Below, in pieces: positions 1-64,000 of a DNA stretch of 64,000 bases. Position numbers and translations under genes: made by a program. The notes below the pieces were generated by a model. It searched no databases. It was not told the DNA's origin and was given only the letters and a program-made list of their open reading frames with translations. The first letter of the stretch is position 1. Each line of letters starts with the position of its first letter. Location of the stretch: the NCBI GenBank assembly GCA_010015805.1, contig ML978126.1, positions 1,302,001-1,366,000 on the forward strand, given 5' to 3'. The DNA is from Rhizodiscina lignyota (lineage: Eukaryota).

Positions 1-174
1 TTCACTGACGGCGGGTCCTCATTGATGGGCAACCCCAGCGTGTCAGATTTCGACGGTGCTCTGCTGAATCATGAATTTCCCATATCCATGACAGATATCT
101 TCTCTGGTGCTTGGCAGGACTTTCAAGCAGATGTGGGAGGTTTCCCGGTAGGGGGAGACTTCTTACCAATATGA
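1..174 (+). CDS. 3' end of a gene entering from the left; acidic/hydrophobic tail like a fungal transcription-factor activation domain
   Basis: Open frame from base 1 (FTDGGSSLMG...SMTDIFSGAWQDFQADVGGFPVGGDFLPI*) to TGA at 172-174. Confidence 0.45.
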   Translation, partial: FTDGGSSLMGNPSVSDFDGALLNHEFPISMTDIFSGAWQDFQADVGGFPVGGDFLPI

Positions 175-221
175 AGCGTCACCTCCCTCGAGATCCACCT
201 TGCCCAGTCCAGCTAGGGACC

Positions 222-454
222 CACGCGGGTGACAAAATAGTTAAGCGCGATCAATTGAACGGTCGCAGCAAGGGCAAGTTTTGTTCTTCAGCGCAGGCGA
301 GAGGATCTCTGAAAGCTCGATTTAATATATACTAGATAGTATGTATCTAGAGCACCCAGCTTTAGTGTGTATACTCTATATTAACGGAGGAGTATATACA
401 TCTTCGCGTTGAGATATATTACAGCTACGACTCAACTTTTTTGTCACCCACTTG
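222..454 (-). mobile_element. MITE copy A (233 bp, imperfect TIRs)
   Basis: CACGCGGGTGACAAAATAGTT at 222 and AACTTTTTTGTCACCCACTTG ending at 454 are inverted repeats; reverse complement is colinear with 19961-20193 (43/51 identical over 285-335 vs 20080-20130). Confidence 0.75.
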
Positions 455-835
455 GGGCCCAATCAACATGTTCTTCAACTCGCGAAGTGTCAGTTTGGTA
501 GAGGTCCGTGATACGGGTACTTCTATGCTAAGGCTGAACGAATGCCAGCCGTGTCAGCAAGGGGGATACTCCGTACATGGTGCGTTCTGGTAGCATAATT
601 GCTGCCGCAAATCACTATTTTCTCACATTCTTTGACACTGAGTTCCTGACGACAACGATTTCCCTCCCCAGGATGCGGTCTTCGACATGCCTTCCCACAA
701 TCAGCGCGTGCGTATCATTGGCTTCGAAGTTTACGTAGGAGCCATGAATCCTGTCATAACACAATAGTAGGTACAAAGTCCGGCCTTGCCCGGAGACTAT
801 ATCATCTCAAACTAAATGTCTCAGCACGCATCTGT

Positions 836-2394
836 CTATGTCTCTGCACCTAGCCCAAAACTTGGCGTAGTTGGCCGGCTCCTCTCTACTTTCATCAGCG
901 CAATATTCTCTCTCAGCGCCACGTACTCGCTATCTGCATAGCCTAGTACGCCACTAATCTCAGTGCTGCGCAGCCCTCGTATCCTCTTGATCTCAGCTGC
1001 GGAATAGTTTACAATCGCCCTTGCGACTTCCATCGGCGCTGGCGAGTGTCGCTCATATGCGAACCTTGGAGGCGAATCCGCGCCACTGCCACTCACGTAG
1101 GCAGTACCAATACCACTATTGGTTCGCGAATGTGTTCCTGGTCTCGGCGATGTCGTCCCATCGACTGTAGGACCCAGTGATGAAGAGCCGGGGAGACGCT
1201 TAACGGCGTAGACCCGGACGGCTTCTTGCTGCGCGAAGTTTCCTTCTACGCCGACGATACCAACAGGAAGCAGACCTGCTTTACGCTCCAAGGCGTTTGA
1301 AGCGCCTTCGTCAATGAAGATGCTGCCGTGCGGAGAGAGGCCGTTTAAGATCCAGAAGTTACGATCGCGGATCGGGTGAAGATCTGGGAGGAAGCGTGTG
1401 TGTAGCGGGGCGGAGATGTGGAGAGCCTCGTTTATTAGCGTAGGTGTTGAAGTACCAGATGATTTTACGGCAAGGATTTGTGAGGAGCTGAGAGATGCGG
1501 TCGAGTCCGCCAGAGGCTGAACGTCCCCGTTCCCGGGCTCGAAGGTAGTGGATTGACACGTGTCGGCGTTTAAGCGACTCTGACATTTCAATGTCTCTGC
1601 ATAGTTGATGATTTTCGCAACGTTTCCTGGCTCCGAAGATCGAGTAATGACCGTGGTGACTCCTGCTGCAGTTGCTAGTCTTGCTGCAACAATCTTCGTA
1701 CCCATTCCACCTGTGCCAAGTGCTGAACCAGCGCTCGATACATCGGCTTCTAAGTCAGCTATGTCCTCAACCACCTCAATAGGCTTTGCGTCCGGGTATT
1801 TGCGAGGATTCTTGTCGTACAAGCAGTCTACGTCCGTCATGAGGAACAGGTAGTCCGCCTGGACCATTCCAGCAGTAATGGCCGACAATGTGTCGTTATC
1901 TCCAAACTTGATTTCAGCGACGGAAAGAGTGTCGTTTTCATTCACGATCGGAATGACGCGCATATTGAACAGTTCATGCAGCGTATTCTGCGCATTCAAA
2001 TACTGCGTTCGGTCCGCAATGTCGTTCCGCGTGAGCAGAATCTGCGCAATTGGCTGTTCCACAAGACCGAATAAGTCTTCCCATATTCTCATGAGACGAC
2101 ATTGCCCGATTGCAGCCAATGCTTGGACCTGGGGAAGATGTTTCGGTCTCTTCTCAAGCTTCATGCGCTGGAGCGCCACACCAATGGCGCCGGAAGAAAC
2201 GAGGACCACATGATGGCCATCTTTTTGAAGCTTGCATGCGGTTTTGACAATTGAACTGAGAATCTCAATGAGTGGTTCGTGGGTGTTCTCGTCAACGATT
2301 GAACTTGTTCCTGTAACGGCGTTAGAAGACGGTCGAGCACTCGACATATTGTTTGTGATATACCGAGTTTTATAACGATCGTGAGGCGTTTCAT
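836..2394 (-). CDS. PRO1: Glutamate 5-kinase with C-terminal PUA domain; intron 2311-2363
   Basis: IVIKLGTSS, VSSGAIG, NENDTLS..FGDNDTLSA, GTGGMGTK motifs; GT-AG intron joins MKRLTIVIKLG to TSSIVDE. Confidence 0.95.
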
Positions 2395-2708
2395 GGCTGT
2401 AGTCTGTTAAGGAGCGAAATTGGAAGTAGAGTCATGAAGAATGCGGAGGCGGTCAATATAAGAAGTGTGCGAAAACCATGATGGTGTGTGACTGGTTGAC
2501 ACTCCGCGTAAAAAAAATCTGGGGCGCGCCGAGGTCGGGCAAATCCATGACTTCTCTACGCGCACGACTCGAGTAGCAACGCCCTATACACGACAAGTAA
2601 CGACCTTTTCAGTATAGCTCAACCCCAGGAGAGTTAAAACAGACACCGCAGCGACGCGTGAAGCTACTCGATTTGGTTCTCGAAGCCATTCAGCGCAATC
2701 TTACCACA

Positions 2709-3488
2709 ATGGCAGACGACTCGAGATTATCCACATCGTCGCCAAACAAATCGATCGAAGAGCTCACACCAGACAAGGCCTCAAAGCTTAGCCCGGAGGA
2801 AGCAAAGACGTACTACACATGGTCAAACTTCTTTGGTGCCTTGATGTCACCCGATGCCTTAGGGCGGACGTATGTCGCGGTGCAAAGCGTGGTAAATGAA
2901 GAGCGGGACTGCAAGAAATGCGACGAGTGGAAAGAATGGCTTTTCAGTAACAGTACGATCTCCTTGATTAACTAAGTTCGAGACTACCTTCTCACTCCAG
3001 CAGGCCCAATAATCCGCTTCCTGTCATCGGAAATCTCCAAAATCGGGCCACCTCTCGATCCCTCGCACGTCCGGTGTCGACGCTGTGGCGTCACCCAGTC
3101 TGGCGGCTTCGATTCCAACTATGGCATTCTACTCTGCGCAAACACCTTCCGCACGCGCGGCAAGCTCGAGGACACGCTAGCGCACGAGATGGTGCATGCG
3201 TGGGATCACAGCCGATTCAAGGTCGACCAGAATAATATGCGACATCAGGCATGCACTGAAATTAGGGCAGCGACGCTGAGCGGAGAGTGCAGATTCTACA
3301 GGGAGTTTTGGCAGAGGGGCCAGTACAAGGTCAGCGAGGGTTTCCAGGACTGCGTGAGGAGGAGGGCGGAGTTGAGCCTGAGAGCGAGGCCGCAGATCAA
3401 GGATGAGCAGATGGCGAAGAATGCGGTGAATGAGGTGTGGGATAGCTGTTTCACGGATACGAGGCCATTTGATGAGATTTATCGGTGA
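2709..3488 (+). CDS. ATP23: Mitochondrial inner-membrane metalloprotease Atp23; intron 2953-3003
   Basis: SPIIRF, HEMVH (HExxH), [27 protein letters not shown]-terminus. Confidence 0.93.
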
Positions 3489-4669
3489 ACTATGCGAGGG
3501 AGAATGCTCGAGGAGACCGCTCGAGGGCCAACGACGTAGTTGGTCATCGGGGAAGCTGCAATGCTAGAGCGCAAGCAGCTCTTGAAGCGAAGAGTGTAAG
3601 ATTTTACCCAGACCCATCACCGTTGCACACGGATACACCTAAATTCAATCGCAACTTCTGTCTCACCACCCTTCCACATAGGCACGCTTGTATTGAAATG
3701 GATTTCAGCGATCAATACGAATGGATCAGAAGCCTGCTCCACAGCTTGTCGCCTGACTTATCAGTTTCAATGCGGTCCACCTCGCTCAGCCGATGTAGAC
3801 ATCAACCGCCTGTTTAATGTGCAACACCTCCCAAGCGTGTCACGACCTCGAACACCGCTCACGAACCTCAGACCGTGTAAATGACGAAGGAACTGGCGAG
3901 GAGAGACATACCAGATGCGAATTGCTGAAGGGACAAGTCATTCTTCGGGTCGTGCCATCACTCTGGCTATAGGCCCGGAGCCTAAAGCATGTGAGCTCAT
4001 CTCGAGAGACCAAGAAAGAGACAGGGAGCAGTTGATCCCAGTAAAAGGTACCTTGGAATGCGTTTGAGTAGAAGAGAGTTCAACTGAGAGATGGTGAAAG
4101 TTGAACAGGTTTTCTGCACATCTTCGAACTCACACTTCCGGATGAATAATTGAATTTGCATAAGTTAGGACATGCTCAGTGAGCAGATTCCGGAAAACAT
4201 CAAATAGATCCTACGCGCACACGAAGCGCTGGGTGTTTAACATGGAGATGCATGCGCTATTTCAACTTGGAGAATAGCACCAGCTTGGCCGATCAAGGTC
4301 AGCCGCATGAGTTTCTGAATTTCCAGAAGTTGAGGCAATATAGATAAGTACACTCCACATATAATCGAATATAACCTTAGCACACAGGACAGGCAGCGCG
4401 TTTCAGATGGAGATGCATGCTTAGTAATGACTTCACGATATTCATGTTCATCTTTCCATGATGAGACCGACAAACTTCAAAATAATGTCAAACATTCTGA
4501 AGCCAGCATTATGAACTTTTTCATAATGCAAAGTGACGGCGTCTGCTTCGTCCATGTACAAAGGCTTCAAGAAGTTATCGCAACTCCTATGCTCCATTTC
4601 GATCACCGCTCAAACTCCAATCCCATCCACGTTTTAACAAAGGAATATTTATCGTTAAGCCGTCGAGAT

Positions 4670-5988
4670 TCATTTATCACCGCTTTTGCGCATCATCTTC
4701 GCTAATTCTGCGCTTCTGTTCGTTGCTCGTTCGCCCTTCACGCAGTGCTTAATTATCCAAGGGTGCCGCTCCACATCTTCTAGCGATATCCTCTTTTCCG
4801 GATCCACGACGAGTAGCTGTGGTCTTCGTTAGCTTCATAGTTTCCTCACATCTAGAATATGGCACCTACTTTCTTGATGAGGTCCTTCGCCTCAGCACTG
4901 ACATATCCAGGAACCGTCATTTCACACCGTACGATGCGTTTCTGCGTCTTGAGCGGCTCGTCTTCGAATGGCGCTTCCCCGCACAGGAACTCGTATGTCA
5001 AAACGCCCAAACTCCATAGATCAACCTTCTCTGAATAGAAGGAGTCGTTTCCGGTTGGCTTGATCATTTCCGGGGGAAGATAGTCTAACGTGCCGCACAT
5101 CGTTTTCCGTCTGTTGTTTGGCGCATGTACTGACCAGCCGAAGTCTGAAATCTTAATTTCCCCATGGATCCCGACGAGAATGTTCTCAGGCTTAATATCC
5201 CTATGCATGACATGCTTCTTGTGCAGGTACTTTAGCGCCGCCGCCATCTGCGCAATGTACTGTGCAGCCTTCCACTCAGGGAACCGGACTTCCTTCCTCA
5301 GATGTTTGTACAGCTCTCCCTTCCCAGCGAACTCCAGTATCAGAAATATACGCTTCGCGTCGTGGAAGTGACCGTACAGTCGAAGGATGTTGGGATGCGC
5401 AAGGTTCGACTGTATCTCGATTTCACGTCGCACCTGCTTTTCCACCTTCCCCATCTGCAGCTCAGACTTGTGCAGCACTTTCAGTGCGCAGATGAAGCCG
5501 CTCGAGCGGTGCTTTGCGAGATACACGCGCCCAAATTTGCCCTTACCGAGTGGCTTGCCGATTTCGAACATGCCAAGGTGGAATAGCTTTGGCGAACTGG
5601 GCTGTTGCGGAATGGAGCTTCGGACGTGGGTGAGCGCACTAGGATCGTCGGAGGGTCGGGAGGCTGCGCTGCTACTTTGGTCGCGATTATGTTGTGCGAC
5701 TTGTGAGGGGAGGTGGACTTTTGTAATCGTAGATGTGGTCGTGGTCGTGGATTGGAGCTTCTGGAGTGGCAGTTTCATGCGATTTCCGGCGGATGTAGAG
5801 GTGGCAAGACCGGTGAGAGTCATTGCGGTGGAGAGTGAGCCCTGAATTATGGTCAATTGCTATCCTTGATGCAGAACAGAGTTAAGTCTTACCTTGGACT
5901 TGTGATATGCCGAAGGGTTGTAAAGGTCATCATAGTCGTCGTTCACCGTGATGCGCTCGAAAGATGCTTCGAGCGTTTGCGTCCCCAT
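4670..5988 (-). CDS. IPL1: Aurora kinase (Ipl1/Ark1); introns 5842-5892 and 4817-4869
   Basis: [51 protein letters not shown]; canonical splice sites restore both termini. Confidence 0.95.
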
Positions 5989-6173
5989 TGTGAAGTGGAA
6001 TTAAAGAATGTGTAAGATGCAGATTCGGAGCTTTGTACTGTGCTCGGCCTTTTCTGCTGCTGTTGTTAGTAAGTGTCGAGCGATCGAGTTAGAGTTGAAG
6101 GGGTTCGCACCGTGCGGCGCAGTTTGAGGTGTTGTCGGTCGTTGCGCAGGGCAACCAGCAGCCAACTCCTCCT

Positions 6174-6402
6174 CGAGGTGATGGAAAAAGGTGCACATTG
6201 GCCACAGGTCAGTGAGCTGTTTAAATCATAATCGCCTATGTATAACTAGATTTTGTTCATTAAAGTCACTTGATCTGGAAAAACTCTGTCTGAGATTTAT
6301 TATCCTGAGATTTCAGCCATGCTCTCGCTGGAGCGGAAGAGGAAAACTCGTTTTCACAGCCAACTTTCGACGTCCATCTGAGTCGTTATTTTATAACCCT
6401 CA
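6174..6402 (+). mobile_element. Degenerate MITE copy B
   Basis: Core TTTCAGCCATGCTCTCGCTGGAGCGGAAGAGGAAAAC (~6311) matches the copy D core; TIR-like TTATTTTATAACCCTC near 6386-6401 at the expected spacing. Confidence 0.45.
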
Positions 6403-6686
6403 AGTTTATCTAGTGAGTCCAATTCTATGCTAGGAGCGTCGTATAAATGGTAAGAAGCTGAAGAGAGACTGACACATTTGTGATTATATCATGATCAATG
6501 ATACCTCCATTCCACCTTCAGCGAATGACCGATTAGCTACCGCCAAGATCCTTGAATATGGCTACGAAAGCTCACCGGCCCTTCCGCAAACCTTTTGATT
6601 TCATACACTTTCACTACAATTCCCCTCACGTTAGACAACGCTTTTTCTACACTGATAGGCCATTGTGATCTGTCCGCAATATCGTC

Positions 6687-7591
6687 ATGACCATGGCGAT
6701 CACCAAAGAAGGAACCGCCGCAACGAACGAGCCTTACCCATCTTCCGACTCGGACCACACCGTCACTCATGCAGGCTGGAAGATAACCACGCGAAAGTTG
6801 CCTATATTGAAGGCAGGACCAATAGAGGAGATGACGGAGAAGCTTGGTATCGCGCCGCCGGAGATGATCTTCGGCGACAATCTTGTGCGAGTTGAGCACC
6901 TCGCAAGCGGATGGAGTATCGAATTCAACGCTTTCGATGCGCTCGACTTGGTCGACAAGACTGGCGACACTATGCTGAAGGTCTCATACTCGAAGGAGTG
7001 GCAACAGAGCAGGTAAGCGCAATTCTATGCGTATAATTCTACCCCCGTCTAATGATTCTCAGAGAAAACAAATACGATGACGCGGATATTAAAGGCGTAG
7101 TAAAGCCGTTCGATTGGTCCTACTCAACCCCCTACTCTGGTACAGTCTCTACAGATTCATCATCCGCGTCCTCCTCACCTTCATTCGCCCCCATAACGAC
7201 TCCCATCCCACTCGAACTCCTCAAACGTCCCGATCCGATCCTCTTCTTTGACGACGTGATGCTCTACGAAGACGAGCTCGCCGACAATGGTATGTCAATG
7301 CTATCCGGCAAGATTCGTGTGATGCCCGCGCGCCTGCTCCTCTTGTGTCGCTTCTTCATGCGCCTCGATGACGTGGTTTTTCGGATACGGGACACGCGGG
7401 TCTTTGTGGAGTTCAAGACGGGCGAGGTGATTAGGGAATATACGGCACGAGAGGAGAAATTTGAGGCTGTGAGGGAGAGATTTGCAGGACGCAGAGCGGA
7501 GGATGCAAGCGCTGCGATGAGGGACGCGAATAAGTTAGCGGAGTACTTGCCGGTAGTGGAGCAGAGGTTGGAAGGACTGGTGTTAAAGTGA
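6687..7591 (+). CDS. TIP41: TIP41-like PP2A regulator; intron 7013-7062
   Basis: PEMIFGDN, VKPFDWSYST, LYEDELADNG, RFFMRLDDV.FRIRDTR motifs. Confidence 0.93.
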
Positions 7592-8754
7592 GACAGGCTT
7601 GCTGTTGCTTGGAAGCCTGGAAGGAATTATACTAGCGCAAGAACCCTGCATGGGGCTGCGCTATATGCTAAAGTCACAAGGTTTTGCGTGTGGCAGGAAG
7701 GGTTGGCCGAGACCTTAATGGGCCACGATCATGCAGTCACAACGTGGAAGTCATCACGATGATGGAGATTGGTTTGGCGATCGAGGATGTCGAATGCTCT
7801 CTTCTCATTTTTGAAAGCGAGCATGGCCCAATGACGAGAAGGTAAAGAGGCTGACTGCATCAGATTGGCAGAGAAATTTGTACTTGACTGAAATAGCGCA
7901 TGTCACACACTCGCTATTTGCGGGAGCCAGGACATTTGAGCATCGATATCAAGTTCGAAACACCGTATTCGACGGTAACTGCATGCCTTGCAAAGCATGC
8001 GGAAATCTATTAAGTCACGTCCATTCGCCTACGCCTCGAACATTCAATGAGCTTCAATTCGGTTAAGTCCGGAGTCACTTTCAGCGGATTGTAACGAGTA
8101 CTTAAGGACTTGTACAACTTCACCGGTACTCACGTTCTTTATAGGAGCCTGGACGTCCAAGCATAGCCTCCAAATTCGAGACCGCGTACTCGGCTCTGAC
8201 TGCAGATAGGTGAGAGATCCAAAAATCCACTAAGCAACACGTATTCGCCTAGGTTTCGAGCATTGAACCAGCTTCGATTGAGTTTATCATAACCCGGAGT
8301 CTCTTTCAGCAATTCATATACGCGAGAGGTCATACCGACTGATCAAGGGTTCGATCCGAAGTGCTGGTCTCCGGAGACGATATCCTGGTGCATCGTGCAA
8401 ACCCCTTTATGTAGCGACTGTGATACAGTTGCCACCAGTGTTTTGAGATTCCAAAACACGAATGGCAAAAGAGGCTATCAAAGCAGAAGACGCATCTGAA
8501 ATGCGCGTTCCGAAGCAAGAAGTGAGAAGCAAACATACCCAACTTTCATCGGACGTCATGAACCGTTGGACAATCTTGTCGTTCTTTCTGAGATTTTGTC
8601 CCTTCTTTTCGGCAACTTCTCGATTCTCACAAGTCTAATGAAGGTGACATAGCATGGATCGACAGAGGACGCTTCCACTTTTGGACCCCATTCGGCATAA
8701 CTCGAGCATAAGACAACCTCGCAAGTCAAGATTGACTGAGAGACTGCCACCATC

Positions 8755-9294
8755 ATGTCATTATTCGAAACAATCACAATTCGGCGCGCTGAGCCTAATG
8801 GCGAAGAATGTGCGTTCTTGACGGTTGTCCTTCATGAATTTGTGAAGCCGATGATACCCAGTTTGAAGGGACCACAATCTGGCGGTGCCTCAAGACCGTC
8901 AGCTCTAGCAGACGGGTCAACACTCTTAGTCGCAGAAACTTCCCAGCCGTTTGGAGAGAATGCTCCATATCCCAATATATGTGGCGGCGTTGCCTTGATT
9001 CCCCATGAGCAAGGCTCCAAGGGTTCTGTCGACTTCCCGGAAGGCGAGAAAGTTGGGGAGATCAAGAGGACGATAGTTCGCGTGGAGGCGCGTGAGAGAG
9101 GCGTTGGTTCGAAACTGCTTGCTTCGATTGAGAAGGAGGCAAAGGAGGAAGGCTATACTTACCTTGTTGTCGAGACCTTGAAACAGATGAGTCAGGCGCG
9201 GCGATTGTATGAGAGGAATGGATATACTCCGAGGGGCCTTTTTGGAAGCTACAGTGAGGAGGATAGCGTGTTGTACGAGAAGTGGTTAAGGTGA
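8755..9294 (+). CDS. GNAT-family N-acetyltransferase, intronless
   Basis: Acetyl-CoA motif ARERGVGSKLL; EIKR, LVVET, ARRLYERNGY motifs. Confidence 0.85.
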   Translation: MSLFETITIRRAEPNGEECAFLTVVLHEFVKPMIPSLKGPQSGGASRPSALADGSTLLVAETSQPFGENAPYPNICGGVALIPHEQGSKGSVDFPEGEKVGEIKRTIVRVEARERGVGSKLLASIEKEAKEEGYTYLVVETLKQMSQARRLYERNGYTPRGLFGSYSEEDSVLYEKWLR

Positions 9295-9438
9295 CATATT
9301 TTTCCCGTCTACCAGAAACAACGAGCTCAACCAGATCGGAGTCAACCGGTTCGAGGGAACTGGGGATCAGCACAAAGCATTTGTACCTCGACACAGGAAC
9401 TTAAATAGAATATACATTCAGGCATTTCCATCCAATCC

Positions 9439-11553
9439 CTACTGTAACTTGGTAAAGTACTCCAACATTTTCGGGTAATTCGGTGTGCCGAGCCCAGTGA
9501 CAGGATCCCAACCCTTCACTGCTTTGAAGCCATCTGTATTACAACCTGGGTTCGTGCCATTCGTAATGTCGTTCAATATCCACGGGTTCTTATACAGTGC
9601 TGGATTGATGAACCCAATGGGCTTCTTCCCCATGTTCAGCCGCGCATCATTGATCCTCGTCACAATAGCCGCAAAGATCGGCGACGAAGCTGACGTGCCG
9701 GCTTCCGTGATGGCCTCGCCTCCAACATATACCGCAATTTCCAGGCCGTTGGCTGCCACGTCAGGAATACCATGACCGATTCGGTTGTAGATGCCATCTC
9801 CGGCTTTAGAAGCGTTGAAGCCATCCAGTAGCTCGTAATATGGATACGGAGGATTGTGCTCCTTGAAGTACGTGTCAACAGCAGATTTCTGGTAGTCCGG
9901 GATCGGGTAGATGTTCGAGAAGCCGCCACTAGATGTGAAGACAACGGTGTTATTGTGGAAGAGCCCGAAAGCGGCAGATTCGGGATCGTTGACGGTGTTC
10001 CCGGGCGTGATCATGGTCGCCCCGACATTGGTCAAGTACGGGCACGAATTAGGATTCGTCGGGTTAAAGACGTTATCTTTGGGCCCTAGACAGCCATTGG
10101 GTCCGGTTCCGTTGCTACTCTGAACGCCAGCAACACCAGTGTCCCCAGATGCTACGAATACAGAAGTTCCCTGGAGGCCAAGCTTGAGGAACTCGTTGCA
10201 CTGTCTCTTCTGGTAGTTGGCTGGGAGGTCGATCTCTTGAACACCGTACGAAATGGAAATGACGTTGGTAGGCTTGTATGTCCCACACATGAGCGGCCCC
10301 TTGTAACCCCCTGGAGCAGGATCTGGGTACGTGGGGTCCAGAACTGGGTCATCACCGGTGACGCCGAACGCAGTATAGTTGCAGTAGGACCCGTCCAAGG
10401 CATCTAAGAAAGTGTTGCCGAAGCCTGCCGTCGGGATTTCGAAGGTAGCATATGGGATGTCATCTACCTGGTACACGACAATCTCTTGCGGGTAAACTAT
10501 TGGATATGCCAGCTGAAAGTCCAGATCAGACTCGCCGCCTGCGTTGGAAACATTGGTCGTCGGAGCCACACCACCATCAATGGATTTCAAAGTAGGGTGC
10601 GTGCCATTCGGAATGTACTTGGTGAAGTTGCTGAAAAACAGGTCAAGATCTTCCCTGATCACCACACAAGTTAGCAAAGGTCCCAGTGATGAAAAGATTG
10701 AATATTAACCCACTGGGCATAGAAGTCTCCTTCCTCAAAAATCCCCAGGGCATTACCAGGGGCGACATTCTTAGCCGGTTCAGGTATATGGTAAAGCGCT
10801 GCGATGCAAGCTGGAGTGATCGTTACATCACAATCCTTCAGATCTTGACTGCCATGGCCTGGGTGCCAAGGCTTCCACATTGGTGGACGATGATGGCCTG
10901 GACCCCATCCAAAGGAGGGAGATGCGCGTTTGGACAGGCCGCTAGTCGTCTTGCGGAGTTGGCTCGTCTTGACTCCAGGTGTGACATAGTCGACATGTTG
11001 CCGGATGTGAGAAGGCAAATGGTATTTATCACATGCAACAGACCATTTTCCATTCGACACATGCTCGTGCTCATAGAACTCGGCCTTCAGAAGCTCCTCT
11101 GCCTCCTTTGCTGTAGCATTGAAATGGAGCCAACCTCTGTTGGCAGAATGCAGGATCCGGTCGCTTGAAATTCCGGAATCGGCCAGCCATTGCGAAACCG
11201 TTTCGATGGTATCTTTACTCGGCGCGAATAGCTCGTGCACTTCCTCCTCTGTCCAGTGCTTTGAGTAATTTGGGGAGTCTGGATCAGACCTGGCTTTGTT
11301 AGTGTCTGGTTTGGGAAATTGGCGCCGTTTAGAACACCTACACGTCTATGAGGTGCTGATAGCCTTTCTCGAGATTCTGCTGTGTCAAGCCAATTTTCAT
11401 GGGCATGACAGCATGCGGAAACACCCTGTCTCGCTTGATCCAAGCATGCAAAGAGCCATCCCGTTCTTCATGAAGCTCATAGGAATTGTCAGGCGTTGGT
11501 CGCGCGCCCGCAAGGGCAGCGAGTGCGATAGTGGCCCAGAGAGTTCGCTTCAT
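9439..11553 (-). CDS. Secreted sedolisin (S53) protease, aorsin/tripeptidyl-peptidase type; introns 11290-11341 and 10655-10713
   Basis: Signal peptide and pro-domain, ESDLD, ASGDTG, GTSASSP catalytic motifs, GWDPVTGLGTP. Confidence 0.93.
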
Positions 11554-13350
11554 TGCTCAGGCAGGTTTCTTGAAATATTGGCGGGCTTCCAATTTCTACA
11601 CGTGAGGACAACCTTGGAAGCTGCTGCCCTAGTAGATCCTACAGGAAAGAACTGCATCATGCCACAGGCAATCACGCACTATTTATGAGATCCATGAAAG
11701 ATTGTTTACTCGGTACCGATAAGCTTGTACACCAGCGATCCCTAAAGTAGAACCTTTGTGGGGACCTGCCATTTTCAGTCTGGGGACGGAATTGAATCAT
11801 TTGGAAGCACGGGCATTTGGTCAGCATCTTGGTGGTTATCTTTCCATGGCCAGATGACTTCATGCGGGTCGTATACGTGCGGGTCGGTGCATGAACATGG
11901 AGAAAGGTCGAACCCATCAAATCCGATCAATTGAACAGGAAGGTCAAAGACGCTTTGCCGATCAATACGGCGGCTCCGCAGAAAACTTGCTGAGGTACGG
12001 AGACGGTGCAGCGCGATGCAGGCACAGAGGCGCGATAGCCCGAAGGATTGCTCTAACCCTAAAGGGAACCTGATATCGATATCTTATACCTAGGTACGGA
12101 GCACACCGATGCCGACTGTAGGAGCGGGGTTTTTAATGTAACATGGGATTCCGGCTAATACATCGCTCTCTCGCTTTCGACTTAATATCTCTTGATATCT
12201 GCTCAAGTGTCAGTCGAAAGTTGCAAAAGGCGAATCGCACAGCTTTAGAGAGAATTTGAATTAGGGCGGTTTGGAAGAAAAGCCCTGCATAAGTTTGAGT
12301 TCACTTTTCCCACGGACCGAAGACTTTTCGAAATCTCAATGATTGATCAGGCGATCTGTACGAGGGAAGATAGTTGCTAGTACCCCGGAGAGCGATAGAG
12401 GTCAGCTACTGATCTGAATACTTCCCCATCGATTCTGCTGTTGGACAATCTGCTATCCTCCATCTGATATCGTTCGGAATCAAGACCCTACGCTGGTGTG
12501 AATTTTTGAGTCTTCGGGATCCCAATTAATCTCCAGTTGTCTGTCACTATGGGTATACTAACTTTCTTCGTACTGAGGAACAAAATGTCGTTCGGATTGT
12601 GCCGTGTTCCTGAAGATATGAGCCTTCGCCTCGAATGGAAGGTCCTTCCAATCCGAGGAGTAAGATCCTTTTTCTCTCCTCGATCTCCCTTCCATCGCTC
12701 GAGCAAACCTTTTCTTCGTCATTGCAACACTTCTAAATTGACGTTATTTGGGCTAAATAAGAGGAAGATACGGGTGAGGTGAAGTTGGAATCGGATAACA
12801 GCGGCCGCTCATACCTAAATATGGTTTCTTGGTATCCTACTTGTGGTCCGAACTCGGGTCATCACTTTAAAATCTATTTGCACAACCTCAAAGCATGCAT
12901 GAGCTTATTTCAACCTGTTGCTACCGGTCTCACTCCTTTCGGCATTCCAGTTAACACAAAGTCTCTCATTTCCAACCCCATGCCGGGGTCGCGCAGCACT
13001 CGAGGATGCAGGGGGAGCGGAGCACCATAGAGTTACAGTGCCCTGAACGAATAGCCCTCAGCAATAGAGTCTTTTTTCAGCTAGTACTAGCCCTGCACTG
13101 TGGAATCGCTCTAAGATTGTCGAATCAGTAACCCATTCGCACGAGCGGTGCGTTGCGTTACTGAGTCTCAAAGCCATGGAGAAAGCAAGTCCCTCTTGCT
13201 TTAAATATGGAAGCCTTCGCTGAGACTCATGCGAATGCCAATGTAATTTGCCCTGAATTCCTTCATATCGAGATACTGTTACGCTGGCATGCACAAATGC
13301 AATGGTTTGAAAGAACAAAAGTATGAGAATCGTCCTCTGAGCAAATTCCC

Positions 13351-15431
13351 TTAACGGCTCGATGTCTTGCCCATACCGCGCTTGCCAGAATTCTGCGAAA
13401 TGGTTAGTAAAAAGTACACCAAAAAAAAGCCACCAAAAAAACCACAGTATCGAACATACCAAATGCTTCGCCAGACTGGCAGTCGCATGCCGATCTGCCT
13501 CACCCTGCCTGGCCATCCTGTTCATCTTCTTCTGGCCCAACTTCGCCAGTCTCTCCGCCTTACTCCTCGCCATTGGATCCGTCACACCATCCTCCCTCCT
13601 ATTCGTACTCTGACTTCTCGCCCTGCTCTTCGCCCTCTGGATTGCTGACATTGGTGTATCGACGTCCATTGCATCAGCTGACGCCATGCTTCGCCCTCTT
13701 GATGGCGCCCTGCCTCTCGACTGCGACCTCGCACGCTCGGAAATCGACGCTGTATCATATCCCAGCTTAGTCAAGCTCTTCTCCATTTCCGACAGCTTCT
13801 TCGATTTTGCGCTTCGCGGTATGAGAGCCCGATTCTTCAGACTCTTTCGCATTCGTGCCTCGTTCCGGATGAGGACTCTCTTCTCCCTAATCAACTCCGC
13901 CTTGTATCTGATTTCAGCCTCGTCGGCGTCCTCAACATCTTCGTCGCTCTTTTCGTAGAATCCCTCTGCCTCTAATCTTTCCTCTTCCTCTTCCAGAGCA
14001 GCAAGTTTCTCCTCAATGTCAGGGTCGATGAAATCGTACACGTTCTTGCCATCAAAGACTTCAGGTATCTTGTCTTCCTTCCAGTCATCCTGTGCAAGAA
14101 GGTAATTCTTCTTCAGGTTGACGTTGTACACTCCAGCTCCACCCATCTCTTCTTCGATGTCGCGCTCTAGTCTCGGCCGGCTTGGGTCATCCCGATCGAA
14201 CTTCATCCGATTCTTCGCTGCCTCGGGGATAAAAGACTCTCGCACAACTCCGCCCAGTGGCTGCGCGACGTGAATGCGCCGGAGAAGTTCACCAAGTCGA
14301 CCAGTGGGTTCGCCAGAGCTGTTGGTTCCTGCTTTGAGTTTCTCGGCATTGCGCTGAGCAATGAGTCTGTCGCAAGCCGCATTGCGGACTTGCATAAGCC
14401 CTTCTGTAGTTGTACATGACAGTTGTAACAATTCCACTTCTCCCGACTTGAGCATTCCTTGTAGTTTTTCTTGTGTCTCGGCGTCGAGGTCTTCGGGCTT
14501 CATAAGGTCAATCTTATTGATAACTACGAAGACGAGCTTGTTTGAGAAGAGAGGCTTGATGCTGTTGAAGAGTTGTATTTGTGCAGATACAGAGTAACCG
14601 CACTGTTCTGAGAGATCCATGAAGTAGAGAATGGCGGAGCGAAGATGGGCGATGGCAGTGATCGATTGCATCTCAATAGTGTTCATCTCTTCGAGAGGAT
14701 GATCGAGGATTCCAGGTGTGTCAATTGCTTGGAATCGAAGCATCTTGTAGTCGAAATGGCCAACGAAGAGAGATTTTGTGGTGAAGGCATATGGTTGAAC
14801 GTCGACATCTGCGCGAGAGATATTCTTCAGGAAGCTCGACTTGCCCACGTTCGGATACCCGCAAATGAGCAACGTCCTCGTATTCGGATCAATGGACGGC
14901 AGGCGCCCAAGATGCTGTCTGACTTGCTCAAGGTATAGCAAAGGGTCCTTCATCCGCTTCGTGATTGTGGCCATGCGGCCGAGGGCCGCTCGCTTGAGCT
15001 GCTTGCATTGGAAGAGAGATTGGCCGTACTTCAATAACCGTACATAGTCTCTCGAGACGGTCTCTATGAGGTGCTTCGCGGTCGAAAGCTGTCCGAGAGC
15101 GATTCGAAAGTGGTCGGCGTCGTAGAGGGTGTTCAGAAGGTCGCGGTCTGTTTGAAAACCTGTTAGATTGGGTTTTCACTACTCGTCGGACTAACTCACG
15201 AAAAGGATGAATGTCTTGAAGTCTTGGGAAGCCATCGAGAATCGCTTGAAGCTTCTCCGAAAATGTCTCTGCCGTATACTTGACTTTGCGCGTGTAAAAT
15301 GCCCGTATCCTGCTGATTTTGAAGCCGGCGCGAATTTGGGTAGGAAGGCGGCGTTGAGTGCGACTGAGGACAATGTCCAGGAACTCCTGCGACGTAGGGA
15401 CCGGCGCAATGTCTTTCCAAGTCGTCTTCAT
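13351..15431 (-). CDS. NOG1: Nucleolar GTP-binding protein 1; introns 15148-15199 and 13393-13459
   Basis: [17 protein letters not shown]; spliced C-terminus [12 protein letters not shown]. Confidence 0.97.
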
Positions 15432-15495
15432 GGTGACTGGCAGACTGAATTCCCTCTTGTACTTGGATGAAATGGTACGAAGATTGGTGGGTTAC

Positions 15496-15504
15496 AAAAT
15501 TTCA
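15496..15504 (-). promoter_or_regulatory. RRPE-like element (TGAAATTTT) upstream of NOG1
   Basis: AAAATTTCA 65 bp upstream of the ATG of a ribosome-biogenesis gene. Confidence 0.5.
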
Positions 15505-16291
15505 TTTTCGAGGCGCAAATCGTATCGATAACAGCCACCCAAAAAGTTAAACGTTTTTCCGGCGCCGATGGCTCCGCCGGTAAATCTTCGGATACAGCAT
15601 CGTATCTTCACTTCAGATGAAGTCGAAACAGACCGGAATTGACTGGGAATAAGCTGCATAAACAGCTTACCACGATCGATCTAGCCCAAGCTTGCCTGAA
15701 CTGGGCTTGCTTAATCATATCGGTCATCAGGCATGAGTGCCGTTTGCCTGCTCTATCTCGAAATTTCTTTGAATCGCCTTTCTTATCCATGTACTAGCGG
15801 TTCCAGTAGAACTGAAGCCATGGGACTTGGGGAATATCGACGTGTCTAACCGGCTTCACTATACGGCCTCTATGAGTTGCACGCACGATGAAGTCTTTTC
15901 TGGCGCTTCGCAACTGCATCTAGAAAAATACCTTTTTAGAGCGGAAGAACCTCCTGTTTGCTGCTCGTTGCCTGAGCATCTGTTCGATTATACCGGGAGT
16001 CTCTACGTCAAGATCGGCACCTTAATTTACTCTTTGTTTGGAGGCTCACGCAAATTAGTCGACCGGCCGTTCAGCGTCGACCCAAGTGAAACTTTGAGAT
16101 TTGTGGTCTCTCTGCAATATGACTCCAGGCATTGATGGACTTTCATTTGTATTTAAGCTATCCCATGTACAAGCAGTTGGGCTGATAGTACCTGCTTAAC
16201 AGTTGTAGAATATCCGAACGATCCTTCTCGCGGCTTACGACCTGGACTGGCATGTCATCGCACACCGTCGTGTGAATAGGCTTGTACCAGA

Positions 16292-16807
16292 TCATGGCTG
16301 CTCTGAGAGGACACTGATCGCCTCCAGCGTTAGTGTGGGCAGCAAGCGTACAATAAGTAAATGATCAAGCAACAAGCCTGCCATCAACAGCCGCGTGAGA
16401 GCTCGTTCTACCATGTTTCTGTCCTGGCATGCTAAGGACTGGTTGACCTCCTGGAAGCTCTGCCAAATACGGGGGAGGCAGTATTCAAGTTCTCGTTTCC
16501 TACTGCCTGTTATATTTTCCTTTTCCGGGCCGATCATCTCTTCGATGACCTCTCCCAACTCTGTGATGGCCAATTGCCCTTCCTCCCACTTACCATTCAG
16601 TAAGTTCATGTAATCGCTTCCACTGAGGACCTTACGAGGCGTATTTAGGAAGAAATGTTTTCTCCCGTCTCTCATCGTAATTTCCGTAATGGGCGGGCGA
16701 GGGGCATTAACTACGTCGTGGTCGAGCCACTCACGTAGCAGCTTGCATAAGTTCGATAGCTTTTCGTTCAACTTCTGCTTGATGTTCTGGGTCTCGTTTG
16801 CGGCCAT
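16292..16807 (-). CDS. Orphan helical protein, 171 aa
   Basis: ATG-initiated ORF with amphipathic-helix pattern; no family recognised. Confidence 0.5.
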   Translation of the reverse strand: MAANETQNIKQKLNEKLSNLCKLLREWLDHDVVNAPRPPITEITMRDGRKHFFLNTPRKVLSGSDYMNLLNGKWEEGQLAITELGEVIEEMIGPEKENITGSRKRELEYCLPRIWQSFQEVNQSLACQDRNMVERALTRLLMAGLLLDHLLIVRLLPTLTLEAISVLSEQP

Positions 16808-17259
16808 CGGAGCAGATCAGGGTGGAAACCGGGGCAGTCCAAGTGTGTGTGAGTAGCTGAAGAAGCAAGTTGATTAAAGAGAAGGCTCGTCGGCCTACGA
16901 CATATATATGGTGCAGTGGCTTGGTCACAATGAGAGCAAAAACATTTGTCTTCAGAAAGGTATTGTCCAACTGTGGCAACCATGTCACCCACACTGTGAC
17001 GGTCGGGCTGATAGCATAGGAGCCAACTTATTGAAGCAACACACCGTTGTACCCGAAAGATGTGTTCACAAGCGCCTAAATCGCCGCAGAAATTCAGACC
17101 CAATGATTTTCCGTCGTAATGCCGAAGCACTCCGGGCAATTGTCTTGCGTTCACGGAAGCCTAATTTGTCACTGCAAGTATGATGGCATCATCGCCATTG
17201 ATACCAAGGCCTTAAAGTCAGTTTTGTTTCGGAGAAAATTTCTTCTCCTTCTCTGTTCA

Positions 17260-18063
17260 ATGATTCCTGACGGCGGACTATTCGACATGGAGGACGATAC
17301 TGAGACTTGGAAGCGATATTGCAGCTCTGAAGTTGCAGAAGACAAGCACTTGGTCAGCAAATGGAGCTACAGCATGTTGGAGATCGCACATTACCTCTCT
17401 TTGCAGCTAACGCACGACCATGATCGCGAATACGAGTGGTCGATGCCGGACCCAGAGACGCACGTCCAGCACCGATATCACAACGTCGCTCCTGAAGCCG
17501 GCCTCAACGACTCATATCACTTCTACTTCCGCCACCTTGCAGAAATCCTCCCCAAGATCGAAGCATGCATCCAAGAATTCCGCGAAACAATAGGTTTCTT
17601 GCGACAGCCTAGCGATGAAGACCAGATGCGGTACCCCAGCAAGTACCACGCGGTGTTCCGGCTGCCGAGCCGCGTTCAGGAGCTGCGGCGAGCGGCCAAC
17701 GATAAGGCAATCCTTCGAGCGCGGGCATGCATCAGGCGGTTGATTGACGATATCATCGGACTGGACTTGGGAGTGACCCTCTCAATGTTTCCTACTTTGA
17801 GACCTCTGCCAGAGACACAAGATGCTGAGGACGTTGTCGCACAAAAGGCGGAAGTGAGTCTTTCCAATAGCGAGACGAAGGTGATTGATACTAAAGGAGA
17901 ATCACAGGTACAGAAGCGAGTTGGTGGGGCATCAGAGGAGGGTGCAGAGAAGAAGGGGCAAATGGAGGGTGGAGGTGCAGGTGCAAAGGGCATGAAGGAG
18001 GCAGACAGATGGCAAGGGCCGGCTGATTCGGTGACAGAGGAGTACTTGAGAGCGTTGTGGTAG
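17260..18063 (+). CDS. Orphan protein with charged low-complexity tail (start uncertain: 17119, 17260 or 17287)
   Basis: 314-codon open frame with coding-like composition. Confidence 0.6.
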   Translation: MIPDGGLFDMEDDTETWKRYCSSEVAEDKHLVSKWSYSMLEIAHYLSLQLTHDHDREYEWSMPDPETHVQHRYHNVAPEAGLNDSYHFYFRHLAEILPKIEACIQEFRETIGFLRQPSDEDQMRYPSKYHAVFRLPSRVQELRRAANDKAILRARACIRRLIDDIIGLDLGVTLSMFPTLRPLPETQDAEDVVAQKAEVSLSNSETKVIDTKGESQVQKRVGGASEEGAEKKGQMEGGGAGAKGMKEADRWQGPADSVTEEYLRALW

Positions 18064-18296
18064 TTGTATATGCAGTGAAGGCAAAGCGCGTTGTCCGGTG
18101 AAAGAAGGGACGTTGATATTCAAACGACAAAGTTCACGTGCGTTTGGGGGCGCTCAGGCGCTCTGTAAGCAGTTTCAACATAGTCGTACACAAGTCGTTG
18201 TTCAGTCGACTAAACAACCTCTTCAGCTGTAGAATGGCAGAGCCGTAGTCTCTGATATATGCTCCAGCCCTCACAGCGAACTATGACCCACGCCTC

Positions 18297-19392
18297 TTAC
18301 GGAGTGTAGTATGTAGCCTCGCCTTTCACATTCTGCACGATCCGTCTCACATCCGCTTCCAAAGCCTCAATACCAGTCTCTGCCGGCTTCATCCCTAGTT
18401 TCTCATTCCACAATCCTCCATCAATCTGTGTGAAGTCGCCCAGCTCTCTTTCACCCCATCCCGCAACCTTGACCAATGGCAACTGAGCGGCGATATCACC
18501 ACCCAGCAGCTTCTCCTTGAACTTGCTAATCACCTGCTTGCTATGCTCCCTTTCCACTTTCCATGGCTCGCCTGTAATCTTCTCAAGCACGGAGAGTAGA
18601 GTCTTTTGACGGCAGACATACGTTGCGATGTAAATGTATTGGTTTGCGGTACTCTCAAGCATGGAGTGATTAGTTAATATATTGGCAAGACATTTCCCTA
18701 CGTCTTCGAGATTGGTTGTAGCAAACGGAACTGTTCCAGAATCCAGGATTTTGGCGTGGCGATTGGGAATGTCGAAACCTAAGAAGCCCGTTTCGAGGCC
18801 CTTAGAGCGCATGAATCAGCAAACTACGTTCATACGACATTCGGACAGCAAGACACTGCAGGAGAAGACCCACCCAATCGAAAAATGGCCCCGACACAAC
18901 CCCCGTCCACCCAAACTCACCCCCTTTCTCCTCGCTCTTCTTCTGCAAGTACTCCGTAACCTCCTTCCTCTGCTTGTAAGTCATCGTTACCAGATCCCTG
19001 ACCCTCTCATCTGCCGTATTCGCGCCAAACTCGCTCGGCACGAAGCGCGCTACTCCAGCGTCGACGGCCGCATCGATCATGGAGAATTGCTCTTTCAGCG
19101 CGCGACCGCCGACGAGGCAGATCACAGCATCGGTGCTGTGGGATCGGAAGGCGGCGAGGAGCGAGTCATACGAGGTGTCGGATTTTATTACTTTAGTGTC
19201 AGATGGGAAAGTGGCGGACGAGTCTGGGCGGGATATGACTGCTACGTTCAATGTTGTGGATTTAAGCGCAGAGAGAATGGGTGGACCGAGGGTGCCGGAG
19301 GCCTACAAAGTAAGTATTATTGTCAGTAACTGATCATGATTGTGACCGAAATATTCTGAATGGATAGTTCGAGAACTCTTGATCGTCGACAT
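18297..19392 (-). pseudogene. NmrA/isoflavone-reductase-like oxidoreductase, first exon apparently defective; intron 18801-18873
   Basis: ASGTLG, IDAAVDAGVARFVPSEFG, GPFFDW motifs; no phase-0 GT donor links MSTIKS (19392) to the TAG acceptor before ASGTLG. Confidence 0.6.
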
Positions 19393-19417
19393 CTGAGAGG
19401 AAGGAAAAGAGCGACTC

Positions 19418-19530
19418 CAAGGGCGACAAAATATGTGGCCGCCAGCCAAGTGGTAACGCTCAAGGCAAATATCCTAGCTCTTACATCTGAAGATAGCGAG
19501 ACTATCTCCGAAATCTCAGTATAGAGGCTA
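19418..19530 (-). mobile_element. Degenerate MITE copy C (partial)
   Basis: TIR-like CAAGGGCGACAAAATAT at 19418; reverse-strand core GAGATTTCGGAGATAGTCTCGCTATCTTCAGATGTAAGAG. Confidence 0.55.
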
Positions 19531-19960
19531 CACGTTATTGCTGTTCAGTGTCCTGAAAACTGCGACGAACTCCTGTTGGTACCATCGAGAGCGGAAATGA
19601 CTCATGGATTGAGGACATGAAATTCAGTAAGTCGAATCACAATTGAATGGGAGATGATGGAAATGACTCAGATATGCATTTGAACCTTTAACAACAGTCG
19701 AAACAGAGAACTTACCCCAACTATCACAACGTTTTTAATCTCTCGAGGCATGACGTCTGGCTGACGCGCAAATCTCAAGTGGGAGAATCTCTTTCAATTG
19801 ATAAGAAAATGGACTCAAGCCAGTCTGAACAGTGGATGGGTCAATATGGTATTAGATGATAGGTGGATGGAGCGCTTGCGGGTGCGTTGTGAAACGATTG
19901 GATTGCGTGATGCAGGTGTGAATATCGCATTTGGCCAAAGTTAGACTAGGCATGTGCTAG

Positions 19961-20193
19961 CAAGTGGATGACAAAATAGTTGAGTCGTGGCCGCAATATA
20001 TAGAACTACGATGATGTATATCCTCGATAGTTAATATAAGTTATACTTACTAAAGCTGCGTGTTTTAGATAAACGAACTCTAGTATATAATATATCGACC
20101 TTTCAGAGATGCTCTCACTAGCGTTGAAGAGGAAACCTTGCTTCTGCTCAATACCTTTAAACTTCATAGGACAACTATTTTATCACTCTCGTG
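19961..20193 (+). mobile_element. MITE copy D (233 bp)
   Basis: Ends CAAGTGGATGACAAAATAGTT and AACTATTTTATCACTCTCGTG; same length as and colinear with copy A. Confidence 0.75.
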
Positions 20194-20562
20194 GCTGAAC
20201 AACGCTTGGAGTACATGAGTAATCCGTCAGAACATTGCAGAAACCTCCTCAAGCACACTTCTACAACCGAATGGCTTTGCTGAAGCCAAGAACAAAATTC
20301 ACTTTAAGCCATATTGTAACTATCTCCCGCCTGACCTTCATCGCGCTAGGAATTCTCTGCAGCATCAGAAATTATTCACGAAACATCAATACAATTTCAC
20401 GGAATGGCAAGTTTGCATTAGACAACTCTATGGTCGATTCCGATACCTATGACCGTTTGTGATGTATCTTCACACAAGTCTACCCTCAATCAGCCGAGCA
20501 CCCAGGAGGCCAAACTCCCCATGCAAGGCAGAATATGACGATGGCTGCCCAACAGCCCAGAC

Positions 20563-22265
20563 CTAGGTCTGCGTCCCCTTCGCAATCCAACCGGCCTGCA
20601 CAAAGAACTCATAGAGACGATTGCCCTTCGTGTTCTCCAAGTTACATATCTCCCTGACCTGCTTCTTCTTTAAGGTGCCGCCATTGATTGTTGCTGCCTG
20701 GATGATCTTGGCTTTTATCATCATGTAGGGTTTAGGGAATATCCGCAAGGTCGAGCAAAGTTTCATCTCCGCGGGGGGTAACAAGTGCCTATCCGAGGCA
20801 TTCTCGTCGTTCAAGTCGAGGGATGTGCAGCCCGGGATTGCCGGGATGACGAACTCTACTTTTTCAGACTTGGGAACGACGCCATTCACGGTGTTGTTGC
20901 TTTGTGGAGTCAAAACGCCGTTGACGGTGGGCTTCGAGGTAGGGGATTCGGAGCCAGGAGGGGTGTGTAGCCCAGTTGCTCCTGGTTGATATTTTGCGGG
21001 GAGTTCTGGACCGACGAGCATGGAGGCGAGGCTCGGTTGTTCTGGTGGTGGCACAGGCTTCCTCAGGCCCGTCGATGCAAGTCTGTCGAACTGTGATATG
21101 GTAATTCCGCGTGCCTGACGAGCTTCTTTCTCCTTCTCGTATTTCTCACCTGCTGCGAGATCGTCGATGCCACCCTTTCGCCATTCTTGGAGCTGACTGA
21201 TTGCCTGACGAAGGTTGAGTTCATAAGCAAGGCCATCGTAGAACTCTTCGAAATCCTTGTGCGTCATCATCCGTGCGAAAGGCTTGACCCTGTTGTACAG
21301 CTCCTTCTCCTCCTTCGATCGCTTCTTGTCGACGGCTTGGTTGCGCTTGTATTCCAGCAATTCATGCTCGAAGATGATCTTCTTCCGCTCCACTCTTTGC
21401 GTCAAGCGCGAGTTGTAAATCTCCATGATCTTGAGCTTGAGTTCCATCTCCGGTTCGATTTCGCCAGTGCGTGGGTTGATGCCGTCGCCTGGTTCGAATT
21501 GCATGTGTTGGACAGCCTCCTCAGCTTCATTGAAGTACTCTGTCTCAAACTCTAGACGGCCAGGCATGAAACCGGCAACTTCGTGACAGGCAGGTTGAGA
21601 AGCGGTAGGTTTCTGTTTCGGGGCGCCAGGCGATGCCGTCTTGGCGGCTTCTTTTCTCTGTTCTATTCTCCGCTTTTTTCGTGCCTGGAACTCCTCGCGG
21701 GGTACGTCATCCGATAGCCTCGTGTCATTCAGGGCGCTCCGCTCGGGCAGAGGAAAGTTGGAGCTTTTGACGTAGGTATTGATATAGTGGTCGCGGACCT
21801 CGTCCTTGTATCTGTATCCACCTATGTGATCGGCAATGTCGGCCCATGATCCCAAGCCATATGTCTCCGCACCTTCGATGAGCGCGAGCTCCTCGTCTGC
21901 ACCCCAGTCTTCAGTGTATATGGGTATCGAATGCTGTTCGATGACTTTGAATGGGTGGGACTGAGGTTCATGGTCTTTCGTTTTCTTGCCTTCGGCAAAG
22001 CAGGGAACACAGAGGTCGTAGTCGGGGCATACATCGCATTTTATTCGGACCTGTTGACAGAGGGCATTAGCATTATCTGCACGTTTCCGTTTTGGGTGTG
22101 ACGCGCTGAGAGACATCAAGGTGGTCCGTGCGCGGGGGTGACGGAACTGCGAACAGGCAACCACAAGCATACCGTTGAAGTGATATCCACCGAACAAGAA
22201 TCGCAAACCCATTTAGAGCCTCCTTCTGTGCCGCGGGCGGCGGTCTTCTTCTTGATGAGACCCAT
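20563..22265 (-). CDS. ADA2: SAGA subunit Ada2 (ZZ zinc finger, SANT, SWIRM); intron 22051-22172
   Basis: [54 protein letters not shown]. Confidence 0.96.
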
Positions 22266-22999
22266 GATGGTTCAGCGGAGTGTCGGTGGAAAGGGTAAAG
22301 CGGCGATAGCGGGCGCAACGACGCTCCTCAGCGAAGAGGTCGTGTTTCTGGTGTTGTAAGCTTCGGACAGAGCGATATGGCGATGAATCTTGACGAAAAT
22401 TAGATGAAAAGTGGTTGTGTGGTGCAGAATGAGTAGGTTTCGGCGTGGAGATGTGTTGGAGGTTGCCGCACAACGTCGGGGGCTGTCGCTCGCTCGCGCG
22501 AACAAGAGGAGCCAGGTGGAGCGGAGGTGGCGGGCGGCAGCACCTCACCTACCATTTTGTCAGCGGCAGGCGCTTACCTAGGCCGCTGTTTGGCAACGAA
22601 ATTGAATTCGGAATTGAATCTACCTAATCCTCTCAATGAATTTGCAAATCAATAGGTCTTTCATGTGATGCGGGGAGGCCTCTAAATTCAATCTCAATAA
22701 TTATTTCGATTATTCCACCTACGAAACCCGAATTCGAAGGAGGGGATGTTCACAAGCAGCCTTAGCGCGACGCACGTGATTTTCCAACTTTTTCGGTGGC
22801 AGTTGGCACGTGCATTTGCATTCAATTCCCAATTTGGCCCTGTTTGGCAGATTGCGCTACAACTAAACAGCACGTAAAACGAATTGTATAATAGTAAATC
22901 GGAATTTACACGTAAATTTACGAGGATCCCCGTAGCTAATTAGAGAGTAGGGAATTGCTGGATCGAAGAAAGTTCGCCGAGGACGAGTTAGCGATAATA

Positions 23000-23120
23000 T
23001 ATGTATTACACTCCGAAGAACGCGCAAACTAAGCTTTCAGAGATAGTCTCGATTACCTTGCAGTGTACGAGCTGATCGACTTTATGTTACAGCTTCCCTG
23101 GGCCAAATCTTTTGCCACCT
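23000..23120 (+). mobile_element. Degenerate MITE copy E (partial)
   Basis: AAGCTTTCAGAGATAGTCTCG core (~23031); TIR-like TCTTTTGCCACCTC downstream. Confidence 0.5.
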
Positions 23121-23440
23121 CATCCAGTGCATTTGAGGTCTGGAAGACTGATAGAGATGTGGCGTGCAGGGTGGGGTCGGGTTACCCCAGCAAAGCCGGC
23201 GATCACGAACAGCTTCTGCCTCCAGCTCCGCCAAACAATCCAGTTACACCAACGCGACCGCTTTTGCCGCTGCGTATCGCGAGCAGGCACCAGCCTCGTT
23301 CCCGCAATATCGTCATGTATTTTCGTTTCTCGTAAATAGTTTCTTCGATAATCTCTTACTACTATCTCTCTTTGAAGCCTTCTACGCCCGCAGCTCACCG
23401 TCGCAATACCCTCGACCCACCACGACGCGCAACACAAGCA

Positions 23441-24844
23441 ATGGCGATTGGATCTCCCCGCTCGAATGTCCACAGACACTCATATCGCGTCGATGAGCTC
23501 CGAGGAAGCAAATCACAGGTCTTTCGGCCTCCTACCACACCGACGGCATCGACGACCAGTCTATCAGCCAGCAGCAGGCAGCAAGTCAACAGTCGGAAGC
23601 GCTCGCGTCCAAGCTCTCCTTCCATCACTTCAGCAAGCACTCCGAATCTGAAACCGCGCGATAGGCCCTTTCATACACCCTACTCGGCTGGCCAATCCGG
23701 AGACTGGTCTCATATCTCTGGCAACACGCTCTATTCGGCGCAATCCAGCGCGGTGAGATCGGCAGCGGCGAGCCCTCCCCCGTTTGTGGACACGCGATAT
23801 AACCTTGCTGGAGGACTGGACACACCTCCTGCAGTCACTGCGGTCCGCGATGATGTCGAGAGCGATTACGCTCGTCATGATGAGGGATTTCGACGACGAT
23901 GGAGCGACGCAAACCAGAACCAGAGACCCACGAAGCGAAATTATCCTTTCGAGCCGAATGGAGCACCTAGCACAGGTGCTGGCTGGTCCCATTATGTGTT
24001 CAACATCATCAATGGTGTTGCAGGTCGCATGATGAACTTTTGCAAAAATGGCGCCGCTTTCACAGGTTTCTACTCTGGAGGTGGGAGAGGCTACTCACTA
24101 GACTCTCCTGGTCATGCTGGATCAGGCCACATGGAGAAGAGCAATTGGGAGGACACAGAGCCTCTGGCTCGGTCTATGACTCCATTTGAGATGGTCTCAA
24201 CGCCCCTGCCTGGTCAGTTTCCCGCCGACAGTCCTCCACAAGACCGGCCAGCCAAGCGAACGAAGAGTAATGGTGGTGGATGGGTCATGGTGTCTGAGCC
24301 AAAGCTGGATCCACAAGGGCATGATGCGATACGATCGCGGGCGTCAAGTCCGAACATATCGATGAAGAGAACAGTCACACCCTCGCAGATTCCCCGGCCT
24401 ACTGTTTCCCGCGCTGCCTCTAAGCGTTCCATTGCACCTACAATGGTTGCTAGACGCCACTCGTCAACAGCGACATACGTGGGATCCCCGGTGCCACTCA
24501 ACAGCAACCATCCAGCAAGCGTGGCATCGCAACGCTCGCCCAGTCTGATCCCTTCGCCAGCAGCTGCGCACCAAGCACATAAGAGACATAGCAGTGGAAT
24601 TCGGAGTCGTCCAAGCACGGCAACTGGCATGTACAGCGACAGGGGCGCGAGCGAGATGTCTCCAGATGCCATGCGATACCAAGCACGCATCAAGAAGGAA
24701 GAGCGGGAGAGAGAGCATAGTATGCACAAGATGAATGCGAGATTGCAAGAGATGATCAGGGAGGGCAAAGCTGCGCTGGGTACAAAGATTGAGGTGGAAC
24801 TGGACGAAATGGATCTTGACTCTTATCGTGGACATGCTTGGTGA
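23441..24844 (+). CDS. Hypothetical Ser/Pro/Arg-rich protein with C-terminal coiled coil
   Basis: Long open frame of about 467 aa from ATG 23441; ends LQEMIREGKAALGTKIEV. Confidence 0.8.
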   Translation: MAIGSPRSNVHRHSYRVDELRGSKSQVFRPPTTPTASTTSLSASSRQQVNSRKRSRPSSPSITSASTPNLKPRDRPFHTPYSAGQSGDWSHISGNTLYSAQSSAVRSAAASPPPFVDTRYNLAGGLDTPPAVTAVRDDVESDYARHDEGFRRRWSDANQNQRPTKRNYPFEPNGAPSTGAGWSHYVFNIINGVAGRMMNFCKNGAAFTGFYSGGGRGYSLDSPGHAGSGHMEKSNWEDTEPLARSMTPFEMVSTPLPGQFPADSPPQDRPAKRTKSNGGGWVMVSEPKLDPQGHDAIRSRASSPNISMKRTVTPSQIPRPTVSRAASKRSIAPTMVARRHSSTATYVGSPVPLNSNHPASVASQRSPSLIPSPAAAHQAHKRHSSGIRSRPSTATGMYSDRGASEMSPDAMRYQARIKKEEREREHSMHKMNARLQEMIREGKAALGTKIEVELDEMDLDSYRGHAW

Positions 24845-26732
24845 TGCCCACTGCCAATCACTTTCTTCTATCTTTCGCTCTCGTGCACTTTGGAGTGTGC
24901 ACCAGTCTGAACCACTTTACCAGTGGAGCCTTGATGGCGTTCTGGGGACGTTGGATACCCACAATACTGTATATTATAAAGACTTGTTGTCAGCGCAACC
25001 GGAAGATCACTTGCCGGAGATCGCTCCTCCAGGACAAGCGGAGACAGCACTACAGCTAGCACGGCAAATGCACCGCGTATTTCGACATTCCTTCTCGTGT
25101 ACAAAACATAATTAGTTTGTGCTGTTCGGCTAACAGCTACCGTCTGTCCCAGAGCTTCGCTAAAAGTCCCTACATATGACCTTGTGCAGACAAGCATTTT
25201 GCCTGCCGAATAACCCTGTGAGCGAATGCAAACTGTTCCTGTGGTCCGTGCAATTTCTAGCTGCCTTCCAGAACGTGGAAGCCACCTCCGCGCTCGCATT
25301 GGGCCGCGTGCCAGCGTGAGTGAGAACTGTGTGGATCATCTTGCCTCCTTTCCCGAGAGCTTTGAAACGTTGCCATTATCAAAATGCCTCAGACACCACT
25401 TCAATTGGCACTGTACCTCGAACGTATCACCACATGACGCGTATATATCTCGCACAACCATCCACTGTCTTATCTCGTGCCGCCGCGAATGTCGACAGTA
25501 GTGACATCCAAACCCTCCATCTCACATCGCGAATGCGCGAGAGACCCATCCTACGCAGTCATCTTCCCACCACTCACGGCAGCTCCCCACCACCTACACC
25601 TGCAGCAGCGGGGCTTCGCAGGCTACCAGCAGCACTACCGAACTCTCCTCTGCGCACGCAGCACACCTGGTCCGTTATCCGCTCACGCTATCCCCGCCGC
25701 CTGGCCTCTTGTCTTGCAACTGACAGCTGCCACTCCTGGTTTTGCCGATAAACTGCAGCACGAACAAGCATTGCCTCTTTACTACTGCAGCAGGACGTGT
25801 GGACACTTGCCCATTGCGGCATTGGCGATGCTCATCAGCGTCGTCGGTCCCTCTTTGCCCGTCGCTTGCAGCGCTCCTCCCCGCTGCCTGCGTGCTTTCC
25901 TCAGCTCCGCTAGCTCTGCGATTCCCATGGGACTGGACGTCTGCAAGTGCTGCGCCGCCTCCGAAGACATGGGTCTGCATTCTCCCACAAAGCTGGAATG
26001 GCCGTCGAGATAACCTAACTACCAGGGCAGTCCCCCTCCAAGTATGTGAATAGCCTCTCCTACCCCCCTGCCTGGACACCTCGGCCTTGCCCGCGTGCTA
26101 CAGTCAGGCACTACGGGTATCGTAGAAAAGCGCGGGTCTTGCCCTTCCTTCGACATTCCTTCCATTTCCCTATCTCAATTTCCTGTTGTGGTTCTCGAAC
26201 TTTTTTCACTCTTTATTTGCGAACCTTGCGTCGCTCCTCGCAATAGATCTGTCCCTGCCGACGGCCCGCTTGAACCAGCATCCACGTCGTCGATCTGTAC
26301 ACAGTTACAGCGAATCCACTGCTCCAGTTTGCCCACTCTCAAGTCGATCGCGACGCGCGTGAGCAATTGACTTTCACGTTCTTGGCCGGATACCAAGCGC
26401 CTTGGCTCCTGTTTGCCCAGCTGTGCCGTATCACACATTGATACGTCGGTCGTTTTGCGCGTGATTTTTATACTCTTCCAGCGCCTCCATTCCAGCAGGT
26501 CTTCCTGGCTTTCTCGCCTTATCTGGCGATATCTGCGGCCAAATACGTCAGTGAGCGGGAAGACACTGCACGACACGCAGGACGGCGTTTCTTTGCTTCC
26601 TCCACAGCAATTGCCTGCGTCAGAATTTGATTTCACCTCTATAAATTCTAGAGGAGCTTTTAGGTGGATTCTGAGATTCGCCACTGAACACGACCCATTT
26701 TTGCCCGTTACATCAGGCACGCGACAAACATC

Positions 26733-27590
26733 ATGGCGTTCATGATCAGGCACCCTCCCCTCATTCCCCCTCCTCTGTACGAACGCGATCCAGAGACGTC
26801 CTCTATCATCTCCGCAGCACCATCATACGTCTCCGATCGTCCTCCAAACTATTCTCACCGCGAACCAGAGGCTACGACCACAAATGCGATCAGCTCTGGC
26901 CCTCCATCGGCAGCAGAAAGCGCAGCAACTCTCGTCGATGACTCTCCCGCGCCACAGCTTTCCCATATCGTCTCAGAGCCCGTGCAGCCGGTGCAGCAGG
27001 GCCTGCCTCCCCTCCGCTACGCGCCTGGCTTTTCAGCGCGAGGAAGAAACGTCAGGGACGTGGAGGCCCACAGCTACAACATTAGCCACTGGTCCAGTGT
27101 CCACACCTCACACGCGGCAAAGCAATACCAGAATGTAGCTGCCCGCCGCACCAGCCAGGCGTCTAGTGCTGCGCTGCTCTCGTCAATGTCTCCGATCTCC
27201 CCGTCGATTTCAGCTAGTTCGATCGCGTCGACCGCGTCCATGTCCTCAACGAACCTCTCGTCGCCAATGACGGCCTCATCATCTTCAATTGCCTCCGAAT
27301 CCTCTCTGCCCCCGCTCAGCCCTCGTGAAGACCCTGCCCTTGTGGGCGAACTGGCTGCGAGCAGGGCCAGGGCACAAAGGCTCTATCGCGAAACGTGCAT
27401 GCGCGGGGAGGAGGGCCGGCGCCACGAAAACAAGACCTGGGACTTTATGCTCGGTCAGATGGCGGACTGGGAGGAGCGGGGAAGGAGCTGGTCGAAGTTC
27501 AGGAGTGAGGTCGCTGGGGGGAAGACCAGGTTGGGTGGGAAGATACTGGGGAGGAAGATTGCGCTGAGTGGGCTGAGGGAGAGGGTGTGA
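26733..27590 (+). CDS. Hypothetical Ser-rich protein with PPxY motifs
   Basis: 285-aa ORF; PPLY, APSY, PPNY; structured-looking tail EDPALVG...WDFMLGQMADWEER; TATAAA at ~26640. Confidence 0.8.
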   Translation: MAFMIRHPPLIPPPLYERDPETSSIISAAPSYVSDRPPNYSHREPEATTTNAISSGPPSAAESAATLVDDSPAPQLSHIVSEPVQPVQQGLPPLRYAPGFSARGRNVRDVEAHSYNISHWSSVHTSHAAKQYQNVAARRTSQASSAALLSSMSPISPSISASSIASTASMSSTNLSSPMTASSSSIASESSLPPLSPREDPALVGELAASRARAQRLYRETCMRGEEGRRHENKTWDFMLGQMADWEERGRSWSKFRSEVAGGKTRLGGKILGRKIALSGLRERV

Positions 27591-28469
27591 CATTGGCTTG
27601 GAGGGTTGACCGCACAAGAGTCACAACATATGCTGCGGTGCTGTTGAACGGCAACTGTTAGACCTAGCATGCGACGGAGTGTCATGCAGGGGAGAAGGAC
27701 GCCAAGAGCATGATGATTATTCATGACCATTATTGATGGCGCGGAATGAAGGACGACGATATGAGCGGATGCCACGAGAACAGGACAACTTCTTTTTTTC
27801 GATATGACGATACAGCCTTTCCGGCTGCACGCGATGGGAGTTCTTTTTCGGACGGTCGGGTACTTCACGGCGAGCATTGGGTATGGTAGCATGTCGGACA
27901 CTTGGCTTCTGGCAAGCTTATTAGATCCAGCTCGATTTACAGCGGAGTGTGTAGCCTTTTTTTCGCGCCTGATCCGCTGTCTAGTAAACGGTAGAATACA
28001 ACATTCACCTGCGTCTGGGCCAAATAACTTCCAGTAACAATAAGAAGAGGAAAAGATGGTGTATAATTTCGAAGAAGCACTTCCGTTCGTGCCGTCAACT
28101 CCATGCTATTTAGTCTCTCCGTCCTTCATCCTCATCTCCTTTGCTTCCAAGATCAAAAAACCTGACTGGTTCAGGTTCACTTTCTCCGTACTCATTTCCA
28201 TCGCGCAAGTTCACCATCCATTTCCTCCTTTCGGACCGTTATCGAACGGCTCAACTGAAGCCATCTCATAATAGAATTGAAGCTCAAGCTGTATCCGTAA
28301 GCTGTATGCTGAAGGAGTCTGCTGGATTGAAGGGAAACTTAGTCCACACGTATGAGCCGCAAAATGAGCAGCGGCGTATAATCGAGTTAAAGCTCGACCT
28401 CTATATGCACGCTGGGAGACGGGTGTGAGTACTAAATTAAACTAACACTCGAGCTGCGCGTGCAAATTA

Positions 28470-28593
28470 TAAGTATACACTCTAAAGTACGTATAATCAA
28501 GCTTTCAGAGATGGTCTCACTAATCTTGAAGTGTATGAGATAATCGCCCTCAGTCGTTACAGCTTTGCCGGCGGTGAAATATTTTGTCACCTG
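28470..28593 (+). mobile_element. Degenerate MITE copy F (partial)
   Basis: CAAGCTTTCAGAGATGGTCTCACTAATCTTGAAG core; TATTTTGTCACC TIR at ~28580. Confidence 0.55.
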
Positions 28594-28656
28594 GAGCCAT
28601 GCAGCCGCACATGGACGTCACAAAGGCAGAGATCACAGTGTTCAGCTAATCCTCAA

Positions 28657-30169
28657 TCATATCTTCTCTCCCTCCAAGATGCCCTTTGCTTCCTCACCTC
28701 TCCACCAACTTACGCCCTCCTTTCCTGGGAATTCGAATTGCTCCATGCTCGGCCCCTTCATCTCCACCGAGTATCCCGCCTCCGTTGGCGTGACGTAGTA
28801 ACCGTTCCTCACACTGCTCGGATGCAAAAAGTGCTCATGCAAATGATCCACGTACTCCAGGAGACTCTTCTTCCCGCTCACAACGACGTAGTCGATTGTG
28901 CTGAGGTGTTGCGTGTACTCGGGCAGACCGACACCACCGCTGTGCGGCACAATCGGCACGCCAAACTTCGCGGCCATCAGCATCACCGCAATCGCCTCGT
29001 TTACGCCGCCCAGTCGACATGCATCAATCTGGCACACGTCGATCGCACCGGCCTGCAGCAATTGCTTAAAAATGACTCGGTTCTGGCACATCTCACCCGT
29101 TGCGACGCCAATGCCATACGGTTTCAACGCATCCCTGACGGCCTTGTGCCCCAGCACATCATCCGGGCTCGTCGGCTCTTCGATGAACCACGGCTTAAAG
29201 TCCTTTAACTCTTTCATGTACTCGATCGCCTCCGGCACGCTCCACACCTGGTTCGCGTCGACCATCAGCACGTTCCCCTTGTCGTACCCGATGACGTCGC
29301 GCGCGATGCCGAGCCGCTTCTTGTCGACATCCACGCTCGAGCCGACCTTCAGCTTGAAGTGGCGGTACCCCTTCGCCAGCGTCTCCTGCAGCAGCGCGCG
29401 CATCTTGTCCTCGCCGTAGCCCAGCCAGCCCGCGGACGTCGTGTACGCGGGCACAGCCTGCGAGTTCTCGGCGTCCTGGATTCTCTGCGCCTTCGTCTTC
29501 TCCTGCTCCTTCAGCAGCGCGACCGCCTCGTCGGGCGTGATCGCGTCGAGGATGTAGCGGAAGTCGATGCAGCGCACCACCTCTTCCGGCGACATCTCCG
29601 CGACGACGCGCCAGACCGGCTTGTTGAGCGTCTTGGCCCACAGGTCCCAGAGGGCGTTGACGACGGCGCCGAGCGCGAGGTGGATCACGCCTTTCTCGGG
29701 CCCGATCCAGCGCAGCTGACTGTCGGCGACGAGGTATCGCCATGTTGCGCCCCAATTCGAGGTTAGCTCGTCGAGGGATTTGTTCAGGATGCGGTTGGCG
29801 AGGTGGGGGATGGCGGCGCAGACGGTGTCGTTCCCACGGCCGATGGTGAAAGTCTGTAAGGTTGGGGAAGGAGAGTCAGCTCTGATCTTAATTGTGGGGG
29901 TCGTGTCTTCGCGTGCTGCTCGCTATGGAATAGTGCAGATGTATAAGAGGAGCACTCGTACCATTCCATGGCCTGTGAAATCCGTGTCCGTATAGAGGAT
30001 GCAGTACGCAGATGAGTAGTCGCCAGCAGCGTTCATGGCATCGGAGCCAGTCTTGTCGAGGGATGTCTGAGGAATATTGTCAACGGAAAGATTCAATTGC
30101 TTTCGAGAAGAGAATTATACATACAGGAAATCTAACATCCCTCGTCTCGAATCTCGTGATAGTAACCAT
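28657..30169 (-). CDS. lgd1: Enolase-superfamily dehydratase, L-galactonate dehydratase / ENOSF1 type; introns 30067-30124 and 29854-29961
   Basis: DVRFP|TSLDKTGSDAMN, FTIGRGN, WIGPEKGVIHLA, KLKVG, VDANQ, IEEP, ATGE, PHSGGVGL. Confidence 0.88.
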
Positions 30170-30954
30170 GATGGACAGAAATCAATTGGAGTGACTTGAG
30201 ATCATTCAGAGCAGAGAATATGAAGAAATCAACGTATATGACAGTATATGAGGCACAATTGAATCTCTGAAAATATGGCTAAACTGCACAATTGGGTGTT
30301 TGGCCCTGCATATAAAGAAAAGCCCGCATAGTCCGTGACGCGAAGTCATCGTGCAGCTTGAAAGAGAATGCCTGCAATTGGCGGAAGTATTTCACCCGAG
30401 GAAGAGAACGGCGGAAAAGGTTTGAAGCTTGCAAGCGTCGGCGAAACTCCCGAAGAAAAATGATCATCAGGCACACGACTTGGTTAGGTAAGCGGAAATA
30501 TCGCACATCTAGAGCCGCAAAGCAGCCTTGTGCAAGAAATTGTTGGGATGCGTTCGTTTAGTGATGTTGCAATGGATTGAACCAGTCAGGTTATGAAACC
30601 TGCCAGAGCAGTTCTTCAGGCACAGGTAGTGAAAGTCTTTCGGCCATCATTTTGGAAGTGAAAGCAGTCTTTTCCGATAATCTACAGAAGTAAAAGAAAG
30701 CAAATCGGTAGAGTGCTTTCGATACTCATATCTATGCTGCAATGCACGCAGTCGTAAGCGGACGTCCAGTGTGAATTCGCCTTTATCGGGTCCTTCGAAA
30801 AGTCAAATTGCTTCAAACCGCCGTACGCCTATATCCCGTGGCCAAGTGAAAGCATGATGGCCAAACCCTTAATGTGTGTGGTTTCTTCCATATTGGAATT
30901 GAACTTATGCATCGCTCCAGGCAAGCCTTCTTCCTTCTCCCCTATCCTAGATCC

Positions 30955-33122
30955 TTAAGCTACACCTTCAAAGCTTGGATCTTTGACACTGCCACCAGCG
31001 TCGCCGAGTCCAGCTACTGGCCTGTTATAGCTCCATCCAGCGAATTGCTGCTGCATCGTTTGGCTCAGCATTGGACCTTCAACGTAGCTGTCCGTTGGAG
31101 GCTCGGCTGTGAACTCGCGATCGAAGTTTGCAGTGTCGCGTGCATCCACCTGAACATATCATTAGCAATGTGAAATTGACGCTTGGGATTGAGATGTACA
31201 TACCACACTGGGCTTGAAGCTCGGCTCATACTTGCGATCTAGCAACTTTCTCCAGTCGATGCTGTGGAAGAAGTAGTGCGCCTTGATCTCTGCTGCGCCA
31301 TTGACGCCCAGACGCCTCTTCGGGTCGCGGTCGAGAAGTCTTGAGAGAAGATCGCGGGCTGCGGGTGGCACTAGACCAGGCTGGTTGTCGTGGAAATGCA
31401 GTGGCTCGCTAATGATCTTGCGATACATTTCATTGGTATTCTCGTCATAGAAGGGTGGTAGACCAGTCAACATCTCGTAGAGCAGTACACCAAGAGTCCA
31501 CCAGTCGACAGTCTTATCGTAGCCACCGTTCATCAAGAGTTCAGGAGCAAGGTATTCGGGAGTACCACAGAATGCTGTACATTACGTTAGTCCATGTGAA
31601 AGTATGTCCAATCAAGGGTCCCTACTGTTCGTCCTGTCTCCATCACCCATGTTCAATTTGCAGAGACCGAAATCGCAGAGGGCAATGTGGCCAGTGTAGT
31701 CGAGCAGAATATTCTCGGGCTTGAGATCACGGTAGATGACGTTGAAGCCATGCAAACACTCCAGAGCGCACAACAGTTCGGCGGTGTAGAATCGAGCACG
31801 GTTGATATCGAAGCGTTGCTCCTTTTGCAGATGGTGGAACAGTTCACCTCCATTGACGAACGCAAGGACGAGGTAGAGCTTTTCGGGTGACTGGAAAGAG
31901 AACTTGAGAGGAACGATGAACGGATTGTTAATCTGGGCGAGAACGGAGCGCTCGGCGAGGGTGTGGGCAACTTCCGAGCGGGAGATGATGTGAGCTTTGC
32001 GGATAGTCTTGAGAGCGTAGATTCGGTGGGTGTCCCGCTTCCTGTAAATGGTCAGGTTCGGAAATTAAAAGTTTTGCTGTATGCAGATGTACGTACTGCA
32101 CTTGCATGACCTTTCCGAAGCTTCCCTTCCCGACCACCTTCAAAAGGTCAAAGTCATCGATGGACAGGGACTTCTGCCTGTTCTCGACGAACTCGACGCC
32201 AACTTTGACATTGCCCGTGCCGTTCTGGACTTCAATCCACTCTGATCCTGCTTGACCCAAAGACTTGTCTTGTTCTGTCCCGTTCTTCTCCTTCTTGCCT
32301 GCCTTTCCGTCTTCGCTGTGTGCTCTTACTTCTTCGAATCTCGGAACGATCTTGATCGATCCGATGAATATGTCTTGGCTTCGTCCGGCGCTCGGCGGGG
32401 CGTTGGGATTGCGAATGTACAACGAAATATCGAGGTCCGTTGTACGCGAAACATCAAACTTGTACTGTGTGTTGTCACCCGCCCACAGTGGGTTCTCCGG
32501 GTTGCCAGACACAGCATTGATGAAGACTTGTTGCTTGTCAAAGTCGAGAAGGGCGTACGGAAGGTACCTCGAAGAGTAGCGGCCGTGGACGGTGGGTGCA
32601 GAATTGATCAATCCCGCGGCAGACTGCGGACGGCCACCTGAATATGAGCCAGATACGCCAGATTGGCCTCGAGAATCTGGTCGACTCGATGGGAGAAAGC
32701 CGCCACCGGTAGAATGTGAGCTGCCATGACGAGGCTGCGTGAAGGCCTTCTCTGCTCCCGCGGGTAGCGAGAATCCTCTTCCTTCATGGAGAGTGACTAT
32801 GAGAATTCCTGGCTTGCGCGGAGGTTGAGGAGGGTTGGCGTTTTCTTCTGACGCGGCTAGTGGGGTCAGTTGATGCTTCGGTCACAACAACGCGTGTTTA
32901 CCAACCTATGCCATTCGGGTCTTTGGAGTCAGTGACAGTCGTGCTTGAAGCCGTGCTCGATGCAGGCTTGGGAGAGTCTCCAACAATTGTGGAGGTGGAG
33001 GAAGAACGACTGAAGGTGTTGGCTAAGGGAGCGAGATGCGTCTCCTTGAGTTCTGTCTAGCTATCAGCATGAGCCAGTGACGTGAGCAAGGCCAACCGAC
33101 TTTTTGTAAGCTTCCACGACAT
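30955..33122 (-). CDS. YPK1: AGC kinase Ypk1/Gad8; introns 33053-33100, 32857-32905, 32042-32096, 31575-31625, 31150-31203
   Basis: MSWKLTKKLKETHL start, C2-like region, GKGSFGKV, TFCGTPEYLAPE, hydrophobic motif FAGWSY. Confidence 0.96.
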
Positions 33123-33759
33123 GATGATTCGCTGTGGAGGCCCGGATGTGTGTGGTGTGCGGTGTTGAAGAAGTTGTGGAAGCGGTCAGGGAGAGGGGTA
33201 GGGTATGTACGAGGTAGGAGAAAGTGAAGTGGCTGAGTGAGCGAGGTGACACAGGTAACGAGATTGCAGTTGCTGCTCGCTACGAAGGAGACTGCCAGGA
33301 CACGAGATGCAGAAAGCAATGCAAAGAGCGCGGATAACAGCGCTTATTAAATCTCCTTTCTACATGCGTATTATTGGCGAAAGTTCAGCGGCTGTACGAG
33401 TATTGGGTGGTTATGCGAGGCATCGACTGCGCCTCAGAAAACGCGAAATACACCCTGGGCGGGACATTATTACCGCTACCGCTTCGTTCAAGGTCCGCGA
33501 TTTGTCCACTCAGCATCCAGTAGCGGGTCAGTTACAGCCACTTCGGAGCAGTAGTGTTCAAGAAACTGAACAAACAAATATGGGGAGCCGTGCTATTCAG
33601 TTGCCTCCGGCATCTTCGAAGAAGCTTCTTCCCATCCGCGAGGTTGCATTCGAGGTTGTTAAGAAGTGGCTTGCCTAACCTTCCTCAGAACGTTTACTTC
33701 TCGCTATTAAGGAAAGGGGCGCTACTACAGATCTTATAGGCTCATTGGAAACTAGATCC

Positions 33760-33872
33760 CTCGTATGATTGAGCTCTCAGAGATAGTCTCGCCAATATGA
33801 GGTGTAGGGGATACCCTATTCGTCCTTGGTAAGTCAGATTGGTAGGTAAGTCAGATATTTTATCACCCTCGA
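33760..33872 (+). mobile_element. Degenerate MITE copy G (partial)
   Basis: GAGCTCTCAGAGATAGTCTCGCC core; TATTTTATCACCCTCG TIR; internal 12-bp duplication GGTAAGTCAGAT. Confidence 0.55.
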
Positions 33873-34156
33873 GCCACTCCGCAAGATATTTCAGGCGCAA
33901 AATGGCGAAAGGACAGTGTTCTTCCTTTCAGATATCGCCTATCAAGAGTTACCAAGGTTTTCATGCGCTTTGAGAGAGTAATTCACTAAGCTCTCTCTCC
34001 CGATCTGGGATCTCGTTGCTACACTCCTCACTAATCCAGTAATTCAACTTACAAGGAATCTGATGCCTAACCCCAGACTGAGTATTTAACTCTTCGTTAC
34101 TCGTCCAATTCATTCGGTTCGTCACTTACTTGAAACTTAACTTACCCTTTATTCTT

Positions 34157-34564
34157 CTTGATACCGAACTTCATGTCGATCTTGACATCAACTCAAGATT
34201 GATCCTGACGCCGGAGTGTGGATTGAGCTTCACACAAAAGACGCGTGACAACTCAGGTATTAAGCTTTAATCTTCCTTAATCGATTCCATTTTGACTCAA
34301 GCCACATAGAAGACATTCGATTTCGCTCCATAAGGGTGACCACGGACCTCGATTCTTACCTGCTTCAAATCGGAGCTTGACACGAACTTGATATCGGCCT
34401 TTACGCTTAATTGTGGATCGAGGTTCACACAAAACGGACGTGATAACTTAGGTATAAAACTTCGTTCGATTTCCTTCAATCCGTTCCTTTCTGACTCAAC
34501 CTCAAGCCACACAGAAGATAGTGGATTTCACTCCACAAAGGCGACCGCGGACCTCGATTCCTAC
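34157..34564 (+). repeat. Degenerate ~200-bp tandem duplication (34157-34359 and 34376-34564), each unit containing an intron-like segment
   Basis: TGTGGATTGAGCTTCACACAAAA vs TGTGGATCGAGGTTCACACAAAA; CTCAAGCCACATAGAAGA vs CTCAAGCCACACAGAAGA; GGACCTCGATTCTTAC vs GGACCTCGATTCCTAC. Confidence 0.85.
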
Positions 34565-35713
34565 TCCAAGAAACGTGGAAGCAACCCATCAGCGTGATAC
34601 TTTCCTGCGCATTCAGATCATGCCGGTGGTCCTCCAGAACGAAGAATACGCATATAATGTGTATGGGTGGGCGCTCAAACACAACATTCAAAATAGACGG
34701 AAGTTGCAAGTGATTCGAGGATACAGACAATCATCTACTTCTTCGGTTAAAAGACTCAAGGATGGCACAAGCAGCGATTCAAAGACACCTTTTCGCATAA
34801 ATCTTGGGTTAACAACTGAAGAGATTGCCAAAGGAGACGTATCGGGAGATGTCCATAAGTACCTCATCATTGGGGTAGCAGCAACGGATATCCCTCGCGA
34901 TGATGTTACGAAGGTGCCTTTAGGCGTCAAAGCGAAACCGGTCGGGATTGATGAGCCTGCAGCGGAGACAATCAAAGAAATCAAGGACCACGATGATTCG
35001 CATGGTACACTCGGATTGCTGTATGTTGTGGTGCCTTTGATCATCGAGTCTACTCCTTGAATCAATACGTTCTTCTGGAACCGGAAGCTGGACTGTACCG
35101 ACCATACAAGACAGGTCAGGAGACAACATTCTACTTCGATGAATTCCGCGACGAGTCGAAGACCACAGAGTGGCGTAAGACAAATTGGAATAAGCTGGCC
35201 AAAACGAGCATCCACGATCTGAACTCTGACCTGCCGAAACAGAAGAGCAATCTTCCGTTTACAGGAATCGCGGACCTCAAAAGTGGAACAGGCGCAGGCG
35301 TCAGGTCTATACATGGCGTCTTGCATTCTTTCGAGGAGACCGATAATGACGAAGATCTACCCGGTGACGAAGGTGAAGAGATGGTAATGGGAGAGTGCGA
35401 AGAACAAGAAGATGTATCGTCTGTTGTCCAGGAAATCACCAAACTATGGCCAGAGATCGAGGTGGAAGAGGAGATGATTCGAGAGTTCAAACATGGTCTG
35501 ATCTCTGCCAAACGTGAGCTGGCCTCCCATCAGGCGAGGACTGCATATGCACTACTCTCCAAGATATTCGAACTTGCACAAAGGAACAAGCCAGGCTGGC
35601 AGGAGGAATTGGCGGTCTTGATATTAGACACTACCGATTTGGTCAATCCGACTACCTCGGAATCGCCGTCCTCGGTATCTATCAACGCCTCCAACACAAT
35701 ACTCATGCAGTAA
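34515..35713 (+). pseudogene. Orphan gene, probably disrupted (damaged 5' end, frame change near 35000-35060)
   Basis: Two consecutive coding-like ORFs (34521-35060, 35057-35713) in different frames with no frame-compatible intron found. Confidence 0.45.
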
Positions 35714-36023
35714 TGGAAAAGCTGAGTGGATCGCGGTGTTGGTGAAGATTGTAAAGTACAGTATGAGCATGCACAGAGCTCCGGGGCTTTATTCAAATAG
35801 TACTGCTTTATTAGATGGATTTCGTCAAACCTTCAAAAGATACATAAACAATGGTGCACTGTTAGAAAATTTCTGAAATTCATTAAAGGCCATATAGTAC
35901 AGCTATCTACTGTCACAGAAGCTACGGCAAACTTTTATATGACCCTCGAGGCATCCTCAACGCAGGTATGATTATCTCTAGAAGCACCTTCAACGAATCA
36001 AAGTGTAGCCGAGATACTTCGAC

Positions 36024-38868
36024 TTAATATTTGACAGTCTCTTTGAAAATAGGAATATCGCTACCACCATTGCGCCTGTCCCAGACAACGTGGTTCTTGT
36101 TATCGAGTTCGGCGCCCTCATCCGTCGTAGAGATACCCGCTTTCTCATTCTCATCAATCTCTCTCTTCGAAATCTCCGCGCTATCCCTTACCAGCCACAG
36201 CTTCGGCATCTTGGACGTAAGCACTGGGTTGACATATGCATTTGCCAGCTGGTCTTCGTTTGGATGCGCCTCGTCTAAAGCGTCTGGGTCTTCGAACCAC
36301 GTCTTCAGAACCCGATGAGAGTTGACGTCCGGTAGTAGAAGCCTCTCCAGGACATCGAATACAGCAGATGGAATCCAGCCAGGAGCCCGACGCTTTATGT
36401 TGGAGGCTTGTGTTGTGCCTTGATCAGGATGTACATCCGCTGTATATTCATCACCATCCACCAAAGGTGCTTCTTCATCTTCTTGTCTCAAATGTGGAGG
36501 CAACAGTCTTTCGATCGGTTTGAGAAGGCGATTGAGGGTAACATGATAGAGTATGGTGAGTATGAGGAGAACGACCATCATGATAGAAGGACCAGGTGCC
36601 TTTCGGACTGAGAACAAACCAATAAGACAGAGCTCAGAAAGGTAGACTCCGGTGAATATATGCTGGAAAGCGGTTGCATAGGCGTCACCCTTGGTATCAA
36701 TCTTCGTTTGGATGACGAACAACAAATTGTAGCGATAGCTGAGGTAGTAGAAGTAGATGCCAATGGCAGCGAATCCGAGAGTAAGGGGAGCAATGCATGA
36801 GTATGCGATAGCTGCAACAATCAGTAGGGTATATAATATTCGAAGAAACAGATCGACATACCAATGACAGCAAAATTAGCGAACTTTGGGTACACGGTGC
36901 CCCAAGAGATGCCCTTCATCCAGGTATAACGCTCGTATTTGGCGCGAGGCGTTCGATCAATGAGCCGATCATACGCAATATATTGAGCTAAATCGCTCCA
37001 ATTGAGAACGTTCTGTGCGGCAGACGCAGTACCCTGCAGGATGAAGTAGGTGAGGTAGAAGTTGGATGCTTTGGGTAGGTTCTCCGCGAGGAGTGCAGGA
37101 ACCATGCCAGGCTCTCGTGCTATCTGCGTGGCAACAGCGGCTGCCCCAGAAGTGAATGTCGTGACGAGGAAGACCTGAATTAGCTGAAATGCAAAATACC
37201 AAGCTTGTGTCAATTTCTCTGCCTGGGGAATAGTTGGTTCAAATCGTCTTGCCAACTCTGTGATCCATTAGCGGAGCTCGACCACAGTGGTGGAATGAGA
37301 CATACTGCGAAAGAACTTTGGAACGTAAGACACAAGCCAACTCAAGATGGTCGGTGGCAAGAGGCCGGTAATAAGGCCTTGCAGCCAGCCAGGCAAGTCG
37401 TCCATGAAACGGAGAAACGGCACCTTGTCGGTGAGATAGTTGAGATTCGAAATGGTTCCGATGATGCCGACGGGTATAGACCAGAATATGATCATAAGTA
37501 CAGCCAGTGCTGTTGCTGCAGACTTCTTCGATAGTCTCTTCGTTTGCCCTTGGCCCACGTTTTGCCATAGTACCTCCTTGGGCTGAAGACCGATAAAACG
37601 AGGCTCAAGTTGTAGAGGTCGACCGAATGACAAGTGATGGTATGCCTTGCGTGCAGCAGCCTGTGTCGCATATTCGACAAAGATCGCAGTCTGGCCTCCA
37701 GATGCAGTATTGGAATTGGACACACCATTCCGGCCATCTTCAAGTTTCTTAGCGTCACTTGTGGCATTGTCCCGAAACCAAGTAATTGCATCAACTTTCT
37801 GGCCAAACAATGGGAAGAGGCGGTGACTGGGCCTCACTTGCTTCTCCGCGTTCCGAATATCTAGCTCGCCTCCGTGGCTATTTAGCTCTTTCTTGTGTAT
37901 CTGGCGTATCAGTGATACTTGTGCGGCTTCGAGGGCCATGGCATTGCTGTTACGGCTGTCCACCAGATTTTGCAAGTCGCTCACATCCGTCACGACCCAG
38001 TGCTTGCGGGCGCCCTCGCTGTATACTCGCTCCAGATCATCGTCGGTGATTGTCTTATTACTTGGGTGCATGTATAAGACCGTCCTCGAGGATAGACGTT
38101 CGCTGACTGGTTTTGAGAGGTAGTAAGCCTGTCTGAGCTCACGGAGGAAGACCTTCTCTCGAGCGACCGTGAACATCACGAATCCTGAGAGCATGTTAGA
38201 ATAGAGCTGCGGCGTACTTGTATCAATCCACGAACCCAGAAAGACCCATGCAACCGCAGCATGTGCATAGAGCCTTTTCTTTCCAGTTACGTTACTGAAT
38301 GATATGCGATCCAGCTCAGTGGAATCCCCTCCGCCAGTAGCATTGACTGGAAAAAGGACTGGCCAAGTGATACAGCATCCCACAAAACAAACGAAGATCA
38401 TCGTCTTCAGAAATCGGCACCAAAGATAGGCGTCGATGGACTGGTGACGGAGTATGAATCTGTCGTCAAGCGTTCGGAAGCTGTTGAGCCAGTCATACCT
38501 ACCAAGACCCTGTTGTGGAGTACGATCTCTGCTCATGTTAGCCACCATACACCCTTGCAGAACGCTCGTTGGTGATTTTACTTTTTGGGAACGCCGCCAA
38601 AGTATGTTCTTGGCGAGTAGATGTTTGGGTAACGACCTCGTAGTTGCAGGAATATGAGGAGGGTGATCACCGCGGTTAGGAAAGTTGGAATAAATGTCGC
38701 TAAAATTGCCTCAAGCGACGTTGATCCCTCCGATCGATGTCCACCAGATCCAGGAGGAGGCTTCAAGGCAATCAGTAAGAGCTTATTTGCAGGACTCACA
38801 ATTGTACAAGAAAGAAATGATTCAAGAGATCTGGGTTCAGACGACAAACTTAAAATGAACAAATTCAT
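36024..38868 (-). CDS. CSC1/OSCA/TMEM63 (DUF221, Rsn1/Phm7-like) Ca2+-permeable channel; introns 38529-38581, 38185-38235, 37258-37305, 36812-36861; start uncertain
   Basis: IYSPRTY, DAYLW.RFL, LFPVNATGG, WYFAFQLIQVFLVTT, LPKASNFYLTY, IAYSCIAP. Confidence 0.92.
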
Positions 38869-40999
38869 GCTCGACTGATAGAGAAGGGTTCAACATGACT
38901 GAAGGGCAAACTGTATATAGTCACGACGACGCATGTAAAATTCCTGGGATGTTGAATGATGCACTCACTTTGTCCTCGTCCTTGTTGGCCCAGATGCCGG
39001 GTCCGAAGCTTGAAGACCACATATTCGAAGCGTCTCCCATTATGACCTCCATGGAATATGCTTTATCTCCACACAGTCATCGTCGAAACTATGATTCGAG
39101 CATGAAACCGGGGAGGCAGCAGGTTGAAGTGGAGGATTTGCCAAGCGGCAGGAGTGGCTGAGGTTTCCACACTTGCAACGCGTCGACGTCATGCAGTCGC
39201 GCACGACCCTCGACTTTCATTGGATGTCCTACTCCAAGTCTCAACGCCTAAGGTTGGTTTGGCAAAGCTTATGGTACACGTCTCTTAACTGTAAGACATT
39301 CTCTCCCCAATGACGAGATCGTATCTCCGTCTCCCAACATCTCTTTTTAAATCATAACCTCTTTGCGCTCCTTCCAGTGGCCCTGTTATTCTCAATTATT
39401 CTGTAGTCTTGCATAACCCCTTCGATCGAGCTGGACTCGTTTGTAACCAAAAAGCTGGACAGAGTATTCCTTGCCCTAATGCATATGAAATTCCATGATG
39501 ATATATACATGTATGCGGTTCCTGCCTGCCATCTTGGCCTGATAGAAGAGTAATATTGTTTTGTTGTGGTGTTCTGACACATTCTGGTGGCTCTCTCGAG
39601 CGTTCAGAAACAAGCGGAGGTGAAAGGTGGTGGAAGAGGGGACCAGGCCACCCGTTTCCTCGATGGCTAGCACCTAGCCCGGGTGCGTCCGTCGACGGAT
39701 ACCAAAACAAAAGTTACGCCAGAGCTCAACATATTGGACTTGCGAAAATGCAGACTCGTTTCAGGAAAGGGAAACTACTTTCATTGATATCTCAATAAAG
39801 CACCGCCCATCATGTGTAAGTTCTGGCCTCTGGCAAGCACGAAGCTTGTGCCCCCTCCAGCCGAGACTGGCGACTTTGAAATCCAATATGTCAGGTACTG
39901 AGGCAGTGTCCCTTAGACGATGGGGAACAAAATAGAAAGGCAGCCAATATTGTCAATTTTTGGGGGAAAAGGCATCACCACTTGGACGTTGTCTTACCGC
40001 TTCCAGTGCTCAAGTGTCTCACAGGAACCAAGTTCAAGCTTCATCGCCCTGGCACAGAGCAACTTTAATGGTGATTCGCAAAGGCTCAGTGCAATCCAGG
40101 TACGTTGAGCGCTATGATCTTTCAGCTACGCCCCCATTGGCGAGGGCAGTATCAAGCTGCATACGAGACAGCATGAGCAATGGCTGTTCTCGGTAACTAG
40201 AATCGGTGGGTGTGCTAGGGCGAGCTTAAAGAAAGGAACTTGTACATTGTAGCGAGTAGGAAAGAGGCTGAGTCGTCTGTGCGGGCGAGAGACACACGAT
40301 GCCACATTTAAAATGTCGGCGCTAGATTATGTGGAAAACCGCACTTTAGGACATTGCCGGCGTGAGGCTGAGGACTGCACTCCACAAATCCGTGGAGCCA
40401 CGTTCTTCGCACTTGAATTTACTCGTGTTTTGAGGTTGGATTCCTATGTACGCAGATCCAATTAATAGCTGCACTAAACATCGAACGTCTGTACATCTGG
40501 ACAGCAATTGAGATAGTCTGAGCAACGTGAAAGCTCCTCCTAATCCTCCCTTAATAGCTACTGGCTTGTGCGTGTACGTCTCTCGCATAGAACCACTGAT
40601 CTAATCATTCTAATGACATGAGAATGTCGGCAGCCATGTGCCACCGTACATAAGCTTAAAGCATGCTCGCAGGGGGTTTATTTCTGAAATAGAGCGCTTG
40701 TATGGGCGCTCTGATCCAGACCCTGCAGCTCGCCTTTGGCTTACTACAGAGCCTCATTGTCGAATATCGAATTCATGAGGCGCAGTTCGAAAGGTACGAT
40801 ACTGTAGAAAGAGACCTGATCATGTATATAAGGAAGCATAATTCACCTTGAGTTCTTTCCTCCATCAAACATCAACAGCTTTCAACTCTACAGTCTTCTA
40901 CACAAATCTACTCCCCAAAACTCATAATCCTCTCTATTCAACGCACTCAACCAACCTTCTATTCGAAAACTATCAATCGGAATTATCCAAACATTCGAA

Positions 41000-41592
41000 A
41001 TGGCTGGCCTTCTCTCCATCGCTCTCTTCGCCCTTCTCGGCACTTCTATGGCGGCCCCAGCCGTCGCTCCAGAGCCAACTAAGCCCACCATCGTCGACTT
41101 TAACCTTGTCTCTACTCAAGCATCCTCCCCAGATCTCGTCACCCCTGCACTGGACGGCGGTCGCGCCATCACCCTCTTCGACCCATTCAACAATGACGAG
41201 TTCTTCCTCAGCCTTGGTCACAACAAGAACCTCCCAGTCTTTGAGCTCAGTGGTGATTCCCTTTCTGCCAAGGCCAAAGAGCCCTTTACCGGCAAAGACA
41301 TCACGTACCATTCTGAGAAGCTGGTTGCCGGCCAGCCGGTTAAGATGTCGCGAATTCCAAAGGGTAGCAGCGGCATGAGCTTCAACGGTGACCTCATCAC
41401 CGTTGGCGCTGACGCTGGAGACTTCCAGATGTGCAGCAATGTCCAGGGGCACTCTGTGGTATGTGACACCTTCTATTATCAGCACACAAGCGTCATTGCT
41501 AACGATAAATACAGATCTACTACAAGGCACACTACCCGAACTGTGAGGAGTTCAGCTTTTTGCAAGTTGTCCCTCGCTCTGAAGTGCTTTGA
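41000..41592 (+). CDS. Small secreted protein, 178 aa, 2 Cys; intron 41459-41514
   Basis: Signal peptide MAGLLSIALFALLGTSMA-AP; GTATGT..GCTAAC..CAG intron; TATATAA at ~40826. Confidence 0.85.
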
Positions 41593-42009
41593 GCTTGAGA
41601 TGTGCTCGCGTAATGTTTTCGGGTTGTTTCTCAGGGCGTTGGAATCGGTAATGCATTGATAATGGATCTGATTGTGATTGTCTTATTTGCATAGCACTGT
41701 CGGGCATAGCACAGGCGTCTGGTACCTGAGTCTTCATATAGTAATCTTAATGGTAATTGGCATCTCTCCACACTCTGTTTACTGTGAATGCAATGGAAAT
41801 GCCGCTACTACCACTTGCCGAGACACTTAGTCAACAAGAGGGATGCGGAGAATTGCAGGGAGTCTCTCGATTTTGTTTGCAATAACTTCGTCTGAGCATG
41901 GCTGCTACTGGTGGTCACACATGACAGGGAGATTTGTTCCGCAGATACATGATTCATAAGCTTTTTGTAACCTTCTATTCTGCGGCTTTCATTTACTCAC
42001 GAGTCTAGC

Positions 42010-43595
42010 TTAGAACTTCTTCATCCTCTCCGCATTTGCAAGTCTCATCCTTTCTCCATACGTCATAAGAAACCACGGTACTGGAATCATTGCAAGGGCG
42101 AGGAACGCCAGCAGCGAGTTGCCCCAACCGAGTCCCAGAGTTGCATACATCTTCGGCGCTGCCAGAGGGACAACAGCTGCCATGATACTCCTGGTTATTG
42201 TATTTGCTGCAAGGGCTGATGCAGCAAAGATCGTAAAGGCGTCTATTGTGTAGGCCTGGATACTCATGAAGATAAGGCTGTTGCCGAAACCTAAGAAACC
42301 CGGTCCAATGATAGGAACGATCCAATGAGTATGCGCCTGAGCGGACCATCCGTACCAGAAGAAAGCGATGGGTACTGCGCAACCGCCGACGACTGCTAGC
42401 GGGAGGCGATATTCAGGCTTCATTTCTCCATTCGGATCTTTCCTCGCTTTTGCCTTCAATATCCTGTCACTGAGCTTAGCGAAAACGAATTGTCCGGCCA
42501 GATACCCAACCCCCAGGCCTAAATACGCCAAGCCAACAAGGCTCGGTCTGAAATGATATACTTGCTCGAATACCGTCGTGAGCGTCGTCAGAAGCAGGTA
42601 AAAGTAAGAGTAAACAAGGCCCATGTATACCGAGAAGGCGAGTACAATCGGCGAGAATACGAGCATCTTGACCGCGCGTGCAATACTATGTCTGAAATGC
42701 GCTGCGGGCGAACGACCGGTATCGTACTCAGAGCGGAGTTTCGAATTACCCGTCTCCTTGCGTAGACGTGCAGCCTTTCGAGCCAGAAGTATGGGATGAT
42801 ATGTTTCGCGCCAAAGAGGGATGCAAAGGACGAACGGCACTGCAAGCTGTTGACCGTTACTTTCAGTTGTTAGGCAACTTAGTAGTTCTCCAAGGATCTC
42901 ACCACAATGGCCGATACCCAGAATGACCATCTCCAACCTTTTGCCCCGGTCAAGAATCCTCCGATGAGTGGTCCGATCACCGGTCCTGTTAGTAGCCCAA
43001 GCGTGAACATTGACAAGGCGAACCCACGCTCTTCCTGTCTGACCATGTCCGCGATTATTCCGCCTCCGTTCGTTAAAGGTACTGCGGCAAAAATCCCTTG
43101 TAATAAGCGGAATCCAATCAACATTGGCAGACTCGTCGCCAAAGCACACGCGATGGTGAAGCATAGGAACCCTAAATTTCCGACATGCTGGATTGGCAGT
43201 CTACCATAGATTTCGGACAGTGGAGCGAAAAATGAGGGCCCAGTACCCAGGCCGAGGACATAGATTGATACCACAAAGGTAGCGAGGACATCGTTCGACG
43301 ATCCAAATTCCTCCATAAGCTGGGGAACTCCTGGAGCGAAAATAGAAGAGCTCAGGCCTGCACAGAATGTGACAGAGGTGCAAAGCGAGATGAGTGTCCA
43401 TCGAAAATTTGTAGGCCAGTTTGTGGGCTTCGCTGGGTCAGTTGGAGAGTCCCATGACACGATTGTGAAATCGTCCTCTAGTTGCTTCTCTCCGTCGACT
43501 CGCTGTTGCTCTCGTGATTCATCCTGGATTTCGATATCTACTCCAGCCTCTATGTCCTCCTCTTTAGTCGCACAGTCTCCGTCTTCTTTGCCCAT
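42010..43595 (-). CDS. MFS transporter, DHA1 family; intron 42847-42902
   Basis: WDSPTDPAKPTNW, APLSEIYGR, GPVIGPLIGG, PEYRLP, LGWGNSLLAF. Confidence 0.93.
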
Positions 43596-44252
43596 TCTCC
43601 CCTTAGGGTCAACAATGGAATGCCGAGTAACGCTTTGGGAAGCTTGATGAAAGGATCTAAAACAGAAGGAAAAAACCAGCTAGCTCTTTCTCAAGGAGAA
43701 AGCGGAGGATTCGGACTAAGAGAGATAGAACGTGTCGTGCACTTAGAAGTACTTGCTGAAGCGACCGGAATAGAGAAACTTAAAGCCTACTCCGTACCAA
43801 CATATTAGAAATACCATTAATTGACTGAAAAAAGGCCTTCCTGCACCATTACGGCTACTCGGCCCATTTCCGTGGTAGAATGCCTAGTCTCCAAGGAGGG
43901 AGGTCGGAGATTCGCGCAACCCCGCATCCACCATTACTCCAGAGGGAAAGTATACCGTTTCTAAGGTTGTCAACCAGCAGAATAAGATCTACATCTGAGA
44001 TGAGGTCTCGGAGAAGCCTCGGCGGGCCAATTTTGATGAATAGGTACGGAGGTTAACGTTGGCCGATGTACCCCATAATATAATCCGAAAATTTTGCGCT
44101 ATACCGGATTCAGATTGCGCACAACTACTCCGTACGGTTCGCTGGAGCTCCATCTACCACAGTCAGGCTCATTATCTTCCCGTTCTCATAATTCTCGCAG
44201 GCAACCATGTATCCCTGTCATCAGGGTAGCCATCCTGCACTTTGGGATTTGA

Positions 44253-46424
44253 ATGATGAGCGCTCGCGATGGATATCCCTCCAGTCCGTCGAGCAGGAGC
44301 CCGGAAGGATGGCATCGCTCCAAGCGACGGCGGACTCATTCGCCCCAGAACTCGTCTAGTCGAGAATATGGGCTGATGAGAGATGGCACTGATCGCGGGA
44401 GGCCACGGTTCCTAGGAAGTGCGAGTGGAATTCATTTCATACGCGCTGTGTACGACGCATTGGCTCGTCGGCCAGGAGGACCTTATGACCATCAGTCACC
44501 TCAGGAGAATCTCGTTCCCGGAGAAGACGACCAACTACGTGAGCAGAGCCAGACACGGCCCTCAGAGAGTAACCTCAATCCCGAGAATGAGTCACACTTC
44601 TGGCGCGTGGACGAAGTTCTTTCAGGAGACACTTTCCCCCTTCTGCCTGGCTTCGATCAGTTGATAGACTGGAGCAGAAGCTATTTTGAGAACTGGCACC
44701 CTCTATTCCCTTTTTTGCACGCCCCGAGCACGCTCCGGTATTTCGAGCAGATCAGTCTCAACGGAATTCGATCCTTACCTGCGGCGCATGCTGTTGTTGT
44801 CCGATCTGTCATTTCGATATCTTTGGCCGATGCCCGCCAAAGCACGACCAAGTTAGCGGTTGTACCTGCGAACCTTGTATTTCGGGATGCTGAAGATTTG
44901 GTCTCGCAGGTACAATTCGCTCTTTTCGAGCCAGCATCACTGCAAAATGTTCAAGCCTTGGTGGTAGCTCAGCTTCTTCTAGTCTCCCAGTTGCGGTTCA
45001 ACTTTGCATCGAGACTTGGAGGGCTGATATTGCGCATGGCTCTCCACCTAGGACTTCACCGATGTCCCGCCAGGTACTCTAATTTCAACCCCGAAGAGTC
45101 CCAGCTCCGACAGCGTGTTTTCTGGTCCATTTACTGCATTGAACGGATGCTCTGCCAATCTCTTGGCCTACCACTGGACATACAAGATGACGACGTCGAC
45201 GTATGCTACATCGGGCAGGAGCTCCACAAATTGCAGCCCGGAACTTGGAGCGAGAATAATGGAAGCAGTACGTGTGACGCCTTAAGAGTGTGGATATTTT
45301 GCTGATCCCGAACCATCTTTCATTTAGACCAACAATTGCGGCTTCTAACATTTCTCGTTAAGCACGCAAAGATCCGCGGTTTGATATTGGAGCTTCGAAA
45401 CAAATCACTATCGGTCAGAAGAGACACTTTCGAGCGCACAATGGCTGTTCAAGTTGAACTGGCCAAGTGGGCAAATGACATATATGATGTTGTTGAATCT
45501 AATACCGTGGGTGGCCTTCAACTGCATACGACGCTGAACGAACTACCGAACCCTAATCGCAATACGATTACACCAGCACATAGATTAGTCCTCCAAATAT
45601 TGCAACATGAGGCAACAATTACTCTGAATCGACCACTGATAACGGAACTAGGAAGTTCGGCTGCGCTCGCCGCGCTTCAAAACTGTATTACTGCATCCCG
45701 ATCCATCATTAATTCACTGGACAGTTTTAGAGTACAGCACATTTCAGCCGATACTCCTTTTCAAGATGCTCTGTCAACGCCAATGGTTTGGCCGTTGTTG
45801 ACGTGGTCTGTCTGGATGAGCTGTTTCATCTTGACATATGCGGCACTGGAAGGCCACTTGAGCGTTCCGTCAGCTCTGAGATACGCGGACAAGACTCTTC
45901 TCATACTCCAACACCTTTCCCGACGACAAACTACGTGGCCGGACTCATGCGCGGATGCCGTCCGGCAGTTGATGACTGCTTTGAAAGAAAGTGATGTGAT
46001 GGCTCCTGGTGTAGAGCATGTTGCCAACGGGGAGCAAATTATCTCCATGTCTCGCTACAATCAACCAGGCCATGGAGATGGCAACTCCAATAGCAGAAGG
46101 CACCGGCGGAATCTCAATAGTCGCAGTGGAGATCAACATCGCGACATCCATGACCGTCCTGCAGGTGGTACGGAACGTATCGTCCACACTGTCGAAGTCT
46201 CACCCAATCGAAGTACTTCTCAGGCCATGCCGAACACAACGACAGCCGCACAGGACCCTTCCCGTTCCGACCAACGTCAAGAGGAGTGGACTTCAGCGAC
46301 TCAAAACCAGTGGACGAACGGTGCCTACGATCTGGACTTCCTTGACCCATTCAATGCAATAGACTTCTCGAATTTTGCTCCAGGGACGGATGACCCACTC
46401 CGTGATTTCTTATCGCTTGATTGA
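44253..46424 (+). CDS. Fungal-specific transcription factor (Fungal_trans middle homology region), no Zn2Cys6 cluster seen; intron 45268-45327
   Basis: FLGSASG, YFENWHPLFPFLH, LGLHR, RQRVFWSIYCIERML..SLGLP. Confidence 0.9.
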
Positions 46425-46825
46425 ACGATGAGAATGGTTGAAGAAGCAATTGGTCGCGTTGAGAGCCAATTCTCTCTATGATAGATGTCTGGCAGCTTTG
46501 CTAGCGTTCAATGAATCTTACTCATCTCCCCTGAATTTTTATATACTTGTCTGCCGTGCTCCTTGGTGAACGGTAATTCAGTGAGAGAAGCGTTCGGTCG
46601 AAGCCGGGTGTATGCGCTTACCAGGAGAATCTTTCTCCGGTCTGTTTCTACCGGACAACTAAAGTGCGACGTCCCCGACACCGTTCTCAAACCTTCCGTC
46701 CTGCTTTCTTCCCCGGCTATTATATTTAAACGTGACAATGGTCAAATTCTGAATGTAAGTCAGTGTCTCCCATTTCAATTTAATTCTCATACATCATCTT
46801 GGTCTCCAATTGAATATATTCCGTC

Positions 46826-48041
46826 ATGTCGCCATCTACAGTTCCAGTGCAGCAAACGTACAGCATCGCCTCCATACCAGCTGATGGAATTGGTCCGGAG
46901 GTCATTGATGCAGGCATTCAAGTCCTCAATACCCTGAGTGAGACGCTTGGATCTTTCAGATTCGATTTCAAGCACTACGACTGGAGTTCGGACACATACA
47001 AGAAGACGGGAAAGTATATTCCTGACGGCGGTCTCGACCAATTAAAAAAGCACGATGCTATCTTCTTTGGGGCGGTGGGCGCACCAGGTATGTCGCAATA
47101 GACGGATTATATACATATACCATGCTAACTATGAGAAGACGTGCCTGATCACATCTCCCTTTGGGGACTCCGTCTTGCGATCTGTCAGACATTCCAACAA
47201 TACGCCAATGTCCGACCGACCAAGGTCTTTCGCGGCACCCAATCGCCACTGCGAAAGTGCGAGCCGAAAGACCTAGACTGGGTCATTATCCGTGAGAACA
47301 GCGAGGGCGAGTACGCCGGCCAAGGAGGCCGCTCGCACAGAGGCCAGCCGTGGGAGACAGCGACAGAAGTGGCGATCTTCTCACGGCACGGTGTCGAGCG
47401 TATTATGCGATTTGCGTTTGAGACGGCTCAGCGGCGGCCAAGGAAGCTGCTGACGCTTGTGACGAAGAGCAATGCTCAGCGCAACGGAATGGTGCTTTGG
47501 GACGAGGTCGCTGAAGAGATTTCGCAAGAGTTTCCGGAAGTTACGATGGACAAGATGCTTGTCGACGCGATGACTTGCCGTATGGTGCTCAAGCCGGAGT
47601 CAATAGATACTATTGTTGCCACAAATCTGGTATATACATTCCTTTCACCAGCATTTGTGCGATTGCGCTAACAGATTACAGCACGCAGACATCCTCTCAG
47701 ATCTCGCCGCTGCCTTAGCAGGCTCAATAGGCATTGCACCGACGTCAAATCTCGACCCCACGCGCCAGAATCCCAGCATGTTCGAGCCTATCCACGGTTC
47801 AGCTTTCGATATTACCGGCAAGGGTGTGGCAAATCCCGTTGCGACCTTCTGGACGGCAGCGGAGATGTTGGCATGGCTCGGCGAAGAAGAAGCGAGCCAG
47901 AAGCTTCTCGAGTGCGTTGAAAATGTGTGCGAACGGGGTATTGTGACGGCCGATCTAGGAGGTAGTGCGAAGACTGTCGAAGTTACCAATGCTGTCTGCG
48001 ACGAGATCAAGAAGCTGGCTCCTACGAAGAAAGCTGCATAG
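46826..48041 (+). CDS. Tartrate dehydrogenase/decarboxylase (D-malate dehydrogenase family); introns 47088-47138 and 47630-47681
   Basis: DGIGPEV, DAIFFGAVG, PDHISLWGL, RENSEGEY, TKSNA, FEPIHGSAFDI. Confidence 0.92.
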
Positions 48042-49624
48042 AATCGCTGCATATGTTACTGATCCTTCAATTTATTTAGTCTTTGGGCGCTGGCAATTGT
48101 AACAAGCCGAGAGAGGCCAAAATTTGTATGACACATGGAAAATAAAGCAAGCTAATATCTTGAAAGGACTACTTCTATATGAATTGCACCATTTCGACGT
48201 CTGCCACTTCTTTGGCGAAGTATCACGTTGCAGATAAACATGTCTCGCCAGATACATGACCATTTGGCAGGTGATTCAAGAGTGTATTTTAAGCTTTGGA
48301 TAATAGTAAAATAGAACCCTAGTCGAAGAGATTAGCGAGATCAACATTTGACAGGGTGGCACTACCGCCGAATATGTCTAAGATGATTTCGCTGTCTAGA
48401 GCAGACCCGATTGCGCATTACACAGCAATTAGGAGGCGTGTAACTTGGACTTCTCGCCGGGCGTATTATTGAACGAGTTATTAAGTGACGGTGGTATTTG
48501 AAATAGTACTTCTAAGCAATATAAGAGATAAATCCTCAAGTATAAGCAGGAGCGAGTTATGAAGGAAGTATTGCAGAATATAGCCGATTCTCTCTCCGGT
48601 GAATCAGTCAGCCCGGCCAGGAGAGTGCAGCTGAAACGGGAGTTCGTCAGACTCCACAACTAAGGTTAGTAAAGAGGCTGGAGAGGATGCACTCGATAAA
48701 GGAAAACTGAAGAAGAGGAAGTTGGTAAAGGCTTCGAGGAAGAGAAGTAATGTTAAGAAGTAGGATAGGGCCACACCGTACACCAACTTATTTAGGAAAC
48801 TGCGATAGGATAATATGCTGCAATCAGAGTTGATACTACAAGTACTGGGGGAGATGCGGAACGTCTACAAAATACAAGCTGCATTACATTGTCACCGTGA
48901 GACGATCTTGATACGTCTAATGAAAATGGCCTGCGTAGCTTCCAGCGCACTCCACAGGCGAATGTCAAGACAGACTACCCCCTGTGGTGGTTCATCCAAG
49001 TCGTACAAGTTGATAAAAGACCGAGGTGTGTTGTACGCGCCTCAAGCGTCAGGTCTGAAGGTTGGAGAAGGCTGGCCGGGAGGTTCGAGGCGTCGGGCAG
49101 ACATGTGGAAGCAGCACCCCACGCCGTTGGACTTGGCAGGCCGAGCTAGCGCAAGGGTCACTGCACGTCGACCCCAGCCTTCATGCAAGCGTGAAGAGCG
49201 GTCAGTGGAGCCGTGCAGCATTTGAAAACCGCGCCCCTCCCTTCCTGCAGCTGAAGATGCTTTGACACTTCTCCAATCGCTTTGCTGCCAGTTGCGACTA
49301 TATATTCTGAATTGCCCATCGTTTTGCGCCAGAATCGAGACCGGAGCTTTGCCAATCAAGAGCAGGGAAATTGACAGGAGCAGCAGTTCGCATAGCGAGC
49401 ACGTACCACGGAGATAGCAGTTCACCAGCCTCTCGAATTTCGGCTCTGTCTGAAGTCCACGAATCCGCGGTTTTAAGGCTGGAAGTGCCTCATCCATTCG
49501 AGCACTTCGGAAGCATTGGATCTGAGATCATTCGTGCTCGATATCTACGATCCGCCAGCTCGCCTGAACAACCTCCAGACCAGACAAGTCTATCGAAGCA
49601 GACAGCCTTGTCTCACCAATCGCA

Positions 49625-50146
49625 ATGGGCCTCTTCTCGCCTTCCTCTCACTCCCGCCATGGCCACCGATCGTCCTCGCACCATGATCGCCACGACTCGC
49701 ACTCACATTCGCGGCCTTCGATGTCGCGCAGCGCGTCGTCCTTCTTCCGCCTCGCGAATCCCTCCACCCACTCCGTACGCTCTTTCGGCTCGCACCGCTC
49801 CTCGTCCTCATATTACAAGCGTAGCCCCCGCTCTGGCTATATCAGCAGCCTCTTCCGAAAGTTCAAGCACCTGCTGCGCGAGCTGTGGTACTATGCGAAG
49901 CGCCATCCGATAAAGGTGTTCATCTTCGTTATCATGCCTTTAATTAGCGGCGGCGTGCTAGCTGGATTCGCGAGACAATTCGGCATTAGACTACCAGCAG
50001 CATTGGCAGGGAAAGGCGCGGCGAGCGCCGGTGGTGGATACTATGGTTCTGCTGGATATGGAGGGATGAGCGGCGGCCTGAGTCAGGGACTTGCAGGCGG
50101 TGGGGCTCTCGAGGGAGTTATGAAGATCGCGAAGAATTTCCTGTGA
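49625..50146 (+). CDS. Hypothetical small membrane protein (Ser/His-rich N-terminus, one TM segment, Gly-rich tail)
   Basis: 173-aa ORF; YYKRSPR, hydrophobic KVFIFVIMPLISGGVLAG. Confidence 0.8.
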   Translation: MGLFSPSSHSRHGHRSSSHHDRHDSHSHSRPSMSRSASSFFRLANPSTHSVRSFGSHRSSSSYYKRSPRSGYISSLFRKFKHLLRELWYYAKRHPIKVFIFVIMPLISGGVLAGFARQFGIRLPAALAGKGAASAGGGYYGSAGYGGMSGGLSQGLAGGGALEGVMKIAKNFL

Positions 50147-50904
50147 ATCCGACAAGCATCTAGAACACACAGGGCTGGAGAATTTGAAGAAGCCCCGCAC
50201 CCCGCATGTCGCACTGGAACGGAGAACTGATCTGGAGAGACCTTCATGACTTCTACGACTTCAATACCACGACGAAAAGTTACGGCCACGCTGCGTATGA
50301 CGCTATTTGAAACTTCGAGTGGGATTTCTTGTATTTAGAGTTGGAGCTCAGGCTTGGGTGGCACATTTTGAATTTTACTCAGTTGGCATTTTCCATGGCT
50401 TTGGCAAGTTGGGACTAATTAGTGGAGACTCTGTATGTCAGGCAGCTCAACAATCCGACCATATTTGCCCATGAAATTGGTGGGGAAATTGAAAATCCAA
50501 CTCGTCTTGCTACAGCAAATACTCAATATGCTAGCAGATCGCTCATGCTAGGCTTGCAATTGAAATGGCTTCAATACTAAGTTCACCACTAACCCCAGAA
50601 AAGTCTAACGCAGCGTAAATCTTGATTGAGCTTCATGAAATTTAGGACTTAGCTAGGTTTAAATTTCTTCGGTAGTCAATGACAAGGTTAACTTTACCTA
50701 TGATATACCCACTCTCGTACAGTGGGCTCATCCATGACAAGCAGCGGCGAGCGTACTGTAGCGTCGGAGAAAGACATCTCCGAACGCATTCTTGACGCCA
50801 TGAGCCATGTGCAACCCCTTCGATTCCCCACACTTAAATGCTCGGCGAAGACGCACTAATCGTGGCTGGAATGTCAATATAAACCTTTCTCGGCCCAAGG
50901 AGGG

Positions 50905-51745
50905 ATGTCCGATGAGTTGGAAGAAGTGACTCCACTCTCTACAATTGCTTGCGAACCCTGTAGGTGAGTTGTCCATGCATAGATTCGCATTTGATCCTCT
51001 CTGATGGAACAATAGACAGAAAAAGTGCAAATGCGACCGTGTCATCCCAGTGTGTTCTTCATGCACATCCGACCCGTCGAAATGCTGGTATTCTCATGGC
51101 GCGAAGAGGGGGCTGCCGGCCGGCTATCTGAACTCCCTTGAACATCGTCTCACAGAAACCGAAGCGGCCTTGTTCCACGCATTAAACGAGCTCTATGGAG
51201 AACCGACAGATGCGCATGGCCTCCCAAACTTGAGAGATACGCTGACACAGCGCGTATCGAGCAGTAAGATCGATGCTGTCCGCGAGTGGAAGTCGCTGCC
51301 TTTGGAGACTAGGGAGGATGCGCATCAATGGTGGCTCACCCGACGGAGTGTATTCAGTCAGGCAACTTCAGACCTGCATATGAGCAGCAATGACCAGCCC
51401 CCAACGGCCAAGTCACAGAATGGGCCGGGCAATTCTCAACCGCAGAAAAATATGTACCAAGACTGGTTCACCATCCCAGCGAGAACGCCAAACACGGAAA
51501 GCAACGCCGTCGAAACATCTCAACTGCCTCTACCTTCAGCTTCGTCCGACATGGACGCACAGATTGAGGGGTGGGGTAACATGCCTCAAGCAGCTGCTGA
51601 CTCAATCAGCAATACTCGCTTTACTACACATGCTCAAATTGGCGCAAGTTCTCGATCGCCAGCACAAGGTGGCACGCCTCTGGCAGACGATGGTTTCGTC
51701 AAAGCCAAGGCATTAGCAGAGGCCCGTAAGGATACCTACTTTTGA
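50905..51745 (+). CDS. Short Zn(II)2Cys6 transcription factor; intron 50964-51015
   Basis: Spliced ACEPCR|QKKCKCDRVIPVCSSC..SKCWY, then KRGLPAGYLNSLEHRL coiled coil. Confidence 0.88.
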
Positions 51746-52272
51746 GCTGGCGAAGATCTACACGACTCTGCCATTTCTGGCAGTCGTCTTGGCTCGTTTG
51801 GAGCAGAAGCATTGCAGACTGTTTGCATCTTACACTACTTTCAGCTATTACCGAGCGAGTGGCAGAGAGTGTGGTTCTTACGGCAAGCGTTGAGGGACAA
51901 GTGGCGCAACTGAGTTGAGCGGACTCTACTGAATGCCAAACTGGCGTGCACCCACCCGCACACTCGTTGCAGGAGTGAGTCTAGTTTCGACAATCGCAAC
52001 ATTTGAAGTCCAAAGAAACGCTGTTGCACTTGTCGACAACTCCTCTGCTCATATCGTGTGGCTATATACACGAGCCATCTTCGTCTCCATATCTCTTCTT
52101 CCCTCTTGCGGACGTACAGAATATGGTGAGCTTCATCAATCGGCTGAGTACAAATCCATGATTGCACCAGAGCCGAATCCAGCGGCTTCAAGTGCAGTCT
52201 ATTTGATCCCCTCAAGTACATCCTTTCTTCCACGCCGATGCCTCAAAGCTACGCTCCAACCCTACTGGACAT

Positions 52273-52916
52273 TTAAGGCGGCAAGCAAGACGGAATAACC
52301 CAGTCCCAGCTAATGCTAACCGTACTCAAACCAACACCACCAAGGGACGAATACGCCGCCGGCCTATCGACAATCAGTACATCACCTATCTCAACGCCAC
52401 TCAACGTCATAAACTTACGATAAATCCAACTGCGTGTTCCCAAACGGATCCTCCGGCTGCCCACAATTCGCATTGAGGTCATTGAACGGGATAATAATGA
52501 CCTGGCCGCTACCGTCGGTTGGGTTGATCTGGATGTCCGAGCCGCAAAGGTCCTTCGATATGCCGGGGAAGTTTGTGCATACAGCGGCGGAGGGCACGTT
52601 CGGGTCGAACGTGTTGCCGCATGCGGTGATGCCCTGCGGGTTGGTGCCCGCGGTGTACACGGTGCCGATGGCGGACGTCGCGACGCACTGCAGGCCGTCT
52701 TGACGCTCGAAGAGGTTGTTGGCCGCCGCCTCACTGTGTTGGGGGTTAGCTGCGTTCATATTGTCTTATGGAAGAGCGTGGTACGTACAACATCGACACG
52801 GAGCGGCCCAGGTTCATTGTGGGCGAGGGCTTAGGCGCCGGTATTGGCTGTGCAGCTGGGCTGGCCACCACGGCTGCGACGCAGCAGAGGAGGACCTGCA
52901 GCAGGGAGTTCAACAT
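52273..52916 (-). CDS. Secreted RlpA-like double-psi beta-barrel (expansin/loosenin-like) protein; introns 52734-52788 and 52364-52418
   Basis: Signal peptide; TACG, SAAV, CG.DIQI, LDLSPAAY..L, ISWDW pattern. Confidence 0.8.
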
Positions 52917-54748
52917 GGTGGAAGGTTTGAAACGAATAGGGCACTGTGATGGAAGGATTGACTGATCAACAACTCAGGAATCCGTCGTTCCTGAAGATCG
53001 TGTCAATCGATTCCAAGAGCATGAAACGACCCGTTTATATACCTTTCGGAGTCTTGTCCTCCTGGTCTACCACAGCATAGCATCGCGATTTCTGATCCCG
53101 CAAGCATTCCCTGGGATATCGATGACAGAATGTCTGCCTTGACGTCATGCTCTCTCCTCTCGCAAGCTCTATATTAAAACCGATAGATAGCCGGGTTGAA
53201 TTTGTCGTGAATACGAACTGTATCCACCATCGCCCTGCTGTGTGATTCCTCATGGAAGTCCCACATGAAACAATCAATGCCTATTGCCCAGCGCTTTCCT
53301 GGTACCTTGCAGCTCCCGCAGCGATATAAGCTTACAGTCCAACCTCCAGTCAGCGAAACGGCTCAGGAGGCTGTTTCCGAAGCATCTTGCGGATATTCAA
53401 GCTTAATGATTAAGCCTGCACGGAATGCCGACGTTTCCAGCTTTTCGTCGATCATGCCGTGAAACGGGAATAAGGGTGTGTGGAGAAGGTAGCTTGCTCG
53501 CGTGAGCATGGGTTGGGGGCTACAGTATGATAGGACAGACGTCAAAGGTCGACCGGCACTGCTATCTGGCTGAATATCGATATCTGGAGAAGGTTACGAA
53601 ATGTCTCTCGCGTAAAATTCGCATGATATAGATCGTCGATCGTGCTCGAGGCTACAGGTACCTTTTGCTATCTACCGCGGTTGATTGATAAAGTGCGTTC
53701 TAAATGCTGAGAATATGCATTGGATATGATTATGAGGGTTCCACAGCGCTGCAACCTCATCGGCCTTTAGCTATACCTCGGAATTATCACCCCTTAGAGG
53801 GTTTCAAGTTGTTGTTAAATTTAACCTCTCATGCTTCGATGTAGCAAGGAAGCCACATCTGGAAAGATGACAGAGACTTTAGAATGATCTTGGTAGAGCA
53901 TTGATTCGAGTCGGCAACACAGCGAGTACTACACTCTATCTGAAGCATTGAAGGATCGCGAGATTATGCGGATCCGGGTGTCTTCATATAGACCTCTAGT
54001 GTTCCTTGGATAGCTGTTCGAAATTTTGCATGAGGGTCAGATTAGTGAGGAAGTCGGAACCCTTTTCCAGAGCACGAGGAGATACCTTGCCCAACATGAT
54101 ATACAACGCATGCTTAGGAATTCAGGCAATAGTCCAAGTTGAAGCCCACATATGAGCTTTCCCATACAGCCCAACTATCTTTAGCAGATCCAAGTGCATG
54201 TCACATTCCCCTGCATCGATCGACACGCTCCCCGCAGGGTAGCCAGTGACCGACTTGGTCGCTCGATAGGCGATTGCTCAAGGTGGAGTGTTTGGCGAGT
54301 GCATGCCCGACTCTGGCAACTGGAGTGTGAAAGTGGCTCGGGAACTATCTCTATCCACTTCGGAACATAATCCACTCTGGCATAGAGCTGTCTCAGCAGA
54401 CGTTACATATGTCGAAAGCGGAATACGCAGCTCCGTCGCTAGATGTGAATCGAACAAGTGGGAGAAGAAGCCATCGAAATACCATGTATTCCCAAAGTGC
54501 CAGCAAATGCCACTCGATAGCAATACAATCGAAGTCCCCGGAACAAACAACTCAAAAAAGCGACTTTTGATATCTCGTACAACTCCTCGCTGCCTAACCC
54601 TCGGAATATATGTGTACCAACATTCCGGAAAATCCTTCTAAAATATGCCCATCTACCCTATCGAGCTAAGTAACAGCTCGCAAGCAAGAAAGTGAAGATT
54701 TAAATGAAATAAAAAAAGAAGAAAAAGCCACCAATCCATTGCATTTGA

Positions 54749-56323
54749 CTACCTCTTCCGCCTCTGCCAACCCACACTCCCGCTCCTCGTGCGTCCTACG
54801 CCCAACGGCGGCGTGACGCTCAACTCCCGCACCTCCCTCACCCTCCGCGCGTCATGAGCTCTCGTGTCTCTCGCGTCGTCCTCGTCCTCGTCCTCGTCGC
54901 TTTCCTCGCTGCTCGCACTGTCTTCCTCCCGCGGCTGATGTCGCCGATACAGCGCCGGATCGCTCTCGCTCATCACCCCTCTCAGCGGCCCACGATCCGG
55001 CACCGGCACGCGCCGCACGACGTTCGAGTACGCGACGGTGTCTGCGGCTGCAGGGCCGGACACGATACGACGCGCGGACGGGTAGGCGGCGGGCCTCACT
55101 GCAGGAGGCGCGCCGCCGTTGTCTATTGCGGCGTTGTCGGGGATTTGATAGGGTGCTATGCTGTCGGGGACGGGGTACGGCGGGACTCTACGCCCAGAGT
55201 AGCGGTCGATGTCATCTGGGAGGCTGGACGTTCGGTAGCCCGTGTCGCTGCGGTATCCGTCGCGCGCCATGTTCGGGTTGTACGCGCGGTATGGGCCGGT
55301 AGGGTAAGGTGGGTCGTACGGCTGCTGAGGCAGAGGCGGAGGTGGAGCGGCGTCCTTCCTGCGATTGTGCGAGCTCGAGGAGCGCGAGTCGGGTTCTGCT
55401 CCTGCGCCAGAGAGGGCGCGTCTGCGGTCTGGATCGGAGGGGTGGCGCGCGTTGTAGTAAGATACTGGAGCGTGGGCACCGCGCGCTGAGGTATGAGGCG
55501 GTGGGGTGTCGCCGCGATCGTTGCGAGCGTAGCCTGAGGAGCGACCTTCGGTGTCGCTTTTCGCGCCCTTGCGACGCTCTTTGGAGCGAGGTGAGCTGTT
55601 AGCAGGGGGTAGGGCGAGGAGGTTGCTCTTGGGCAGTTGGCGCGACTTGCGGCTGCGGACTTCCTTCTCTGGGCTGCTGTTGCTGGAGCTGCCCTCGCGC
55701 TGGAAGGACTCGCGCGCGGGTCGTCGCGAGGCTCTCTGCCGATCGGGCTTGCGCTCTCTTGCTTTGGAATTGCGATCATAGTTTTGAATTGCCGCCAGTT
55801 CTTCGTGTGTGAGGCTGACAGCCGGCTTGCCTTTTGCCTGAGCGCGTTGAATGCGATTAAGAGCACGCTGGTACATCTCTTCCTGCTCGAAGCTCTCTGT
55901 TCTTATAAGAGGGACGAGGCTCACTCCTCCACCACTGCCACGCCTATCACTATCCTCTTCATCGGAAGACTCGTACGCCTCCCCATATGCCAGGTTATCC
56001 TCATCATTATAAACTCGATATTGTTGCAAGTCGTCGTTGAAGAAAAGTTCATCAGAAGCGAAACCAGCTCTCTGCCTAGCCCTATCATTTCTCTTGACAC
56101 CCGCCAGCACCATCCTCCGCTCCTCCTCCTCGCTATCCTCAAGCTCCTGAAATCTATTATCATATTGGAGTGTATTCCCCCACCCCACCCCTCCCGCGGG
56201 ATCGGCACCCCTACGCCGCCTCCCGGGTGGTCTTCCCCAGTCCGCATCACCAGCAGCCCTGGACTGAGGCTCTACAAAGTACGGAGTTCGCGGCCGACCA
56301 CCTAAACCGCCTCCTCGGAAAAA
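54749..56323 (-). CDS. C-terminal extension of the Yip3 long isoform (-1 frame; ~523 aa added, fusion ~694 aa)
   Basis: Stop-free frame overlapping the YIP3 3' end with no intergenic space; entered at slippery T TTT TCC. Confidence 0.8.
   Translation of the reverse strand, partial: FFRGGGLGGRPRTPYFVEPQSRAAGDADWGRPPGRRRRGADPAGGVGWGNTLQYDNRFQELEDSEEEERRMVLAGVKRNDRARQRAGFASDELFFNDDLQQYRVYNDEDNLAYGEAYESSDEEDSDRRGSGGGVSLVPLIRTESFEQEEMYQRALNRIQRAQAKGKPAVSLTHEELAAIQNYDRNSKARERKPDRQRASRRPARESFQREGSSSNSSPEKEVRSRKSRQLPKSNLLALPPANSSPRSKERRKGAKSDTEGRSSGYARNDRGDTPPPHTSARGAHAPVSYYNARHPSDPDRRRALSGAGAEPDSRSSSSHNRRKDAAPPPPLPQQPYDPPYPTGPYRAYNPNMARDGYRSDTGYRTSSLPDDIDRYSGRRVPPYPVPDSIAPYQIPDNAAIDNGGAPPAVRPAAYPSARRIVSGPAAADTVAYSNVVRRVPVPDRGPLRGVMSESDPALYRRHQPREEDSASSEESDEDEDEDDARDTRAHDARRVREVRELSVTPPLGVGRTRSGSVGWQRRKR
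56283..56323 (-). other. Putative -1 programmed ribosomal frameshift signal: U_UUU_UCC (56323-56317), 6-nt spacer, hairpin
   Basis: GCU UUU UCC GAG GAG GCG GUU UAG; stem GCGGUU (56310-56305) pairs with GGCCGC (56295-56290), extendable by GGAG/CUCC. Confidence 0.75.
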
Positions 56324-56832
56324 GCTTGTTCGATTGGTTTGTCCATGAATGAGGCGTGGCCGAGGATGGTCACGCCGGACGCGCCGATGAGCCACAGGAT
56401 GGTGCTCAGGGGCGAAGAGATGATGAGCATGGGCACGGAGAGGACAAGCAGGCCGGTGTACATCTGGGAGGTGGTGAAGCGTGCGAATCCAAGGTCGAGG
56501 TCGTTGCCGCCGAGCTTGCCGATACCCCACATGCCACCAACGACGAGGATGATGACGAAGAGGAGGGTGAGGTTGGTGAGGAGGGAGTAGATGGAGAGCA
56601 TGACGAAGACGGCGGCATAGTTGCTGCTGAAGTAGCCGAGATTGTAGTTGACTCTGCTCTGCATCTCGCCGAAGTTGGCGGGCTTCGACAGGCGCTTGAT
56701 GTCGAGAAACTCGGAGATGGGCTTCAGGTTGGTGAAGCGCTGCGCGATTGACTGCGAGCGCATCTCGGAGAAGCGGCCGGAGAGGTTGAGGCGCGAGGTG
56801 AGGGCGTCGAGAGGAATGTTGATGCGTGCCAT
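56302..56832 (-). CDS. YIP3: PRA1-family Rab-GDI displacement factor Yip3 (short isoform, 176 aa)
   Basis: KPISEFLD, SRVNYNLGYFSSNY, hydrophobic hairpins, GHASFMDKP. Confidence 0.95.
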   Translation of the reverse strand: MARINIPLDALTSRLNLSGRFSEMRSQSIAQRFTNLKPISEFLDIKRLSKPANFGEMQSRVNYNLGYFSSNYAAVFVMLSIYSLLTNLTLLFVIILVVGGMWGIGKLGGNDLDLGFARFTTSQMYTGLLVLSVPMLIISSPLSTILWLIGASGVTILGHASFMDKPIEQAFSEEAV

Positions 56833-56908
56833 TTTTGATGGAGTTGTGGAGTGTGGTGATGGAGTGAGAGTTTAGATGTTGGATGTGAGAGATGAAGGTC
56901 GAAAGTTC

Positions 56909-57032
56909 CTGAGGAGAAGAAAATGGTCAATTAGTGGTCGTCGGTGGGTGCGAATGGCTTGATTGGGGTTGTCAACGGTGCCTGGAAAGGTGTCGAATTG
57001 AAGAGGCACAACGTGGCGAAGTGGGTGCTTAC
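56909..57032 (-). other. 5'-UTR intron of YIP3
   Basis: GTAAGC donor at 57032, CTAAT/TTGAC branch, pyrimidine tract and CAG acceptor at 56909; no ATG seen in the adjacent upstream exon. Confidence 0.6.
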
Positions 57033-57555
57033 GTGGTCACTTGCAGTTCGCGCTGAGTGGTGCTGGTCGGGGAGTAGGTGAGTAGATGTACTTGATGGAG
57101 TTGGAGGCAGGCTGAGAGAAGTTGGAGCTGAGGCGTCCGGGTGCTCGAAATTACTCGATTATTGGTGTTTCCAAAAAAGGGGACGCAGTGGGCCCGGAGA
57201 TCTGCTTTCAAGCCACACTGGCCACCACCAGCGCGCGAGGAGCCCCTGCTGATCCTCAGATGCTCGAGATGGCGACAGCAGCCGCGAGAGTCGCCCACTG
57301 CCCGCTGCAAGTGAGGAGGAGAAGTGTGCGAGAGAGAGAGAGCGCGATCAGGGCCCCAGCGGCACTCGAGGGGATTTTGTGCGTTGGTGCAGAGTGCAGC
57401 AGTCGCGCGCCGCCCGCCTTGCCTGATTCGTCCACGTTCGATGCTCGCTGAGCACATCTGCACCACGCCAGATCAGCCTGAGCATCATCGCTCACTCCGA
57501 ATTATCATCACCGCCCAACTCCCCTCCTCTCGTTACTGAACAGCTCTCCCGCAAA

Positions 57556-59045
57556 ATGAGGCTATTCACCACTGTATCGGTGCTTCTTGCGGCCTTTGCA
57601 ACGGTGACAATTGCCTGGGACAAAGAAGGTATGTAAATAATAAAAAATAGTTCAGCTTCCACCTGTCATTTGCGGCTGTCTCTATGGATCTCACAAATGA
57701 ATTCAGAAATGCTCAATATCAATTCCCAACTAAAGAGAGCAACTTCACTGCGATTGTATCTCTATTCTATACTCACTTGCATTGACTCTCTCCCCAACAG
57801 ACCACGAAATCTTCCGCATCCGCGACGACCTCTCCGCCCTCGAAGGCCCGTCCGTCTCCTTCTACGACTTCATCGGCACCACCCCCTCCGCCAGCCAAGA
57901 CGACATCAATAAGGCCTACCGCAAGAAGTCGCGCATCATCCACCCGGACAAGGCGCGCCAGTCCTTCATCTCCACCTACGGCAAGTCCGCCGAGAAGGCC
58001 AAAGACAAGAAGAAGAAGCCAGGCGTGCAGGTGCGCAAGCAGCCCACCCAGCGCGAGGTCGACAAGTTCACGAAGGAGGCCACGCACAAGTACCAGCTGC
58101 TCACCACTGTTGCGAATGTGCTGCGCGGGCCGGGGAGGGAGCGGTACGACCATTTCCTGCGTAATGGGTTCCCGACATGGCGAGGAACAGGATACTACTA
58201 TACGCGTTACCGCCCCGGCCTAGGCACCGTCCTAGCCGGACTCTTCGTCTTCGGCGGCGGCCTCGTGCACTACGGCGTGCTGGTCCTGAGCCACAAGCGG
58301 CAGCGCGACTTCGTCGACCGGTACATCCGCCACGCGCGCCGCATGGCATGGGGCGACGACCTAGGCATCCAAGGCATACCCGGCGGCAGCAACGGCAGCG
58401 CGTCCGTCTCGCGCACCGAGTCTCCCGCTCCACAGGCGCCACAAGGCGACGGCGACGACGAGCAGGCGCCCGTGCCGCGGAACAGGAAGGAGCGGCGCGC
58501 GATGGAGAAGGACAGCCGCAAGAAGGAGAAGAACCCTTCGAGGACGGCGGCGCGCGCGGCCGTGGCGGCGAAGAACAGCGGCGTCAGCACGCCGCAGGAT
58601 GCGGAGCTGACGAGCGGGCCGGTGGGCACGAAGAAGCGCGTCGTTGCGGAGAACGGGAAGGTGCTTATTGTGGACAGCGTGGGGAATGTGTATCTGGAGG
58701 AGGAGACGGAGGAAGGGAGCACGCATGAGTTCCTGCTGGACGTAAGTTTCCACCTGTTCTCTCCATTCCGTGGTCATGGATAAAGCGACTGACGGTATAT
58801 TTGTGCAGCCTGACGAAATTCCCCGCCCGACAATCTATGACACTGCCGTCTTCCGCGTGCCCATCTGGGCCTACAACAAGACCGTCGGCCGCATAACCGG
58901 CAAGCCGACCATCGAGGAGATCTTGGAGGAGAACGCCGATGAACAGGACGGCGAAGGCGAAGTGGACGACGCCGTCTCCGCTGCATTGGCAAGCAACGCC
59001 AACGGCGAGGCGAGGAGGCGGAAGGCGAAATACCGGCAAAAGTAG
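57556..59045 (+). CDS. ER membrane J-domain protein, Erj5/DNAJC1-like; introns 57629-57800 and 58742-58808
   Basis: Signal peptide ..AWDKED, HPDK motif, RERYDHFLRNGFP.WRGTGYYY, TM segment. Confidence 0.9.
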
Positions 59046-59715
59046 GATCCATTCCTGTCTTTCTTGTATTTTTATGCTGCGCGGATCTCTGATTCGTTCT
59101 CATAGCAAGCGCGTGCTCGGGAGCAATGCATATGTGGAGCAATAGGGGACCATAAAAAATGTATGCATAGCGGTTTCGTTGAAGTGATGATACCCTGGCT
59201 CTTCTGTCCTTCTCCATAGGGTCTTAAAATATGATGCGAAACTAGTAACAGGACGGTGTCGGGAGAGGAGCTTGCCAATATTACTTTGCTAGCGACGTCT
59301 TGCTTCAATTTGGTATCTCTTTTCAATTGCCAGACCGCTTTCTGGATATAGAAAGGTACAAGCAAGGTCTGAGTCAAATCATACTTAAACTGTCGGTGCG
59401 GCCATGTCTCGATTCAATCTAAGATCAGCATCTGATGAAAAATGCGTATCCATTATGCTCAAGATATTCCTCCTTGCCACGCACTGCTGGCCCTGTGACA
59501 AGCAGGCGAGGACGAAACCTACTCACGCAAGATTATATCCAAGTTGTGCACCGAGAAAGCCACAGTTTGATCGCGCACGGAATCTCCTCTCATAACGTGT
59601 GACATTCATGCAAATCTAGCATTGCTCTTTGCAAACCGCCCTATGACGTTTCATGCATTCGAAAAGAAACCCATCCATCAAAGACAGCAAAAGCCGTCGA
59701 CCATCAGAAATCTCC

Positions 59716-62050
59716 TCACGAAATCTCCTCCTCTCTCTCCTCGATGATCTCCTCGACAATCTCCTCCACAACCTCCGCATCGTCTTCCGCCTCCTTCTCC
59801 TCATCCTTACCCATAAACCCATCGATGCTCCCAAACTCCTCGATGATCCTGCGCACCTGCTCCTCCCTCCACTCGAGCCAGCTCTCCAGCTTCTGGCGCC
59901 TCTCCTCAATGACCGCGCGGTTGCCGGCGTCGCGGCGCGACGCGTCCTGCTCGATGAAGATCTGCGAGTACTCACGCAAGTTCTTGCGCACCTTCTTCAT
60001 CTCTTCCTTCGATAGGAGGCTCGGGGGACGTGGGCGCCATAACAGCTGCTTGAAGCGCTCGATGGCCTCTTCGCGCAGCAGCGTGCCGCGGAAGTCGTAG
60101 ATGTGGTATCCGTTTTCGGCCTATTCGGTAGATCGAATCAGTATTGCATGCTTTACTAAAGAGGATATGAGAAGAAATTAAAGTGGATACTTACAGCGTG
60201 TCTGAACACGCTCGCCACGGTTGCGACATAGCGTCCCGTGGGATCCCACTCTACGTCAGTGACGCCGTAGTGCTCTGCTGTAGCCATAAGTTGTAGGTTT
60301 GCGGCGAAGTCCTTGTCCTTCTCGTCCTTGTCGCCCTCGAAATCCATGTCCCAGAAGTCGAGCTCGAAGCTCTGTTGGCTGTGAATAGTGGCAACGACAA
60401 CAAACCTGCCCTTCGGAGACCAATAGATTGCGTTCGAGTTCTTCTTGTCGATGGTGCGTATATGCTTGAAGTTGCCCACTGCAGTGCCTTTGCTCTTCTC
60501 CGGGCAGAAGAAGGAGACGGACGTCTTTGGAGGAACCGCAGCGTTGACGGGCATTTCACCTGCGGTGATGAGCACGAAGCGGTCACCTTTCGGTTCCCAT
60601 GCAAAGTTGATGACTGTATCCTTGAGCGAGTCCACGACTTCGACAGGTACGCCTTTCTCTTGCACGCGGAAAATCTCAAGATTCGTTGCCATGGACTTCT
60701 TGGACTTGGAGTGCCTGTCCACCTTGACGCACACGTACTTCGCATCCGATTGCCAGTGCAGCTTTGCGTCACTGACATTGAAGAGGTTCCGTGTGCGCAC
60801 AATCTCTTTCGACGGAATGGTCATGAGGCCGACGCGGGCAGGCGAGGAGCCGAGTTCGGGAGTCCAGAAGCAGAAGAGCTGCTCGTACTCCCTGATACTA
60901 TCGCGGTGTGGACTCGCGGGCGCCCATTCGAAGTCTTGGACACCCTCAATCTTGATGGAGGTCTTGTCAAGGAGATTCATTTTCGGGAGTTCGTAGACGG
61001 AGATGGATTGGCCGAATGTCATCCGGGCAACGTACTTGTCATCAGAAGACCACTTGAACGCAGGCCACTGAATCTTCTTCTTCACAGGATTGCCTTGCTC
61101 GTCCGTGGTCGGACCCGGTAGGTCGAGAGTGACGAAGGAGCGGAGAGGCTTGCCAGTCGCAAGGTCCCAGATGATGTAATTCTTGCCATCTTCTTCAGCT
61201 GAAAGGAACGGGTTGCCCTCCTCCACAGTGATGGGTCGATGTGACCAGGTAGTAAGGAAGTTCTCGTTCGGTGAGAAGTCGACGAGGTTCACACCAGGAT
61301 GGGCAAAGCGCTTTTGCCGACTCCACGACTCGCCACCCCAGAGTTGTACTCCTTGTGCGTGTATAGATGTGAGGAATGTTCCCAGTGGCGACCACTGGAC
61401 GAAAGCCTCCGTCCAATGCTGCCTGTCTATTATTTGTTCTGGTGGATCTTCTTTCTCGTTCCAGAAGACGCCGACGTGGTCACCTCGGAACATGACCATT
61501 TGGTCGCGCGCATCAATATCTTTTAGCCACCACCGCAAGTGCTCCTTCTGCTCAAACTTTACGACCGGTGGTGGGGTATATTCCTCGTTGACGCGCCCTT
61601 CGCGTCCGTATCGCTCGATATCGGAGACTTTGTTCACCGTCATAGTGTGCTTCTTGTCAATCGCAGAGCCATTCAGCTGCTTCACTGCGGCAGCTGCTTC
61701 CTTTGGTGACGAGAACTCCACGAATGCAAACCTATCCACTATTAGCATGAGGAGCTAATCCACTCCGTAAGGTCGGCCTACCCATCTGTCATGCCATTAT
61801 CATTCAGCGGCATCGTGATCCCCAGCTCCCCATCCCGAACCTTGCCCACAGCATTCAGTTTCTTCAAGATGAACTTTATAAGCTTCGGCCGGTTCTCGTC
61901 TGGCACGACTGGCAGGCCATCGAGGACCACAAAGGCATCGAAGGACTCCTCAAGTCGCACGTCATACTGCTCGTAAAGGTCGCTGAAGTCGATTTCTTCC
62001 TCGATATCGTTCTCCTCATCTGAGGGTAGGTTATCGTACGAGGGAGCCAT
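59716..62050 (-). CDS. PRT1: Translation initiation factor eIF3 subunit b; introns 61732-61781 and 60121-60194
   Basis: RRM ([15 protein letters not shown]), [33 protein letters not shown]. Confidence 0.97.
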
Positions 62051-62137
62051 TTTGCGTATCGTGTCGTTGGGTTTCCTGTTGTGTCGAATGTAATTTTGAG
62101 TGGTGGGGTCATTGAATATTTAAGTGCGAAGGAAAGA

Positions 62138-62189
62138 TCACGTGATATTCTCATGGGACGTGACGGGATTTCCGTTGAGGGTTAGGGTT
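62138..62189. promoter_or_regulatory. Cbf1-type E-box (TCACGTGA) and Tbf1/telobox-like AGGGTTAGGGTT upstream of eIF3b
   Basis: TCACGTGA 62138-62145; AGGGTTAGGGTT 62178-62189. Confidence 0.45.
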
Positions 62190-62763
62190 GAGAAACTTCA
62201 CCTTGCGCACCCAACGTGTTTCAGCCCACTCCTACCTCCTACATAGTCCACGCCTGCCTGTCCTTTGCGTCCACACTCAGAGGTAACTTGAATCGAGAGT
62301 CAATAGTTAGGTTTCACAGAAATCTCTCTTCTGCTTAGCCTACCTTATGCTTTGAAGCGGCATTGACTTCTGGCGCGAGCTCTTATTTATTCTCACTACA
62401 ATTTCTCATCATTTGCAAGTCGGCGTCAATTCGTGCAAGTTGGAGCGCTGGCTCTATCACATTGATCGTTGGGAATGAAATCTGAAAAACCTAAGTAGTC
62501 TTCTGAGTCTACTGATTCTAGCAAATTGGTTTGTCATATTGGCATCTCCATGCCCTTGTCATTCACAAGTCCTCAGTCTCAACAGACTACCGGACACACA
62601 TTAACCGTTGCTATTCATAGCTCCATCAGCCATAGCAGTGACACTGTAATTACATGCTTCATTAGTTAAACTATCCGTCCTTCGAAGGGGCCGATAGCAG
62701 GCCGGAAAGACTCACCCACAACTGTGGACCACATTGCGCAACAGTCTGGCTAATAGCTCACTC

Positions 62764-63054
62764 TTACAGGTGTTGCAGTTTCCCCGTTTTCTCAGAGCCT
62801 ATCGTTGAGCTCATCAACTCAACATCCATACCCTTCTCCCGAGCCATCTCTCTCGTCTTCCTCACCCTTCTCCTGTCTATCACGTGCATCATCACTATCC
62901 CCGGCATGCCAGGCACACAAAGAATCAATCCAACGATGTAGCCAATCTTTTGAGCTTTCGAAAGCTCTTTAAATATTAACGGCCGTTGCTGTGGTTTCTC
63001 GGGGCTGGCCTCTTTCGAATAAGCTGGAAGTTCGGCAATATCTGGATAGCACAT
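62764..63054 (-). CDS. Small hypothetical single-TM protein, 96 aa
   Basis: LPAY motif, hydrophobic IGYIVGLILCVPGMPGIVMM followed by basic RRRVRK. Confidence 0.5.
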   Translation of the reverse strand: MCYPDIAELPAYSKEASPEKPQQRPLIFKELSKAQKIGYIVGLILCVPGMPGIVMMHVIDRRRVRKTREMAREKGMDVELMSSTIGSEKTGKLQHL

Positions 63055-63393
63055 ATTGGGTGGTTTGTAGAGGGTTCTCGCTTTTTGGTATGTAGATGTT
63101 TGTGGTCTTGATGGGAGAATAATTCAATGTAGTATATTGATAGAACGAACTGGTGGAGATTTTCGAAGATTTACGAAGATTTACGAGTATGCTTGTGCTG
63201 GGGCGGGCTTCCGCTTAGTACAGTGCCCAACGGCCATCAGAAGCAAGAACCGGACTACGGCTCTATCCAATACGCATGCACTTTTTTCAAACCACACATT
63301 GTAGAACTTGGGACCAATGGCCGATATCCCTTTTCCACCCTTGTGTCTCCGGAAAGTATATCCCGTCCGAAACTCCGTCCGCTGCTCCCCCCA

Positions 63394-64000
63394 TCACAGC
63401 GGAATAGGAATGATCTGCATAGGCCAATGCCTCTCGCCCGATGTATCCTCTGCCGTATCGGGTCGGACGGGGCCTAAGAAGTGCTCATAGATGGCAGGGT
63501 GCAATGGCCCAGAGCGATCAGCCATCTTCCTGAGGTGCAGCACGGCGTGGGCAAGCCTTGGAAATCCAGGACGATCCTCCCCAACGCTGCATCGTGCGTA
63601 ATCCAAAGCTTTCTCCGCCCACTGCAGTGCCTCCCTGCGGTCTCTTAGTTTGAGACAGAAGCCCGTAGCGTTGCCGTATCTGTTCAGCTCGTAAGCATAT
63701 GTATGACATCAGTAGGCTGTTCTGCTCCAAGCCCGACAGTTCCATCGGGAAAGACTTCTCATGCTCATCGACTAATACAGACATGCGTTTCACCATATTT
63801 CTCTGAGTCAATCTCAACTCCAACTGGGGCAAATCGATAGTTACCTGCAGAAAAATTTACAGTATTTCTCTGCGGGACGAAGTTGAGAACAAGAGGCGCT
63901 ATATCTAAACAGCAGTACAACTTTACTGCTGAGACGTGCCGATTATCATCGAGAGGGAGGGAGGATAAACTTACGCGTAATGAAGTTTCGAGAACAAGCC
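63394..64000 (-). other. Possible 3' part of a gene entering from the right; intron 63845-63974; downstream frame unresolved
   Basis: GTAAGT donor and TTTTTCTGCAG acceptor followed by open frame VTIDLPQLELRL... Confidence 0.35.

What the first reader, a model, noticed from the sequence alone, without database searches (positions are those of the whole stretch)
54749..56832. YIP3 carries a -1 programmed ribosomal frameshift giving a ~694-aa long isoform
Seen: the 176-codon PRA1 ORF ends GCU UUU UCC GAG GAG GCG GUU UAG. The -1 frame (UUU UUC CGA GGA GGC...) stays open for ~520 more codons to 54749. There is no intergenic space, the first in-frame AUG after the YIP3 stop is only at 56113, and a hairpin (GCGGUU/GGCCGC) starts 6 nt after U_UUU_UCC, the usual slippery site-spacer-structure layout. 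Known (from memory, please verify): a Pezizomycotina-conserved frameshift producing short and long YIP3 forms was reported in Podospora anserina. Inference: the same recoding operates here and appends a long charged, Arg/Ser/Pro-rich, probably disordered tail of unknown function. Annotation pipelines would split this into two genes.
Basis: partly seen in the sequence, partly recalled or inferred. Interest (0 to 1): 0.85.

Follow-up and report, generated by a model that had tools for sequence, protein, structure and literature searches.

The report
YIP3 gene with known -1 frameshift
This fungal membrane-traffic gene (YIP3/PRA1) carries the already published ribosomal frameshift signal of filamentous ascomycetes, which lets a minority of ribosomes add a roughly 520-residue, mostly disordered tail, so it is a real but ordinary new example.

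Summary
On the minus strand a 176-codon PRA1/YIP3 ORF (56832-56302) is overlapped by a -1 frame that stays open to 54749. The sequence U UUU UCC (56323-56317) lies seven codons before the UAG.

This is the published YIP3 -1 programmed frameshift of Pezizomycotina (Malagnac et al. 2013, PMC3777964; also listed in the Atkins 2016 review). The window has all the sequence features that paper names: the same shift site, a stem starting 2 nt downstream, and a 3-nt bulge in stem 1.

- Of 79 unnamed metagenome loci found with the PRA1 part alone, 73 carry the same cassette and an open -1 frame.
- Stem 1 and a long-range stem 2 (GGUGGUC:GACCACC) show compensatory changes.
- Synonymous sites are frozen from the shift site to stem 2.
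- The tail is homologous to the Pezizomycotina extension. It is predicted disordered except for one helical hairpin.

No RNA data exist for this organism, so frameshifting here is inferred, not shown.

One modest addition: the 3' strand of stem 2 lies outside the 59-nt fragment that the authors assayed in yeast (1% efficiency).

Novelty: already known. Interest is low to moderate.

The parts
56302..56832 (-). YIP3/PRA1 short ORF: 176 codons plus the UAG at 56304-56302, without introns
   Evidence: Pfam PF03208 E 3e-41, residues 32-172. 68-81% identical over residues 1-176 to 80 metagenome loci.
56317..56323 (-). Shift site U UUU UCC. Zero-frame codons are GCU(170) UUU(171) UCC(172).
   Evidence: The U5 run and the following C are invariant in 53 distinct relatives. 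In 26 of 73 loci a -1-frame stop confines the shift to the last 22 nt before the YIP3 stop.
56315..56316 (-). 2-nt spacer GA. Its A is column 14 of the alignment, which pairs in most relatives but is an A.G mismatch here.
   Evidence: Pair 14-53 counts: GC 20, AU 19, other 14.
56305..56314 (-). Stem 1, 5' strand: GGAG + GCGGUU
   Evidence: Helices 1 and 2 are 94.7% and 100% paired. Pair 21-40 counts: GC 48, AU 5.
56296..56302 (-). Loop of stem 1, which is the 5' strand of the long-range stem 2: GGUGGUC. Its first G is the last base of the UAG stop.
56283..56295 (-). Stem 1, 3' strand: GGCCGC (56295-56290), 3-nt bulge GAA (56289-56287), CUCC (56286-56283)
   Evidence: The paper's text describes a conserved 3-nt bulge in stem 1.
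56236..56268 (-). Hairpin inside loop 3: CUCAGUCC (56268-56261) pairs with GGACUGGG (56243-56236), with a 17-nt apical loop. It is an enlarged version of the CCCC-NNN-GGGG mini-hairpin seen in relatives.
   Evidence: centroid structures. Relatives: helix 5, 99.1% paired but no compensatory change. Locus L067 has a similar enlargement at the same place.
56226..56232 (-). Stem 2, 3' strand: GACCACC, a perfect 7-nt complement of the loop, 50 nt after the end of stem 1
   Evidence: In relatives it is the only helix of 5 or more pairs between the loop and the next ~70 nt that reaches 85% pairing. Compensatory cells occur at pairs 31-102 and 32-101.
54749..56323 (-). -1-frame extension ORF: 524 codons (P0002) plus the UAG at 54751-54749. 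No AUG before 56113.
   Evidence: 23 database homologues, 6 of them fused to PF03208 by annotators. 52 of 73 translated -1 ORFs from the loci match at E<1e-3. Alignments A1 and A4.
55751..55918 (-). Conserved helix-turn-helix of the extension (P0002 residues 136-191)
   Evidence: helices 136-163 and 173-191; 10-residue block means are 57 for residues 131-140, 89-97 for 141-190 and 62 for 191-200. It is the best conserved block of A4. Structure matches are only generic.

Best explanation
This is the orthologue of Podospora anserina PaYIP3, carrying the -1 programmed ribosomal frameshift that is conserved in Pezizomycotina.

Proposed mechanism (inferred):
- One unspliced mRNA carries both ORFs.
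- Most ribosomes stop at UAG 56304-56302 and make the 176-aa PRA1/YIP3 protein.
- A minority slip back one base on U UUU UCC (56323-56317). This may be a P-site slip of tRNA-Phe from UUU to UUU, or a tandem slip with tRNA-Ser.
- Those ribosomes read on in the -1 frame to 54749 and make a 694-aa protein. Its extra ~520 residues are mostly disordered and carry one helical hairpin, short conserved motifs and a basic C-terminus.

Proposed stimulator (inferred): a bulged stem 1 that starts 2 nt after the heptamer, closed into a pseudoknot when its loop GGUGGUC pairs with GACCACC 50 nt further on.

Shown here: the anatomy, its homology to the published cassette, and selection on both the RNA signal and the tail's protein sequence.

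Inferred: that this organism makes one mRNA, that the slip happens here, and at what rate.
For: Match to the published cassette:
- The 5' ORF is PRA1.
- The shift site, the 2-nt spacer and the 3-nt bulge match the text of PMC3777964.
- The reporter oligo printed in the paper's Methods is the same cassette. It has GUGG/CCAC where the window has GCGG/CCGC, which is a compensatory change.

Related loci:
- 73 of 79 loci, fetched with the PRA1 part only, have CUUUUUCNG within 30 nt of the stop and an open -1 frame.
- In 54 of them the frame closes 638-1679 nt after the stop (median 1340). In 19 it runs to the end of the locus.

RNA structure in 53 distinct relatives:
- 97.7% of cells are paired, against about 33-65% when the partners are slid.
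- 0 of 500 shuffles reach the observed pairing or the covariation score.
- There are 30 cells changed on both sides.

Frozen synonymous sites:
- Third positions of YIP3 codons 169-176 have 0.31 bits of entropy, against 1.03-1.80 in the other 8-codon windows.
- -1-frame third positions have 0.32 bits up to stem 2 and 1.42 beyond it.

The tail:
- Conserved blocks lie upstream of the window's first AUG (RFxELDSxE and the start of the alignment).
- Four annotated fused proteins from named fungi contain the identical FFRGGGLGGRPR.

Assembly: a 47-kb contig of run X1 covers the stretch with 0 differences. It is probably the source of the assembly, so this is not independent support.
Against: - There is no RNA, ribosome or protein evidence for this organism.
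- Folding energies are no better than shuffled sequence.
- The heptamer does not fit X XXY YYZ, and the window has an A.G mismatch at the outermost pair of stem 1.
- The published efficiency, measured in yeast, was only 1%.
- In P. anserina the long form alone did not complement the deletion, and the short form alone did. A function for the tail has therefore not been demonstrated.
- The loci are unnamed and related to each other, so the counts are not independent events.
Confidence: 0.88

Rival explanations
1. There are two genes. The 3' ORF is translated on its own, from its own transcript or by internal initiation at AUG 56113, and no frameshift is involved.
For: In 38 of 73 related loci a -1-frame AUG lies 29 or 32 nt after the YIP3 stop. 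Databases list stand-alone proteins that begin MPPWGRP.
Against: - That AUG is not conserved: in 33 loci the first AUG is 68-635 nt away, 2 loci have none, and in the window it is at +191.
- Conserved protein blocks lie upstream of the window's first AUG.
- There is no intergenic space.
- The zero-frame and -1-frame synonymous sites around the overlap are frozen.
- In P. anserina 12 cDNAs span both ORFs, and a GFP tag at the end of the 3' ORF gave an 88-kDa fusion.
Confidence: 0.04
2. An intron, constitutive or alternative, removes the stop codon and joins YIP3 to the 3' ORF.
For: - Annotators bridged the two ORFs with introns in 6 database proteins.
- A subgroup of loci does have an intron-like 50-nt insert just after the stop.
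Against: - In the window, 130 GT..AG intervals have the right length class. None matches more than 4 of 6 donor positions, and none of those matching 4 has a branch motif. All would delete conserved PRA1 sequence.
- The cassette is conserved as RNA structure, not as splice sites.
- The P. anserina cDNAs are unspliced at this place.
- The 50-nt insert of the subgroup lies after the stop and leaves the frames unjoined, in +1.
Confidence: 0.03
3. The slip happens, but the tail has no function of its own. Under this reading the frameshift mainly marks a fraction of YIP3 for degradation or tunes its level, with the extension acting as a degron.
For: From the paper's Discussion and Results:
- The long form alone is inactive in P. 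anserina.
- It appears unstable.
- It is absent from the perithecial centrum.

In the model, 401 of 524 residues have pLDDT below 50.
Against: Many short motifs, a confident helical hairpin and a basic C-terminus are conserved across divergent loci. That argues for selection on more than 'any long disordered tail'. This rival concerns what the tail does, not the recoding mechanism.
Confidence: 0.15
4. The frame break is an assembly or sequencing error in the T5 run, and the gene is really one ORF.
For: Homopolymer runs are prone to indel errors.
Against: 73 of 79 loci from many metagenome assemblies show the same break at the same place, with the stop codon retained. A contig of run X1 shows no indel, though it is probably the source of the assembly.
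Confidence: 0.01

Closest known systems
PaYIP3 of Podospora anserina and its Pezizomycotina orthologues (Malagnac et al. 2013, PMC3777964)
   Same: - PRA1/YIP3 5' ORF of about 176 codons.
- U UUU UCC at codons 170-172.
- Stem starting 2 nt downstream, with a 3-nt bulge.
- UAG inside the loop.
- A long, poorly conserved 3' ORF in the -1 frame with no known domain.
- The printed P. anserina oligo aligns base for base with the window up to the end of stem 1.
   Different: - The window has U.G instead of C-G at the top pair of stem 1, and A.G at the outermost pair.
- Loop 3 is 50 nt against about 22 nt in most relatives, because the internal hairpin is enlarged.
- The extension is 524 codons, while the published P. 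anserina long form is 61.6 kDa in all.
- Nothing has been tested experimentally in this organism.
Coronavirus IBV-type -1 frameshift signal (heptamer, spacer, H-type pseudoknot). The paper's comparison is used; the IBV dimensions are recalled.
   Same: Slippery run followed by a G-C-rich stem 1 of about 10-11 bp. Loop 1 is 2 nt, stem 2 is 6-7 bp, and loop 3 is long.
   Different: - The heptamer is not X XXY YYZ.
- The spacer to the base of the stem is 2 nt, not about 6.
- Stem 1 is bulged.
- The PaYIP3 structure did not stimulate the IBV heptamer in yeast.
Mammalian Edr/PEG10 and Ma3 -1 frameshifts (as cited in the paper's Discussion)
   Same: A cellular mRNA whose protein is extended by a -1 frameshift. 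The Edr pseudoknot also has a 3-nt bulge.
   Different: Those genes derive from retroelements. YIP3 shows no such signature (the paper's statement, not tested here).
The +1-frame YIP3 variants of Capnodiales and Ophiostomatales (paper)
   Same: The same two ORFs and the same downstream GAAGACC(A/G)CC element. Loci L079 and the L055 group are of this type.
   Different: - The window is of the -1 type with an intact U5 run.
- The +1 loci have UUUCU, and the 3' ORF is in the +1 frame.
- The L055 group also has a 50-nt intron-like insert in the stem-1 loop.

Membership tests
YIP3 -1 programmed frameshift of Pezizomycotina (PaYIP3 type) | The 5' ORF is a YIP3/PRA1 orthologue | tested here: met
   PF03208 at E 3e-41, 140.8 bits against a cut-off of 30.1. 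Full-length matches of 68-81% identity to 80 loci.
YIP3 -1 programmed frameshift of Pezizomycotina (PaYIP3 type) | A long 3' ORF in the -1 frame overlaps the end of YIP3 and is homologous to the Pezizomycotina-only extension | tested here: met
   524 codons in the -1 frame. 23 homologues, the named ones all filamentous ascomycetes, 6 of them fused to PF03208. 52 of 73 locus translations match at E<1e-3. No Pfam family matches.
YIP3 -1 programmed frameshift of Pezizomycotina (PaYIP3 type) | Shift site U UUU UCC at about codon 170 | tested here: met
   56323-56317, codons 170-172. The U5C is invariant in 53 distinct relatives.
YIP3 -1 programmed frameshift of Pezizomycotina (PaYIP3 type) | Stem-loop starting 2 nt after the shift site, with a 3-nt bulge in stem 1 | tested here: met
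   Read directly. The bulged fold is the energy minimum for relative L006; for the window an alternative register ties with it. Covariation is seen at pairs 14-53 and 21-40.
YIP3 -1 programmed frameshift of Pezizomycotina (PaYIP3 type) | Pseudoknot formed by the stem-1 loop | tested here: inconclusive
   The long-range 7-bp stem 2 is perfect in the window, 98.4% paired in relatives, with 6 compensatory cells. A compact 4-bp alternative is 86.8-94.3% paired with no compensatory change. The paper's figures were not visible, so its own stem 2 is not known to me.
YIP3 -1 programmed frameshift of Pezizomycotina (PaYIP3 type) | One unspliced, unedited mRNA spans both ORFs | not testable with these tools
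   No RNA run is listed for this DNA. The only data here are the absence of a plausible intron and the absence of intergenic space.
YIP3 -1 programmed frameshift of Pezizomycotina (PaYIP3 type) | The long protein is actually made | not testable with these tools
   Shown only for P. anserina, by a GFP fusion.
Canonical viral-type -1 PRF signal (definition recalled) | Heptamer X XXY YYZ | tested here: not met
   In U UUU UCC the last triplet is UCC, not YYZ. The paper says the same.
Canonical viral-type -1 PRF signal (definition recalled) | Spacer of 5-9 nt before the structure | tested here: not met
   2 nt to the base of stem 1. It is 6 nt only if counted to the upper helix above the bulge.

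The most novel reading that the evidence does not exclude
The functional stimulator may be larger than the element that was assayed. In this reading the loop of stem 1 (GGUGGUC) pairs with GACCACC, and this pairing spans a loop 3 that contains its own hairpin.

The pairing is conserved, and it covaries at sites that are synonymous in the -1 frame. Its 3' strand lies beyond the end of the 59-nt fragment that gave only 1% frameshifting in yeast and failed to stimulate the IBV heptamer.

If this is right:
- The full element should shift more efficiently.
- The conserved peptide WGRPP would be a by-product of the RNA pairing.
- The window, whose loop 3 is enlarged to 50 nt by an insertion that only lengthens the internal hairpin, would show that the pseudoknot tolerates a variable loop 3.
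Probability: 0.5. Interest if true: 0.45.

Novelty: already known. Interest (0 to 1): 0.28.

Why it matters
YIP3 is described by its discoverers as the first cellular, non-retroviral eukaryotic gene whose protein is extended by a -1 frameshift. It was said to have been conserved for about 400 million years.

This window adds one more orthologue. The 73 metagenome loci confirm how rigid the cassette is.

For annotation, the two ORFs should be joined as one recoded gene. They should not be split, and they should not be bridged by an invented intron, which is what public records do.

For mechanism, the comparative data point to a long-range stem 2 that the published reporter fragment did not include. 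That gives a direct, cheap experiment which could revise the reported 1% efficiency.

What the tail does remains open.

Tried and rejected
- **RNA evidence:** no RNA holder is listed. The one holder, X1, looks like the DNA source. Laying it showed only identity.
- **Own genome:** none is held for this window, so paralogues could not be sought.
- **Earlier notes of this scan:** none by place or by words.
- **Thermodynamics:** the 101-nt region, stem 1 alone and loop 3 alone fold no better than shuffles. Energy therefore gives no support, and the case for structure rests on comparison.
- **MAFFT alignment:** the window's 3' half was misaligned because of its 30-nt insertion. The two 'both-sides-changed' pairs of helix 5 are that artefact. 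Counts were redone without the window.
- **Structure string:** one string was a character too long. It was corrected.
- **Compact stem 2** (loop with UGCC just after stem 1): possible but without covariation, and only 3 bp in the window. Not excluded.
- **Fold search with the tail model:** only generic helical-hairpin matches, best Z 5.1, so no inference was drawn.
- **Pfam on the tail:** nothing.
- **Rfam:** no family. The one sub-threshold match is a chance hit on the other strand.
- **The 2008 P. anserina genome paper:** a search for it in the library did not return it.
- **P. anserina genomic DNA:** it could not be fetched, so I could not check whether GACCACC follows the published oligo.
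- **Supplementary figures S2-S4 and all figures of the paper:** not seen.
Full report
**Observation.** On the minus strand an intron-free ORF runs from ATG 56832 to UAG 56304-56302 (176 codons). It is a PRA1 family protein (PF03208, E 3e-41).
- Its last codons read GCU UUU UCC GAG GAG GCG GUU UAG.
- The -1 frame is open from 56926 to 54749. Counted from the UUU at 56323, that is 524 codons (P0002).
- The first -1-frame AUG after the stop is at 56113.
- The 622 nt of -1 openness upstream of the stop is incidental. In relatives it ranges from 22 to 589 nt.

**What is published.** The recalled paper exists: Malagnac et al. 2013, PLoS One, PMC3777964. I read the outline, sections 6, 14, 15, 18 and 19, the first of two parts of section 20, and term passages. 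I saw no figures or supplements. It reports the following.
- PaYIP3 mRNA spans two ORFs.
- Twelve cDNAs show no splicing or editing at the junction.
- A stem-loop, possibly a pseudoknot, starts only 2 nt downstream and has a conserved 3-nt bulge in stem 1.
- A GFP fusion proves that the long form is made.
- Efficiency in a yeast reporter is 1%.
- The arrangement is conserved in Pezizomycotina, apart from Ascosphaera apis and Arthrobotrys, with +1 variants in Capnodiales and Ophiostomatales.

The 2016 review by Atkins et al. (PMC5009743) repeats this; I read one passage of it. Searches for 'YIP3' with 'frameshifting', for 'PaYIP3', and for 'ribosomal frameshifting' with 'Pezizomycotina' found no later experimental work in the library.

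**Anatomy in the window** (read).

| Element | Coordinates |
|---|---|
| Heptamer U UUU UCC | 56323-56317 |
| Spacer GA | 56316-56315 |
| Stem 1, 5' strand GGAG-GCGGUU | 56314-56305 |
| Stop UAG | 56304-56302 |
| Loop, containing GGUGGUC | 56302-56296 |
| Stem 1, 3' strand GGCCGC | 56295-56290 |
| Bulge GAA | 56289-56287 |
| Stem 1, 3' strand CUCC | 56286-56283 |

With the lower helix the stem starts 2 nt after the heptamer, exactly as published. The loop GGUGGUC has a perfect complement, GACCACC, at 56232-56226. Between them lies an 8-bp hairpin (56268-56261 with 56243-56236).

**Relatives.** I searched the metagenome contigs with an alignment of the PRA1 part only (A2), so that the cassette could not bias the catch. 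Of 393 pattern matches, 221 encode a relative, and the best 80 were kept.
- In 79 loci the YIP3 stop lies inside the locus; L026 is cut.
- 73 of 79 have CUUUUUCNG within 30 nt of the stop, and all 73 have the -1 frame open.
- In 54 of them the frame closes 638-1679 nt after the stop (median 1340; only L078 is under 1000). In 19 it runs to the end of the locus.
- Stop codons are UAG 65, UAA 6 and UGA 2.
- In 26 of 73 a -1-frame stop leaves only the last 22 nt before the YIP3 stop for the shift. That stretch holds the U5 run.
- The six loci without the cassette are of the +1 kind: L079, and the L055 group of five.
- The loci are unnamed and related. There are 53 distinct -1-type sequences besides the window, so these counts are of sequences, not of independent events.

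**RNA-level selection.** On the 53 distinct relatives (A5) I counted the structure made of stem 1, the long-range stem 2 and the loop-3 mini-hairpin.
- 97.7% of cells are paired, against 33-65% when the partners are slid by 1-3 columns.
- 0 of 500 shuffles reach the observed pairing, the cells changed on both sides (30), or the covariation score.
- For 'pairs with a change on both sides' (4 observed), 42 of 500 shuffles do as well.
- For 'further pair types', 234 of 500 shuffles do as well.

| Pair (alignment columns) | Counts |
|---|---|
| 14-53 | GC 20, AU 19, other 14 |
| 21-40 | GC 48, AU 5 |
| 31-102 | GC 34, GU 12, AU 2, CG 1, other 4 |
| 32-101 | UA 47, CG 3, UG 2, other 1 |

- Columns 32 and 101 are both third positions of -1-frame codons (Gly and Pro).
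- The mini-hairpin shows no compensatory change.
- A blind scan of every helix of 4-7 pairs between the loop and the next ~70 nt found the 7-bp GGUGGUC:GACCACC helix as the only one of 5 or more pairs with at least 85% pairing.
- A compact 4-bp alternative just after stem 1 is 86.8-94.3% paired with no compensatory change. In the window it would be 3 bp.
- Third positions of YIP3 codons 169-176 carry 0.31 bits, against 1.03-1.80 in the other 8-codon windows (59 distinct CDS).
- -1-frame third positions carry 0.32 bits up to stem 2 and 1.42 beyond it. The nucleotide alignment beyond stem 2 is less reliable, which may inflate the second figure.
- Folding energies give no support.
- Rfam has no family for the element.

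**The tail.** P0002 has no Pfam match. It has 23 homologues, the named ones all from filamentous ascomycetes. Six are fused to PRA1 by their annotators.
- Four of those six contain the identical -1-frame peptide FFRGGGLGGRPR. The two Venturia records skip it.
- 52 of 73 translated -1 ORFs from the loci match the window's tail at E<1e-3 in that small database, many of them from residue 1.
- Conserved blocks lie upstream of the window's first AUG.
- A -1-frame AUG at +29 or +32 nt exists in 38 of 73 loci, but not in the other 35 (33 with a later AUG, 2 with none) or in the window.
- AlphaFold2 with 42 sequences gives 401 of 524 residues below pLDDT 50, plus one confident helix-turn-helix at residues 136-191. 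Structure matches to it are generic (best Z 5.1).

**Rivals.**
- *Splicing.* Of 130 GT..AG intervals of the right length class, none matches more than 4 of 6 donor positions, and none of those matching 4 has a branch motif.
- *Assembly error.* The same frame break occurs in 73 loci. The X1 contig shows no indel, although it is probably the source of the assembly.
- *Independent initiation.* See the tail paragraph above.

**Mechanism.**
- *Shown:* the sequence signal and selection on it.
- *Inferred from the P. anserina experiments and from conservation:* one mRNA, with a minority of ribosomes slipping -1 on the U run.
- *My own inference:* with only 2 nt of spacer, the lower helix must already be entering the ribosome's mRNA channel when the heptamer is decoded. 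The effective barrier would then be the upper helix plus stem 2, which sit at the usual distance of about 6 nt. This would reconcile the 'unusual' spacing.
- The product is 694 aa under either slip model. Only the junction residue differs.

**What may be new.** The reporter fragment printed in the paper's Methods ends before the conserved GGGGAAGACCACC element. The 3' strand of the long-range stem 2 was therefore not in the assayed construct. This could explain the 1% efficiency and the failure to stimulate the IBV heptamer. I could not see the paper's figures, so I do not know which stem 2 the authors drew.

**Verdict.** This is a real and correctly read feature. It is an orthologue of a published, clade-wide recoding event, so it is already known. 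Interest is modest.

Noticed in passing
L055:3532-3581, L072:1516-1565, L073:2932-2981, L074:3532-3581 (L066 is cut): In this subgroup, whose shift site is UCUUUCUCU, a 50-nt insert sits directly after the YIP3 UAG, inside the loop of stem 1. It has GUGAGU at its start, CUGAC near its end and UAG as its last bases. Removing it would restore the usual GCGGUCUAG|GUGGUCGGCCGC and leave the long ORF in the +1 frame. The paper says the pseudoknot is not conserved in Capnodiales, and the only intron it mentions is the 5'-UTR one. An overlooked intron could be the reason.
   Followed up: partly
L079:1003-1136: A +1-type locus. It has GUUUCUCC instead of UUUUUCC. The lower helix of stem 1 is GAAGAG/CUCUUC, with a longer bulge. 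The downstream element is GAAGACCGCC. The 3' ORF is open in the +1 frame for 1443 nt, to the end of the locus.
   Followed up: partly
window 56909-57032, minus strand: Candidate 124-nt intron in the 5' untranslated region: GUAAGC at 57032, CUAAU at 56934-56930, CAG ending at 56909, which is 77 nt before the ATG. PaYIP3 has a 173-bp intron in its 5' UTR. Read only.
   Followed up: no
Database proteins P0004, P0006, P0009, P0011, P0012, P0017-P0019, P0021, P0022, P0025: Public annotation treats this gene inconsistently. Five of the seven unfused homologues printed begin with M directly before the GRP motif (four read MPPWGRP). The fused records either bridge the frames with an invented intron that keeps FFRGGGLGGRPR (4 records) or skip the cassette altogether (2 Venturia records).
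   Followed up: partly
window 56233-56282; L067:1226-1269: The window and L067 each carry an insertion of about 20-30 nt in loop 3. In both cases it lengthens the conserved CCCC/GGGG mini-hairpin rather than disrupting it. In the protein, the window's insertion adds about nine residues before WGRP.
   Followed up: partly
L078:741-1400: The only -1-type locus whose extension closes early, 638 nt after the stop. It also has an unusual stem 2 (GCCGGUC with GACCAGC). This may be a truncated tail or an assembly error.
   Followed up: no
window 57734-58783, plus strand: The neighbouring stop-to-stop ORF contains a J-domain-like stretch with the HPD motif (translation). It is probably a divergently transcribed DnaJ-type gene that shares the upstream region with YIP3.
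   Followed up: no
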